NCBI GenBank assembly: GCA_964236955.1 | Contig: CAXSGP010000020.1 | Location: forward strand, 1 to 54,348 | DNA from: an uncultured Oligoflexus sp. | GTDB lineage: Bacteria > Bdellovibrionota_B > Oligoflexia > Oligoflexales > Oligoflexaceae | Direction: 5' to 3' | Length of the DNA stretch: 54,348 bases | Shown here: piece after piece, positions 1 to 54,348 of the stretch | Numbering within the stretch: the stretch's first letter is position 1 | Layout: every line of letters starts with the position of its first letter | Program-made: the position numbers and the translations under genes | Notes under the pieces: generated by a model | Databases searched by the model: none | Seen by the model: the letters and a program-made list of their open reading frames with translations, nothing else | What the model was told of the DNA's origin: nothing

Positions 1-233
1 ACGAGTTTGCCTGTACTTTTCAATCACTTATCTCAAACGTCAACAGCCCCTAGCCGAAATCCCCTATTTTTTAACAAGATTGAGTAGTCACCAGGAAACT
101 GGCGAAATTATTACTTTTTGATTAAGCCCAATAAGTTCAAGGAATTTATTCCCTTAAAATTGCGAATAAAATTGATTTGATTTGTTTCTTCATCAAGCCG
201 AAGAAGAAGATAAGTCATGCTAAGAGGTTTTGG

Positions 234-980
234 ATGAAACGGCAGATAGGCACGCCAGTGCTCTACTCCATTTTTATAGTTATAATATTCGCCTCTGCAT
301 GCAAGAGGGATAGTGGCCCCAATGAGCCCAGTGCGCTTGACCCTGAGGTGGGATCAATTGTGCCGGAAGTGGACAGCGGTGATGCCAAAGTTGAGATTTC
401 GGCTGGCGGACTAAATCCTCTACCAGCGACTGGTCCGGATAGTATCACAAGTCCCGATAGTCCTGTTTTAAATCCTGTTGAAGACGCTGAAAAGGCTGAC
501 ATTGATCCCGAAGCTGTTTCGGATGTCGAGCAGTCTTTGCCAAACGGCACTTATACCGTGATGGGGGTGGGCAGCAACCGGTGCCTTCAGCAGCAGGCTC
601 CAGTCGGAAGTGATGCTCCCCAGCTGGTGCAATTTACCTGCAATGCGGGTGATGCACAGAAATTCGTAATGACCTTCGTCGATCAAAAATACTATTCCAT
701 CAAAAACCTGGCGTCCGGAAAAGCGCTTGAAGTATTAGGGCATGCGGTCAAGAAGCTTGCCCATCTCCAGCTTAGCGAATATGTCGCCCGCAGTGATCAA
801 CACTTTTTCATCCACAGGCTGGCCAGCGGGTACTTCAATCTCAAGCCGGTTGATGATCAAGGCCTTTGCGTCGATGTTTCCTTTGCAAGTAAAGCGGACA
901 ACGCCTTTATTCAGATGTGGGATCAGTGCGACCTACCCAATGAAGCCTGGATTCTTATTTTGGTGCCTGAGCCGCAATAG
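234..980 (+). CDS. Lipoprotein with acidic Pro-rich linker and C-terminal ricin-B (RICIN beta-trefoil) lectin domain
   Basis: ATG at 234 follows AAGAGG. Lipobox FASA-C; P/D/E/S-rich linker; repeated C-L-x / Q-x-F/W motifs (RCLQ..AQKF, KALE..DQHF, LCVD..NEAW). Confidence 0.8.
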   Translation: MKRQIGTPVLYSIFIVIIFASACKRDSGPNEPSALDPEVGSIVPEVDSGDAKVEISAGGLNPLPATGPDSITSPDSPVLNPVEDAEKADIDPEAVSDVEQSLPNGTYTVMGVGSNRCLQQQAPVGSDAPQLVQFTCNAGDAQKFVMTFVDQKYYSIKNLASGKALEVLGHAVKKLAHLQLSEYVARSDQHFFIHRLASGYFNLKPVDDQGLCVDVSFASKADNAFIQMWDQCDLPNEAWILILVPEPQ

Positions 981-1111
981 AAAAAGGCTGCGATCGAAGT
1001 ACTTAAGCATCCGATGCTGCATAACGAAGGCCGTCCTGTGAACCGGAGGCGCCCGGGTTTGGCAGAAACGAGCAGGATCACGGCTCAAATGAAAGCCCTC
1101 GGGCGCTTGGC

Positions 1112-1849
1112 TTATTCTGCACTTAATTCCACAACATTAAACACATAGAGACCGTTACGGTGGACTCTCCAGTGGACGTCGAGACCAAGAATGCGAAATG
1201 CAAAGCGCATGCCTTCGGTTGCTGGGTCTTGTATGGGGGAGCAGCGCCGCTGCGAGAGGGGTCGGGGATCGATCTCGAGCATCTGTTCGATTAAATTTTT
1301 AAGCCTGGGATGACCGCGCGCCGCGTGCTTTTCGATGACCGCGAGACTGGCCACTGAGAAGGCAACAGGAAAGCGCTCAATCTCGGTTTTCACCCATCCC
1401 GAGTTAGCGTCAGGTATGAGGTCCGCATAGGGAAGGTAGGGTTTGATATCAAGGACCGGAGTGCCGTCCAAAAGATCGATGCCGCTCAGATGGAGTTCTA
1501 TGCCCCCTGAGGCCTTTCGATCAATACGTTCGAGTTTCACCGCCGACATACCGATGGGATTGGGACGATGGGGCGAGCGTGTGGCAAACACACCCATTCG
1601 ATGGCCGGCCTCGACGCGTGGTGTTTCTATCATTGGATGCCAGCGGGCCCTGCCATTTTTATGAAAGACGAAAATGATCCAGACATGGCTGAATTGTTCG
1701 AGATGGCTCAAAGCCAAGGCATAGGTAGGTTCAGGATTGAGTTTTAATAGGGCGCGGGCTTCTTTCATCATCATCGATTGCCGAGGCACCCCAAATTTCT
1801 CCTGGAAGGGAGAATGGATTATGCCTATCGCTTCGTAAGTAAAGGTCAT
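1112..1849 (-). CDS. trmO: tRNA (N6-threonylcarbamoyladenosine(37)-N6)-methyltransferase TrmO/TsaA
   Basis: KFGVPRQ, GVFATRSPHRPNPIG and DGTPVLDIKPY motifs. Confidence 0.95.
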   Translation of the reverse strand: MTFTYEAIGIIHSPFQEKFGVPRQSMMMKEARALLKLNPEPTYALALSHLEQFSHVWIIFVFHKNGRARWHPMIETPRVEAGHRMGVFATRSPHRPNPIGMSAVKLERIDRKASGGIELHLSGIDLLDGTPVLDIKPYLPYADLIPDANSGWVKTEIERFPVAFSVASLAVIEKHAARGHPRLKNLIEQMLEIDPRPLSQRRCSPIQDPATEGMRFAFRILGLDVHWRVHRNGLYVFNVVELSAE

Positions 1850-2485
1850 GGTTAGCCTCGCTGCACCTGATGCGAGGCCCTGATCTACTGCATTTGCCCC
1901 GTGAAGTCCACGGGAAGAGCTAATTGCTAATTTGGCGTATAATAGCGAGCAGCGTTCTTTAGAGATCTATCTAGAATTTATGACTTATCAATAAAACTTC
2001 TTATTTTTATATAACAAGTTACCGGGGCATCATTGGGATAGCGGCAGAATGCCGATTTCCTATGGAATTCAAGGTCTATTAACGCAGGATCTATAATTTC
2101 TACTTTTCGAATTCACGGCCTATGGTTTAGAATAAGCAGCAAATTCTCATCTTCAGAGCCTTCGTCTATTCGAGGGCACCATCCCAATATTTGAGAAATA
2201 TGGCTTATTCGCGAGCAGGAGGAGTCCTGCCGCTCGATTTTAGAGAGAGTCTTTGATCTTTTTGCCCAAGTGGTATAGGATAGAGGCGCTCTTTCTGAAT
2301 GAAAGACGGGCTGATAGGATCCGGATTGACGTCGAGCATGATCAAATCTGGAATTGTTATTGATTCGTCTTAACTTAAGCTAGGCTAGCAGTCCTTAGGA
2401 CCATGATCGCTAAGTTAAATATTTGTTTAATCTATTCACTTATAGTAAGGGAACTATGTCTCAATAGGATGCTGCAAGGCTCACC

Positions 2486-2746
2486 ATGTCGCCATCTCTG
2501 CGCAAGTTATGTTGGCCAGATGCCCGTAGGGAAGCCCGATTTAAAATATTTGCCGTATCTAAAAGTGACCACAGATTCTTTTACGCTTATGATCAATCCT
2601 GCTCTGACACGGTTCCTAACGCAGTGAACCTGGGCCGATCGCTTTGTTCTCTTCCCAGTGAACAGCGGTGTAAAGAGTTTTTTACAGAATACAGAGACTT
2701 AGCTGTTCAAGTCTCGAGCCTCAAATATGAAATTGAGCAAGTTTGA
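2486..2746 (+). CDS. Small hypothetical protein (86 aa)
   Basis: Protein-like composition; ends 43 bp before the typA start on the same strand; no family recognised. Confidence 0.45.
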   Translation: MSPSLRKLCWPDARREARFKIFAVSKSDHRFFYAYDQSCSDTVPNAVNLGRSLCSLPSEQRCKEFFTEYRDLAVQVSSLKYEIEQV

Positions 2747-2789
2747 GTGTGTTTATAGGAATGGCTACACCCCAGAACCCAAGGAAATT

Positions 2790-4661
2790 ATGTCTAAGAA
2801 CCTTCGCAACATTTGCATCATCGCTCACGTTGACCACGGCAAAACGACACTCGTCGATTTTCTTCTGAAACAAGCTGGTACTTTCCAGGCTCATGAAGCC
2901 ACAGCAGACCGCATGATGGACTCAGACTCTCAAGAAAGAGAACGTGGGATTACCATTTCTGCCAAAAATGCGTCGTTCTTGCTTGGTGACGTTAAGGTCA
3001 ATGTTGTGGATACTCCCGGTCACGCCGACTTCGGCGGTGAAGTGGAACGCATCATGGACATGGTCGATGGCGCTATCCTTCTCGTTGACGCGGTGGAAGG
3101 TCCCCTGCCTCAGACTCGTTTCGTACTTCAGAAAGCGATTGATAAAAATCTCAAAATCGCTCTTTGTATCAATAAGGTTGACCGTCCTGAAGCAGTTGGC
3201 AGCACAATGGTTGCAGAATGTGTCGACAAAGCATTCGATTTGTTCGTCGAGCTGGGCGCTTCGGCTGAACAGTGCGACTTCCCTATCATCTATGCCTGCG
3301 CCCGTAAGGGCTGGTGTACGGCTGATGTCGATGCGATCCCTACCCTTCTCGAAGGCGGCGGCGAGCGCACCCTTAAGCCCTTGTTCGACGTTATCCTAGG
3401 CTTCCCTTCGCCATCAGCTGACGCGAATGCCGAAGCTCAATTGCTCGTTTCCAACATCGCCTACTCCGATTATCTCGGTAACCTCGCTCTCGGTCGGCTC
3501 GCTTCGGGCAAAGCGAAAAAGGGTCAGGAACTCGTTCGTCACGGCGTTAATGAGAGCGGTCTGCCCGTTACTCAAAAATTCCAAATCTCACGCCTTCTCT
3601 CCTATGAAGGCATGAAGCAGATCGAAGTCGATGAAATCATCGCGGGTGATATCGGTCTCATTGCGGGCTGCGAAGTTCTTGAGATCGGCGATACCCTAAG
3701 CGGTTTGAATGGTAAAGCCTTGAAGCGTATCAGCGTTGAAGAGCCAACGATGCGCATGATCTTCTCAATTAATACCACGCCCAACTCAGGACGTGACGGC
3801 AAAGCGATTCAGTCGCGCGATCTTCGGCAGCGTCTTTTGAATGAGATTCGTAGCAACGTGGCGCTTCGTCTTGAAGACACCGAACAAGCGGATCAATTTT
3901 ATCTCCTGGGCCGCGGCGAATTGCAGTTCGGTATCCTTATCGAAAAAATGCGTCGTGAAGGCTATGAGTTCATGATTGGTCGTCCCAACGTTTTGATGAA
4001 GACCGAAAATGGCAACAGGATGGAACCTTACGAGAAGATGACTCTCGATCTTCCCGAGACCTGCTCGGGTGAAGTGACGAAGATGTACCAGCAGCGTAAA
4101 GGGGTTTTGACCTCCTACGAAGCGGCATCAGCTGCCAACACCGAAGAGCAACGGGTTCGTTTGATCTTTGAGATACCAACGCGCGGAATCCTCGGTACCA
4201 ACTCCATGTTTAAGACTGCAACCCGTGGATCGGGCCTTATCAGCTCGGAATCAATTGGTTATAAGCCGCATGCCGGAACTATCTTTCACCGTCAGACAGG
4301 CAGTTTGATCGCTGACCGTACCGGTAGCACCACCGAATATGCCCTTGCTTCCGTTCAGGAACGGGGTGTGTTGTTTATCGGTGAGGGTGTTGAAGTCTAC
4401 GAAGGTATGATCATTGGTGAGTGCGCTAAAGACAACGACCTTAATGTCAACCCGGTCAAGCCTAAAAAATTGACGAACATGCGGACCACCGGTTCAGACG
4501 GTATCACGAACCTATACGGTATCAAGCAAATGAGTCTTGAGAAATGTATCGAGTGGATCGATGATGACGAGTGGATCGAAGTCACGCCAAAGTCGATTCG
4601 TTTGCGTAAAAAACAATTGGCTGCCAACCTGCGAAGTGTTCGTAAAGCCGACCGTGTCTAA
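2790..4661 (+). CDS. typA: Translational GTPase TypA/BipA
   Basis: [39 protein letters not shown] and C-terminal EVTPKSIRLRK. AAGGA RBS precedes ATG 2790. Confidence 0.97.
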   Translation: MSKNLRNICIIAHVDHGKTTLVDFLLKQAGTFQAHEATADRMMDSDSQERERGITISAKNASFLLGDVKVNVVDTPGHADFGGEVERIMDMVDGAILLVDAVEGPLPQTRFVLQKAIDKNLKIALCINKVDRPEAVGSTMVAECVDKAFDLFVELGASAEQCDFPIIYACARKGWCTADVDAIPTLLEGGGERTLKPLFDVILGFPSPSADANAEAQLLVSNIAYSDYLGNLALGRLASGKAKKGQELVRHGVNESGLPVTQKFQISRLLSYEGMKQIEVDEIIAGDIGLIAGCEVLEIGDTLSGLNGKALKRISVEEPTMRMIFSINTTPNSGRDGKAIQSRDLRQRLLNEIRSNVALRLEDTEQADQFYLLGRGELQFGILIEKMRREGYEFMIGRPNVLMKTENGNRMEPYEKMTLDLPETCSGEVTKMYQQRKGVLTSYEAASAANTEEQRVRLIFEIPTRGILGTNSMFKTATRGSGLISSESIGYKPHAGTIFHRQTGSLIADRTGSTTEYALASVQERGVLFIGEGVEVYEGMIIGECAKDNDLNVNPVKPKKLTNMRTTGSDGITNLYGIKQMSLEKCIEWIDDDEWIEVTPKSIRLRKKQLAANLRSVRKADRV

Positions 4662-4680
4662 TCACTAGATTATATGCTTT

Positions 4681-4719
4681 AAAAAAATGCTCCGATCGAA
4701 AGATTGGGGCATTTTTTTT
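4681..4719. terminator. Bidirectional rho-independent terminator
   Basis: AAAAAAATGCTCCGATC-GAAA-GATTGGGGCATTTTTTTT between convergent genes. Confidence 0.85.
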
Positions 4720-4777
4720 GGCATTGATGGCGGCCGCAGCGCCCGGATGCCCATCAGGGGCCTTGGACGCTCCTCGC

Positions 4778-6370
4778 CTATTTGCAAACCTTGGCTTCGG
4801 TATACCAAGCTCCGGTGGTGCAGGATTTGCCTTCGCCGCAATGGGAATCTTCTTCACAGTAGCACTCGCCACTGACGACACAGGCATCGTGATAAGCGAG
4901 AGATTTCGGAGTCTCGCCAGAGACGCGCAGCCAGAAATCATTCACAAAGACCTCATGGGGATCCATCCTCTTTTTAAAAGCGACAAAGTCCGCCCAGCGA
5001 GGGTAAGCGCTGGCGACGTTGTGGAAAGCGGCCACGGTATTTTTGCCCCAATGCGGCCGGCCCTGATACTTTTGGACGGTCAGCTGCTCCAGCTCCTGAT
5101 TGACGAAATAATCTTTAGGCGTGCTTTTGCCTCTATTATTAAGCGTATATTCGATGCCTATATAGGCCGAGTCGCGTCCCGCATTCATTCCTATATAGCT
5201 CGCTGAGGCTTTGCCGAATCGAAAATAAATACCGTTAAGGGGGAAATAAGCTGGGGTTTTTTTAACGATGGCCCGGGCATCGGCTATCCACTGCGGTAGA
5301 TCTTCCAAAGGAATTGCGATCTCCTGCAACTGGATAGGCAGGCGATCCCAAATACAGGAGCCGATGTTGCAGTCGAAATACTGCATACGGTGGGAATAGC
5401 CCACAGGATTTTTCACCACTTGCCCACTGTCGTCTTTATAATAAGGCGCAACGCGTGTTTCATAGCGAAGGCGAGCGGCAAGGTTCATGAGAGCATGCCC
5501 AGGTAGCACGGTCGCAGTGCTCATGAGCACGCTATAAAATTTCTCAAGGGCTTCGCTAATTTCTGCCTGGCCGTTATGGGCATCACCTGGCGTGTCGTAG
5601 GGCACTTGCTCGTAGATGGTTTGACTGTATCGATGATTGCCGGGAAACCAGGCGATGTTAGCCGAGTAGTTGTTGCGGGCGATCTCGAGTATGGAGTTTT
5701 CAAGATCACTATCGTCGGTTTTGCCGATCTGATGAGCCCTGACTTTAAAGGCGTCTTCTAGCTGAAAGGTGACTTCAACCACGACCCCTAAAACGCCAAG
5801 GTTGACGCGTGCAGCATCCAAATCCTCACCGGTCAGGATGCGCACGTCTCCCCTGCCATCGACGATCTTCATGCTGATCGCGTAATCGGCAAAGGTATTG
5901 GAGGGCTTCCATAGAGTTGATCCGTGGGTACCGCTGCCCAGCATTCCGCCGATGGTGAAAGTCCCAAGTTCCGTGACCATATTCACGGCCAGGCCAAATT
6001 GATTTATGCCCTGGTTAAATTTATCAAAACGCATCCCGGCTTGAACCGTAACCGTTTTGTTGTCACGATCGACGTTGATGAGTTTATTCATCTTGGTCAG
6101 AAGGATTTGCGTGCCGCCTTCCATGGTACAGGCCGCATCGATCTGACTTTTGAACTTGCGGTTGGCAACCTTGACTTTTTGTTTGTTGGTGTAGGCGTGG
6201 CGAACGATCGCCTGGATCTCTTCAATGGTCGAAGGCTCCACCAGGGTGGCTTTAGGGCATTGATAGGTTCCCTGGTAATTTTGCAGGGCATCGTCGCTCG
6301 ACCAGAGTTGGGCGCCCAATCCAGCAACGCCGACTAGGCCAAATGCAGAGAGAAGTAGTAATTTTTTCAC
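4778..6370 (-). CDS. Secreted FAD-linked oxidase, L-gulonolactone/D-arabinono-1,4-lactone oxidase family (plant-type)
   Basis: GTG start with signal peptide; FAD_binding_4 motifs (TIGGMLGSGTHGS, LGVLGVV); ALO-domain RPHWGKN; Cys-rich C-terminus. Confidence 0.88.
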   Translation of the reverse strand: MKKLLLLSAFGLVGVAGLGAQLWSSDDALQNYQGTYQCPKATLVEPSTIEEIQAIVRHAYTNKQKVKVANRKFKSQIDAACTMEGGTQILLTKMNKLINVDRDNKTVTVQAGMRFDKFNQGINQFGLAVNMVTELGTFTIGGMLGSGTHGSTLWKPSNTFADYAISMKIVDGRGDVRILTGEDLDAARVNLGVLGVVVEVTFQLEDAFKVRAHQIGKTDDSDLENSILEIARNNYSANIAWFPGNHRYSQTIYEQVPYDTPGDAHNGQAEISEALEKFYSVLMSTATVLPGHALMNLAARLRYETRVAPYYKDDSGQVVKNPVGYSHRMQYFDCNIGSCIWDRLPIQLQEIAIPLEDLPQWIADARAIVKKTPAYFPLNGIYFRFGKASASYIGMNAGRDSAYIGIEYTLNNRGKSTPKDYFVNQELEQLTVQKYQGRPHWGKNTVAAFHNVASAYPRWADFVAFKKRMDPHEVFVNDFWLRVSGETPKSLAYHDACVVSGECYCEEDSHCGEGKSCTTGAWYTEAKVCK

Positions 6371-6601
6371 GTCGTCACTCCCATGGAATGGTTCCTGAGG
6401 TTCTTGACCCCGGGTTTCGATTCTCTCAATCTAATTGCTTCTGATTTTTAGTTCTAAGCTGATATAAAAGATTTTGGCTGGCGTGACAAGGTGCTGATTG
6501 CTGCAGCCTTAATAAAGAAGAGCAAACCAATAGGACCTTAGGCAGGGCGATGAGGGATTGTGCTCATACCCGCTCTCTTGAACATCTTGAAAGGAAGGCT
6601 T

Positions 6602-8467
6602 ATGGATATCTCTCGACGGCAATGGCTTGAATACGCTGCGCTTGGCTCAGGGTCAACTCTGCTCAGCTCCCTTCTAAAGGCCGACGATCTGCCCTTTGAT
6701 ACGAGATTTCCAGCCTCGATTATGGTCGGAGATCTCGACGAATCATGGGGTGACCTTGAAGTCCTGTCGGGAACCTTACCGAGCGATCTTTTTGGTCACT
6801 TATTCTTGATGGAAGGCATTCCAATTGAAAAAAATCACTTTTCGGTTACTGGCAAAGGGGCCATTACACGCTTTGATTTTAAGAGCGATGGCCGTGTTGC
6901 GTTTCAGCGCAAGATGATCAAGACCCCGGAGGTGATTCTACAGGATCATCTGGACAGGGGGCTTGATCAATTTCGCCTGTTGGGTGGCGTGGTTTATTTT
7001 AGCTCCACCTTAGGTTTTATGAACTACTGTAATACAGTGGCGATTGCCTTGGGTGATAATCGCTTTTGTATGGGGTATGAAGGAGGTACTCCCTTTGAGT
7101 TTGATGCTGAGACTTTGGAAGTCGTGACCCCGATCGGCACTCCTTCCGAGTGGACGACGAGTCTGCCTGCAATCGCCGCAGGCCTGTCGCCGAAGACATG
7201 GCTTTTCCCTCAGATTCGGGGCACCGCGCATCTTTATTTTGATGAGCGGACCGATGAAACCTTTATGCACAATTTCGGCGGCAACGTCGGCGAAACGGGA
7301 AAAGGATTTTTACGGCTTATCAGATGGGACAAGCAGGGGGCGCTGCAATCCAAAGCCGTTAGGGGCCGTGACGGCAAAGCCGCATTTCTGATTGCGACTG
7401 GCCACTCGCTCGGCGTCACGCGCAATCATGTGATCATCTTCGATACTGCGGCCCGCGTTGAAGGCGGCAGGATATTCGGCCTGAGGGCGATTGATCCGCA
7501 AAAAAATCAGGTCCGCCTTTGGGTGGTGAAACGGGAGGACATGCATAAAGATCGGGATTGGATAGTAGCCGATAGCATCGTTCTTAACTTTGACGTCAGC
7601 GATGTGATGGTCGATTATGATGACTTCGATAATGTCATTACCATGTATGGCCAATATCTTTCGGCTACCGATAAATCCGAATCGATGTATGCTCAGGAAA
7701 AATTATTTTTTGGAGGCAGGGTCCGAGATGAATTGGGGGGCTATACCATAGCGCCCTTGGATGTGGGTGGTTTCGTGCGAGCTGCCGTTCAGCTGACGGC
7801 AGAGGGACTGCGTGACATTCCGGAATTGTTTCATGTGACGCGTGACAAGGCTTTGACCTGGGATATGAACGATCCGGCCTATCGGGGGCACTTTGCGTTT
7901 CCCAATCGCTTTGAGCATATCTATTGGTGTGCCGTTGGTTATCGTCCCGAGCACGTTGTGACACGAGCGGCGGTGGCTTATAAGGATTATGATAAGAAGG
8001 TCTTTTCTAACGAAACTTTACCGCGAAAGCCTATAGGATCGGCACTGCTGCATCAGGATTGTGAGACGATGACGATTGTCGACAGCTTTCAATTCCCGTC
8101 TCATATGGTGATGCGTACCCCGCAGTTCATGCAGAAAAAGGGCGACACAGGGACCGATCAAAGCCATGGCTACATCGCCTGTCTGGTGGTGGTCAATACT
8201 GCCTTTGAAAGCAATCCATCGGCGCGGGGCAAAGAGCTTTGGATCTTTGACGCTAAAAATCTGCAGCAGGGTCCACTTTGTCGCTTGCATCATCCCTCTC
8301 TCAATTTTGCTACGTCTAACCACGCAATGTGGGTGCCGACTATAGGCCGCAGACCAGCCACCGCGTATAGGGCTGACGTGCGGGCTCACTATGAGGAAAG
8401 GCTTGCGCACCATTCGAGTAAGGTCGTGGCTATCGTGAAAAAAGAAATCTATCCGCGTTTTCTCTAG
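6602..8467 (+). CDS. Tat-exported carotenoid oxygenase / RPE65-family beta-propeller dioxygenase
   Basis: SRRQWL twin-Arg signal; LEVLSGTLPSDLFGHLF; EGGTPFEFDAETLE; TAH; ELWIFDAKNLQQGPLCRL; NHAMW. Confidence 0.85.
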   Translation: MDISRRQWLEYAALGSGSTLLSSLLKADDLPFDTRFPASIMVGDLDESWGDLEVLSGTLPSDLFGHLFLMEGIPIEKNHFSVTGKGAITRFDFKSDGRVAFQRKMIKTPEVILQDHLDRGLDQFRLLGGVVYFSSTLGFMNYCNTVAIALGDNRFCMGYEGGTPFEFDAETLEVVTPIGTPSEWTTSLPAIAAGLSPKTWLFPQIRGTAHLYFDERTDETFMHNFGGNVGETGKGFLRLIRWDKQGALQSKAVRGRDGKAAFLIATGHSLGVTRNHVIIFDTAARVEGGRIFGLRAIDPQKNQVRLWVVKREDMHKDRDWIVADSIVLNFDVSDVMVDYDDFDNVITMYGQYLSATDKSESMYAQEKLFFGGRVRDELGGYTIAPLDVGGFVRAAVQLTAEGLRDIPELFHVTRDKALTWDMNDPAYRGHFAFPNRFEHIYWCAVGYRPEHVVTRAAVAYKDYDKKVFSNETLPRKPIGSALLHQDCETMTIVDSFQFPSHMVMRTPQFMQKKGDTGTDQSHGYIACLVVVNTAFESNPSARGKELWIFDAKNLQQGPLCRLHHPSLNFATSNHAMWVPTIGRRPATAYRADVRAHYEERLAHHSSKVVAIVKKEIYPRFL

Positions 8468-8570
8468 ACTCTGCTGCATTCAAAAAGCCAAGGTGAGGAA
8501 TGCACGCCTAATTTCCACGAAAGGTTCAAACAACTGACCATAACCAGTTATTGTGATTTTAGCATTCGGC

Positions 8571-8615
8571 AAACGCTCGTTTACCAAGTAGAATCGTAAA
8601 CGGGCGTTTCTTTTT
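8571..8615 (+). terminator. Rho-independent terminator
   Basis: AAACGCTCGTTTAC-loop-GTAAACGGGCGTTT followed by CTTTTT. Confidence 0.75.
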
Positions 8616-8637
8616 CTGTGAAATAAGGGTTACTTTC

Positions 8638-9047
8638 ATGACATTTAGGCCCGTCAGCTTGATTGTACAAAGCCGCTCTGGGCAGAATACCCTCATTACG
8701 CAAAGCATCGAACATCACGCCCCCATCATTAAAAAAACGGACGAAGGCTTGCTGCCGATGTTTCAGAGGCACACGTCGGCATCTCTAAGCATTTATGAAA
8801 ATTCCGACAATCCGCTAAGAACTGATCTCACTAGGGGGAAATCGATCCCATCGATTTGGAAAATCCTTCGCATGCCCTTGCTGACGATAGGCCCGCGCCG
8901 GTGAAGACCAGCCTTCTCGGATTATCGTTAGGGAGCGCCATCATCAAGGTCAGGCTAGGCCTTGGCTGCTGGCCGGGCCCTTTCCTTGGCGAGCGTCGCC
9001 ACTTGTTTCACGCCCGGGAAACCGTCGGCTCCACCTGGGGCGATTGA
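8638..9047 (+). pseudogene. yjbQ: Frameshifted, decayed YjbQ (UPF0047) gene
   Basis: One frame encodes HTSASLSIYENSD..LRTDL. An overlapping frame encodes DDRPAPVKTSLLG..RLGLGCWPGPFLGERR..WGD*. These match the N- and C-halves of YjbQ. Confidence 0.85.
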
Positions 9048-9139
9048 AGCCGGGACTCTCATAAATTGAAACCTGAAATTAATTTCAAATGCGCCGCAAC
9101 ACGAAACAACACTTGGTTCTGAAGCATTGGGAGTTTGAT

Positions 9140-10519
9140 ATGGCGATGAGTGTTTTTGATCTATTCAAGGTGGGCATCGGACCCTCGAGTTCTCATACGG
9201 TAGGTCCCATGCGTGCTGGTCAAAGATTTCTCAAAGGCCTGGAAGAAAAAAACCTGATGGCAAGTGTCGCCAGCGTCACGGTCGAGCTCTACGGATCTTT
9301 AGCGTTGACCGGCATCGGTCACGGTACGGACAAAGCGATCATGCTGGGTCTTTCCGGAGAATTGCCCGATCAAATTGATCCGGAAACGATAGAACCTAAA
9401 CTCAAGCTCATAAAATCCGCAGGTCAGTTATCCCTTGGCGGCCAGCATCTTATTGATTTTGATCATCAAAAGCACATAGTCTTTCTGCGCCGCAAGCTTC
9501 TGCCCCATCATTCCAATGGTATGCGGTTTACCGCCTATGATGCCAACTATAAGGAGCTCCATGCGCGCGTCTACTATTCCATTGGCGGGGGTTTTGTCGT
9601 CAACGAGGAAAACGCCAAACAGGATAAGCTTGCCAAAGATACGACCCAAGTCAAATATCCCTTCGAATCGGCCGCCGCTCTCCTTGCCACCTGCAAGCGG
9701 GAAAATCTTCGGATCGATCAGGTTATGCTGGCCAATGAATTGAGTTGGCGAAGTGAGGCCGAGGTTGGCAAAGGTCTCGACTTTCTGTGGAGCATGATGA
9801 AGGACTGTATCGATAGAGGCTGCCGCAACGAAGGCATTTTACCCGGCAAACTCAAGGTCAAACGTCGGGCTCCCGACCTTTATAAGGACCTGACGGCCAA
9901 TCCCCAAAAAGCTCTGAAAGATCCCTTAACGATACTCGACTGGGTCAACCTCTATGCCCTGGCGGTGAATGAAGAAAATGCAGCGGGATCACGCGTGGTC
10001 ACAGCGCCAACTAACGGTGCGGCCGGCATTATTCCCTCCGTTCTCAAATACTATGAAGAATTCTGTCCGTCAGCGGATCGCGAAGGCGTTCATCGGTTTC
10101 TCCTGACCGCGGCGGCGGTAGGCGTTCTCTATGCAGAAAACGCTTCGATCTCGGGAGCCGAAGTCGGCTGTCAGGGTGAAGTCGGCGTCGCCTGCAGCAT
10201 GGCAGCCGGTGGCCTGACCGCGGCGGTAGGAGGGACTCCGACCCAGGTTGAGGAAGCGGCTGAGATCGGCATGGAACATAATCTGGGACTGACCTGCGAT
10301 CCGATCGGCGGGCTCGTTCAGATCCCCTGCATCGAACGCAATGCGATGGGTGCCGTGAAAGCGATCAATGCCAACCGCATCGCCATGAAACGCGAAGGCG
10401 CCCACCACGTGTCGCTTGATTCGGTCATTGCCACGATGAGGGCTACCGGCGCGGATATGAAGACTAAATACAAGGAAACATCCCGTGGAGGTTTGGCGGT
10501 AAACGTCATAGAATGCTGA
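9140..10519 (+). CDS. sdaA: L-serine ammonia-lyase (Fe-S, fused beta/alpha)
   Basis: [35 protein letters not shown] and [19 protein letters not shown]. Confidence 0.97.
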
Positions 10520-10538
10520 GATTCCTTTGGAGGATTCT

Positions 10539-11507
10539 ATGGTTGGCCCGAAGATCACGGATCTGCTTAAAATACGCTACCCCATCATCGGTGGGGCCAT
10601 GTATCCCTGCAGCAATCCCGAATTGGTGGCTGCCGTATCAGCTGCTGGCGGTATCGGGGTGGTGCAACCCATCACGCTCACCTTCGTCAACAGATATGAT
10701 TTTCGCAAGGGTCTGCAGTATATCCGCAAGCTCACGCCCCATCCCATCGGCCTCAATCTGCTGATTGAAAAATCCTCGCAGAAATATCTGGAAAAAAATC
10801 AGGAATGGCTGGACATCGCTCTCGAAGAAGGCTTGCGGTTTTTTATCACCGCGCTTGGCAATCCGGATTGGGTGGTGCGCCGTGTCGAGAAAGAGGGCGG
10901 CATAGTCTTTCATGATGTCACGACACGCGATTGGGCCAAGAAGGCGATGGATGGGGGGGTCAAGGGGCTGATCTGTGTGAATAGTCGGGCCGGAGGCCAT
11001 GCTGGCGAAGAGAAGCCGCAGGACCTCTTGCGGCATCTGCGTGAATTTAACGTTCCCTTGGTTTGTGCCGGCGGGATCGGGGATCGCAATGCCTATGAGG
11101 CAGCACTAGCCTTGGGTTATAGTGGAGTGCAGATCGGCACCCGTTTTATCGCCACTAAGGAATGCACCGCGCACGACGACTATAAAGCTGCAATCCTTGC
11201 CGCCGAAGAAGATGACATTATTCTCACCAAAAAAATCACCGGGGTCCCAGTCGCTGTGATCAATACGGGCTACATGAAGGCACGCGGCGCCGAGACCAGT
11301 GCCGTGGCCAAATTTTTTCTAGACAATCCGGGGACCAAACACTGGGCCCGAATGTTTTTCAGCCTTCGCTCCGTCTGGCAACTCAAACAAAGCTGGGGCA
11401 AGGGGGGCGATTATAAAGAATTCTATCAAGCTGGCAAAAGTGTGGGTGGAATCAAAAGCATAGAGTCAGTTGCCGAAATTATCTCGTCTTGGGTTCAAAA
11501 GCCTTAA
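10539..11507 (+). CDS. Nitronate monooxygenase / FabK-like FMN TIM-barrel oxidoreductase
   Basis: YPIIGGAM, AGGHAG, AGGIGD and GVQIGTRF motifs; GGAGG RBS. Confidence 0.9.
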   Translation: MVGPKITDLLKIRYPIIGGAMYPCSNPELVAAVSAAGGIGVVQPITLTFVNRYDFRKGLQYIRKLTPHPIGLNLLIEKSSQKYLEKNQEWLDIALEEGLRFFITALGNPDWVVRRVEKEGGIVFHDVTTRDWAKKAMDGGVKGLICVNSRAGGHAGEEKPQDLLRHLREFNVPLVCAGGIGDRNAYEAALALGYSGVQIGTRFIATKECTAHDDYKAAILAAEEDDIILTKKITGVPVAVINTGYMKARGAETSAVAKFFLDNPGTKHWARMFFSLRSVWQLKQSWGKGGDYKEFYQAGKSVGGIKSIESVAEIISSWVQKP

Positions 11508-12394
11508 TTCTGGATCGCCTGATTGATAAACGTCAAAGCCAGGCGTCGGTATCGGGCGGCCTCATTGAGAAGTTCATGCTCCGCTCCGGCAATCCTTTTA
11601 AATTTCGCCGTTTGGCCGGTCAATTCATGCCATCTGTCAATCCAGGGTTGATAGACCAAGCCATCGACAACCGCCTCTTTTTCGCCCACTATTATGGCCA
11701 CCGGCACTTTCAGATTTTTCAAGTATTTTTTATCGTAGAGAACCGTGCACGCTCGGAACGTCGCATGCACCCAGGCGAAGGTTGGAGCTGAAGGCTTATA
11801 GGGTCCCTCGGTCATAGCCTTGAAGCGTTTTTTAGATTGGGTCAGCGGGTTGCCCTTGAAGGCTTTTTTGCGGTCGATGCCAGCCCCTGTCGAGCGGGCT
11901 GCAAAGGGACTGAGCGAGATGAGGCGCGCGAGCCATCGAGCCAGTGTCGGCGGCATGGGAGTTAAAAGGCCAAAGAGCGGCGAACAGAGGATGAGACTTT
12001 TTGGGGAAAGAACGTCTTTGAGTGTTCCATAAAGAGCGATCAGACCTCCCATGGAATGAGCCACGACAATATAGGGCTTGTTGCCAAAACTTGCTTTGAC
12101 CACCGCCGCCACATCTTCGGCAAAGGCATCATAACTCAAGACATGGGAGCGTGCGCCTTCGGAGCCCCCCTGACCGCGATGATCCATCGTCACCCATAGA
12201 GCGTTGTCGCCATAGAGGGTGTCGCTCGGTAAATCCTCGTACTTTTCAATCCATTCGCTGCGTCCATTGAGAAAGAGGATGCGGTACTGTGGATCCTTGA
12301 TTTCCCGAACTGCATAACGAATCTTGAGGCCATCAACGGGGGATTTTAACTGTTTGATCGACCATGTGGGGGCTGTTTTGGAATCGCGATTCAT
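11504..12394 (-). CDS. Lysophospholipase (PldB-like) alpha/beta hydrolase
   Basis: GRSEWIEKY, DHRGQGGS, AHSMGG and GAEHELLNE motifs. Confidence 0.9.
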   Translation of the reverse strand: MNRDSKTAPTWSIKQLKSPVDGLKIRYAVREIKDPQYRILFLNGRSEWIEKYEDLPSDTLYGDNALWVTMDHRGQGGSEGARSHVLSYDAFAEDVAAVVKASFGNKPYIVVAHSMGGLIALYGTLKDVLSPKSLILCSPLFGLLTPMPPTLARWLARLISLSPFAARSTGAGIDRKKAFKGNPLTQSKKRFKAMTEGPYKPSAPTFAWVHATFRACTVLYDKKYLKNLKVPVAIIVGEKEAVVDGLVYQPWIDRWHELTGQTAKFKRIAGAEHELLNEAARYRRLALTFINQAIQN

Positions 12395-13127
12395 CGTCGT
12401 GAGCCTCTTGAAGCCAGAGTTTCATTTGTCTCGGATAATTAGTGCATAAGCCTTTTACGCCCACTGTCATGAGATAGGACCAAAGCTGTTCCCGATTATT
12501 TTCATCGCGTAGGCCGACGTAAGGATTGACTTCGATCTGTCTGGCATCGGCTATGCGCATCATTTGAGGCGTGAGAAGTTTCGCCTCGGGATGATAGATG
12601 CGGATGCCGTGTTTTTTCATAAAGGCCAGTGGGCCAAGCTGAAAGGAACCTGGCATCCATAGGTATTTGTCCCAGAGCAGGGCGACCTTTAGATTGGGAA
12701 AAAGGCGGGCGCTTGCGGCGCAGGTGTTCTTGTCGAAGCTTGAAATGACGATGCGCTCGGCAAGAGGATGGTTTGCCAGGAGCCTGCCTACCGCCTCAAC
12801 GATTTCGTTGCCGGTGGCTTTGATTTCGACGTTGATCTCAATCTTAGCTAAAAGTTCTTCACAGACTTCATCAAGAAAGGGCAGTTCCTCACCGTTACTG
12901 AGGCGCACGGTTTTCTTTATTTCAGCGCGGGTCATTTGCCTGAGGGCTTTGTCGAGGCCGGCCGTTCGTTTGAGGTCTTCATCGTGAAGTATGGCGATTT
13001 GATTATCTGCGGTGAGATGGACATCAAGTTCGATGCGGTCGGCACCCAGGTCGACAGCGGTCCGAAATGCGGCCCAGCTATTTTCGAGGGCTTCGGTACA
13101 GGCGCCCCGATGGGCAATGACTTTCAT
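12333..13127 (-). CDS. Glycerophosphodiester phosphodiesterase
   Basis: IAHRGA, ENS..AF, IELDVHLTAD, HD..L.RT, NVEIK, ISSFD and TNYP motifs. Confidence 0.93.
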   Translation of the reverse strand: MKVIAHRGACTEALENSWAAFRTAVDLGADRIELDVHLTADNQIAILHDEDLKRTAGLDKALRQMTRAEIKKTVRLSNGEELPFLDEVCEELLAKIEINVEIKATGNEIVEAVGRLLANHPLAERIVISSFDKNTCAASARLFPNLKVALLWDKYLWMPGSFQLGPLAFMKKHGIRIYHPEAKLLTPQMMRIADARQIEVNPYVGLRDENNREQLWSYLMTVGVKGLCTNYPRQMKLWLQEAHDDESRFQNSPHMVDQTVKIPR

Positions 13128-13373
13128 AAGGCTCCTTTTAAAGCAGCAAATAGAGAGCCGTGGGCATGCTTTGAGCTGATCATAACCTACCTTTAGATTG
13201 AACTCAATCGCGGGTGAGCGGAGTCGTTTCTCGTCTGTCCCAGGATCGATTTGTCATCGTCTCATTGAGGATTACCAGAGCTGATGACGATTAGTGTGGT
13301 CTTAGAGCGAGAGGCTGGCTAGACTTTCGCAGGCATATGAGAAAAACAGCTGGCCTATGGGGCAGGAGGAGCT

Positions 13374-14513
13374 TTGCGAATCGCAATTGATGCCCGGATG
13401 ATACGTCAGGGCAGCATGCATGGTATTGCGCGCTACGTTTATCAGCTTTTGCAGGGGCTGCGGGTGGGCGCCTCTCGTCATGATTATTATGTGCTCATCA
13501 ATAAGGGCTCACCGCTTGTAGAGATGGATTGGCCCTCCTTTGTGCATCTCGTAAGTGCCAATTCGCCATGGATTAGTGTGCGCGAGCAGCGAGAACTGCC
13601 TCAGATCCTCAAGCGTCTTCAGGTTGATCTCTTCCATGCGCCTTCCTTTGTCGCCCCGATCTTCGTGCCCTGTGCGATGGTTATGACGATTCACGATTTG
13701 AACCATATGGTACTGCCGCAGTTTTATACCCTTTTCCATCAGATGTATTATCAAGTGGTGGTGCAACGCAGTATCAAACGCTCCAAATATATTCTGACCG
13801 TCAGCAAATTCAGCAAGAAAGAAATCGTTCGGACCCTGGCGCTGGATCCCGATAAGATATTTGTCACCTACAATGGTGTTTCGGAAGATTACAAGCCGGT
13901 TGAAGACAAGTTCTATCTTGAGTATGTAAGAGATATCTATGGGCTGCCCGAGCGGTTTATCTTCTGTGTGTCGAACAACAAGCCACATAAAAACGTTCAT
14001 CAGTTGGTGAGGGCTTATTGCTATTCCAATATCGATATACCCTTGGTGCTGGCCTGTCCGACCGATCCGAATCTGATCCGCATCGCTGAAAACTATGGTA
14101 AAAAACATCTCGTTTATTTTTCGAAGTTTATCGAGGAGCAGCATCTGCCGGCGGTCTATTCCTTAACGGATCTGTTCGTATACCCTTCGACCTATGAGGG
14201 CTTTGGTCTGCCGCCGCTGGAAGCCTTAGCCTGCGGCGCCCCAGTCGTAGTGGCGAGGTCATCCAGTCTGCCGGAGGTCGTTGGCGATAATGCTATATTC
14301 GCCAACCCCTTTGACTACAAAGCGATTGCCGCTGCCCTCGAAAGCGGTGTTTATGATACAGCGCTTCGTGATCAGCTGAAGAAAAAGGGTTTGAGTCATG
14401 CGAGAAGTTTCTCGTGGGATCAAATGATAGAAAAAACCATACAGGTCTATGAACTCTGCGAGGCTTCCGTAACAGTTCAGTCAAGTCAGCTTGGGTTGGT
14501 CAAGGGTTCGTGA
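13374..14513 (+). CDS. Glycosyltransferase family 4 (GT-B)
   Basis: MRIAIDAR (TTG start), TIHDL and [19 protein letters not shown]. Confidence 0.93.
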   Translation: MRIAIDARMIRQGSMHGIARYVYQLLQGLRVGASRHDYYVLINKGSPLVEMDWPSFVHLVSANSPWISVREQRELPQILKRLQVDLFHAPSFVAPIFVPCAMVMTIHDLNHMVLPQFYTLFHQMYYQVVVQRSIKRSKYILTVSKFSKKEIVRTLALDPDKIFVTYNGVSEDYKPVEDKFYLEYVRDIYGLPERFIFCVSNNKPHKNVHQLVRAYCYSNIDIPLVLACPTDPNLIRIAENYGKKHLVYFSKFIEEQHLPAVYSLTDLFVYPSTYEGFGLPPLEALACGAPVVVARSSSLPEVVGDNAIFANPFDYKAIAAALESGVYDTALRDQLKKKGLSHARSFSWDQMIEKTIQVYELCEASVTVQSSQLGLVKGS

Positions 14514-14544
14514 TGCGGGTGGCTCGATCGAAATGAGGTAGAAA

Positions 14545-15738
14545 GTGCGAATCGGAATAAACGGCCGTTTTTTGGTGGCAAAACGCACGGGCGTGCAACG
14601 CGCGGCTTACAATTTGGTCAAAACGCTGTTCGATATCGATCAAGAAAATGAATATGTGCTGTTTACCGGGGAAGATCAGGCGGAAGAGTGGCGCAAGTAC
14701 CCAAATGTAACCCTGGTTACCAGTCGGCTCAAGGTGGGCGGCAACCTGCGCAACCATCTCTGGGAGCAAATTGTGCTTCCAAGGCTTGCCTATCGGCATA
14801 AAATTGATATTTTGCATTCTCCGGCAAATATGGCTCCAATGTTTTATTCAGGAGCGTCGGTCGTGCATATCCACGATCTCTGCTTTGTGGTGAATCCCCA
14901 GTGGTACAGCTACACCTTTCACACCGCTTACAATCTGGCGATTCCGCGTCTGGCGGAAAAAGCCACGCGCATTATCACCAACAGCAATAACTCGCGGAAT
15001 GACCTGCTCCAATTCTACAACGTCGATGCCAGCAAGGTGAGGCTGATCTATTGGGCGGTCGACCAGACCTTTGGCGCTCGCGACGGGAACAGCAACGAAA
15101 GTCTTAGCGAGTCGGACTATATTCTCTATGTCGGTTCCTTGGAGCCGCGGAAAAATATCGGCAATCTGATCGATGCATTTGAACGCATGCGCTCGCGTAA
15201 CCCCGACCTCAAGACCAAACTCGTTTTGATAGGCGGGGAAAGTCCGCTCTTTGCCAATGTTCGTGTCCAAATCAAGACCTACCATCAGGATGTCGTGTTT
15301 AAGGGATTTGTCAGCGATGAAGAACTTAGGCAGTATTATCGTCAGGCTCAGGTCGTCGCCTACCCCAGCCTGTACGAAGGCTTTGGCCTGCCGCCCCTTG
15401 AAGCGATGGCAAGTGGAGCACCGGTGGTCACCTCGAATACCAGCTCGCTCCCGGAGGTGGTGGGTAATGCTGCCCTTATGGTCAGCCCATACGACTGTGA
15501 TCAGTTGGCCGATACTCTGGCGATGATCGTACGTGATCCCCTGCTGCGGCGGGAGATGCGAGCGCGAGGCTATGAACAGGTCAAAAAATTCAACTGGTAC
15601 AGAGTTGCGCGAAATATCCTGGCGGTATATTACGAAGTTTACTGTGAGACGCATAAAGTTCAGGGTGATAACAGTCTGCCCTTCGCCAAATGGAAAGTCA
15701 TGATGCAGCGCGAAAAGGCTTTTCTGGCAAAAGTCTGA
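14545..15738 (+). CDS. Glycosyltransferase family 4 (GT-B)
   Basis: [17 protein letters not shown] and [19 protein letters not shown]. Confidence 0.93.
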
Positions 15739-15804
15739 AAGCCCGGTCCGCCGTCATACCATTCGCCGTGACCTGAGATCGATTCCAATTGTGAGGAACC
15801 TGCA

Positions 15805-17187
15805 ATGAGACAGCGTATTAAGAATTTGATGGCCGATGCCAAAGAAGATCAAAAAGTCACTATATTTGCTTGGTTGCGATCAAAACGTGTCTCTAAAAAT
15901 GTAGCTTTTCTGGTGGTTAACGACGGCTCGACGCAAAAGGATTTGCAACTTGTCGTCGATGGGCAAAATGCTGACTTCGCCAAGTTGAATGAGCTTGGCA
16001 CGGGCGCGTCGCTGCGCGTTGAAGGGGTTTTCAAGGCTTCGACCGGCAAGGGCCAGGAGATGGAAGTGCACGTCGATAGCTTTGAAATATACGGCGCCTC
16101 CCCCGAGGAATATCCCCTTCAGAAAAAGGGCCACACTCTGGAGTTTTTACGCGAAATAGCCCATTTGCGCGGCCGAACCAATAGTTTTGGTGCGGTTTTT
16201 CGCGTTCGCAATCAGCTTGCAGTGCTGGTTCATCAGTTTTTTCAAGGGCGGGGTTTTCAATGGGCGCACACCCCCTTGATCACATCTTCCGATGCTGAGG
16301 GTGCTGGCGAAATGTTCCAGGTCACCACGCTGCCCCTCGATAAGCTGCCCCGGGACGCCAAAGGTGCCATCGATTTTAAGCAGGATTTTTTTGGGAAAAA
16401 GGCACACCTGACGGTAAGTGGTCAGCTGAACGGAGAAGCGCTTGCCCTCTCGGTCGGTGACATTTATACTTTTGGACCGACCTTTCGCGCTGAGAACTCT
16501 AATACCACGCGCCACCTGGCAGAGTTTTGGATGGTTGAGCCTGAGATGGCGTTTGCCAATCTCAAAGATGACATGAACCTCGCCGAAGAGTTTTTGCGCT
16601 ATGTCTTTGCTGAAATCGTCAAGCGCTGTCCGGAAGAGCTTGACTTTCTCGGCACTCATTACAAAAATTCGTCGGTGGAACAGATTGCCGCTCTTGCCGG
16701 TCAGGACTTTGCTCGAATCACATATACTGACGCAGTCAAGGAGTTGCAGAATTCCGGAACGAAGTTTGAATACCCGGTTGCATGGGGTACGGATCTACAA
16801 ACCGAGCATGAACGCTTTTTGACCGAGGTCATCTTTAAGAAGCCCGTTATCGTCACCGACTACCCCAAAGACTTCAAAGCCTTCTATATGCGCCTAAATG
16901 ACGATGGAAAAACCGTCGCAGCTATGGATGTTTTAGCGCCTCGGATCGGTGAAATCATTGGCGGTTCCCAGCGTGAAGACAGGATTGATATCCTAAAAAG
17001 CAGGATGCGGGATTTCCATATCGCCCCTGAGGATTTATCCTGGTATATCGATTTGAGAAGGTTTGGTGGAGTGCCCCATGCTGGCTTTGGACTCGGTTTC
17101 GAGCGACTTGTCCAGTACGTAACTGGAATGGCAAATATACGCGATGTCATTCCGTTCCCTCGATATCCTCAGGGGATTCATTTTTAA
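15805..17187 (+). CDS. asnS: Asparagine--tRNA ligase
   Basis: [35 protein letters not shown] and GFGLGFERL. Confidence 0.97.
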
Positions 17188-17229
17188 GAAGCTTTCAGAG
17201 ACTAGCTGTGACCCGCTAAGAACAATGTA

Positions 17230-17259
17230 TTGACCATTCTGTCGATCATCGGCTATATT
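17230..17259 (+). promoter_or_regulatory. Sigma70-type promoter of rplM-rpsI
   Basis: TTGACC-N18-TATATT. Confidence 0.6.
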
Positions 17260-17265
17260 CCGGGC

Positions 17266-17447
17266 CTCTAGAGTGCGTAGAGACTGATAAGCTTAAGCGT
17301 TCCTTTAGGAAATAACACGCGGACCTGGCTGATGAGAAGGACCACGCGCAAGAGAATTTTTATTGCCGACTAGCTGGGTTGAGGCAAGAAATTCTGATTT
17401 ATGCGACATCCCTCATGCTTTGACAGGCGTGCACACGACAACTGGAG
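17266..17447 (+). promoter_or_regulatory. Structured 5' leader of rplM
   Basis: Long rod-like hairpin; the 5' CTCTAG is complementary to CTGGAG at the SD. Confidence 0.5.
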
Positions 17448-17458
17448 AGTAGATTTCC

Positions 17459-17908
17459 ATGAAAACCACCAGCGTTAAGCCCACAGACATCAATAAAAAG
17501 TGGGTTCTGTTTGATGCAAACAATCTAACTGTAGGGCGTTTGGCTTCTGAAGTTGCTCGCATTTTGCGCGGCAAGCACAAGGTCAACTTCGTGCCTCATC
17601 TTGATTGTGGCGACAATGTTGTAATTATCAATGCTGATAAGGTCAACTTTACTGGCCGTAAATGGGCTCAAAAGTTTTACTACCATCACTCAGGTTTCGT
17701 TGGTGGTATCAAGGCTACAGCCGCTAAAGACGTCCTAGCGAACAAGCCCGAGCGTATTCTTCAGCATGCTATCAAAGGTATGTTGCCGCATAACAAGCTT
17801 GGCCGCAAAGTTCTTAATAACGTCAAGATCTATGCAGGTAGCGAACACCCACATGAAGCTCAAAAGCCAGTGGCTAGTGAGCCTACTCGTTTGGGCAAGG
17901 AAGGATAA
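17459..17908 (+). CDS. rplM: 50S ribosomal protein L13
   Basis: GRLASEVARILRGKHK, PHLDCGDNVVIINA and HPHEAQKP. Confidence 0.98.
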   Translation: MKTTSVKPTDINKKWVLFDANNLTVGRLASEVARILRGKHKVNFVPHLDCGDNVVIINADKVNFTGRKWAQKFYYHHSGFVGGIKATAAKDVLANKPERILQHAIKGMLPHNKLGRKVLNNVKIYAGSEHPHEAQKPVASEPTRLGKEG

Positions 17909-17911
17909 AGC

Positions 17912-18307
17912 ATGGCAACGAAGGGTACTATACATACTGTTGGTAAACGTAAGACTGCAATCGCTCGCGTTTATCTGAAGCCAGGCAAGGGTGTTATCAC
18001 TATCAACAAGCGTGATATTGATGATTATTACTTGCGCGCAACCTCTAAAATGATCGTTCGTCAAGCTTTCGAATTGACGGGTAATGCCGATAAGTTCGAC
18101 ATGATCGTCAATGTTTGCGGCGGTGGCTTAAATGGCCAAGCTGGTGCGATTCGCCATGCCGTCAGTCGAGCCCTTGCTGAGCTTGATCCCGAAAATCGCC
18201 ACATTCTCAAAGCTGAAGGTTTGATTACTCGCGATTCTAGGAAGAAAGAACGTAAATTGTACGGTCAGAAGTCAGCCCGTGCACGCTACCAGTTCTCTAA
18301 GCGCTAA
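17912..18307 (+). CDS. rpsI: 30S ribosomal protein S9
   Basis: [23 protein letters not shown] and [10 protein letters not shown]. Confidence 0.98.
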
Positions 18308-18393
18308 TTCGACGCTAAGATCGTTAGTGAATTTTACTTTGGTCTTTATCAATTTGTGGAGACTGGGATTCACTTGCGAGGAGCTAAGACCCG

Positions 18394-18726
18394 ATGGCTG
18401 AAACTATAGATGCAATTGACATTGAGTATACTGAAGACGACAAGATAGTCGTCAAGCAGCTTGATAAGAATGTACTTACCCGCGGAAGCTGGACAACGAT
18501 CATGTTCCTTTATCAGGAACTTGATAAAAACACCGCCGAATATGGACCTTCGAAGGTCTCAATTCGCCGGTACCAGAAACGCAATGGCGTCTATCGCCAG
18601 CAAAGTAAGTTTAATATTTCGAGCGCGAAGCAGGCCAACGAGATGATTTTGGCCCTTCAAAAGTGGTATCCGAAAGACGGCGTCTTCGTTCCTGAAGGGG
18701 CAGCCGTATCGGACGAAGCTGAATAG
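18394..18726 (+). CDS. Conserved hypothetical protein
   Basis: GAGGAG RBS; globular-looking sequence (LDKNVLTRGSWTTIMFLYQE, IRRYQKRNG..QQSKFNISS). Confidence 0.85.
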   Translation: MAETIDAIDIEYTEDDKIVVKQLDKNVLTRGSWTTIMFLYQELDKNTAEYGPSKVSIRRYQKRNGVYRQQSKFNISSAKQANEMILALQKWYPKDGVFVPEGAAVSDEAE

Positions 18727-18744
18727 TGGATGCGACCCTCTCCT

Positions 18745-19449
18745 TCAAAAGAGAGGGTCATCTATTTTCGGGCGCATAAAGCGGGCTAAAAGGCTCCGCT
18801 TTTTTTGCTTTGGGGCCAAAAATTTTTGCGATTTCTCAAAACGAGCGATACGATTTTGAATGTGTTGCAATGTTTTGCTGGGATCCTGGGCCACTGAAGC
18901 GCTGACCCATTCCCGACGGCCTAATTCAAGGGACAAGTGCCTTAGGTAAGGCGGTCCACTGGGAAACCAGGGGCTAGGCGGAAATCCCCGCATCTCCCGC
19001 TTCTCGCCCAGACTGAGGGCTAGCGTATCGAGAAATTGTGCCTCAGCCCCTGTCGCCGCCACCAGCCGTAAATGATCAAATTTTCCCACTATAAAGCAAA
19101 GACTGATCAAGCGGCTGACGCTCTCATCATGCTGCTCAAAATTGCTCAAAGTCCCCCAGAAAAGTAGGCCCCAGCGATCATGCTGCTTGGGAAAGTTTTG
19201 GAGTTCGGCCCAGGCCAAAGCCTCATCATCTTCACCCAAAAGCAGCCAGCGTCCGCTGACCATAGGCGAGGGATGGCTTTTGTTTTTCACCAAATTCGGA
19301 GCTTTGCCAATCGAACCTGGCAACTGTCTGCGAACTATGCCAAAAGTCTCGGCCTGCGCTCCTTCCCAGCGACAGGAGTGAAGCCAGCGCCGATTCCCAC
19401 AGGTGATCGTAAAATCCTCGAAGTCGGGACCCAGAAGTTTGCTCGGCAT
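18745..19449 (-). CDS. Hypothetical protein
   Basis: 234-aa ORF filling the gap; basic C-terminus; no family recognised. Confidence 0.7.
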   Translation of the reverse strand: MPSKLLGPDFEDFTITCGNRRWLHSCRWEGAQAETFGIVRRQLPGSIGKAPNLVKNKSHPSPMVSGRWLLLGEDDEALAWAELQNFPKQHDRWGLLFWGTLSNFEQHDESVSRLISLCFIVGKFDHLRLVAATGAEAQFLDTLALSLGEKREMRGFPPSPWFPSGPPYLRHLSLELGRREWVSASVAQDPSKTLQHIQNRIARFEKSQKFLAPKQKKRSLLARFMRPKIDDPLF

Positions 19450-19549
19450 CTTTTTCTCTCATTACGTCAGGAAAACAATGCTACCATGGACAATGTAGCT
19501 GGGAAAAAGACGGATCGGTATCCCAGACTTTCAAAAAAGGAGATAGGCC

Positions 19550-20059
19550 TTGTTTAGTCCACAGAAAAAAGGGGGTCCGAACCTCGGAAGGCGCGATCAA
19601 CTGAAAGATTTTGCCGTTACTATCATTACCAACGGCTGTCATTTTTCGGGCAAACTCTACTGCAAAGGCAGTACTAGGATCGGTGGGAAAGTCGAAGGCG
19701 AAATTATCTCTGAAGGTCTGCTCATAGTTGAAGAAGGAGCGACTATCAACGCTGAGGTTCGTGTTGAAGACATCGTGATTCAGGGTCATTTCAAGGGTAC
19801 TTTGGAAGCTGCGGGAAAAGTTGAGTTGAGCAGCTCCTGCGTCTTTGAAGGGGATATCAATACGGCGTCACTCGTCATTCAAAAAGGTGCGCAGTTCAAT
19901 GGTCGCACAAAAATGGATGGCGTTCGTTTGTCTGATCGCCATGCCCTTGTCGACCCTGACGAGACCTTTCATAGCACACTCATCGGTGCGTCCTTGCATT
20001 CCTCGGAGTCATTGAAGGCCAATGATTCCAATATAAGAGTCCCTGAAATCAACGTCTGA
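19550..20059 (+). CDS. Bactofilin (polymer-forming cytoskeletal protein, CcmA family)
   Basis: TII..G..FSGKL, RIGGKVEGEI, GDI.TASLVI.KGAQFNG beta-helix repeats; AGGAG RBS before TTG. Confidence 0.9.
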   Translation: MFSPQKKGGPNLGRRDQLKDFAVTIITNGCHFSGKLYCKGSTRIGGKVEGEIISEGLLIVEEGATINAEVRVEDIVIQGHFKGTLEAAGKVELSSSCVFEGDINTASLVIQKGAQFNGRTKMDGVRLSDRHALVDPDETFHSTLIGASLHSSESLKANDSNIRVPEINV

Positions 20060-20306
20060 TGGGGCTTCAGCCTCTTCGCTGGCCCGTTTTTCGGGCCTAG
20101 TCTTATAATCAAGACAGTTCTGTCTTCTGCAGAATCGCGCCTCCTTGGTCGCCGGTTTTTTTGCCACTCAAAGCTGACGAATCGGCAGCTGCCCTCAAGC
20201 CCCAGCGGTGATCCCGCCTTGTCTCAATACCGAGCCTTAAAACAAACAACTAGGGATTTCCCGGTCAAGTTTGATATTATTCTGCTTCAATCAAAAAGAG
20301 GGACTT

Positions 20307-20639
20307 ATGAAGGTTCTCGCTGCTTCGCTTTCGTTTTTTATCCTCCTCGGATGCACTCAAGAATCTCAAAACAGAATCTCTCGTTCCGTTCAAAATTGGA
20401 CCGGGACCAACGGCGTGCTCGACGTGATCAGTTCGGGAAAGCTTATGTACCGATTTATCAACATCGATAAGCTCACGACGGGCGAGCAAACGGGAGGCAG
20501 TGAATCGCGAGCCTACCGCTTCGGCTACGGAGTTATGGACACGAATATGAACTATGTCGCCGATCCAGGCGAAAAAAAGCTCTATTTTGAGATCAGCGAC
20601 TACAGCACGAGCTATATTTTTTATGAAAACCCTCATTAA
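20307..20639 (+). CDS. Small hypothetical lipoprotein
   Basis: GAGGG RBS; lipobox LLG-C. Confidence 0.8.
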   Translation: MKVLAASLSFFILLGCTQESQNRISRSVQNWTGTNGVLDVISSGKLMYRFINIDKLTTGEQTGGSESRAYRFGYGVMDTNMNYVADPGEKKLYFEISDYSTSYIFYENPH

Positions 20640-20651
20640 GGAAGCGACCGC

Positions 20652-21521
20652 ATGATGATTCCACTCAGACTTGTGCTGTCACTCGGATTCCTCACCGCCC
20701 CTTTCAGCGCCTGCACGTCCAATCAGGAGCAATTTTCCAATGCGGTTGAAATCGAATCGACAGATGGCATAGGAAGAATTGTCGAGGCCCAAGCCCAAGA
20801 AGGGTTATCCGCGGCGCAAAAGGAGGCTCCTTCCCTCGAATGGTTCAGCTGCACCCGCAATGTGAAAGCTCCCTTTATCCTCATGCTGAACCCTCAGGGT
20901 TCGCCCTTTAAAACGGACGCCTGTAAGTCAGGATTGGTTCAAGCTCTTTTGCAGCAGGACTACAACGTCTTGGCGGTCAATCGCCCGGGAGCTGGACAAA
21001 GTGCGGGACGAGAGATTCTTGGCGATAATAACAGCCTGGAGGCTTTGAGCGGCCTGCTCAAGTCGCATCGAGAAATGGGCAAAGCCGTCGATGGGGTTTG
21101 GGGCTTTGAGGAAGCCAGCGTGCTGGCGTTTCGTTTGGCAAAAACCTCCGGCTTTAAGCTTCTCATTATCGGCAATGGAATCTACGATTGGGAGGTAACC
21201 TTGGCCGAAGGAAAAGACCCGACCTATGTCAGCGAATTGAGGAAGCTGCAGGCGGGCCAGGATGCAAAATTTGCTGAATATCGGTCAATTGCCTGGGATT
21301 TTTCCGGCTTACCCAAAACCGTTTACCTTTATCATATGCAAAATGATGCTCACTTTCCTGCCTCTCAGGCCGAAGCTTTTCGAGCCTCTCTAGCAGCCAA
21401 TCAGTACCAGGTTAAACTCATTGAGTTACGCGATGAGAAAGCTATTTTGACGCCAGCAATCCACCAGTCTGTGCTGATGCAGATCGCCCAAGCCCAAAAA
21501 CCACTGGCGCTTATTAAGTAG
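20652..21521 (+). CDS. Lipoprotein with alpha/beta-hydrolase-like fold, probably catalytically degenerate
   Basis: Lipobox FSA-C; YNVLAVNRPGAGQS; nucleophile elbow reads WGFEEA; GIYD; YLYH..ND..FP. Confidence 0.7.
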   Translation: MMIPLRLVLSLGFLTAPFSACTSNQEQFSNAVEIESTDGIGRIVEAQAQEGLSAAQKEAPSLEWFSCTRNVKAPFILMLNPQGSPFKTDACKSGLVQALLQQDYNVLAVNRPGAGQSAGREILGDNNSLEALSGLLKSHREMGKAVDGVWGFEEASVLAFRLAKTSGFKLLIIGNGIYDWEVTLAEGKDPTYVSELRKLQAGQDAKFAEYRSIAWDFSGLPKTVYLYHMQNDAHFPASQAEAFRASLAANQYQVKLIELRDEKAILTPAIHQSVLMQIAQAQKPLALIK

Positions 21522-21872
21522 GTTCAACACGATGGGGCCAAGAGGAGGCAATCGAAAAGAGTTCTGGCATCGCGGCTGCTCGGAAGGTCGGTCAGTCTTG
21601 AGATGAAGGAAAGACTTACGCTTTTGTCCTTCTGAGAATTACCAAGCACTTGGTGTCTTTAGGGCTTTTGGCCTTAGTCTGGGAATAAACTGCCGGATTG
21701 CATTTCGGCGATTTGGTGTACCATAGAAAGCAGCCGAGACTTTGTTTTTTGCGTTTTGGCTGGGCCTGTGAATTCATACTGCGGTCTGGAACGATATTCA
21801 GATATAAAGTTCTGGCGAAATAGCAGCCGAATAAGAAGTTGTTAAAAATATACAAGCATTAGGGGAGAAGAT

Positions 21873-23123
21873 ATGGCATTTGAGGTCCGCTTTCCAGTTG
21901 TAGGGGAATCCGTCCAAGAGGGGCAGGTCTACAAATGGCGAAAAAAGGCAGGGGATTTTGTAAAGCGTGATGATGTCCTCGTCGAAATTGAAACCGATAA
22001 AGCCACTGTCGAAATCGTCGCTGAATCCGAAGGCGTTTTGAGTATTCTTAAAAAGGAAGGCGAGACCGTCAGGATTGGCGAAGTCCTTGGTAGCCTTGAC
22101 TCCAGTGCCGCTGCCCCAGCGCCCGGTGTAGCTGCGGCTCCACAAGCCCAAGCCGCCCCAAGCGGTCCAGCGAGCCCCTCGGCGGCTGCCGGAACCACCG
22201 ATACTCGACCCAAGAGTCCGGCTGTCGCTCGCATGAGTGCGGAAAACAATATTGACACTGCCGGTATTCCTGGTACAGGCCGCGACGGACGTCTGACCAA
22301 AGGCGATCTCATTCAGCATCAGGAAGGAGGCACAAGCCCTAAGCCCTCAAGTCCTCCCATCGCCGCGCCGGCCCCGGCTGCCGCGCCCGCCGCCGCTAAA
22401 ATTCCGGCACCCGCCGCTGGCGAGCGAAGAGTGCGCCGGGAAAAGATGACCCGAATTCGTCAGCGCATTGCGGAACGACTGGTCGAAGCGCAGCACACCG
22501 CCGCCATGCTTACAACGTTTAACGAAGTGGACATGACCGAAGTCATGGAGCTTCGCAAAAAGTATAAAGAGCCGTTCGCCAAGAACCACGGCGTAAATTT
22601 GGGCTTTATGAGCTTTTTTGTCAAAGCCGCTGTTGAGGCGCTGAAGGCTTTCCCGGCCATTAATGGTTCGATCGAAGGGACTGACATTGTTTATCACGAT
22701 TACTGCGACATCGGAATTGCCGTGTCCACCGATCGTGGCTTGATGGTACCTGTCGTCAAAAATTGCGAAAATCTGAGCTTCGCTCAAATCGAGTCGGCTA
22801 TTGTTGAATACGGTAAAAAAGGTAAAGAAGGCAAGATCGCCTTAGACGACCTTTCGGGTGGGACGTTCACCATTTCCAATGGCGGGACCTTTGGCAGCCT
22901 CTTATCGACACCTATCCTGAATCCACCGCAGAGCGCTATTCTCGGTATGCACAAGATCCAAGACCGCCCGATGGCGATCAATGGTCAAGTGGTGATTCGG
23001 CCGATGATGTACCTTGCCATGTCCTACGATCACCGCATCGTCGATGGCAAGGAAGCAGTGGGTTTTCTTGTAAAAATCAAGGATGCCATCGAGGATCCGT
23101 CTCGTTTGCTCTTGGGAGTGTGA
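21873..23123 (+). CDS. sucB: 2-oxoglutarate dehydrogenase E2 (dihydrolipoyllysine succinyltransferase)
   Basis: Lipoyl motif [42 protein letters not shown]. Confidence 0.97.
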
Positions 23124-23129
23124 AGACTT

Positions 23130-24533
23130 ATGGCCGAACATACATTTGATCTCGTAGTTGTTGGTGGTGGAGTTGCAGGTTATATTGCAGCTATTCGAGC
23201 CGCCCAGTTGGGTTTAAAGACAGCTATCGTCGAGAGTCGCGGCACGCTCGGCGGCACCTGTTTAAACGTTGGTTGCATTCCCAGCAAGGCGTTGCTGCAA
23301 TCGAGTGAGAACTTCCACGCCGCCGCCCACAAGTTCAAAGACCATGGAATCTTGATAGAAAAGCTGAGCTTTGACATCGGTCAGATGCTAAAGCGTAAAG
23401 CAGGAATCGTCACCAAGCTGACGAGCGGCGTCGAATTTCTTATGAAGAAAAATAAAATCACCTATTTCAAAGGCTTTGGTTCCTTTATCGATAAGGCGAC
23501 CTTCCATGTGAAACTGCTGGAAGGTGGCGAGGAAACCCTCAGGACCCAGCATACTATTATTGCAACCGGTTCCGAGCCGATCGAGCTGTCCATTGCGAAG
23601 TTCGATGAAAAGCAGGTGGTGAGTTCCACTGGAGCCCTTGATTTTGAAGCGGTTCCCAAGCACCTCGTCATCGTCGGGGGGGGTGTCATTGGTTTGGAAA
23701 TGGGCAGCGTCTGGGCCCGGCTCGGCGCCAAGGTCACCGTCATCGAGTTCGCTGACACGATACTGCCGATGATGGACCGCGACGTGATCCGCACCATGAA
23801 AAAAACCCTGGGCGCCGAAGGTCTCGAGTTTCATGAAAAAACCAAGTTCACCGAACTCAAAAAGAACGGTAACGAACTGACTGTGATCGCGGAAAAAGAC
23901 GGGCAAAAGCTGGAGATCAAATGCGATAAGCTTTTGATCGCGGTAGGGCGCCGCGCCTTTACGAAGAATCTTGGCCTCGAAAAAGTCGGATTGACCGCAG
24001 ATAAAGCCGGCAAAATCAAGGTTGACGGTCACTATCAAACCGAAGTGCCTGGCATCTATGCTATCGGCGACGTGATCGACGGTCCTATGCTGGCCCATAA
24101 AGCCGAAGAGGAAGGCGTGGCTTGCGCCGAGTTTATCGTCGGCAAAGCAGGGCATGTCAACTACCGGGCCATTCCAAATATCATTTACACCTGGCCTGAA
24201 GTTGCTGCCATCGGTATCAACGAGCAAGAGGCGGAAGCGCAAGGCATCGAAGTTAAGATCGGCAAATCGAGCTTTGGCCCCAATGCCCGCGCCATGTGCC
24301 ATGGGGAAACGGAGGGCTTTGTAAAGCTTATCGCTGATAAAAAGACCGACCTACTGCTGGGTGCTCATATCGTCGGTCCCAATGCATCCGAATTAATTGC
24401 TGAACTGGCAATGGCATTCGAATATTCGGCAAGTTCTGAGGATGTGGCGCGTACTGTCCACGGCCATCCTACGCTGACGGAAGTTATCAAAGAGGCTGCT
24501 TTGGCAGTCGATAAACGCTCTTTAAACGGTTAA
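23130..24533 (+). CDS. lpdA: Dihydrolipoyl dehydrogenase (E3)
   Basis: GGTCLNVGCIPSK, GGGVIGLE, MLAHKA and HPTLTE. Confidence 0.97.
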   Translation: MAEHTFDLVVVGGGVAGYIAAIRAAQLGLKTAIVESRGTLGGTCLNVGCIPSKALLQSSENFHAAAHKFKDHGILIEKLSFDIGQMLKRKAGIVTKLTSGVEFLMKKNKITYFKGFGSFIDKATFHVKLLEGGEETLRTQHTIIATGSEPIELSIAKFDEKQVVSSTGALDFEAVPKHLVIVGGGVIGLEMGSVWARLGAKVTVIEFADTILPMMDRDVIRTMKKTLGAEGLEFHEKTKFTELKKNGNELTVIAEKDGQKLEIKCDKLLIAVGRRAFTKNLGLEKVGLTADKAGKIKVDGHYQTEVPGIYAIGDVIDGPMLAHKAEEEGVACAEFIVGKAGHVNYRAIPNIIYTWPEVAAIGINEQEAEAQGIEVKIGKSSFGPNARAMCHGETEGFVKLIADKKTDLLLGAHIVGPNASELIAELAMAFEYSASSEDVARTVHGHPTLTEVIKEAALAVDKRSLNG

Positions 24534-24565
24534 TAGCGAGGCTATGGCCTCATGGAGATGGGTTT

Positions 24566-27355
24566 ATGAAAGCTGTGATCGACGGCGGAAAATTTTCTTT
24601 TGCTAGCGGAACGAATACCAATTTTCTCGAAGATCTTTTCTCAGAGTACAAAAAGGATCCCAACTCTATCGATCCTTCGATGAAGGCCTTTTTCGAAGGC
24701 TACGAGTTTGCCGCGGGCAATGCCCTTGGTGGCGCTGGTGGCGAAGGCGATGGCATCGAAGCCAAGGTTGAAGATTATATCAACCTCTTCCGTCGGCTCG
24801 GGCATCTTTCGGCAGACCTTAATCCCCTCAAGGAAAAACCGACCCTCGATGCCATGTTCTCGCCTGAGAACAGTGGCCTGGGCGGCGTCGATGATGCCCG
24901 TCAGGTTCATCCGGCCGGTCTCCCATCGAAAGGACCCATTCCTTTCGGTGAGGTGCGCAAGCTGGTGGCCGAGACTTACTGTTCGCATATTGGCGCGGAT
25001 TTCCGGGATACCACCGATAACGAGGCGGTTCAATGGCTGCAGACTCAAATGGAGACCTGCAAAAATAAGCCGAACATTGCCCCGGCCCTTAAAAAACATA
25101 TCATCAAAAAACTCGTTCAGGCCGAAGGTTTTGAAAAATTCCTGCAGGACCGCTACCTGGGTCAGAAGCGATTCTCGATCGAAGGCCTCGATACGATGGT
25201 CCTTCTGCTTGATATTCTTGCCGATGAATCAGTCAAGGCGAATGCCGAAGAAATTATTCTCGGCATGGCCCACCGCGGCCGTCTCAACTTCCTTGCCAAC
25301 TTTATGGGCAAATCCTATGAGCAGATGATCAAGGAATTCGAGGGCAGTGAAATCGAGACTTACGGCATCGATGGCGATGTGAAGTATCACAAGGGTTTTG
25401 CCAATACGATTGCCACCTTTTCAGGCGGCAAGATCCGAGCCTACCTCTCGCCTAATCCAAGCCATCTCGAAGTTGTGAATCCCGTGGTCGAGGGTTTTAC
25501 ACGCGCCCGTCAACGCATGCTGGGCGACAGCGTAGAACGCAAGCGCGTGGTGCCCTTGCTTATCCACGGCGATGCTGCTTTCATGGGTCAGGGCCTGGTT
25601 GCAGAAACTCTCAACCTATCCGAACTCGAGAGCTACCGTACCGGTGGAACAATTCATATCATCTCAAATAACCAGGTTGGCTTTACAACCGATCCGGAAG
25701 AGGCCCGCTCAAGCCGCTATGCCTCAAACATGGCCAAGATCATTCGTGCACCCGTCCTTCACGTCAATGCCGACGATCCGGAAGCTGTGATTTGGGTGGC
25801 TCAACTGGCGATCGCTTACCGTCAGAAATTTAAATGCGATTTTGTCATCGATCTGATCGGCTACCGCCGCCATGGTCATAACGAAACCGACGAGCCGAGC
25901 TTTACTCAGCCTCTGATGTATAAAAAAATCAAAGTGCATCCAACTGTTCTCACTCTGTACAGCGAAAAGTTAATCAAAGAGGCGGTGCTGACGGCCGATG
26001 ACGTGCAAAAGCAAATCAAGGAATTCCGTGATCTGCTGCAGAATTGTATGGAAAAAGTCCGGGCTGGTCTCGTCAACATCGCTTCGACCGTTCCCAAAGA
26101 ATTTGAAAGTGCAATGAAGCATGTGAAGTCAAGTCCTGAAGAACTCTTCAAGCCTTACAAAACGTCGATCGAGTTCGACGTGATCAAGAAAATCGTCGAG
26201 CGCACAACCTTTATTCCAAAAGGTTTTACGCCCAACAGCAAAATCGAAAGATTACTTAAGTCGCGCGTCGAGATGCTCAATGGCGAAGGCAGTATCGATT
26301 GGGGTCTGGGTGAATCCTTGGCTTACGCAAGCTTGGGTCTCGAGGGCAAACATGTGCGCCTGTCCGGACAAGACTGCCAGCGTGGAACCTTCTCGCACCG
26401 TCATGCGGTCATTCGTGACGCAGAGACGGGTGAAAAGCTTTATCTTCTCAATCAGATCGATCCCAAGCAAGCGACGGTCGAAGTCATCAATAGTCCTCTG
26501 TCTGAGCAGGGCGTCATGGGCTTTGAATTTGGCTATACGGTTGCCGACCGCGACTCGCTTGTCCTTTGGGAAGCTCAATTTGGTGACTTCGTGAATGGCG
26601 CGCAGATGATCATCGATCAATTCCTTGTCGCTTCCGAGGCGAAGTGGAAACAATCGTCAGGGCTGGTTCTCCTTTTGCCTCATGGCTATGAAGGTATGGG
26701 TCCCGAGCACTCCAGCGGTCGTCCGGAACGCTTCCTGCAGCTCTGTGGTGATGATAATATCCAGGTGGCAAACCTCACCCGACCGGCTCAGCTCTTTCAC
26801 ATGCTGCGGCGTCAGCTGGCAAGACCTTTCCGAAAGCCGCTGGTGATCATGACTCCCAAGAGTCTTTTGCGCCATCCGCTCTGTGTGTCGAAAACCGATG
26901 AGTTTACCAAAGGTGGCTTTCAGGAGGTTATCGATGACAAGTCGATCCAGTCCAAAGCCGATGTACGCCGCGTGGTCTTCTGCACCGGTAAAATCTTCTA
27001 TGAGCTTGATAAAGAGCGCCAGGAGTTGGGCACCAAGGAGCAGGTTGCCATCGTTCGTATCGAGCAGCTTTATCCTTTCCCCGAGAAGCAGCTCGAAGAG
27101 GTTTTAAAGGCCTATGGCCATGCGGAAGAAATTCTCTGGGTTCAAGAGGAGCCTGCTAACATGGGCACCTGGACCTTTATTCGGCATCGGCTGGAAGCCC
27201 TGGCGGTCGGTCGCAAGGTGAGTTATTGCGGACGTCGTGACGCGGGCACTACCGCCGAAGGCTATCTGAAGGTTCATGAAAAGGAACAGAAACGTATACT
27301 CCTTGAAGCTTTGACATTGCCAGAAAAAACACAAAAGCGCGCCAAGCAGTCCTAA
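24566..27355 (+). CDS. sucA: 2-oxoglutarate dehydrogenase E1
   Basis: KRFSIEG, GMAHRGRLN, HGDAAF.GQG, WEAQFGDF and PEHSSGRPER. Confidence 0.97.
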   Translation: MKAVIDGGKFSFASGTNTNFLEDLFSEYKKDPNSIDPSMKAFFEGYEFAAGNALGGAGGEGDGIEAKVEDYINLFRRLGHLSADLNPLKEKPTLDAMFSPENSGLGGVDDARQVHPAGLPSKGPIPFGEVRKLVAETYCSHIGADFRDTTDNEAVQWLQTQMETCKNKPNIAPALKKHIIKKLVQAEGFEKFLQDRYLGQKRFSIEGLDTMVLLLDILADESVKANAEEIILGMAHRGRLNFLANFMGKSYEQMIKEFEGSEIETYGIDGDVKYHKGFANTIATFSGGKIRAYLSPNPSHLEVVNPVVEGFTRARQRMLGDSVERKRVVPLLIHGDAAFMGQGLVAETLNLSELESYRTGGTIHIISNNQVGFTTDPEEARSSRYASNMAKIIRAPVLHVNADDPEAVIWVAQLAIAYRQKFKCDFVIDLIGYRRHGHNETDEPSFTQPLMYKKIKVHPTVLTLYSEKLIKEAVLTADDVQKQIKEFRDLLQNCMEKVRAGLVNIASTVPKEFESAMKHVKSSPEELFKPYKTSIEFDVIKKIVERTTFIPKGFTPNSKIERLLKSRVEMLNGEGSIDWGLGESLAYASLGLEGKHVRLSGQDCQRGTFSHRHAVIRDAETGEKLYLLNQIDPKQATVEVINSPLSEQGVMGFEFGYTVADRDSLVLWEAQFGDFVNGAQMIIDQFLVASEAKWKQSSGLVLLLPHGYEGMGPEHSSGRPERFLQLCGDDNIQVANLTRPAQLFHMLRRQLARPFRKPLVIMTPKSLLRHPLCVSKTDEFTKGGFQEVIDDKSIQSKADVRRVVFCTGKIFYELDKERQELGTKEQVAIVRIEQLYPFPEKQLEEVLKAYGHAEEILWVQEEPANMGTWTFIRHRLEALAVGRKVSYCGRRDAGTTAEGYLKVHEKEQKRILLEALTLPEKTQKRAKQS

Positions 27356-27370
27356 ATGTTGAGAACCTAA

Positions 27371-27400
27371 AGAAAAGCCCGGGGAAACCTGGGCTTTCTT
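27371..27400 (+). terminator. Terminator hairpin after sucA
   Basis: AGAAAAGCCCGGG-GAAA-CCTGGGCTTTCTT. Confidence 0.75.
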
Positions 27401-27431
27401 GCGTCGAGAGGACAATAAACCTAAGTATGTC

Positions 27432-27460
27432 TTGACTTGAAATTAAAAACTTATTAGCTT
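27432..27460 (+). promoter_or_regulatory. Putative sigma70 promoter for tRNA-Ser/ffs
   Basis: TTGACT-N17-TAGCTT in an AT-rich context. Confidence 0.45.
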
Positions 27461-27495
27461 CTCTCACACTTCATTAATTCGAATTTAGTGATTTG

Positions 27496-27585
27496 GGAGA
27501 GGTGGCAGAGTGGTTGATTGCGCACGCCTGGAACGCGTGTAGGTGGGAAACCGCCTCGAGGGTTCAAATCCCTCTCTCTCCGCCA
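27496..27585 (+). tRNA. tRNA-Ser(GGA)
   Basis: GGAGAGG/TCTCTCC acceptor stem; CACGC-CTGGAAC-GCGTG anticodon arm; long variable arm; GGTTCAAATCC; CCA end. Confidence 0.97.
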
Positions 27586-27639
27586 CTTTAAAGTTGAGCT
27601 TGGCGACGGACCCACCCTAGAGCTGACGCTGCCTGTATT

Positions 27640-27765
<126 letters not shown>

Positions 27766-27867
27766 TGCTTTCTATGGTGAGTGCTGTCTGGAAAAAAGAC
27801 CTTACACGAGGCACTATCCTTATCCCAATAGCGGGCTCGCTTCTGAGAATGCTGAGGAGGCACATCC

Positions 27868-30315
27868 TTGTCGTACTTATCCCTTGCTAGGAAATATAGA
27901 CCCAATACTTTTGCCGATTTAGTGGGGCAGGAATCGGTGGGACTCGCATTGGCTAATGCGATTCGCCTGAAACGGGAGCCTCGTGGCGTCATCTTTACGG
28001 GTGTTCGCGGCATCGGCAAAACCACAACGGCCCGCATCTACGCCAAAGCCCTCAATTGCGATAAGGGTCCGTGTCCTGAGCCCTGCAACGTTTGCGCAAG
28101 CTGTGTCGCGATCCAACGCGGCTCGCATGAGGATGTACTTGAGATCGATGGGGCTTCGAATACTGGAGTTGACGATGTCAGGGCGTTGCAAGAGACACTT
28201 GCCTACGTCCCGCAGCGTTCGGCCTTTAAGATCTATATCATCGACGAAGTTCATATGCTTTCGGTCAGTGCGTTCAACGCTCTGCTGAAAACATTGGAAG
28301 AGCCGCCTGAGCATATCGTTTTCGTCTTTGCGACGACTGAGCTTCATAAAGTTCCGGAAACAATTCAAAGTCGCTGTCAGATTTTTCACCTTCAGAAGAT
28401 TTCGACCCAACTTTCAGCCAGGCGCATGGCTACTATTCTGGATCAAGAAGCCATCCCCTATGAAGAACGGGCGATTCAATGGATCGCGCGGGAAGGCAAA
28501 GGATCGCTTCGTGACGCCTTGACCCTGCTTGATCAGGTTATCGCCATCGGCGATGGCAGCGTGCTATGGAGCGCGGTTGAGCCGCTGGTAATGTCAGGCC
28601 ATGCCGAACCCATCTATGATCTCTTAAAGATGTTATTACAAAAGAACAGTGGCGGTATCCTTTCAGTGATTGCCCGGTGGGACCAAGAGGGACTGTCGAT
28701 GGTGATCCTGGTCGAAGAGCTGATCAAAGCCTGTCGCAATGCCTTTGTTTTGAAGACGATACAGGGGCAATCGACAGAACTTGAACTTCTCGACCTTGAA
28801 GAGCGTGAGCAGCAAGCTCTGAAGGCGCTCGGTCAAGAGGCGCAAGTATTTGATCTCAATCGGCTGTTTCGAAGCTTTGTCAAATGCCTAGATGATTTGC
28901 GCAGCAGCGAACTCGATCGCTTTGTCGTCGAAAATTATGCTTTGGAATGGTGTCTCGATCCAGGTTTGCCGGATCTCACAGCGCTTTTTCAAAGCCAAAA
29001 TCAAAGCTCGGCGCCGCAGCCAGGCCCTCAGCCCCAAGGGGCGTCCGCTCAGGTGGCGATGGCGAAGGCCTCAAGTCCCCATCCTGGCTTAAGTGAAGCG
29101 CCGCCCTCTGCTCCTAAAGTTGAGGGTGCCAATCCCCCTGTCGACCTGAGAAATCGCTGGAAACAAACCAGCGGTCAGCTGTCGTCCCCTGCCTCTTCCC
29201 CTTTGCAATCGACGCCAAGTTCAGCTTCGATTGTGCCGAAAATTGAAGCGGCGCCTCTAGTCCTTCCAAAGGTCGAGAAGTCAGCTCCCGCCTTGATTAC
29301 GCCGAAGGCCGAGGCTAAGCCTTCCCATTCGACTATTCCCTCCTATGCCTCAGGTCCTTTGCGCAAAGATTCTCAGTCCATCAGTCATGGGGCGCCTGAG
29401 CCAGGAGCGTCCAGTGCGTCCGCAGCCATGACGAGGGCAGCTGCGCCTCAGGGTGTTGCAGCGCCTCTTGAGACCCTCGTCAAAGCTCCAGAAGAAGAAG
29501 AGCTGTCCACACTGCATGATAGTGGCTTTGAGTCTTTGATTCCGGCATCCCTGCCGCTATCCATACCGACGCCAGCCCCTTCCTCTTCCCCGATGCGCCC
29601 GAACGAGGCAAGCAAAGCGGCGCCCCAAGCAGGCGCGAAGTCTCTTGCGGCAGATGGTCCAGGCCATGAAAAGGCTCCCGAATTCGAGCCGGCTTCAGTG
29701 CCAGAGACTCTCGCCAGCCAAGGGGAAAAAGGGTCCGGCTTCGCCGCAAAGATGAGCCAAAAATCGATGGCAGCAATCGATGCTGCGGCTGCGCATACCA
29801 TCGCTCAAACTCAGGAACGACCCGCGTCCGCAAAGCCAGCGCCCGTGGCCCCGCCGTCAGCCGAGAAAGCAGCAGATAAAGCGCTAGCTGAATCTGTCTT
29901 ATGGCCCGCAAGCTGGAAGGATTTTGTCGACGAATGGAAAAAGCAAAAACCATTGCAGGCCCGTGTTCTCGAGGAAACCTATAGCCTTGAGTACAGCCCG
30001 GAACGTATCAGGCTTGCGGTCGAAGCCGAAAGCCTTGCCGGACAAAAACTTTTGCACTTTGATACCCGTAAAAAACTTTTGGTGCATTTCGAGCAACTCT
30101 TTGGTTTTAAAGGGCTATTGGACGTTGTTCCCAAGAGCGAATTGACGGCAGTCACCGATAATGAGCCTGAGTTTCGAGAAACTCTGCTCGAAACCAAACA
30201 AAAGGTAAAAGCGCGGGAAAGGGACGATCTCAAGTCGCTCCTTCAGGAACATCCTCTTACCCGTGAGGCGATTTTGGCTTTTGATGGTACAATCGAAGCC
30301 ATTGAGGTTCAATAA
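27868..30315 (+). CDS. dnaX: DNA polymerase III subunit gamma/tau
   Basis: LARKYRP, GVRGIGKTT, EIDGASN, IIDEVHML and SRC motifs; long low-complexity linker; GAGGAGG RBS before TTG. Confidence 0.96.
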   Translation: MSYLSLARKYRPNTFADLVGQESVGLALANAIRLKREPRGVIFTGVRGIGKTTTARIYAKALNCDKGPCPEPCNVCASCVAIQRGSHEDVLEIDGASNTGVDDVRALQETLAYVPQRSAFKIYIIDEVHMLSVSAFNALLKTLEEPPEHIVFVFATTELHKVPETIQSRCQIFHLQKISTQLSARRMATILDQEAIPYEERAIQWIAREGKGSLRDALTLLDQVIAIGDGSVLWSAVEPLVMSGHAEPIYDLLKMLLQKNSGGILSVIARWDQEGLSMVILVEELIKACRNAFVLKTIQGQSTELELLDLEEREQQALKALGQEAQVFDLNRLFRSFVKCLDDLRSSELDRFVVENYALEWCLDPGLPDLTALFQSQNQSSAPQPGPQPQGASAQVAMAKASSPHPGLSEAPPSAPKVEGANPPVDLRNRWKQTSGQLSSPASSPLQSTPSSASIVPKIEAAPLVLPKVEKSAPALITPKAEAKPSHSTIPSYASGPLRKDSQSISHGAPEPGASSASAAMTRAAAPQGVAAPLETLVKAPEEEELSTLHDSGFESLIPASLPLSIPTPAPSSSPMRPNEASKAAPQAGAKSLAADGPGHEKAPEFEPASVPETLASQGEKGSGFAAKMSQKSMAAIDAAAAHTIAQTQERPASAKPAPVAPPSAEKAADKALAESVLWPASWKDFVDEWKKQKPLQARVLEETYSLEYSPERIRLAVEAESLAGQKLLHFDTRKKLLVHFEQLFGFKGLLDVVPKSELTAVTDNEPEFRETLLETKQKVKARERDDLKSLLQEHPLTREAILAFDGTIEAIEVQ

Positions 30316-30334
30316 AGGGTAGGAGGCCTCGCCA

Positions 30335-30913
30335 ATGGCCTATGCGAATTTTGAGACGAGAGAAATTCACTGTAAAATTCTCTATGTCGGGGCCAGAGGC
30401 TCCGGTAAGACTGAAAACTTAAAATCGATTTTTCACAAGGCTCAAGTCAGGCTGACGAAGGAGCCTTTAACTTTCCAGGAAAAATTTAGTGCGCCCTTTG
30501 AATTCATGCCGCTATCGATAGGGCAACTCAAAGATTTTCACGTCAAACTCCATATTTATACTTTGCCCGAACATAATCTCTATCCCACCTTTAACATGGT
30601 GATCGCCCGTGGCATCGATGGCATTGTCTTCGTGGTGGATAGCAGTCTGAGCGCATTGCAGAACAATATCGATGCTTGGCTTAAACTCAAGGACCTTCTG
30701 ACTTTAGAAGGCTATAATCTAAGTTCCTTGCCACGCGTCCTTCAATACAATAAGCGGGACGAAAAAGATGCACTGAGCCTTGAATCCCTACGGAGCGAAT
30801 TTAATCCTCAGGGCCTGGCCGATGTGGAAGCCATCGCCACGCAGCATCTTGGAACTATGGAAACCGTGCAAAAAATATCCGGCCTGGTTCTCGATGAACT
30901 GGGTCGCAGCTGA
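30335..30913 (+). CDS. mglA: MglA-like small Ras-like GTPase with degenerate switch motifs
   Basis: REIHCKILYVG..GSGKT, GIDGIVFVVDS, VLQYNKRD; positioned next to dnaX. Confidence 0.85.
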   Translation: MAYANFETREIHCKILYVGARGSGKTENLKSIFHKAQVRLTKEPLTFQEKFSAPFEFMPLSIGQLKDFHVKLHIYTLPEHNLYPTFNMVIARGIDGIVFVVDSSLSALQNNIDAWLKLKDLLTLEGYNLSSLPRVLQYNKRDEKDALSLESLRSEFNPQGLADVEAIATQHLGTMETVQKISGLVLDELGRS

Positions 30914-30924
30914 ACGAGGACTCT

Positions 30925-31410
30925 ATGATCATAGCCAAGGCTCCAACCCTAACCATACTACTGCCCATCTGGGATCACAATGGAGTTATGCGATTTCCCA
31001 ATTCGGCAGGCCCTTACTTTGGTATTCATTGTGGGCTCGATCATTCTCTTGCCTTGAGCAAGCAGGCGATAAGAGGTGTCGAAGAATTTTTCGGCATCAG
31101 CGAATTGACCGGCGATTTAGAACCGGTCGCAGCGATCGATCCGGTTCTTCGCTGCGAGGGTGAGCCTTCGTCGGTTCTCTTCCTCATGAAACCGAAAGGC
31201 ACGCGTCTGGAGGCTAAATCCACCTGGTTTACGATCGCTCAGGTTTTACGCAGCATGGCGACAGGCGGCAACCGCCTTGCTTATATGAAGGCTCTCCAAT
31301 ACATGGCTGGCGCTGCGGACGCCGAAGTCTCGGTGCTGGAAGTCGACGAAGAGGTCAGGCTTCGCCTCAAGGAACTGGCAAGCGAAAGTTCGAAAACTTT
31401 GCTAGAATAA
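30925..31410 (+). CDS. Hypothetical protein, possibly a degenerate Nudix fold
   Basis: GAGG RBS; AIRGVEEFFGI resembles the Nudix box REUxEExGU. Confidence 0.7.
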   Translation: MIIAKAPTLTILLPIWDHNGVMRFPNSAGPYFGIHCGLDHSLALSKQAIRGVEEFFGISELTGDLEPVAAIDPVLRCEGEPSSVLFLMKPKGTRLEAKSTWFTIAQVLRSMATGGNRLAYMKALQYMAGAADAEVSVLEVDEEVRLRLKELASESSKTLLE

Positions 31411-31456
31411 ATCCAGTCATTGCCGTTTCGAAATAGCTTGCTGGAGGATTAGGCCC

Positions 31457-32266
31457 GTGAAAAGACTTTTGGCCTTACTCGTTGTTCTGTGGGGTTCAAC
31501 TTCCCTGGCTTTTCCTTTCAAGTGCGACAAGGAGCAGCAGCGCTGCGAGGTTCAGACACGTCGTCTTACGGTCGGCGATAAGGTGGGAGTATTCACGAGT
31601 GAAAAACAACTCGTAGCTCTGGGTGAAGTCGTCGATATCGACGGCAGCAAACGAATTGTCAAAATCACCAAAAAGTGGTCCATTCTTTTAAAAAATCATG
31701 ACATTGATATCATCAACGACAACGCCTTTCAAAATCCTGATGCCTACTATCAAATCCTTACGCCCCTGCCGCCCCTTTTTTGGGCAGCGCAGTTGGCGCT
31801 GGTTAATCTCGGAGTGGGCGATGGCTTTCTCGCCACCGAACTGAGCGCCCTGGTCTTCAAGCATTTTTGGCGGGATTTCTCCTACTTTGGCCGTGTCCAT
31901 TATTTAACGGGCAGCGGCTCAGCCTCGGATAACCTGGGCGGTGCCGGGTCTCAAAATGTTTCCTTGTCCAGCATGGGCGTAAGCGGCGGCTTAAGCGAAA
32001 TGCTTTTGGCTTATTCCCTTATCGCCATTCGTCTCGATGGCGAGCTGGGTTTTAGTTATGGAAGCGTCAAGATAGGCGGGGGTTTTAATGAAGATAAGGT
32101 ACTAAACGGCCGTTTTTCGGATGGCTTTGGTGTTTATCTGCGGGGCGGAGCCTCAGCGCTTTGGCGACGCGATGGTCTACAGCCCGAGCTAGGATTGGCC
32201 TTCGTCTTGATTCATGGCTCCACAAATGCAGCCTTTAGCCTCGGGGTCAGTAAATCTTTCAAATAA
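31457..32266 (+). CDS. Secreted, probable outer-membrane beta-barrel protein
   Basis: Signal peptide (GTG start, GGAGG RBS); Cys pair; Gly/aromatic beta-strand pattern; ends FSLGVSKSFK. Confidence 0.7.
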   Translation: MKRLLALLVVLWGSTSLAFPFKCDKEQQRCEVQTRRLTVGDKVGVFTSEKQLVALGEVVDIDGSKRIVKITKKWSILLKNHDIDIINDNAFQNPDAYYQILTPLPPLFWAAQLALVNLGVGDGFLATELSALVFKHFWRDFSYFGRVHYLTGSGSASDNLGGAGSQNVSLSSMGVSGGLSEMLLAYSLIAIRLDGELGFSYGSVKIGGGFNEDKVLNGRFSDGFGVYLRGGASALWRRDGLQPELGLAFVLIHGSTNAAFSLGVSKSFK

Positions 32267-32368
32267 TCGAGGGGCCCCATTTTTCCCCGGGGGGAGGGAG
32301 CGGGGGGAAGTAGCGAGAGAAGCCTTTCCCCTCCCGTTGGGCCTTTGGATCCCTGGCAAGGGAAGCAT

Positions 32369-33559
32369 TTAAGACTCGATCAAGGCCAGGTGCACGCGCC
32401 CCAAGATCTCATTCAAAGCTCCCTGCTGGATAAACATATTCAATACATTATTCTTACAATCCAATAGAACAGTCGCAGTCTCCAGGCTCTGCAGGGCGCG
32501 GTCGATCAGCGCTGGCTGCTGCCAAAAGCCATCGCCGACGGCCGTGATGCAGGTGAGGTTCTGAGCCAGGACCTCTACTGTGGTAGCCGGCATTTTTTCT
32601 TTCGCATGGCGCTCAAATTTGCCAAAAGCACTCTGGCCGATAACAAGTTCCAGCCAGGAGCCCTCCCCTGCCCCCTGCTGCTGGACAAAGAGCGGATGTT
32701 CGCCCTGGGCGTATAGGAAATTTAATATTTCCGAAATTTTTATGGAGCTGAAGGGTTCCAGACGTATCCAGGTGAGGCCCTGGCGATGAGTCAGGGCGTG
32801 AACAATCGATTTTTCCACGGGCTTTTCACTTCCTATGAGGGTTCCCAATGCTTCAAGCTTAAAACTCGAGCGAATCTCCAGTGGGATTTTAAATTTTTTC
32901 GCGAGGTGAACAGCACGGTTATGCACGACCCCCGAGCCATACCAAGTAAGATTGCTAAGGGTAGCCCAAGCCATTTCCGGCAGGACCTTGGCATTTGGGA
33001 CCAGTCGTGGATCCGCGCTGCACACGCCATCGACATCCTTATATATCTGGCAACGGTCGGCCTTGAGGCTTTGCGCCAAAGCGATGGCCGTAAGATCGGA
33101 GCCGCCGCGCCCCAGCGTGGTGATTTCTTTTTCCTGTTCGGACATTCCTTGAAATCCCGCTACGATCACCAGCTTGTTATCTTCCAGGCTGCGGCGTATT
33201 CTATCCCCTAAAATGCGAATGATCTTCGCGTTCCCAAAATTATTATCCGTAAGTATGCCACTTTGAGAGCCTGTTAAGGAAACCGTTGCTATCTTGAGGT
33301 CATTAAGGGCTATGGACAGGAGCGACATTGTGATGCGCTCACCCACAGTCAAAAGCATGTCAACTTCCCTTTGAGGGGGATGAGGGCTAATTTTTAAAGC
33401 CATCTCTAAAAGTTCGTCGGTTTGCTGCCCCATCGCACTGACCACGACAACCACGCGATGCCCTTGACGGTAAGTGGAAGCGATGTGGGCGGCGACACTT
33501 TTAATGCGGTCCAGCGTGCCAACAGAGGTGCCACCGTATTTCTGGATATAAAGACTCAA
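32369..33559 (-). CDS. lysC: Aspartate kinase (monofunctional)
   Basis: QKYGGTSV, VVSAMG, VAGFQG, TLGRGGSD and DVDGV..ADPR motifs. Confidence 0.95.
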   Translation of the reverse strand: MSLYIQKYGGTSVGTLDRIKSVAAHIASTYRQGHRVVVVVSAMGQQTDELLEMALKISPHPPQREVDMLLTVGERITMSLLSIALNDLKIATVSLTGSQSGILTDNNFGNAKIIRILGDRIRRSLEDNKLVIVAGFQGMSEQEKEITTLGRGGSDLTAIALAQSLKADRCQIYKDVDGVCSADPRLVPNAKVLPEMAWATLSNLTWYGSGVVHNRAVHLAKKFKIPLEIRSSFKLEALGTLIGSEKPVEKSIVHALTHRQGLTWIRLEPFSSIKISEILNFLYAQGEHPLFVQQQGAGEGSWLELVIGQSAFGKFERHAKEKMPATTVEVLAQNLTCITAVGDGFWQQPALIDRALQSLETATVLLDCKNNVLNMFIQQGALNEILGRVHLALIES

Positions 33560-33667
33560 TGTTGTATTTCCTCATTGAAATCTGAGCTTTCAGCCAAAAT
33601 ATCAGCTATGGTTGGGTCCCATAGGCTTTCCGACAAAACTTCTTGATTCAGAAAGACCGAATCCAGT

Positions 33668-35122
33668 ATGCAGCCAGTTTTAGAAACCTACAAGAATCCA
33701 GTCAGTTCCTCGCTTTATGAGCACCTGGCTCAGCGCGTCGGCATCGAGGGTTTTCACGCGTTTCAAAAGCAAGCCATAGCGGCCGTAAGTCAAGGTCTTG
33801 ACACGTTTTTAGTGGTGCCTACCGGCAGTGGCAAAAGTTTTTGCTATATCGCCCCAGCGCTTTTTCTTCCCGGGACGGTTCTGGTCATCTCGCCATTGAT
33901 TGCTTTGATGCGCGATCAGCAGCGGCAGCTGGAAAAACTGAATATTCCTTGCCTCTCCTTTGACAGTCACCTCAATGCCGACGAAAAAAAAGCCGCCCTG
34001 CGAAAGATCGCCCGCGGCGCCATCAAGGTCCTTTATATTTCTCCCGAGCGTCTGGCACTTAGTGGCTTTCGTGAGTTGCTCAAAGATATTCAGATTTCCC
34101 TGATAGCGATCGACGAGGCGCATTGTGTTCAGCAATGGGGCCAGGGTTTTCGGCCGGAATACGCAAAACTTGGCTACTATCTTGAAGAATTGGGCTGCTG
34201 CCCCCGCATGGCCCTGACGGCGACATTGACCCCGCGCGAACGAGCCGAAGTGGTCAAAAGTTTAGGGATGCGCGAGCCGCATTTGATCGCCTTGAGTTCG
34301 GTTCGTGAAAATCTGGAGCTGAAGATTCATATCTATCAAAATATTGAACTGCACCGACAGAGCATTCTCAGTGCCGTCGCAAGCCGTGAGGATCAAGGTA
34401 TAGTCTACGCCTCGACGCGAAAAAACGTCGAAGCCATCTTTGGCAATCTACGCGCGCTTAAAGTTCCCGTGAGCCTTTATCATGGGGGGATGATGGCGGA
34501 TCAAAGGAACCAGGCGCAGCAGGATTTCATGCTGGGCAAAACCCGCTGCATGGTCGCTACCAAAGCCTTTGGAATGGGCATCAATCTGCCCAATATCCGT
34601 TATATTCTGCACGCAAATATGCCTTGCTCGATTGAATCCTATACTCAAGAGATCGGCCGCGCCGGTCGCGATGGTTATCACGCGAACTGTGATCTTCACT
34701 ACGGACCGCGCGATTATTTTCTGCAAAAATTTATGATAGAGAAGTCTTTTCCGAGCGAAAAGGATTTACCAATAGTCTGGAAATTTATTCAAGAGAACTT
34801 TGCCGAAAAACGCTTCCACAAGCTCGATCCCTTTGCCCAGCAGCTTAGCAAGCAGTCGCTCCTGCCGATTGATGCCATCGTTGCGGTCGTCGATTATCTG
34901 CTGAAAGTGCAGGCCCTTCAAGTCATTGAAACGGTGTCGGAAGAGGAGGATCATCGGCAGGAGTCGTTTTTGGTGCTGGGCGAGGACTTTGGCGGTTTTA
35001 ATAAACTTTTACAAGGTCTGCGCGAGCAGGTAGCATGGAGATTCGACAAGCTCAATGCCATGCATAAACTTGTCAAAGGCTCGACCTCCCCAAGGCAAAC
35101 CATCGAGCGATATTTTCAATGA
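33668..35122 (+). CDS. recQ: RecQ-family ATP-dependent DNA helicase (short)
   Basis: PTGSGKS, SPLIALM.DQ, DEAHC..QWG..FRP, ALTAT, AFGMGIN and QEIGRAGRDG. Confidence 0.93.
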   Translation: MQPVLETYKNPVSSSLYEHLAQRVGIEGFHAFQKQAIAAVSQGLDTFLVVPTGSGKSFCYIAPALFLPGTVLVISPLIALMRDQQRQLEKLNIPCLSFDSHLNADEKKAALRKIARGAIKVLYISPERLALSGFRELLKDIQISLIAIDEAHCVQQWGQGFRPEYAKLGYYLEELGCCPRMALTATLTPRERAEVVKSLGMREPHLIALSSVRENLELKIHIYQNIELHRQSILSAVASREDQGIVYASTRKNVEAIFGNLRALKVPVSLYHGGMMADQRNQAQQDFMLGKTRCMVATKAFGMGINLPNIRYILHANMPCSIESYTQEIGRAGRDGYHANCDLHYGPRDYFLQKFMIEKSFPSEKDLPIVWKFIQENFAEKRFHKLDPFAQQLSKQSLLPIDAIVAVVDYLLKVQALQVIETVSEEEDHRQESFLVLGEDFGGFNKLLQGLREQVAWRFDKLNAMHKLVKGSTSPRQTIERYFQ

Positions 35123-35168
35123 GACTGCGACGAGCTGCCTAACACCGCGTCTTGCAGAGGGGCCCATT

Positions 35169-35948
35169 ATGCGCGTGCATATATTAGGATCCGGAACTTC
35201 TTCTGGCGTTCCGGTGATAGGTTGTCACTGCTCTGTCTGTAAGAGCAGCAATCCCAAAAATCAAAGGACCCGCGCTTCCATCGCCATCGCCGACGGCGGT
35301 CGAACGGTCCTGATCGATACGTCCCCCGAATTGAGACTGCAGGTCCTCCGAAGTGGGATCGAAGCGATTGATGGTCTCCTCTATTCGCATATGCATGCCG
35401 ATCACACGGCAGGCTTTGATGATTTGCGCGCCTTCTTTTTCAAATCGCGGCGGCCCCTTGATTGTTACCTCTTGGCCGAATATTTTACTGAGATAAAAAC
35501 AAGGTTCCGCTATGCGTTTGAGGATACGGGCTACTATGGCCTCACCCCCCAGGTCAATCTTCATGCCATACCTGATAGCATTTTTTCGTTAGCCGGTTTC
35601 GATATCGAGCCTATACGGCTTACGCATGGCAACGTGCCAAGCTGCGGCTTTCGCTTCGGGCGCTTTGCTTATGTCACCGATTTTAAACATTTTCCCAAAC
35701 CGAAAATTGAGGAGTGGCACGGTAAAATTGACGTTATGGTCGCCAGCGGTATTCATTTTGGGACCCATAGCACTCATTCCGTTATTCCTGAGACCTTACA
35801 ACTGTTCGACGATTTAGGTGTAAAAAGAGGTATAATCTCGCATCTGGCTCATGATGTCGATTATGTCGAGCATAAGGCGTTGCTTCCAAATTTCGTGGAG
35901 TATGCGTTTGATGGAATGACGATTGACCTCGAAGCTATCGTATCGTAA
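35169..35948 (+). CDS. MBL-fold metallo-hydrolase (PhnP/YycJ-like)
   Basis: LGSGTSSGVP..GC.C.VC and HMHADHTAG motifs. Confidence 0.92.
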   Translation: MRVHILGSGTSSGVPVIGCHCSVCKSSNPKNQRTRASIAIADGGRTVLIDTSPELRLQVLRSGIEAIDGLLYSHMHADHTAGFDDLRAFFFKSRRPLDCYLLAEYFTEIKTRFRYAFEDTGYYGLTPQVNLHAIPDSIFSLAGFDIEPIRLTHGNVPSCGFRFGRFAYVTDFKHFPKPKIEEWHGKIDVMVASGIHFGTHSTHSVIPETLQLFDDLGVKRGIISHLAHDVDYVEHKALLPNFVEYAFDGMTIDLEAIVS

Positions 35949-36022
35949 GAAATCGCGGTATTTGCTAACGACTGCAAAGCTTTCCCGACGATTTCCTTCC
36001 TCTAACGTGTAAGGATGCAGCT

Positions 36023-37129
36023 ATGATCATCGGTGTCCCTAAAGAAATCAAGAACCGTGAAAACCGGGTCGCTATCGTTCCAGGCGGCGTAAAGATGCTA
36101 GTCGACGCAGGCCACAAGGTTCTCGTCGAAAAAACGGCGGGAGTTGGCGCTGGCATTCCCGATGAAAAATTCATCGCGGCCGGTGCCCGCATGATCGACA
36201 AGGCCGCTGATATCTGGGGCCAGGCTGAGATGATCATCAAAGTAAAAGAGCCGGTTGCGGCGGAGTTTTCACTCCTGCGCCAAGGTCAAATCCTCTATAC
36301 TTACTTGCACTTAGCGGCCGCTCAAGACCTTGGTTTTGAGTTGATCAAACGCGGCGTCAGTGCCATTGCCTACGAGACGATTCAATTGCCCAACGGCTCG
36401 CTGCCTTTGCTTACCCCGATGAGTGAAGTGGCGGGACGCGTATCGGTTCAGGTCGGCGCTCAGTGTTTGCAAAAACACAGCGGCGGCAAGGGTATACTCT
36501 TGGGCGGCGTGCCTGGGGTGCGGCGCGGTCGTGTGGCAGTCGTTGGGGGTGGCGTTGTCGGTATCAATGCTGCAAAAATGGCTGCTGGTCTGGGCGCTCG
36601 CGTCACGATCCTCGATGTTAACGCGGCTCGATTGGCTTATCTCGATGATATCTTTGGCAACGATGCTGATACTCTCATGTCAACGCCTGAAAATATTGGC
36701 AATGCCGTGGCTGAATCTGATCTCGTGATTGGTGCCGTTCTCATTGCCGGCGCGAAAGCTCCCTGCCTTGTAAGTCGTGAAATGGTTCGCTCGATGAGCC
36801 CAGGATCGGTGATTGTCGACGTGGCGATCGATCAGGGCGGATGTATCGAGACGATTCGCGCGACGACTCACGATGATCCCGTCTTCCTGGATGAAGGCGT
36901 CATTCACTATGGTGTGACGAACATTCCCGGTGACGTGCCGATGACGAGCACTTACGCCCTCACCAATGTTACGCTTCGTTATGCGATGGAAATTGCAAAC
37001 AAAGGCTTTGAAAAAGCGATGAAGGAATCCGAAGCGCTGCGGCTCGGGCTCAATACCTTCCAAGGTAAGGTTACGCATGCCGCAGTCGCCGAAGCCTTAA
37101 ATGCAGCCTTTGTCGCTCCTGGTTTTTAA
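36023..37129 (+). CDS. ald: Alanine dehydrogenase
   Basis: [32 protein letters not shown] and DVAIDQGG. Confidence 0.97.
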
Positions 37130-37141
37130 TCGATTTTTTTC

Positions 37142-37180
37142 GGCTTCCCTTGCCTTCGCGCGAGGGGGCCTTTTATTTTA
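37142..37180 (+). terminator. Rho-independent terminator after ald
   Basis: GGCTTCCCTTGC-CTTCGC-GCGAGGGGGCC followed by TTTTATTTT. Confidence 0.7.
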
Positions 37181-37191
37181 CAGGCTTCTTG

Positions 37192-38058
37192 ATGAACAAT
37201 TCGTATCGCCTCCTGGACAGTGGAAATTTTGAAAAGCTCGAGCAGGTCGGGCCCTTTCGCATCATCAGACCGTCGCCACAGGCCGTCTGGAAGCCCTCAC
37301 AGGTCAAGCTCTGGACCAAGGTGGATGCGCATTTCAAGAGATTTGCCGGGGGCGATGGCAAATGGGATATCAATAACCCCTCTATCAAAAAGCCTTGGCT
37401 TATCGACTATGGGGGGCTTTCGCTGCAAATTGAAACCACCGATTTCGGTCACCTCGGTCTTTTTCCTGAACAGCGTATGAACTGGCAGCGCATTCGAAAC
37501 CTTTGTCATCAGGGTTCACGCAATAGCGAAGAATTTCATGTTCTCAATCTCTTTGCCTACACCGGAGGTTCAAGCCTTGCTGCCGCGCAAGGTGGGGCAA
37601 CCGTTGCCCATGTGGATGCATCGCGGACCAGCGTGGCCTGGGCCCGTCTCAACGCCGACGTCAATCAACTCACGCAGGCTCCCATCCGATGGTTGACCGA
37701 CGATGTGCAAAAGTTTGTGGCCCGTGAGATTCGCCGCAATCGACTTTATAAAGGTATCATCCTCGATCCGCCGAGTTTTGGCCGGGGGACGAATGGCGAA
37801 ACCTGGAAGATCGAAGAGCATCTTATCGACTTGCTTGATTCCATAAGGAATATTCTGCATCCGGATTTTAGTTTTTTCCTGTTGAGCTCGCATTCCAATG
37901 GTTATACGCCGATCGCCATGCAAAATCTTTTGAGTTCACTTTTGAGTGAGGTGAAAGGCCGATTTATCGCCGAAGAGATGCTGGTGGATGAGGACGGTGG
38001 AACCGGACGGGCCCTGCCGAGTGGTGCCTCGACCTGGTTTATCCGAGATGCCGAATGA
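37192..38058 (+). CDS. Class I SAM-dependent methyltransferase (RlmI/RlmK-like catalytic domain)
   Basis: HLGLFPEQ, VLNLFAYTGGSS, HVDAS and IILDPPSF motifs. Confidence 0.9.
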   Translation: MNNSYRLLDSGNFEKLEQVGPFRIIRPSPQAVWKPSQVKLWTKVDAHFKRFAGGDGKWDINNPSIKKPWLIDYGGLSLQIETTDFGHLGLFPEQRMNWQRIRNLCHQGSRNSEEFHVLNLFAYTGGSSLAAAQGGATVAHVDASRTSVAWARLNADVNQLTQAPIRWLTDDVQKFVAREIRRNRLYKGIILDPPSFGRGTNGETWKIEEHLIDLLDSIRNILHPDFSFFLLSSHSNGYTPIAMQNLLSSLLSEVKGRFIAEEMLVDEDGGTGRALPSGASTWFIRDAE

Positions 38059-38840
38059 TGATGATCACGAGTGCACAAAATTCCAAGATCAAAGAGCTGG
38101 TTGCTTTACGGGAAAGTAAGACGCGGCGCGAGCTGGGTCTTTTTTTGGTCGAAGGCGCACGGGAGCTAGGCCGGGCCTTGGACTCTGGTTACACTTGCCG
38201 CACGCTTTATATCGAAGAAAATCTTTTGAGCCCTGAGGCAGAGGTTTTGGTCGGACGGCTGCCTCAAACGTTACAGTATGGGGTTTCAAAGCAAGCCTAT
38301 GCAAAAGCTGCCGTTCGTGAGAGCTCCGACGGTGTCCTGGCTGTCATGGAAGTCAAGACCGCCCAGTTTGCCGATATCAAAGCCCGAGCGGTCCCCTTTC
38401 TCCTGGTCCTGGAGAACCTGGAAAAACCAGGCAATTTCGGAGCGCTGGCCAGAAGCGCCGACGGTGCCGGTGTCGATGCCATTATTGTGCTCGATCCCCA
38501 CGCGGATCTCTTTAATCCCCATGCGATCCGGGCCAGCGTCGGCGCGCTTTTCAGTCAGCCGCTGATTGCGGCAACCCATGCCGAGTTTATGGACTATTGC
38601 CAAAAGCAGGGTATCAAGATACTTGCTGCCAGTCCCCATGCCCAAAACTTTCATTATCAGGCTGACCTAAAAGGTGCGGTGGCATTGGTCCTAGGTTCAG
38701 AGGCCTGGGGGCTGTCCAGTTCCTGGCAGGCAACCGATTCTGAACTCTTAAAAATTCCCATGAATGGCCGTGCCGACTCGCTTAACGTATCGGTCGCCGG
38801 TGCGATCATAATGTACGAGATTTTGCGGCAGCGTTCTTAA
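38055..38840 (+). CDS. TrmH/SpoU-family RNA 2'-O-methyltransferase
   Basis: EKPGNFGALARSA, GSEAWGL and IPM.G.ADSLNVS motifs. Confidence 0.93.
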   Translation: MMMITSAQNSKIKELVALRESKTRRELGLFLVEGARELGRALDSGYTCRTLYIEENLLSPEAEVLVGRLPQTLQYGVSKQAYAKAAVRESSDGVLAVMEVKTAQFADIKARAVPFLLVLENLEKPGNFGALARSADGAGVDAIIVLDPHADLFNPHAIRASVGALFSQPLIAATHAEFMDYCQKQGIKILAASPHAQNFHYQADLKGAVALVLGSEAWGLSSSWQATDSELLKIPMNGRADSLNVSVAGAIIMYEILRQRS

Positions 38841-38857
38841 GAAATATCGGGAAGTTC

Positions 38858-38901
38858 AAAAAAATGGGCCCTCTCAGCAGCTGTGAGAGGACCCATTTTT
38901 T
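38858..38901. terminator. Bidirectional terminator
   Basis: AAAAAAATGGGCCCTCTCA..TGAGAGGACCCATTTTTT between convergent genes. Confidence 0.85.
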
Positions 38902-38915
38902 ACTCGGAGCAGGCT

Positions 38916-40103
38916 CTATTCGGCAGCGGCAGGATTCGCATCACTGTATTTTTTGCCCGCGTATAGGTCAAAGATTAAGAGACGGCAGGCGATGCCTCCG
39001 TTATCGACTGGGATTTTGCGTTTGGGTCTCAGGCCGATAAATTTGTAAGGTGTGTCGGCACCGACCAGGATAGCGGCTTTCCAACCCGAGTACTTTTGCT
39101 TCAAAGTGTCGCCAACTTTTTTATAGAACTCTTTCATGTGATCTTCGTCAGACTGACCGATACGCTCGCCGTAAGGAAAGTTGCTGAGAAGCAGGCCCGT
39201 TTCCGCCGGTGCCTCGACGTTAAAGAAGGATCCACGATAGAAATTAATATATTTTTCGACGCGGGCGCGCAGTGCATTTTCACGCGAAGCATCCACGTAC
39301 TGCTGTTCGATATCGCTGGCAAAGATTTTGCCGAGCGGCTGTTCCCGTTTATCGAGGCGGCAATCGTCTTGAACTTTACGCCAAAGTTGGGAATCGAAGG
39401 TGACAAAGTTCTCAAAAGCAAACTCACCCTTGCGGCGGTGAATGAGAGCCGCTTTGTTCAGCGATATAAAACTGGCTTCAATTGCAATTGTGCCACTGCC
39501 ACACATAGGATCATAAAAGTTTTGGCTGCCGTCATAACCAGCTAGATAGAGGAGGGCCGCCGCCATATTCTCTTTGAGCGGCGCCGGATGGTTTTCCATC
39601 CTGTAACCGCGTTTATGCATAGATTTGCCAGTAGAATCGAGGCTTAGAGTGAGTTCACCGCCGTGAAGGTGGGCAACGACCTTGATCTTAGGCTCTTTCA
39701 GGTTTACTTTGGGAACCGGCAATTCCTTATGCCTATAGTAGTCTTCAAGGCCCATGCGCACGGCCTTACTGATATCCGTAGCAGATGGAGCGTCTGGGCC
39801 GCGGTCGCCGGCTACACCCTCGACAAGGTATGTTGAGTCAGCACGGAAATATTCATTCCATTTGATTTTTCTAGCCTGGTTAGTGATGACGGGGAGACTG
39901 GAGCCTGAGGCTTTTTTAATGACCAGGAGCAAACGCGAGGGCGTCTGCAGTTTTAAATGAAGGCGATAGGCCAGCTCTTGTTCGGCGTCGAATGAGACAG
40001 CTTTATAGCCTGGTTTCACGTTTTCAGCGCCGTAGATCTCAAGTTCCTTTGCGACTGCCTCGACAGCGTCTTCGGAACAGATGGCAATGAAATTCAAGTG
40101 CAC
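38916..40103 (-). CDS. THUMP-domain RNA methyltransferase (RlmL/YpsC-like)
   Basis: SMHKRGYR, APLKENMAAA, DPMCGSGTIAIEA and NFPYGER motifs; AAAGGA RBS before GTG 40103. Confidence 0.92.
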   Translation of the reverse strand: MHLNFIAICSEDAVEAVAKELEIYGAENVKPGYKAVSFDAEQELAYRLHLKLQTPSRLLLVIKKASGSSLPVITNQARKIKWNEYFRADSTYLVEGVAGDRGPDAPSATDISKAVRMGLEDYYRHKELPVPKVNLKEPKIKVVAHLHGGELTLSLDSTGKSMHKRGYRMENHPAPLKENMAAALLYLAGYDGSQNFYDPMCGSGTIAIEASFISLNKAALIHRRKGEFAFENFVTFDSQLWRKVQDDCRLDKREQPLGKIFASDIEQQYVDASRENALRARVEKYINFYRGSFFNVEAPAETGLLLSNFPYGERIGQSDEDHMKEFYKKVGDTLKQKYSGWKAAILVGADTPYKFIGLRPKRKIPVDNGGIACRLLIFDLYAGKKYSDANPAAAE

Positions 40104-40256
40104 AGTGAAGTCCTTTCTAGAGCGCTTTGATTCTAGTTGTGAGACTTCGTAGAGTCTGGCAAAAACTAGGGTCATTTTAGGATGATTTACTCAAAGCGCG
40201 GATTCGTGTATCTCTGTAGCCTCGACATCTGAGGACATAACATAAAGGATTGGCTT

Positions 40257-40793
40257 ATGGCAGATATGAAACAGCAAGTCAAAGAAATCGAGAAAACCAT
40301 CGATTTTGCTAAGACTAAATATGAAGTTCACTTGGATACATCGCATGGCATGATCAAGCTTGAGCTTTTCCCCGAACAGGCGCCGGGCCATGTTAAGAAT
40401 ATAGTTTCATTGGCGAAAGCCGGATTCTATAACGGCGTTGTGTTTCACCGTATCATCAAAGGCTTTATGATTCAGGGTGGATGCCCTCAAGGCACTGGCA
40501 CGGGTGGGCCTGGGTATCATATCCCCGCGGAATTTAATAACATTCCTCATGAGCCAGGCGTTTTGTCGATGGCTCGCACCAGCGATCCCAACTCGGCTGG
40601 TTCCCAGTTCTTCCTTTGCCTGGAGCGTGTGCCCTACCTTGATGGTCAGTACACAGTTTTTGGTAAAACCCTCGACAAAGACAGTCTCGACATTGTGAAA
40701 AAAATTGGTGAAGTGCGAACTGGCCCTCAGGATAGACCGGTCGAGCCAGTGGTGATCAAGTCTGCTACTGTCAAAGAATCAACAATTAATTGA
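40257..40793 (+). CDS. Cyclophilin-type peptidyl-prolyl cis-trans isomerase
   Basis: FHRIIKGFMIQGG, SMAR, SAGSQFF and LDGQYTVFG. Confidence 0.96.
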   Translation: MADMKQQVKEIEKTIDFAKTKYEVHLDTSHGMIKLELFPEQAPGHVKNIVSLAKAGFYNGVVFHRIIKGFMIQGGCPQGTGTGGPGYHIPAEFNNIPHEPGVLSMARTSDPNSAGSQFFLCLERVPYLDGQYTVFGKTLDKDSLDIVKKIGEVRTGPQDRPVEPVVIKSATVKESTIN

Positions 40794-40807
40794 GTTGACG
40801 CGGGTTT

Positions 40808-41170
40808 CTACAGGGGTTTGTAATGTGCCAAATAAGCTGCTGTAAGCCCCAGTAGTAAAACCACGACCCAAATCAAGCCGGCAAGATTTTTCTTGCGTGC
40901 TGCAAGTGCGCCAACTCCACCAAGTGCAACCCAGATAATTAGTTTGCCGACGACCCAGGCGGGAAATCCGATCTGCAATTTGGCTATCATTCCAAAGCCT
41001 GCCACCAATACCAACAATAGACCCACGCCATGATAAAGTGCGATCCACTTCCGGGCCTGTGTGCGCTTCGAATCATTGCCATTCAAAGATTGTGTGATCT
41101 GGCCACCAAGCGCGGAGAAGACCATGAAAATACCTAAAAAGTGCACAAGTTTATAAAAGTCAAAGGTCAT
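40808..41170 (-). CDS. Small four-TM membrane protein (SirB2-like)
   Basis: YKLVH, HGVGLLLVLVAG and WVVGKL; four hydrophobic helices. Confidence 0.75.
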   Translation of the reverse strand: MTFDFYKLVHFLGIFMVFSALGGQITQSLNGNDSKRTQARKWIALYHGVGLLLVLVAGFGMIAKLQIGFPAWVVGKLIIWVALGGVGALAARKKNLAGLIWVVVLLLGLTAAYLAHYKPL

Positions 41171-41324
41171 TGCCGGCTCCAAGATGCGGTTGATGGGCAT
41201 GGGGAAAGTATCGAACTATTGTCCTGATAGCCACTTGGAAATGCGCACACGCGGGCATTTTCGCGTGGCGAGCGGCTTCTTTCCTGAGGTGGCAGTGCGG
41301 GGATCTTGCAAGGCTTGGGAGCCG

Positions 41325-41810
41325 CTAGGCAATGGGAGATTGCGTGGGCTTTGACGAACGCTTTTTGCGAAAAAAATCTTTGAGCAGATTGGCGCTTTCC
41401 TGCTCCAGAATGCGGTCGGTCACCTGAAAGCGATGATTCAATCGGGTGTCTTCGTTGAGCTGGTAAAGACTGCCGAGCGCTCCCCCCTTGGGATCCATCG
41501 CTCCAAAAACAACGCGTGGAATACGCGCCTGATAGATTGCCCCGGCACACATGAGACAAGGTTCAAGCGTCACGTACAGCGTGCAGTCCTGTAGACGCCA
41601 TGCCTTCCGAACCCGCGAAGCTTCTTCGATTGCAAGGAGTTCGGCGTGGGCGCTGGCCTGGCAAATTGATTCGCGAAGATTGATGCCCGTGCCTATGATG
41701 CGCCCCTCATGAACGACGACGGCTCCCACCGGAACTTCGAGGAGCAACGCTGCCGCCTCCGCCAGAGAGAGCGCATACTGCATCCAAAACTTATCGATGT
41801 CCGGGATCAC
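41325..41810 (-). CDS. tadA: tRNA adenosine(34) deaminase
   Basis: EVPVGAV, AHAE, LYVTLEPCLMCAGA, DPKGGA and FF..KR. Confidence 0.95.
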   Translation of the reverse strand: MIPDIDKFWMQYALSLAEAAALLLEVPVGAVVVHEGRIIGTGINLRESICQASAHAELLAIEEASRVRKAWRLQDCTLYVTLEPCLMCAGAIYQARIPRVVFGAMDPKGGALGSLYQLNEDTRLNHRFQVTDRILEQESANLLKDFFRKKRSSKPTQSPIA

Positions 41811-42706
41811 TGAACCACCCGCCTTTTGCCGGCGATGTGTTTGGCTATATTGCCGAGCCGCCTTAGGCCGAGATGCTGCATGATGCGCTCGGCGTCCCAG
41901 CCGTTTTCCAGAAAATATTCGATCGCATAATGCCGGAGATTTTCGGTGTTGATGTGCGGAATTTGAAAGCGTTCGCCAAGCTCATAGAGCAGAAATTTCA
42001 GTCCATGCCTCGTCATTCGCGGCAGAACCAGCGATCCATCTTTACCCTTGAACGAAACGAAGAGCCAATGAAATTGGGCCTGCTGCGATATGCTTCGGGT
42101 CGCGAGCCAACCCTTAAAATAATTGAGATAACCAACAACGGCTTCAGTGCTTGCCGGAGAAAGCAGAATGCTGCGACTTTTCACCCCTGGTACGAAGAGC
42201 GAACCCGCCGTAGACGAAGCGACAAAATCGCTGATCTGCAAGTCCGTTAATTCGTGAGCTTTGATTCCTTCGAAAGCAAGGAGACGAAGGATAGCGATAT
42301 CCCGAGCTGATTTCAAATGGCTTGATTGCATTGATAAGAGTGCGCTTTCGATTTGTCCGGGAATGATCGGCTGTTTTAAGGCTTCATCCCGTTCGGGCAG
42401 GGGCATCGCATCGAAGGGGGAATCACTGATGACTTTTTCGACGGCCAAAAAGCGGAAAAATTGTCTGATGCCAATGATCTTACGACGAACGGAATTCTCA
42501 CGGTCCTTTTCGGAGAATGACAGGTGATCACGAAAGGCAAGGAGAGTTTCGGGTTCGACGGCCTTCAGCGGCAGCTTAAAGGAATCGAGATAGCGCAGAA
42601 ACTCGATCGCATCACGGCAATAGGATTCGACCGTTGCCGCCTGGCGGTCTTTCGATCGGAGATTGTCAGCAAATCGCTTTAGAATGTCGTCGGTTGTGGG
42701 TGTCAT
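41807..42706 (-). CDS. XerC/D-like tyrosine recombinase homologue with degenerate catalytic residues
   Basis: SAM-like N-domain (TVESY.RD, SVRRK..GIRQFFRFL); RD.AIL.LL; LRH. GGAG RBS before ATG 42706. Catalytic R/H/H/Y positions are substituted. Confidence 0.88.
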   Translation of the reverse strand: MTPTTDDILKRFADNLRSKDRQAATVESYCRDAIEFLRYLDSFKLPLKAVEPETLLAFRDHLSFSEKDRENSVRRKIIGIRQFFRFLAVEKVISDSPFDAMPLPERDEALKQPIIPGQIESALLSMQSSHLKSARDIAILRLLAFEGIKAHELTDLQISDFVASSTAGSLFVPGVKSRSILLSPASTEAVVGYLNYFKGWLATRSISQQAQFHWLFVSFKGKDGSLVLPRMTRHGLKFLLYELGERFQIPHINTENLRHYAIEYFLENGWDAERIMQHLGLRRLGNIAKHIAGKRRVVQ

Positions 42707-42960
42707 CGAGGCATTCTCCGTGTTGGGAAGGCTGGGTGCGGAGCCTGGCGCCTGGAGCCTTATAGTACTCGCTTTCATTTCGATCGAGAAGATTTTCCTG
42801 GGTCCCCCCGTGAGATGATATCCGCCGCGTTCGATAGCTTCTGCAAATTCTGCTATCTTAAATCGAGCCAAGCTGGAGCCTTACCAAATCGCGAACCGAA
42901 ATGAAGTCGAAAGTGAAAAGAAGAGATTCCAATGCATGAGCAGATGAGGAGTATGCCGAC

Positions 42961-45261
42961 TTGACTATTATAAAGAAGAAGTGGCTGCAGTTTGGTAATC
43001 GTGAGGAAAGAAAACGGTTCTTTGAAATCGCTGCGATGCTTTTGATCGCTTTATCATTTGTCGCCTTGTCCCGGCTTGAAGGCCGGTTGTTTGATCTTAG
43101 CAAGGCCCTGTCCAATCATCCCGAGTTCTTTAACTCCGTCGTATATTTCGGACTGATCAATATCAACGTCGTCCTGATTTTGATTCTGTGCTTTTTGCTC
43201 TTTCGCAATATTATCAAGTTGGTTTTAGAACGGCGGCATGGTGTCATTGGCTCCCGCCTCAGAACCAAGCTCGTCCTAGCTCTGGTGTTCTTTGCTTTGG
43301 CTCCTACGGCTCTGCTCTTCTATATTTCCACTCGATTTTTAACGGAGAGTTTCGAAACCTGGTTTTCCACCCGAGTCGAGGCTACCATGCACCGAACGCG
43401 GGAGGCAGGAGCCATGGTTTACGATAGGGACCAACGGCGATTGGCCAGCCTGTCCCGCCTCGCCCTCCAAAAAATTCAGGTCTATAAGATAAATGCAGGG
43501 AATTTTGAATGGAATGAGATCAACCCTCAGGGCCTTAGGGGCTTTGCCCGCGAATACAAAGTATCCAGTATTAGGGTTTATGATCAGGATTCCAATTTGC
43601 TTTGGCACAATGAATCAAAGCGGCGCGAACTGGGCTCGGAAAAGGAAAAGCGTTTTGTCGTCAATGCAATTCAAAGTTTTTCCAGCAATTTAACGATGCT
43701 GTCGCGCGCCATTGTCGATGCTGATGATGGGGTCGACATCGTCCGAGGCGTGGCTCCCATCGTTGATCCCCGAACCAAGACGGTCCGAGGCGTGGTAGTG
43801 CTTGAAGAGCGCTTTGAAACGCAGATTCTGCAAAGTGTTGAGACCATCATTCAAGAGTTTGCGAGTTTAAAACCGGGGGCCGAGCTGATACGGATCAGCT
43901 ACGTGATCCTTTTGGTCCTTATGGCAGTTATTATCATTTTTTCGGCGACCTGGTTTGGCTTTTATGTGGCCAGGGGCATCATTGCTCCCATTCAACGGCT
44001 TGCCGATGCCACGCGGGAGGTAGCATTGGGAAATTATGGGATAACGCTTGAAGTCAAGACTGACGATGAAACGGGTCAGCTCTTTCGGGCTTTCAATGGT
44101 ATGACCTTTGACCTGCGCGAGCACGAGCAAAAAGTCAAACAGTTCACAGCCGAGCTTGAACGAACCAATGAAGAACTGGATCGGCGGCGCAAGTATATGG
44201 AAATTATCCTAAAGAATATTGCCGCTGGCGTTTTAGCCGTTGACTCCGAGGATAGGATCACAAGTATAAATCCTGCGGCAGAAAAACTGCTTGGTCTGAA
44301 TCAAACGGCCCATCTCGGGCAAAAGATCGAACAGGCGCTTTTGCCCGGCCTGGTGGAGGCGCTCTGGAAACCCATTAAGGAACGGGTGCAATTTAGTAAT
44401 TTTAGCGGTGAAATAGACTTGTCGGATATAGGTATCAACCTTACTCTACTGGCCGACGCCACCCGCTTTGTCGATGAAAACAATGAAGACCATGGTGTCG
44501 TCATAGTCATCGATGATGCAAGCGAACAGGTGAAAGTCCAAAGAGTCGCGGCTTGGCGGGAGGTGGCAAGGCGCATTGCTCATGAAATTAAGAATCCGCT
44601 GACCCCTATTAAAATCAGTGCGCAGCGCCTGCTTAGAAAATTTGGCGATCAGTTTGAAGGCAAGGATCACCAGATTTTTGAATCATGCATCAGTACCATC
44701 GTATCCGAGGTGGATGCCCTGCGCGACTTGGTCAATGAATTCTCGAAGTTCTCGCGTCTGCCTTCGATCAAAACCAGGCCTGAGCCTCTGGCCGATCTGT
44801 TGCATCAGGCTTTAAGTCTCTTTAATGTCGGCTATGAGCATATAGAGTTTGATTCTTCGAAGGTGCGTGATGATATGCCACTGGTTCCTTTGGATCGTGA
44901 GCAAATGATTAGAGTTTTTACGAATATCATCACCAATGCCATCGCCTCGATGCCGGAAGACAGGGAGCGGGCGATAATTTCCATTAGTGCTCGATTGCTG
45001 GAAGACGTCAATGTCATTCGAATCGAGATCGCAGACAATGGATCTGGTATTCCTGAGGCTCTCAAACAGCGGGTACTGGAGCCTTATTTCTCCACCAAGA
45101 AGGAAGGGACAGGACTGGGACTGGCAATCGTCAATCAAATAATTTCTGACCATGGCGGATATTTGCGCATTCAGGATAATGTGCCTGTCGGCACCGTTGT
45201 GATAATCGAACTTCCTATTTTAGAGATCGGAGTTCGAAAAAGGATGAATACCGATGTCTGA
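42961..45261 (+). CDS. ntrY: NtrY-like sensor histidine kinase (TM-HAMP-PAS-HisKA-HATPase)
   Basis: GSRLRTKLV, AAWREVARRIAHEIKNPLTPI, LVNEFS.F.RLP, DNG.GI and PYFSTK.EGTGLGL. Confidence 0.93.
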   Translation: MTIIKKKWLQFGNREERKRFFEIAAMLLIALSFVALSRLEGRLFDLSKALSNHPEFFNSVVYFGLININVVLILILCFLLFRNIIKLVLERRHGVIGSRLRTKLVLALVFFALAPTALLFYISTRFLTESFETWFSTRVEATMHRTREAGAMVYDRDQRRLASLSRLALQKIQVYKINAGNFEWNEINPQGLRGFAREYKVSSIRVYDQDSNLLWHNESKRRELGSEKEKRFVVNAIQSFSSNLTMLSRAIVDADDGVDIVRGVAPIVDPRTKTVRGVVVLEERFETQILQSVETIIQEFASLKPGAELIRISYVILLVLMAVIIIFSATWFGFYVARGIIAPIQRLADATREVALGNYGITLEVKTDDETGQLFRAFNGMTFDLREHEQKVKQFTAELERTNEELDRRRKYMEIILKNIAAGVLAVDSEDRITSINPAAEKLLGLNQTAHLGQKIEQALLPGLVEALWKPIKERVQFSNFSGEIDLSDIGINLTLLADATRFVDENNEDHGVVIVIDDASEQVKVQRVAAWREVARRIAHEIKNPLTPIKISAQRLLRKFGDQFEGKDHQIFESCISTIVSEVDALRDLVNEFSKFSRLPSIKTRPEPLADLLHQALSLFNVGYEHIEFDSSKVRDDMPLVPLDREQMIRVFTNIITNAIASMPEDRERAIISISARLLEDVNVIRIEIADNGSGIPEALKQRVLEPYFSTKKEGTGLGLAIVNQIISDHGGYLRIQDNVPVGTVVIIELPILEIGVRKRMNTDV

Positions 45262-45694
45262 ATTCAAAAACAAAACCAAGGGCTTCGTTGCCTTGGTTGT
45301 GGATGACGAGCGAAGGATACGGCAAGCCTTGACTGATCTCATCGAGGATGAAGGTTGGAGCGTTTTGAGTGCGGAGGAGGGAACAACGGCTTTGCATATC
45401 TTTGCCCGAAGCGAGCCCGACCTTGTTCTCTTGGATATTTGGATGCCAGGAATCGACGGCATCGAGACGCTACAAAGAATGAAAGTCCTAAAACCTGACG
45501 TACCAGTGGTTATCATGAGTGGCCATGGAACGATCGACACTGCGATTCGCGCGACTCGGCTTGGAGCCTTCGATTATCTTGAAAAGCCGCTTTGCATCGA
45601 CAAGATCTACCCCCTTTTGATTCATGCCGAACGCCTTCGCGCTGTTAGGGAGAGCCGGCGGGCGGCCATTGCCGGTTTGCCTGAGCATCCGTGA
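45254..45694 (+). CDS. NtrX-type response regulator, receiver domain only
   Basis: VVDDE, LLDIWMPGIDG, MSGHGTIDTA..AT.LGAFDYLEKP; stops after the receiver domain. Confidence 0.85.
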   Translation: MSEFKNKTKGFVALVVDDERRIRQALTDLIEDEGWSVLSAEEGTTALHIFARSEPDLVLLDIWMPGIDGIETLQRMKVLKPDVPVVIMSGHGTIDTAIRATRLGAFDYLEKPLCIDKIYPLLIHAERLRAVRESRRAAIAGLPEHP

Positions 45695-45949
45695 GTCTCG
45701 GTCTTTAATAGGTTTTTGGATTCGCTAAATAGTTTTTTGGCATAATTTCCAAAGGGTTTCTCCGCTGTCCGAGGGCGACCCTCGGATCGCCTGGCCGTTT
45801 CTGCCAGTTTTCTTTTGGTCCGACGTTGTTCCTGCCGCCTGACACAGTCGTCCCAGTTTTACAGCGGGAGTGATCCCACGGGGCAAGCCACACTCGGGGA
45901 TAAGTTGAGATCGATCCGAGGCGTTGCGGTGCGAGTTACCCAGAAACCT

Positions 45950-46123
45950 GATGCCTATCAACATTTAAGCGAAGCAAATTCAGACTTTGAAAGGGCTTGC
46001 ATTCTAGGTAAGCTATTAGAAATCCGTAGGTCAAAATCAGAATTGCAGAAGCGGTTGGACTTGAGCAAAGCAATTTTCAAATAAAAAAAGCTATTGGGTA
46101 TCGAGCCAAAGCAAAAGGGGTGA
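45950..46123 (+). pseudogene. Decayed Fis-type HTH C-terminus of NtrX
   Basis: LSEANSDFERACILGKL...FK*KKLLGIEPKQKG* with an in-frame stop at 46082; resembles the NtrX C-terminal LxEARxxFERxxI..KxLGIE. Confidence 0.7.
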
Positions 46124-46127
46124 GAAC

Positions 46128-47366
46128 ATGTCTGCTAACGAAAGCATCGATATCCAAACAACCGCCGACGGGTTGCTGCTCAGCGGATCAAATTTTCAGG
46201 ATGGAAAATCCTGGAAAGCCCGATCGCTTGGCAAGAACCGTTTGCTGCTCGACCAGGCTACGCCAGGGCCAGGAATGTCAGGCGACAAAGCGGGCTTTGG
46301 AGTCGTTGAGAGAAATACCTATGTAGCGCTTCTGCAGGGACTGGTTCAGCAAAAATTCGACGGCGTCATATCCATTGACCTTGGCAATTCGGTGAAACGC
46401 TTATTCTTCCGCAAGGGTGAACTGGTATTTGCCGCCTCAAATCTCATGGACGACAGGCTTGGGGAAATTCTTTATCGCGAGGGTCTCATCACGGTCGATC
46501 AGCTCACGGAAGCGGCGGTGCAGGTGAATCGGACGACTAAATTCGGCAAGGTTTTAATCGACAGTGAAGTCTTCAGTTGCACTCAGCTTTGGGATGCCCT
46601 GCGGCTCCAGGTGACGAGTGTGTTCCAGTCGACCTTCCTGCAGGACTACGTTTATCTACAGATGGAATCGGGCGAGCAGTTTGCACCTATGCTCGTCACT
46701 CTCGATCGCACTACGGACGAACTTGTCGATGACTGCTTTGGGTATGCCTTGATGTTAGGGCAGTTTAGGCGACGCCTGGATGGGCAGGCGCGGCTAAGGC
46801 AGGTCAAGGGTGCGGGGGAAAAGTCCATTACACGGGGAACCTTTGTCGGCGATACCATAGAGCTGGCGGCCCATCACGGCTCACTTACCGATTTTCTGGA
46901 GCATTCCAAGCTGACCGAGATCAACAGTCTCTGTGCGGTGTTTGATCTTGTGCATCGACATATCTTCACTATCGAAAATTTTGATTCAAGCACCCGCAAT
47001 ATCGATGTCGGTTCGCGGCTTAAGGAAATCAAAGCGCTTATTGATGCCTATCATCTTATTCTTGATGGGGCCCGCAAAGCCTTTCACGCAGAAAATATCA
47101 AGTTCCCGGTTCGCGAGATTGAACTCTTCCTGGATAGGCAGTATAGCTTGCTGCGGTCTCCTCTTTTTGTGCTGCCGGATGGAAATATTGGCATGGAGTC
47201 GGTGGTGGGTATCTACTCAAGGGCTCAGGCCAGTCAGAGGCAAACCCAATATATGGCCGGCCAACTTCAGGCCGTCATCCGGTTCTTGCTTCAGCTAGTA
47301 GGGGATTTGCTTCCCGGCGGCAAAGGTTGGGAGGTCAAAAAATCATTCCAATCTATGGTTACGTAA
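46128..47366 (+). CDS. DUF4388/PATAN-like domain protein
   Basis: G.I.I....VKRLFFRKGELVFAASN..DDRLGEIL.REGLIT..QL..A and FGKVLI. Confidence 0.75.
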   Translation: MSANESIDIQTTADGLLLSGSNFQDGKSWKARSLGKNRLLLDQATPGPGMSGDKAGFGVVERNTYVALLQGLVQQKFDGVISIDLGNSVKRLFFRKGELVFAASNLMDDRLGEILYREGLITVDQLTEAAVQVNRTTKFGKVLIDSEVFSCTQLWDALRLQVTSVFQSTFLQDYVYLQMESGEQFAPMLVTLDRTTDELVDDCFGYALMLGQFRRRLDGQARLRQVKGAGEKSITRGTFVGDTIELAAHHGSLTDFLEHSKLTEINSLCAVFDLVHRHIFTIENFDSSTRNIDVGSRLKEIKALIDAYHLILDGARKAFHAENIKFPVREIELFLDRQYSLLRSPLFVLPDGNIGMESVVGIYSRAQASQRQTQYMAGQLQAVIRFLLQLVGDLLPGGKGWEVKKSFQSMVT

Positions 47367-47378
47367 GCGAGAGTTCCT

Positions 47379-48128
47379 TTGAAGAAGCCACAACGACGCA
47401 CTAATATCCATTCCTCTGGTGGACTCTATCTCACCAGCTGGTCAGGTCTGGACGAGTATCTTCGTGCTCGACCTGATCTTATACTTTCCATCCGCTGTCC
47501 ACACGCTGACAATAAAAAGCTTGAGCAGCTCTTTTTGAAAAACCAAAGCGCGCTGAGCTGTCCTATAGAATATAGTGAAGCCGAAAAAACCCTGGCTGTC
47601 TTTGTTGAAGTGCCGGTTTTGGACGAGTTTGCATTTCTCGATGCGGCGGCGGCAAGCTCTCGGGAATTCATCCTGGCTTGCGATCATGTCACCGACACTC
47701 GCAATCTTGGAGCCCTGGCAAGAACGGCCGCTTATTTTGGAATGCGTTACCTCATTCTACCAAAAGACCGTCAGGCGCCAATTAGCGGAGCGACGCTTGG
47801 CAGCGCGCAGGGAGCTTTTGCTTATGTGCAAGCGGTGCTGGTTACCAATCTCGGCCGTACTCTTAATGACCTTAAAGAGCGAGGCTATTGGATACTGGCA
47901 GCCGACATGAATGGCCAGGCGGTGGAGACCATCGTTCAAGACTATGAAAAGAAGGTTTTGGTACTTGGCGCGGAAGACAAGGGCATTTCCCAGGGAATCC
48001 TTGCAAAGGCCGATCTTAGCATTTCGATATCTCCCGTTGAGCCAAAGCTTGAGTCACTCAACGTATCCGTAGCGGCGGGCATCTTGATACAGGCGCTTCA
48101 CGCCCAATCAGTCACCCTCAAAAAATAG
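47379..48128 (+). CDS. RlmB-like 23S rRNA 2'-O-methyltransferase (SpoU family)
   Basis: DHVTDTRNLGALARTA, VTNL.RTL..LK..GYW, GAEDKGI and ESLNVSVAAG. Confidence 0.88.
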   Translation: MKKPQRRTNIHSSGGLYLTSWSGLDEYLRARPDLILSIRCPHADNKKLEQLFLKNQSALSCPIEYSEAEKTLAVFVEVPVLDEFAFLDAAAASSREFILACDHVTDTRNLGALARTAAYFGMRYLILPKDRQAPISGATLGSAQGAFAYVQAVLVTNLGRTLNDLKERGYWILAADMNGQAVETIVQDYEKKVLVLGAEDKGISQGILAKADLSISISPVEPKLESLNVSVAAGILIQALHAQSVTLKK

Positions 48129-48147
48129 CTGCAAATCGAGCTTTCTC

Positions 48148-48175
48148 TTGACAGCAATTCAACTGAGAGTGTAAT
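48148..48175 (+). promoter_or_regulatory. Sigma70 promoter of the tRNA-tuf operon
   Basis: TTGACA-N16-TGTAAT. Confidence 0.65.
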
Positions 48176-48232
48176 TCACTCTAACGCTTGCGACGGTAAA
48201 CACTTTGGATGCTTATTTAGCGGGTGCAGGAT

Positions 48233-48308
48233 GCTGGCGTAGCTCAATTGGTAGAGCAGCTGATTTGTAATCAGCAGGTTGCGGGTTCAAGTCCCATTGC
48301 CAGCTCCA
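48233..48308 (+). tRNA. tRNA-Thr(TGT)
   Basis: Cloverleaf; CTGAT-TTGTAAT-CAG anticodon region; CCA end. Confidence 0.97.
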
Positions 48309-48330
48309 TTTTCTGATCTGGTATTTTCGG

Positions 48331-48415
48331 GGAGGAATGCCCGAGTGGCTAAAGGGGGCAGACTGTAAATCTGTTAGCTTAGCTTACGGTGGTTCGAATC
48401 CACCTTCCTCCACCA
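48331..48415 (+). tRNA. tRNA-Tyr(GTA)
   Basis: GCAGA-CTGTAAA-TCTGT anticodon arm; long variable arm; CCA end. Confidence 0.97.
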
Positions 48416-48443
48416 TCTTCCAGATCATTATTCACGAAGGAAA

Positions 48444-48520
48444 GCGGGAGTAGCTCAGCTGGCTAGAGCATTAGCCTTCCAAGCTAAGGGTCGCGGGTTC
48501 GAATCCCGTTTCCCGCTCCA
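48444..48520 (+). tRNA. tRNA-Gly(TCC)
   Basis: TTAGC-CTTCCAA-GCTAA anticodon arm; CCA end. Confidence 0.97.
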
Positions 48521-48644
48521 TTCTTCTTTTCTCTTTATGAAGCTCACGTGCAAAATCTATCGACGGTTGATTATGCTGGTAGGTCAAGTGCAGTGGATGG
48601 TAATTTAGAGGACCTGTCGCACGGGGAAACCTGTTAGACCAAAA

Positions 48645-48718
48645 GCCCAGATGGCTCAGGGGTAGAGCACGTCCTTGGTAAGGACGAGGTCGTGGGTTGA
48701 TTCCCATTCTGGGCTCCA
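48645..48718 (+). tRNA. tRNA-Thr(GGT), T-loop one base short
   Basis: GTCC-TTGGTAA-GGAC anticodon arm; T arm GTGGG-TTGATT-CCCAT; CCA end. Confidence 0.9.
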
Positions 48719-48822
48719 TCATGCCTTCAAGCGAGAGAATAAATTCTCTTCGTTGAATAATAATAAATAAACGATAACTTGAAGAATTTATTTTCGGTTT
48801 CTGCCGTCAGCAGGAGGAAAAA

Positions 48823-50019
48823 ATGGCAAAAGAGAAGTTTGAACGTTCGAAGCCCCATGTGAACATCGGTACCATCGGTCACGTTGACCACGGTAAAACG
48901 ACGTTGACAGCTGCTATCACAAAAGTCATGTCACTTGCTTACGGCGGAGCTTTCAAGGCGTTTGCAGAGATTGACAACGCCCCAGAAGAAAAAGCGCGCG
49001 GTATTACTATTAATACATCGCACGTCGAATACTCTTCGGCAAATCGTCACTATGCTCACGTTGACTGCCCTGGTCACGCTGACTATGTGAAGAACATGAT
49101 CACCGGTGCTGCCCAGATGGACGGCGCAATTTTGGTGGTAAGTGCTGCTGATGGACCTATGCCGCAGACTCGTGAGCACATCTTGCTTGCTCGCCAAGTC
49201 GGCGTGCCTTCAATCGTTGTCTTCATGAACAAAGTCGATATGGTTGACGACGAAGAATTGCTTGATCTTGTAGAGATGGAAGTTCGCGAACTTCTAAGCG
49301 CATACAAGTTTCCTGGCGATGACACGCCCATCATCCGCGGTTCTGCATTGAAAGCTCTCGATGCCACAACTAAAGACGATCCGTGGGCAAAGAAACTGAT
49401 CGAATTGATCGCAGCTGTTGATGAGCACGTTGCTCTTCCAGAGCGCCCAATCGACCGTCCTTTCCTTATGCCTATTGAAGATGTTTTCTCGATCTCTGGT
49501 CGTGGAACAGTTGTTACTGGTCGTGTGGAACGCGGTATCATTAAAGTAGGCGAAGAAATGGAAATCGTCGGTCTGAAAGACACGGCGAAAACTATTTGTA
49601 CAGGTGTTGAAATGTTCCGTAAGCTCCTCGACGAAGGTCGTGCGGGCGATAACGTGGGTGTTCTTCTGCGCGGTACAAAACGTGAAGATATTATGCGCGG
49701 TCAGGTTCTTTCTAAGCCGGGCTCAATCAAGCCTCATAAGAAGTTCAAAGCTTCTGTGTACGTCTTGACTAAAGAAGAAGGTGGACGTCACACTCCCTTC
49801 TTCAAAGGTTACCGACCTCAGTTCTACTTCCGTACAACAGACGTGACAGGTGCGATCAAGCTACCCGATGATGTTGAAATGGTTATGCCAGGCGACAACA
49901 TCGACGTGGAAGTTGAATTGATTCAGCCCATCGCGATGGATACAGAGCTTCGCTTTGCTATTCGTGAGGGTGGTCGTACCGTCGGCGCGGGCGTAGTTGC
50001 TGAGATTATGCCCGACTAG
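48823..50019 (+). CDS. tuf: Elongation factor Tu
   Basis: [30 protein letters not shown] and [13 protein letters not shown]. Confidence 0.99.
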
Positions 50020-50039
50020 TTTTAAGCATGAACCAATAT

Positions 50040-50066
50040 TAGAGCTGCTTCAAAAGGGCGGCTCTA
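50040..50066 (+). terminator. Hairpin after tuf (weak U tail)
   Basis: TAGAGCTGCTT-CAAAA-GGGCGGCTCTA. Confidence 0.5.
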
Positions 50067-50125
50067 CTCGATTCTGCAAAAAAAGTTCTTTCATGGTTTT
50101 TTTAAAAGTATGAGAATCAAAGTAT

Positions 50126-50198
50126 AGGCGAGTAGCTCCAATGGTAGAGCATCGGATTCCAAATCCGACTGTTGACGGTTCGAGTCCGTCCTCGCCTG
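50126..50198 (+). tRNA. tRNA-Trp(CCA), CCA end not encoded
   Basis: AGGCGAG/CTCGCCT acceptor stem; TCGGA-TTCCAAA-TCCGA anticodon arm; GGTTCGAGTCC. Confidence 0.96.
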
Positions 50199-50278
50199 CT
50201 CTTTTTCTTGAGCATGTCGCTTAGTGACTATGCTCTATAAACGTTTGGTCAGTAATCTTATGGATCCAAGAGGGACCA

Positions 50279-50659
50279 ATGAATAAAGATGATGCCTATT
50301 GGTTGCGCGTTTGCTACGTAGTTTTTGGTGCGATAGTAGCTTACACAGCGTGGAAAGCCACGGGAACTATCGGCGTTCAAACAGGATGGGCTGACCGGTT
50401 CGATGAGTGGTATCCCACTGCCTCAGGTGCAGTTGCGGTGCTCGTTGCTCTTGGAGCAAGCTTTTATTTGTTCGCTGATAAAGAACGGCATGAATATTTT
50501 TTATCCGCCCTGGGCGAATTAAGAAAAGTGAGCTGGCCGACGGTCCTTGACACACGGCGCATGACAACTGTGGTTTGTATTGTAGTTGGGATATTTGCGG
50601 TTATTCTTTCAATCTTTGACCTTGTTTGGGCAAAGATTTTTGGTCTCCTTCTGTCTTGA
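50279..50659 (+). CDS. secE: Preprotein translocase subunit SecE (three-TM form)
   Basis: ELRKVSWPT motif plus C-terminal TM; lies between tRNA-Trp and nusG. Confidence 0.93.
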   Translation: MNKDDAYWLRVCYVVFGAIVAYTAWKATGTIGVQTGWADRFDEWYPTASGAVAVLVALGASFYLFADKERHEYFLSALGELRKVSWPTVLDTRRMTTVVCIVVGIFAVILSIFDLVWAKIFGLLLS

Positions 50660-50778
50660 GTGACACTCTTCCTGAGCGCTTTACTGAAGAAAGCAAGGTC
50701 GGTCCTTAGAGGCGATTGTGGTCTTCAGGAAAGCTCCCCATTTTCTTCCCTGAATCCCAACAGTAGCAAGCTCGGCGT

Positions 50779-50806
50779 TTGCATACCAAATATCGAGTGT
50801 TATAAT
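50779..50806 (+). promoter_or_regulatory. Internal promoter upstream of nusG (extended -10)
   Basis: TTGCAT-N16-TATAAT with TGn immediately upstream of the -10. Confidence 0.65.
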
Positions 50807-50905
50807 GTCTCGTCTATTTATGTCGACTGTAGTGGCAGGGTTCTCGCATGAGCCGGCTGAGGTGCGACAGGATTCATGAACCTTTGTATGCAAAGAGGCT
50901 GTTCG

Positions 50906-51457
50906 ATGACTTACGATCTGAAATGGTACGTTATCCATACCTATTCGGGCTTCGAGGAGAAGGCGAAAGCTGGTCTTATCGATAGAGCCAAGAGTGAAGA
51001 TCAGCAGGAAAAATTCGGTGATATCTACATTCCTCACACTGTCAGTGAGACGGTAAATAAGGCCGGCAAAAAACGCTCGGTCTCACGCACCTCGTTTCCA
51101 GGCTACATTATCGTTCAGATGCATCTTGATGATGCCTCGATGCACATCGTCAAGAGCACCCCCAAAATCACAGGATTCGTCGGCAACGCGCGCCATCCCA
51201 AGTCGCTGCCAGATCATGAGGTCCTGCGACTGACCAACCCTGAGGCTGTTCAAGAAGAGACCGCCGGCGGGGTGGTGGAAACTGAGTTCCACTTTGCCAA
51301 AGGTGACTCGGTGAAAGTCATGGATGGTCCTTTCAGTAACTTCGACGGTGTCATCGACGAAGTTCGTCCCGATAAAATGAAGGTTCGTGTGCTAGTCAGT
51401 ATCTTCGGAAGAGAGACTCCTGTAGAGCTAGACTTCAGTCAGGTCGACAAGATTTAA
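50906..51457 (+). CDS. nusG: Transcription termination/antitermination factor NusG
   Basis: [24 protein letters not shown] and [14 protein letters not shown]. Confidence 0.97.
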
Positions 51458-51506
51458 GTCTTAGTCTGAATGGTATTCATTAGCATCTTGCATGCCAATT
51501 AAAAGC

Positions 51507-51535
51507 TTGACCCTCTCTTGGAAATAGCGTAAACC
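51507..51535 (+). promoter_or_regulatory. Putative rplK promoter
   Basis: TTGACC-N17-TAAACC. Confidence 0.4.
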
Positions 51536-51593
51536 CCCTGTTCCAAGTCTTGATTCAGATCGCTATTTGGTAGTGCGAATAAGGAGCAGAAAC

Positions 51594-52016
51594 GTGGCAA
51601 AGAAAATTGTCGGATTTATCAAATTGCAGATTCCGGCAGGCAAAGCAAACCCGGCTCCTCCAATTGGTCCAGCCCTCGGTCAACGGGGTGTAAATATAAT
51701 GGCCTTTTGTAAGGAGTTCAACGCAAAGACTACCAAGCAGGTTGGCTCCATTCTGCCTACCGTGATTACAGTTTTTGCAGACAAGTCTTTTAGCTTTATC
51801 ACTAAAAGTCCTCCCGCTTCTGATCTGCTCAAGAAGGCAGCAAAGCTCGAGAGCGGATCCAAGACACCCGGTACAGCGATTGCAGGTTCGGTAACGATGG
51901 CTCAGGTAAAAGAGATCGCCAAGACGAAAATGGAAGATCTTAACGCTTATGAAGAAGATGCAGCGGTTAAGATTATTCTAGGGTCTGCGCGCAGCATGGG
52001 ACTCGAAGTTAAATAA
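51594..52016 (+). CDS. rplK: 50S ribosomal protein L11
   Basis: [30 protein letters not shown] before GTG. Confidence 0.98.
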
Positions 52017-52033
52017 GTCCTGCTTAATAAATA

Positions 52034-52066
52034 GTAGGAGAGTCTAAAACGGCTCGATTGGACTAC
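52034..52066 (+). promoter_or_regulatory. Putative L1-binding autoregulatory RNA site
   Basis: GTAG-GA-GAGTC-loop-GGCTC-GATTGGA-CTAC has the L1 kink-like stem/GA-bulge architecture and abuts the rplA SD. Confidence 0.65.
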
Positions 52067-52076
52067 GGAGAATAAA

Positions 52077-52772
52077 ATGGCTAAACGCGGTAAGAAGTAT
52101 CGTGCAGCCCTCGCGAAAGTAGATCGTGATAAAAATTACGATCTCCTAGAGGCCTGCAAACTCGTGAAAGAAACGTCCTTCTCCAAAATGGACGCGTCCG
52201 TTGACCTTGCTGTCAATTTAGGAGTCGATCCGCGTCATGCGGACCAAAACCTCCGCGGCGCAATCCTCCTCCCACATGGGCTTGGTAAAAAAGTTCGTAT
52301 CGTGGTATTCGCTAGAGGCGAAAAAGCGATCGAAGCAACAAACCTCGGTGCCGATGCAGTCGGTGGTGATGATCTGGCGAAGCGTATCAGTGAAGGCTGG
52401 TTAGACTTTGATCAGGTTATTGCGACTCCAGATATGATGGGCGTTGTGGGCAAGCTTGGTAAGGTGCTAGGTCCTCGCGGCCTGATGCCTAACCCTAAAC
52501 TTGGTACCGTGACATTCGAAGTAGAAAAAGCTATTAACGAACTTCGTTCTGGCCGCGCCGAGTACCGCGTAGACAAAGCAGGGATAGTACACCTTTCTAT
52601 CGGTCGTACTAACTTCACTCCTGAAAATCTCGCTGACAACGCTCGCACCATTATCGATGTTCTGCTTAAAGTAAAGCCTTCGACTGCTAAGGGTACCTAC
52701 CTGAAGAAGCTTGGTCTTTCGGCGACGATGGGTCCCGGCGTGCGTGTTGACAGCACTCCCTACAAGCTCTAA
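52077..52772 (+). CDS. rplA: 50S ribosomal protein L1
   Basis: [13 protein letters not shown]...LPHG.GK and [16 protein letters not shown]. Confidence 0.98.
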
Positions 52773-52787
52773 GAGAGGATGTGACTC

Positions 52788-53312
52788 ATGGATCGTAAAG
52801 GTAAAGAACAAATCCGCGAAATCGCTGCGGAACGTTTCTCAAAGTCTAAGGCTGTTATTCTAGCCGAATACCGCGGCTTGACAGTGGAAGAGCTTACAAA
52901 ATTACGGGTTGAACTTCGCAAAGCTTCGGCAGAATTCAAAATCGTAAAGAACCGAATTGCTAAAAAGGCAATCTCCATCGAACAGCAACAGTTCGAAGGT
53001 TTGTCAAAAAGCTTTAAGGGCCCCATCGGCGTAATCTACGCATATGGTGACTCAGCTCAGGCGACTAAGACTGCACTTAACTTTGAGAAGGATCATGCCA
53101 ACTTCAAAGTCACTGCAGGTCAACTAGACGGTGCGGCATACACAAAGACTCAGCTTCAGCTTATCGCAGATTTGCCATCCAAAGAAGTATTGTTGGCGCA
53201 GATCATCGGTACATTGGTCGCTCCTCACAGAGGAATACTCAATGTGCTTAACGGCGTGAATCTAAACTTGGTCCGAGTGATCAATGCCATTAAAGATAAG
53301 AAAACTGCTTAA
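52788..53312 (+). CDS. rplJ: 50S ribosomal protein L10
   Basis: EYRGLTV..LT.LR..LR, VKN and LPSKEVLLAQ. Confidence 0.96.
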   Translation: MDRKGKEQIREIAAERFSKSKAVILAEYRGLTVEELTKLRVELRKASAEFKIVKNRIAKKAISIEQQQFEGLSKSFKGPIGVIYAYGDSAQATKTALNFEKDHANFKVTAGQLDGAAYTKTQLQLIADLPSKEVLLAQIIGTLVAPHRGILNVLNGVNLNLVRVINAIKDKKTA

Positions 53313-53371
53313 TCCAAGAATTTCTTATTCAGGGTAAAAGCTAATCCGGTGTGATTTGGGAGGAAGACGTT

Positions 53372-53746
53372 ATGTCCAAAGCTACTAAAGATCAAGTCGT
53401 TGAGTTTCTCGAAAATTTGACTCTTCTCGAAGCTGCTGAGCTCGTTAAAGAGCTTGAAGAAAAGTTCGGTGTAAGCGCTGCCGCTCCGATGGCATTTGCT
53501 CCAGCCGCAGCAGCTGCTGCTCCAGTTGAAGAGAAGACAGAGTTCACAGTTATGCTGTTGGACGCTGGCGCTCAAAAAATCAACGTCATCAAAGAAGTTC
53601 GCGCGATCACAGGCCTCGGCTTGAAAGAAGCGAAAGACCTTGTTGAAGGCGCTCCAAAGGAAGTTAAAGCTAACATTCCTAAAGACGACGCTCAGAAGAT
53701 CAAAGAAGTTCTCGAAAAAGCTGGCGCTAAAGTCGAAGTTAAGTAA
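53372..53746 (+). CDS. rplL: 50S ribosomal protein L7/L12
   Basis: [16 protein letters not shown] and [12 protein letters not shown]. Confidence 0.98.
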
Positions 53747-53756
53747 GTTCGAAGTC

Positions 53757-53809
53757 GGGAAGCATGTGCTAACCATTTAAAGTGGCTTAGCATATCTTTC
53801 CGCTTTTTT
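53757..53809 (+). terminator. Terminator/attenuator after rplL
   Basis: GGAAG.ATGTGCTAA.CCA..TGG.TTAGCATAT.CTTTCC hairpin followed by GCTTTTTT. Confidence 0.65.
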
Positions 53810-54274
53810 GTTGCTTAAATTCCATATATCCTGTTGACTTTGAGGATATGTGATGCAGATGTTCGATCGAGCCGTCCAAGGCAAGTCATATTGCCAAATA
53901 CGCGTTCTTTAAGGCTTCTGCCGGTTTAATCGGATCAAGAATGGTTAAAGTTGCCGCAAATAAGGTGGGGGGTTTATTACCCTGCACTCCTCTTTAGAAG
54001 GTCAAAAAGACCTAGTAGAGGCGGTGGCTTTTTATTTTTGGTGCACCACAGTCAAGCTATCCTGAATTCTAAGCTGTTTTGCCGTATCCATTCCTGTATC
54101 GGTACAACGCAAGAGTTTAGGGACTTGTGAATTTCTTCAATATTGGCATGGGTATCATTCACTGAGTTTGGGCGCTTACCGCAAATTAACTCATTTTATG
54201 ATAGCTGTGCAAGTTCTCGTGGAAGCGTTGGTTTCTACGCTGCAAAAACAGGATTCCTTCAATAGGAGTGCTCA

Positions 54275-54348
54275 ATGACCTCCCTTGCTTCCAGTTTTAC
54301 TCGTCCTCGAAAACGATTTGAAAAAATTGCCCCGGCTATTGACATACC
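54275..54348 (+). CDS. rpoB: RNA polymerase beta subunit, 5' end (truncated by the window)
   Basis: AGGAG RBS; MTSLASSFTRPRKRFEKIAPAIDIP fits the RpoB N-terminal RKxFxKI...P pattern; lies after rplL. Confidence 0.85.
   Translation, partial: MTSLASSFTRPRKRFEKIAPAIDI

Follow-up and report, generated by a model that had tools for sequence, protein, structure and literature searches.

A conserved XerD-type pseudo-recombinase with a candidate role in DNA binding in a lineage of Oligoflexia

The window analyzed here, a stretch of 54,348 nucleotides from an uncultured Oligoflexus sp., contains an uninterrupted gene for a XerD-like protein that lacks the residues for the strand cleavage chemistry of tyrosine recombinases. 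What is such a protein kept for? The Xer/dif system of dimer resolution is near-universal, and only scattered examples of catalytically dead Xer-like proteins are known, among them streptococcal YnbA. A first-pass annotation of the locus had proposed a domesticated recombinase acting as a DNA-binding regulator, nucleoid protein, or Xer modulator. The literature covered offered no relevant paper on XerD in Oligoflexia, no paper on XerD-SMC unloading as tied to recombinase activity, and no relevant paper on tyrosine recombinases lacking the catalytic tyrosine (only TrkB).

An intact gene for a two-domain XerD-like protein

The gene, here called pseudo-XerD (protein P0001), and its parts are arranged as follows.

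41807..42706, minus strand: pseudo-XerD gene, 299 codons plus a TGA stop, no internal stop
42715..42719, minus strand: Shine-Dalgarno-like GGAGA, placed 8 nt upstream of the ATG (42704-42706)
42413..42694, minus strand: N-terminal core-binding (SAM-like) DNA-binding domain, residues about 5-98, with PF02899 on residues 10-91
41810..42355, minus strand: C-terminal catalytic-fold domain, its pocket remodelled, at about residues 118-299, from PF00589 and alignments

The first-pass annotation had described an uninterrupted 299-residue frame behind a good ribosome-binding site, and both descriptions held: no stop falls within the gene, and the GGAGA is kept in the close relatives L021 and L022, in which the context GGAGAATGCCT(C/T)GATG is identical. 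A longer frame, up to a TTG at 42871, is possible; the ATG at 42706 is where homologues begin to align (family-profile position 3 corresponds to residue 62 of the stop-to-stop frame).

By profile and by fold, P0001 belongs to the two-domain tyrosine recombinase superfamily. It scored 32.8 bits against PF02899 (cutoff, 22.3) and 32.2 bits against PF00589 (cutoff, 27.1), the latter match spanning residues 124 to 282 and profile positions 12 to 157 of 172 and ending before the tyrosine. The best-scoring named family was XerD, with 99.3 bits versus 73.7 for XerC and 62.2 for XerA, but this lies far under the cutoff of 329.6 bits for the XerD model TIGR02225, of which profile positions 2 to 262 of 290 were covered. 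The AlphaFold2 model (pLDDT, 94.5; pTM, 0.80) forms a complete recombinase clamp; its top Foldseek matches were XerA, IntI, Cre, XerD, and XerH, at a probability of 1.00, and its TM score against DNA-bound Cre was 0.70. Helices of the modelled core-binding domain span residues 5-18, 23-42, 52-65, and 70-89, and T25, Y29, R31, D32, F36, N71, S72, R74, R75, I78, R81, and R85 are invariant in a 54-sequence alignment. These invariant residues and the PF02899 match bear out the earlier claim that the DNA-binding domain at the N terminus was kept. The ESM Atlas yielded generic integrase clusters only, the nearest of which carries the label Bdellovibrionota.

The former catalytic site

Catalytic positions were assigned by alignment to E. 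coli XerD (PDB 1a0p) and to the intact recombinases L040 to L043.

42260..42262, minus strand: K149, replacing Arg-I (motif EGIKAHEL), by alignment to XerD
42179..42181, minus strand: K176, beta-hairpin general-acid Lys position, retained, by alignment to XerD
41942..41944, minus strand: E255, replacing His-II (ENLRH), by alignment to XerD
41933..41935, minus strand: R258, Arg-II, retained, by alignment to XerD
41864..41866, minus strand: L281, replacing His/Trp-III (HLGL), by alignment
41837..41839, minus strand: H290, at the nucleophile-Tyr position (GNIAKH), nine residues past position III

Judged from this alignment, four of the six positions are replaced, in a pattern that is fixed in the lineage, and the hairpin Lys and Arg-II are kept. 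All 120 homologues listed, down to 41% identity, carry K149, E255, R258, and L281, and the changes from Arg-I to Lys, from HxLRH to ENLRH, and from LLGH to HLGL that the first-pass annotation had pointed out are real. Among 136 representative rows, 128 have Lys and 2 have Arg at position 149, the other 6 being gaps; position 255 is Ser in genus g10 and Gln in family f17, and position 281 keeps His in f17 and is Tyr in f18 and f19. For the hairpin, the annotation had read the GKG turn as VPGVK. The turn is indeed altered, but the Lys at the catalytic position (K176) is still there, and the residue is Lys in 40 and Arg in 80 of the 120 homologues listed.

The nucleophile Tyr is absent from the C-terminal tail, as had been claimed: its place is taken by H290, and the last Tyr of P0001 lies no further than residue 262. 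The nine-residue spacing from position III also occurs in the intact L040 to L043 and in f17. Across the 136 representative rows, position 290 is His in 96, Tyr in 11, Phe in 2, Ile in 2, and Val, Asn, and Lys in 1 each (22 gaps), and Phe stands there in the f18 and f19 orthologues. A position so variously filled argues against any new nucleophile there. In the 54-sequence alignment the former pocket (E255, R258, H259, L281, G285, N286, and H290) is invariant.

Compared with E. coli XerD, P0001 has the same length, two-domain architecture, and conserved core-binding domain, and it also has the MTR motif, an Arg-II followed by His, and the Glu behind position I. Unlike XerD, it has replacements at Arg-I, His-II, His-III, and Tyr and no conserved C-terminal helix past the nucleophile position; where canonical enzymes have a conserved helix behind the Tyr, there is a short, variable, basic tail. 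Work on Cre offers a biochemical yardstick. According to the passages of PMC2943603 that bear on these residues, all 19 substitutions of Tyr324, His included, left no detectable recombination, the hairpin Lys was strictly required, and R173K was inactive in vitro.

Conservation and genomic context

Of 131 genomes of the phylum, 124 have a pseudo-XerD match, including 81 of the 83 of high quality, and nearly always there is one match each. Pairs among L016, L029, and L030 gave dN/dS values of 0.051, 0.059, and 0.067, and the pair L015/L020 gave 0.121; for the window and its closest locus, L021, pN was 0.12 and pS was 0.76, the latter saturated. Pseudo-XerD is therefore an intact, ancient, single-copy, vertically inherited core gene of a phylum-level lineage, and it is under strong purifying selection. 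The annotation would have fallen had the orthologues been catalytically intact, a sign of recent decay; they are not, and the homologues listed carry the same substitutions. Recent decay of a xerD gene toward a pseudogene has virtually no chance of being the explanation: beyond the missing catalytic residues nothing speaks for it, and it is ruled out by the uninterrupted frame, the dN/dS range of 0.05 to 0.12, the wide presence, and the identical substitutions in all 120 homologues listed.

Directly downstream of pseudo-XerD lies a second gene on the same strand.

41325..41810, minus strand: tadA-type deaminase gene (PF14437, 133.9 bits; PF00383, 101.2 bits)

Its GTG start overlaps the stop of pseudo-XerD by 4 nt (GTGA), and the two genes are therefore probably cotranscribed. 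A tadA-like gene sits directly 3' of pseudo-XerD, on the same strand, at 22 of 23 order-level loci and at none of 4 outgroup loci. Other neighbours encode an NtrY-like kinase, a DUF4388 protein, and RNA methyltransferases; the kinase operon lies upstream and divergent, in a conserved gene order. The order is altered in the outgroups, where the pseudo-XerD protein is still found. No transposase was found near pseudo-XerD in the window and 10 related loci, and the neighbours are housekeeping genes. An integrase of a mobile element is ruled out by these neighbours, the single copy, and the vertical inheritance.

A promoter and terminator scan of positions 41100-43100 gave signals at shuffle level. 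No motif upstream of pseudo-XerD was common to 15 lineage groups, and the words found downstream across these groups were tadA coding sequence, with no separate motif. Within species groups, the intergenic stretch upstream of the gene does contain conserved blocks. In the G005 group they include a 13-mer containing TATGTTAA, namely, CTATGTTAATCTA, which occurs elsewhere in five genomes at control level and is missing from the window's own species group. No binding site for pseudo-XerD was found.

Pseudo-XerD is the only PF00589 match in the closed genomes G022 and G069 and the near-closed genome G068, all three of which have RecA. The window's own genome (G000, 86% complete) has, besides pseudo-XerD, a 374-residue phage-type integrase, a 368-residue integrase, and a fragment. 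A canonical xerC or xerD elsewhere was not found: no match in 31 genomes of the order exceeds the XerD cutoff, pseudo-XerD being the sole match in 8 of the 31 and the best match in 20 of the 29 with any. Nor was a XerC partner found in the closed relatives or in the window's own 86% complete genome. Because G022, G069, and G068 hold no other PF00589 match, there is no Xer there to modulate, and the "Xer modulator" part of the earlier proposal is unlikely as a general role.

The sister family f19 has two intact Xer-like paralogues alongside pseudo-XerD in 32 of 33 genomes, whereas in the window's own order pseudo-XerD occurs without any intact Xer-like recombinase. It follows that the function of pseudo-XerD is independent of which enzyme resolves chromosome dimers. 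The dif core pattern ATAA-N6-TTATGTNAA had no match in G005, none in G022, and one in G069, a count that a diverged site would escape; in the AT-rich f19 genomes it matched at control level and is uninformative. The FtsK gamma domain (PF09397) is present in G005 and G119 and was not found in closed G022, closed G069, or G000. ScpA is present in all five genomes checked, which permits a role with SMC and does not discriminate for it.

Possible roles of pseudo-XerD

The residues for cutting were lost long ago and the gene is still kept class-wide, which points to another job on DNA. We consider it rather likely that pseudo-XerD is a pseudo-recombinase, a XerD-type homologue that kept its DNA-clamp domains and binds DNA in chromosome maintenance without cleaving it. 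Such a protein would embrace DNA as a C-shaped clamp, with contacts through the conserved core-binding domain and the putatively phosphate-contacting K149, K/R176, R258, and H259, and its housekeeping role in chromosome maintenance would never have needed catalysis. The domesticated DNA-binding recombinase of the first-pass annotation survives in this form, as an intact, ancient, selected gene lacking tyrosine-recombinase chemistry; the modulator part is unlikely as a general role. Some observations count against this reading. No binding site was found, the 13-mer of the G005 group does not recur above control level, and the dif core pattern is missing from G005 and G022. The pocket is not drifting, and seven frozen residues fit a still-specific task for which plain DNA clamping is no obvious explanation; and the order-wide operon with tadA is unconnected with chromosome organization.

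As a more specific role we tentatively put forward, with low confidence, that pseudo-XerD may bind specific sequences in the terminus region and unload or block Smc-ScpAB there, by analogy with Bacillus subtilis XerD. The unloading of Smc-ScpAB by that protein reportedly does not depend on catalysis. Passages citing Karaboja 2021 place the unloading at XDS sites near the terminus (PMC11840125 and PMC12322038), and the likeness would lie in a XerD-type clamp whose job is binding, not strand exchange. Unlike pseudo-XerD, the B. subtilis protein is also an active recombinase, and no XDS-like sites were found here. It is unlikely, if worth stating, that the order gave up Xer dimer resolution altogether, kept the dead XerD for DNA binding only (SMC unloading or terminus marking), and left the cutting to a serine recombinase. 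Were this so, the catalytic and noncatalytic functions of XerD would have been separated in nature, and the order would have the first dimer-resolution system based on a serine recombinase; the dimer-resolution systems described in excerpts of a Xer review (PMC5357621) are all of the tyrosine-recombinase type.

Among known Xer-like proteins, a parallel in kind is YnbA, also called "XerD," of streptococci and lactococci. It is likewise a chromosomal Xer-like protein, lacking catalytic residues and the extreme C terminus; it shows no recombination activity on the dif site of its species, and the relevant passages of PMC1914069 call its function unknown. P0001 has no match to the YnbA model NF002685 at an E value of ≤1, and L015 and L013 reach 26.8 and 51.5 bits, below the cutoff of 178. 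YnbA coexists with XerS, whereas here an active Xer may be absent and the pocket has been recast into a new motif that is fixed. Pseudo-XerD stands apart as a single-copy core gene of the whole class, with a former active site that was remodelled and then frozen, and as the sole tyrosine-recombinase homologue in several closed, RecA-bearing genomes. A natural "binding-only" XerD would be a probe for the nonrecombination roles of XerD-type clamps, Smc-ScpAB unloading being the obvious candidate, and the lineage is one in which Xer/dif appears to be missing and a concrete candidate replacement exists. Both questions are testable in cultivable relatives, homologues being known from Oligoflexus and Pseudobacteriovorax.

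Three other accounts fare less well. The first, which we hold to be unlikely, makes pseudo-XerD a sequence-specific transcription regulator or a general nucleoid-associated protein unrelated to segregation; its targets might be its own pseudo-xerD-tadA operon, by autoregulation, or the divergent NtrY-like two-component genes. The conserved gene order, with the kinase operon upstream and tadA downstream, and the upstream blocks conserved within species groups, such as the 13-mer of the G005 group, would fit. However, different lineages share no upstream motif, the 13-mer does not extend to the window's species group, the protein persists where the outgroup gene order differs, and a simple repressor would not usually be built on a full recombinase clamp.

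It is improbable that pseudo-XerD serves as a noncatalytic architectural subunit of another recombination machine, marking or bending a site for the small serine recombinase of the order or pairing with the Xer-like enzymes of f19. Inactive tyrosine-recombinase derivatives can select DNA targets: in the part of PMC10293859 that describes it, TnsF is an inactivated tyrosine recombinase that serves Tn6022-like Tn7 elements as target selector, by site recognition and DNA bending. Candidate partners also exist, in the serine recombinase of 88 of 95 order genomes and the two intact paralogues of f19. Yet the partner would have to change between clades as the pseudo-enzyme stays the same; in the window's own genome the genes are unlinked, with the serine recombinases on contig C110 and pseudo-XerD on C20; and no common site was found beside pseudo-XerD or the serine recombinase genes. 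The likeness to TnsF stops at the inactive recombinase fold. TnsF is transposon-borne, with zinc fingers and no catalytic chamber, whereas pseudo-XerD is a core gene in a housekeeping context that encodes the whole fold, and no transposase of the kind expected beside a TnsF-type gene, which lies in a Tn7-like element next to tnsABC, was found near it in the window and 10 related loci.

We give still less credence to the proposal that pseudo-XerD remains an enzyme, with a new active site of K149, E152, K/R176, E255, R258, H259, N286, and H290. Either His would be the nucleophile, forming a phospho-histidine intermediate, or Glu or His would activate water, and the protein would act as the dimer resolvase of the lineage or as a site-specific nuclease. 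The residues of the pocket vary little or not at all, less than expected of a dead site; no other tyrosine-recombinase homologue was found in G022, G069, and G068, which have RecA; FtsK still has its gamma domain in G005; and 11 of 136 representatives have Tyr at position 290. Against this, position 290 is Phe, Ile, Val, Asn, or Lys in seven representatives and Phe in f18 and f19, two thirds of members have Arg in place of the Lys that is strictly required, and the helix after the Tyr is replaced by the basic tail. Cre, too, was inactive with anything in place of its Tyr, His included (PMC2943603, in the passages cited above), and neither G022 nor G069 yielded an FtsK gamma domain.

We also looked at the surroundings of the serine recombinase and at replichore structure. 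The inverted repeats beside the serine recombinase proved to be two paralogous genes themselves, and no shared 9-mer beside it exceeded shuffles except A/T runs. GC skew switches cleanly in G005 only; G022 (40 sampled 20-kb windows) and G069 are patchy, with no two-replichore pattern. The small serine recombinase conserved in the 88 order-level genomes shows 49 to 84% identity and an intact YxRVSTxxQ motif, and in closed G005 it maps to the terminus indicated by GC skew, at a distance from dnaA of 48.2% of the genome. The f19 genomes present the reverse pattern, with only weak resolvase matches (33 to 34% identity) in 2 of 33.

An intact XerD-like gene with a substituted active site

The protein P0001, here termed pseudo-XerD, is encoded by an uninterrupted gene whose stop overlaps the start of the gene behind it:

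41807-42706, minus strand, pseudo-XerD, 299 codons with no interrupting stop
41325-41810, minus strand, tadA-type deaminase, GTG start overlapped by 4 bases by the pseudo-XerD stop

The pseudo-XerD frame can be extended upstream to a TTG at 42871; homologues align from the ATG at 42706, and a GGAGA motif lies 8 nt upstream of this ATG and is kept in close relatives. Two Pfam domains matched above their cut-offs, one SAM-like at the N terminus (PF02899, 32.8 bits) and one the catalytic domain of integrases (PF00589, 32.2 bits), whose match stops at profile position 157 of 172. XerD was the top named family, although its score of 99.3 bits falls short of the 329.6-bit cut-off, and XerC (73.7 bits) and XerA (62.2 bits) followed. 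An AlphaFold2 model built with 54 family sequences as input had a pLDDT of 94.5, and its top Foldseek matches were XerA, an integron integrase, Cre, XerD, and XerH, with a TM score of 0.70 against DNA-bound forms of Cre. The N-terminal half of P0001 also matched PDB 9i5v chain 14 (401 aa, E = 7.6e-4), deposited as "ribosome-associated translation inhibitor RaiA"; this chain carries canonical Arg-I and hairpin-Lys motifs and looks like either a mislabelled frame or a fusion of RaiA with a protein resembling XerC.

We assigned the catalytic positions by alignment to Escherichia coli XerD (1a0p) and four intact recombinases (L040 to L043) from the outgroup family f19. Arg-I is replaced by K149, His-II by E255, and His/Trp-III by L281, while H290, nine residues past L281, occupies the tyrosine position of intact enzymes, and no tyrosine occurs beyond residue 262. 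The first-pass annotation was therefore correct in reporting the loss of catalytic residues. The change it described in the GKG turn, to "VPGVK", is also seen, yet the lysine at the catalytic position there is retained as K176, as is Arg-II (R258). In a study of Cre (PMC2943603), none of 19 substitutions of Tyr324, His among them, gave detectable recombination, the hairpin lysine was strictly required, and R173K was inactive in vitro.

Conservation and distribution of the family

A word-indexed search returned 206 homologues of P0001, of which 120 were listed, down to 41% identity. Among the matches listed, K, E, R, and L occupied the Arg-I, His-II, Arg-II, and III positions in 120 of 120, the tail motif HLGLRRLGNIAKH was nearly invariant, and the hairpin residue was Arg in 80 homologues and Lys in the other 40. 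Searching 1.84 billion representatives with a profile yielded 145 clusters at E <= 1e-30. The nucleophile position was tallied in 136 rows scoring at least 148 bits, fragments included, picked by score rank and not by residue; it held H in 96, Y in 11, F in 2, I in 2, and V, N, and K in 1 each, with gaps in 22. E255, R258, H259, L281, G285, N286, and H290 were invariant in the 54-sequence alignment, as were T25, Y29, R31, D32, N71, S72, R74, R75, and R81 of the core-binding domain. For pairs with unsaturated synonymous sites, dN/dS was 0.051 to 0.067 and 0.121; between the window and the closest locus, pN was 0.12 and pS 0.76 (saturated). Decay of the gene was rejected on the basis of the substitutions fixed in all the listed homologues and the low dN/dS.

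The family profile matched 124 of 131 genomes of the phylum, nearly always once each, and 81 of the 83 high-quality ones. Homologues came from Oligoflexus, Pseudobacteriovorax, and bins labelled "Proteobacteria" or "Deltaproteobacteria," and the nearest protein atlas cluster is labelled Bdellovibrionota. Profile scores in the window's order were about 190 to 456 bits, a few partial matches excepted; the outgroup families f17, f18, and f19 scored lower and differ in their pocket residues.

Pocket residues in the outgroup families
f17: Arg-I, K; His-II, Q; His-III, H kept; nucleophile, Y kept
f18 and f19: Arg-I, K; His-II, E; His-III, Y; nucleophile, F

Judged from these alignments, the change of Arg-I to Lys is common to the entire lineage, and the nucleophile was lost by differing routes on separate branches, a strong argument that the function common to the lineage needs no nucleophile. 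The former active-site pocket is frozen, not drifting. If residue 290 had to be aromatic-like for purely structural reasons, the H/Y/F alternation would be accounted for, but the invariant E255 and N286 would not, which leaves a small probability that the pocket has acquired new chemistry or a ligand-binding role.

Intact Xer enzymes and a small serine recombinase

No match in 31 genomes of the order reached the XerD cut-off. Pseudo-XerD was the top match in 20 of the 29 that had one and the sole match at E <= 1e-5 in 8 of the 31; the strongest other match (223.8 bits) was a canonical-looking 297-aa protein on a 2.2-kb contig from a bin that is 8% contaminated. The window's own genome (86% complete) has a 374-aa phage-type integrase, a 368-aa integrase, and one fragment as further integrase-family matches, and the closed genome G005 has two additional PF00589 matches (373-aa and 440-aa frames) resembling phage-type integrases. 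In the closed genomes G022 and G069 and the near-closed G068, pseudo-XerD is the only PF00589 match, which makes the earlier suggestion of a Xer modulator unlikely. These closed and near-closed genomes have RecA, so chromosome dimers should arise in them. The FtsK gamma domain is present in G005 and was not found in G022 or G069, ScpA is present in all five genomes tested, and the classical dif core pattern occurred 0 times in G005 and G022 and once in G069. Two G024 contigs (C734 and C430) each carry three tandem tyrosine-recombinase matches, a layout presumably akin to "recombinase in trio" mobile elements.

Genomes of f19 have two additional Xer-like paralogues of about 340 to 380 aa, in which the set of six catalytic residues is complete:

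Intact Xer-like pair of f19 (L040 to L043)
G119:C1:740845-741972 and 1302745-1303767
G125:C1:2576472-2577581 and 3274860-3275861

The pair is present in 32 of 33 f19 genomes, alongside their Phe-bearing pseudo-Xer, and it probably comprises the dimer resolvases of f19; it scores far under the XerC and XerD cut-offs. Just 9 of 95 order-level genomes contain matches to it, all of them weak (24 to 32% identity). Since pseudo-XerD occurs beside intact Xer-like enzymes in f19 but has no such company in the order, its task would be separate from dimer resolution itself.

All five of the genomes examined for it encode a small serine recombinase:

Own genome (L088), contig C110: 3298-3879, minus strand, and 8532-9155, plus strand; one copy with an intact YYRVSTDRQ motif
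G005 (L085), G005:C1:3643800-3652436: inverted pair
Loci in relatives: G022, L084; G068, L087; G069, L086

With the own-genome copy as a query, it was detected in 88 of 95 order-level genomes (49 to 84% identity), and between the same genomes it is conserved better than pseudo-XerD. Outgroup matches were 0 of 2 in f17, 0 of 1 in f18, and 2 of 33 in f19 (33 to 34% identity), a near-absence in f19 that makes its distribution complementary to that of the intact Xer-like pair. In family f1 most genomes carry the gene twice; in the own genome and G005 the two copies lie 5 to 8 kb apart, inverted, with conserved genes between them. Positions relative to the terminus were mixed. With dnaA at position 460 in G005, the pair at 3.644 to 3.652 Mb lies 48.2% of the genome from dnaA, at the switch in GC skew: of the windows sampled, 10 of 11 at 3.15 to 3.67 Mb had a positive skew and 7 of 7 at 3.70 to 4.02 Mb a negative one. 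The G069 gene is 4.5% of the genome off the dnaA antipode and about 250 kb from the local switch in a patchy skew profile, and that of G068 is about 8% off the antipode of the main contig. In G022 the gene is just 20% of the genome from dnaA, which speaks against a terminus position there. A recombination site adjoining the gene was looked for and not found, and the known dimer-resolution systems described in a review of Xer systems are all tyrosine-recombinase based (PMC5357621). We consider the enzyme a tentative, rather doubtful candidate for a replacement dimer resolvase.

Proposed function and gene neighbourhood

Pseudo-XerD is an intact, selected, ancient, single-copy protein of the XerD fold that lacks strand-cleavage residues, which bears out the initial description of a dead and domesticated recombinase. 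It may clamp DNA without cutting, through contacts made by the conserved core-binding domain and the retained basic pocket residues. Bacillus subtilis XerD reportedly unloads Smc-ScpAB independently of catalysis, and by analogy this activity would be the best-matching precedent. Two papers cite that protein as a sequence-specific unloader whose target sites, the dif-like XDS, lie close to the terminus (PMC11840125, PMC12322038). Other dead tyrosine-recombinase derivatives are streptococcal/lactococcal YnbA, inactive at difSL and of unknown function (PMC1914069), and TnsF, a transposon target selector (PMC10293859); pseudo-XerD and its relatives fit the model of neither family.

Like the window, 22 of 23 order-level loci have a tadA-like gene immediately downstream in the same orientation, and 0 of 4 outgroup loci do. 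In f18 and f19 a staphylococcal-nuclease homologue and ribD are the neighbours instead. The tadA linkage may reflect mere co-expression of two housekeeping genes. Divergent genes upstream encode an NtrY-like histidine kinase with a response regulator and a DUF4388 protein; no signs of mobile elements were seen among the neighbours in the window and related loci.

The response regulator after the kinase (45254-45694, plus strand) is receiver-only, at 146 aa. Its counterpart at L016, L018, and L019 is a 455- to 487-aa sigma-54 activator with receiver, AAA+, and HTH domains, and L017 has none; the short form may be a deletion in the own genome. Between the kinase and pseudo-XerD genes, relatives carry an ORF of 214 to 289 aa with no Pfam match, and the window has a 254-bp gap (42707-42960) with no such ORF:

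L016:4267-5001
L017:4195-4851
L018:4205-5071
L019:5949-6590
L020:4214-4891

In the G005 species group (L016 and L028 to L031), a conserved 13-mer, CTATGTTAATCTA, lies 20 to 30 nt before the pseudo-XerD start (G005:C1:7093843-7093855). It is missing from the window's own group and showed no repeats elsewhere above control; the core of the 13-mer, TATGTTAA, is similar to dif in its XerD arm. RNA-modification genes, tadA among them, cluster beside pseudo-XerD at 37150-41810, with a cyclophilin gene in between:

37150-38058, SAM methyltransferase
38055-38840, SpoU-type methylase
38916-40175, minus strand, THUMP/RlmKL-like methyltransferase
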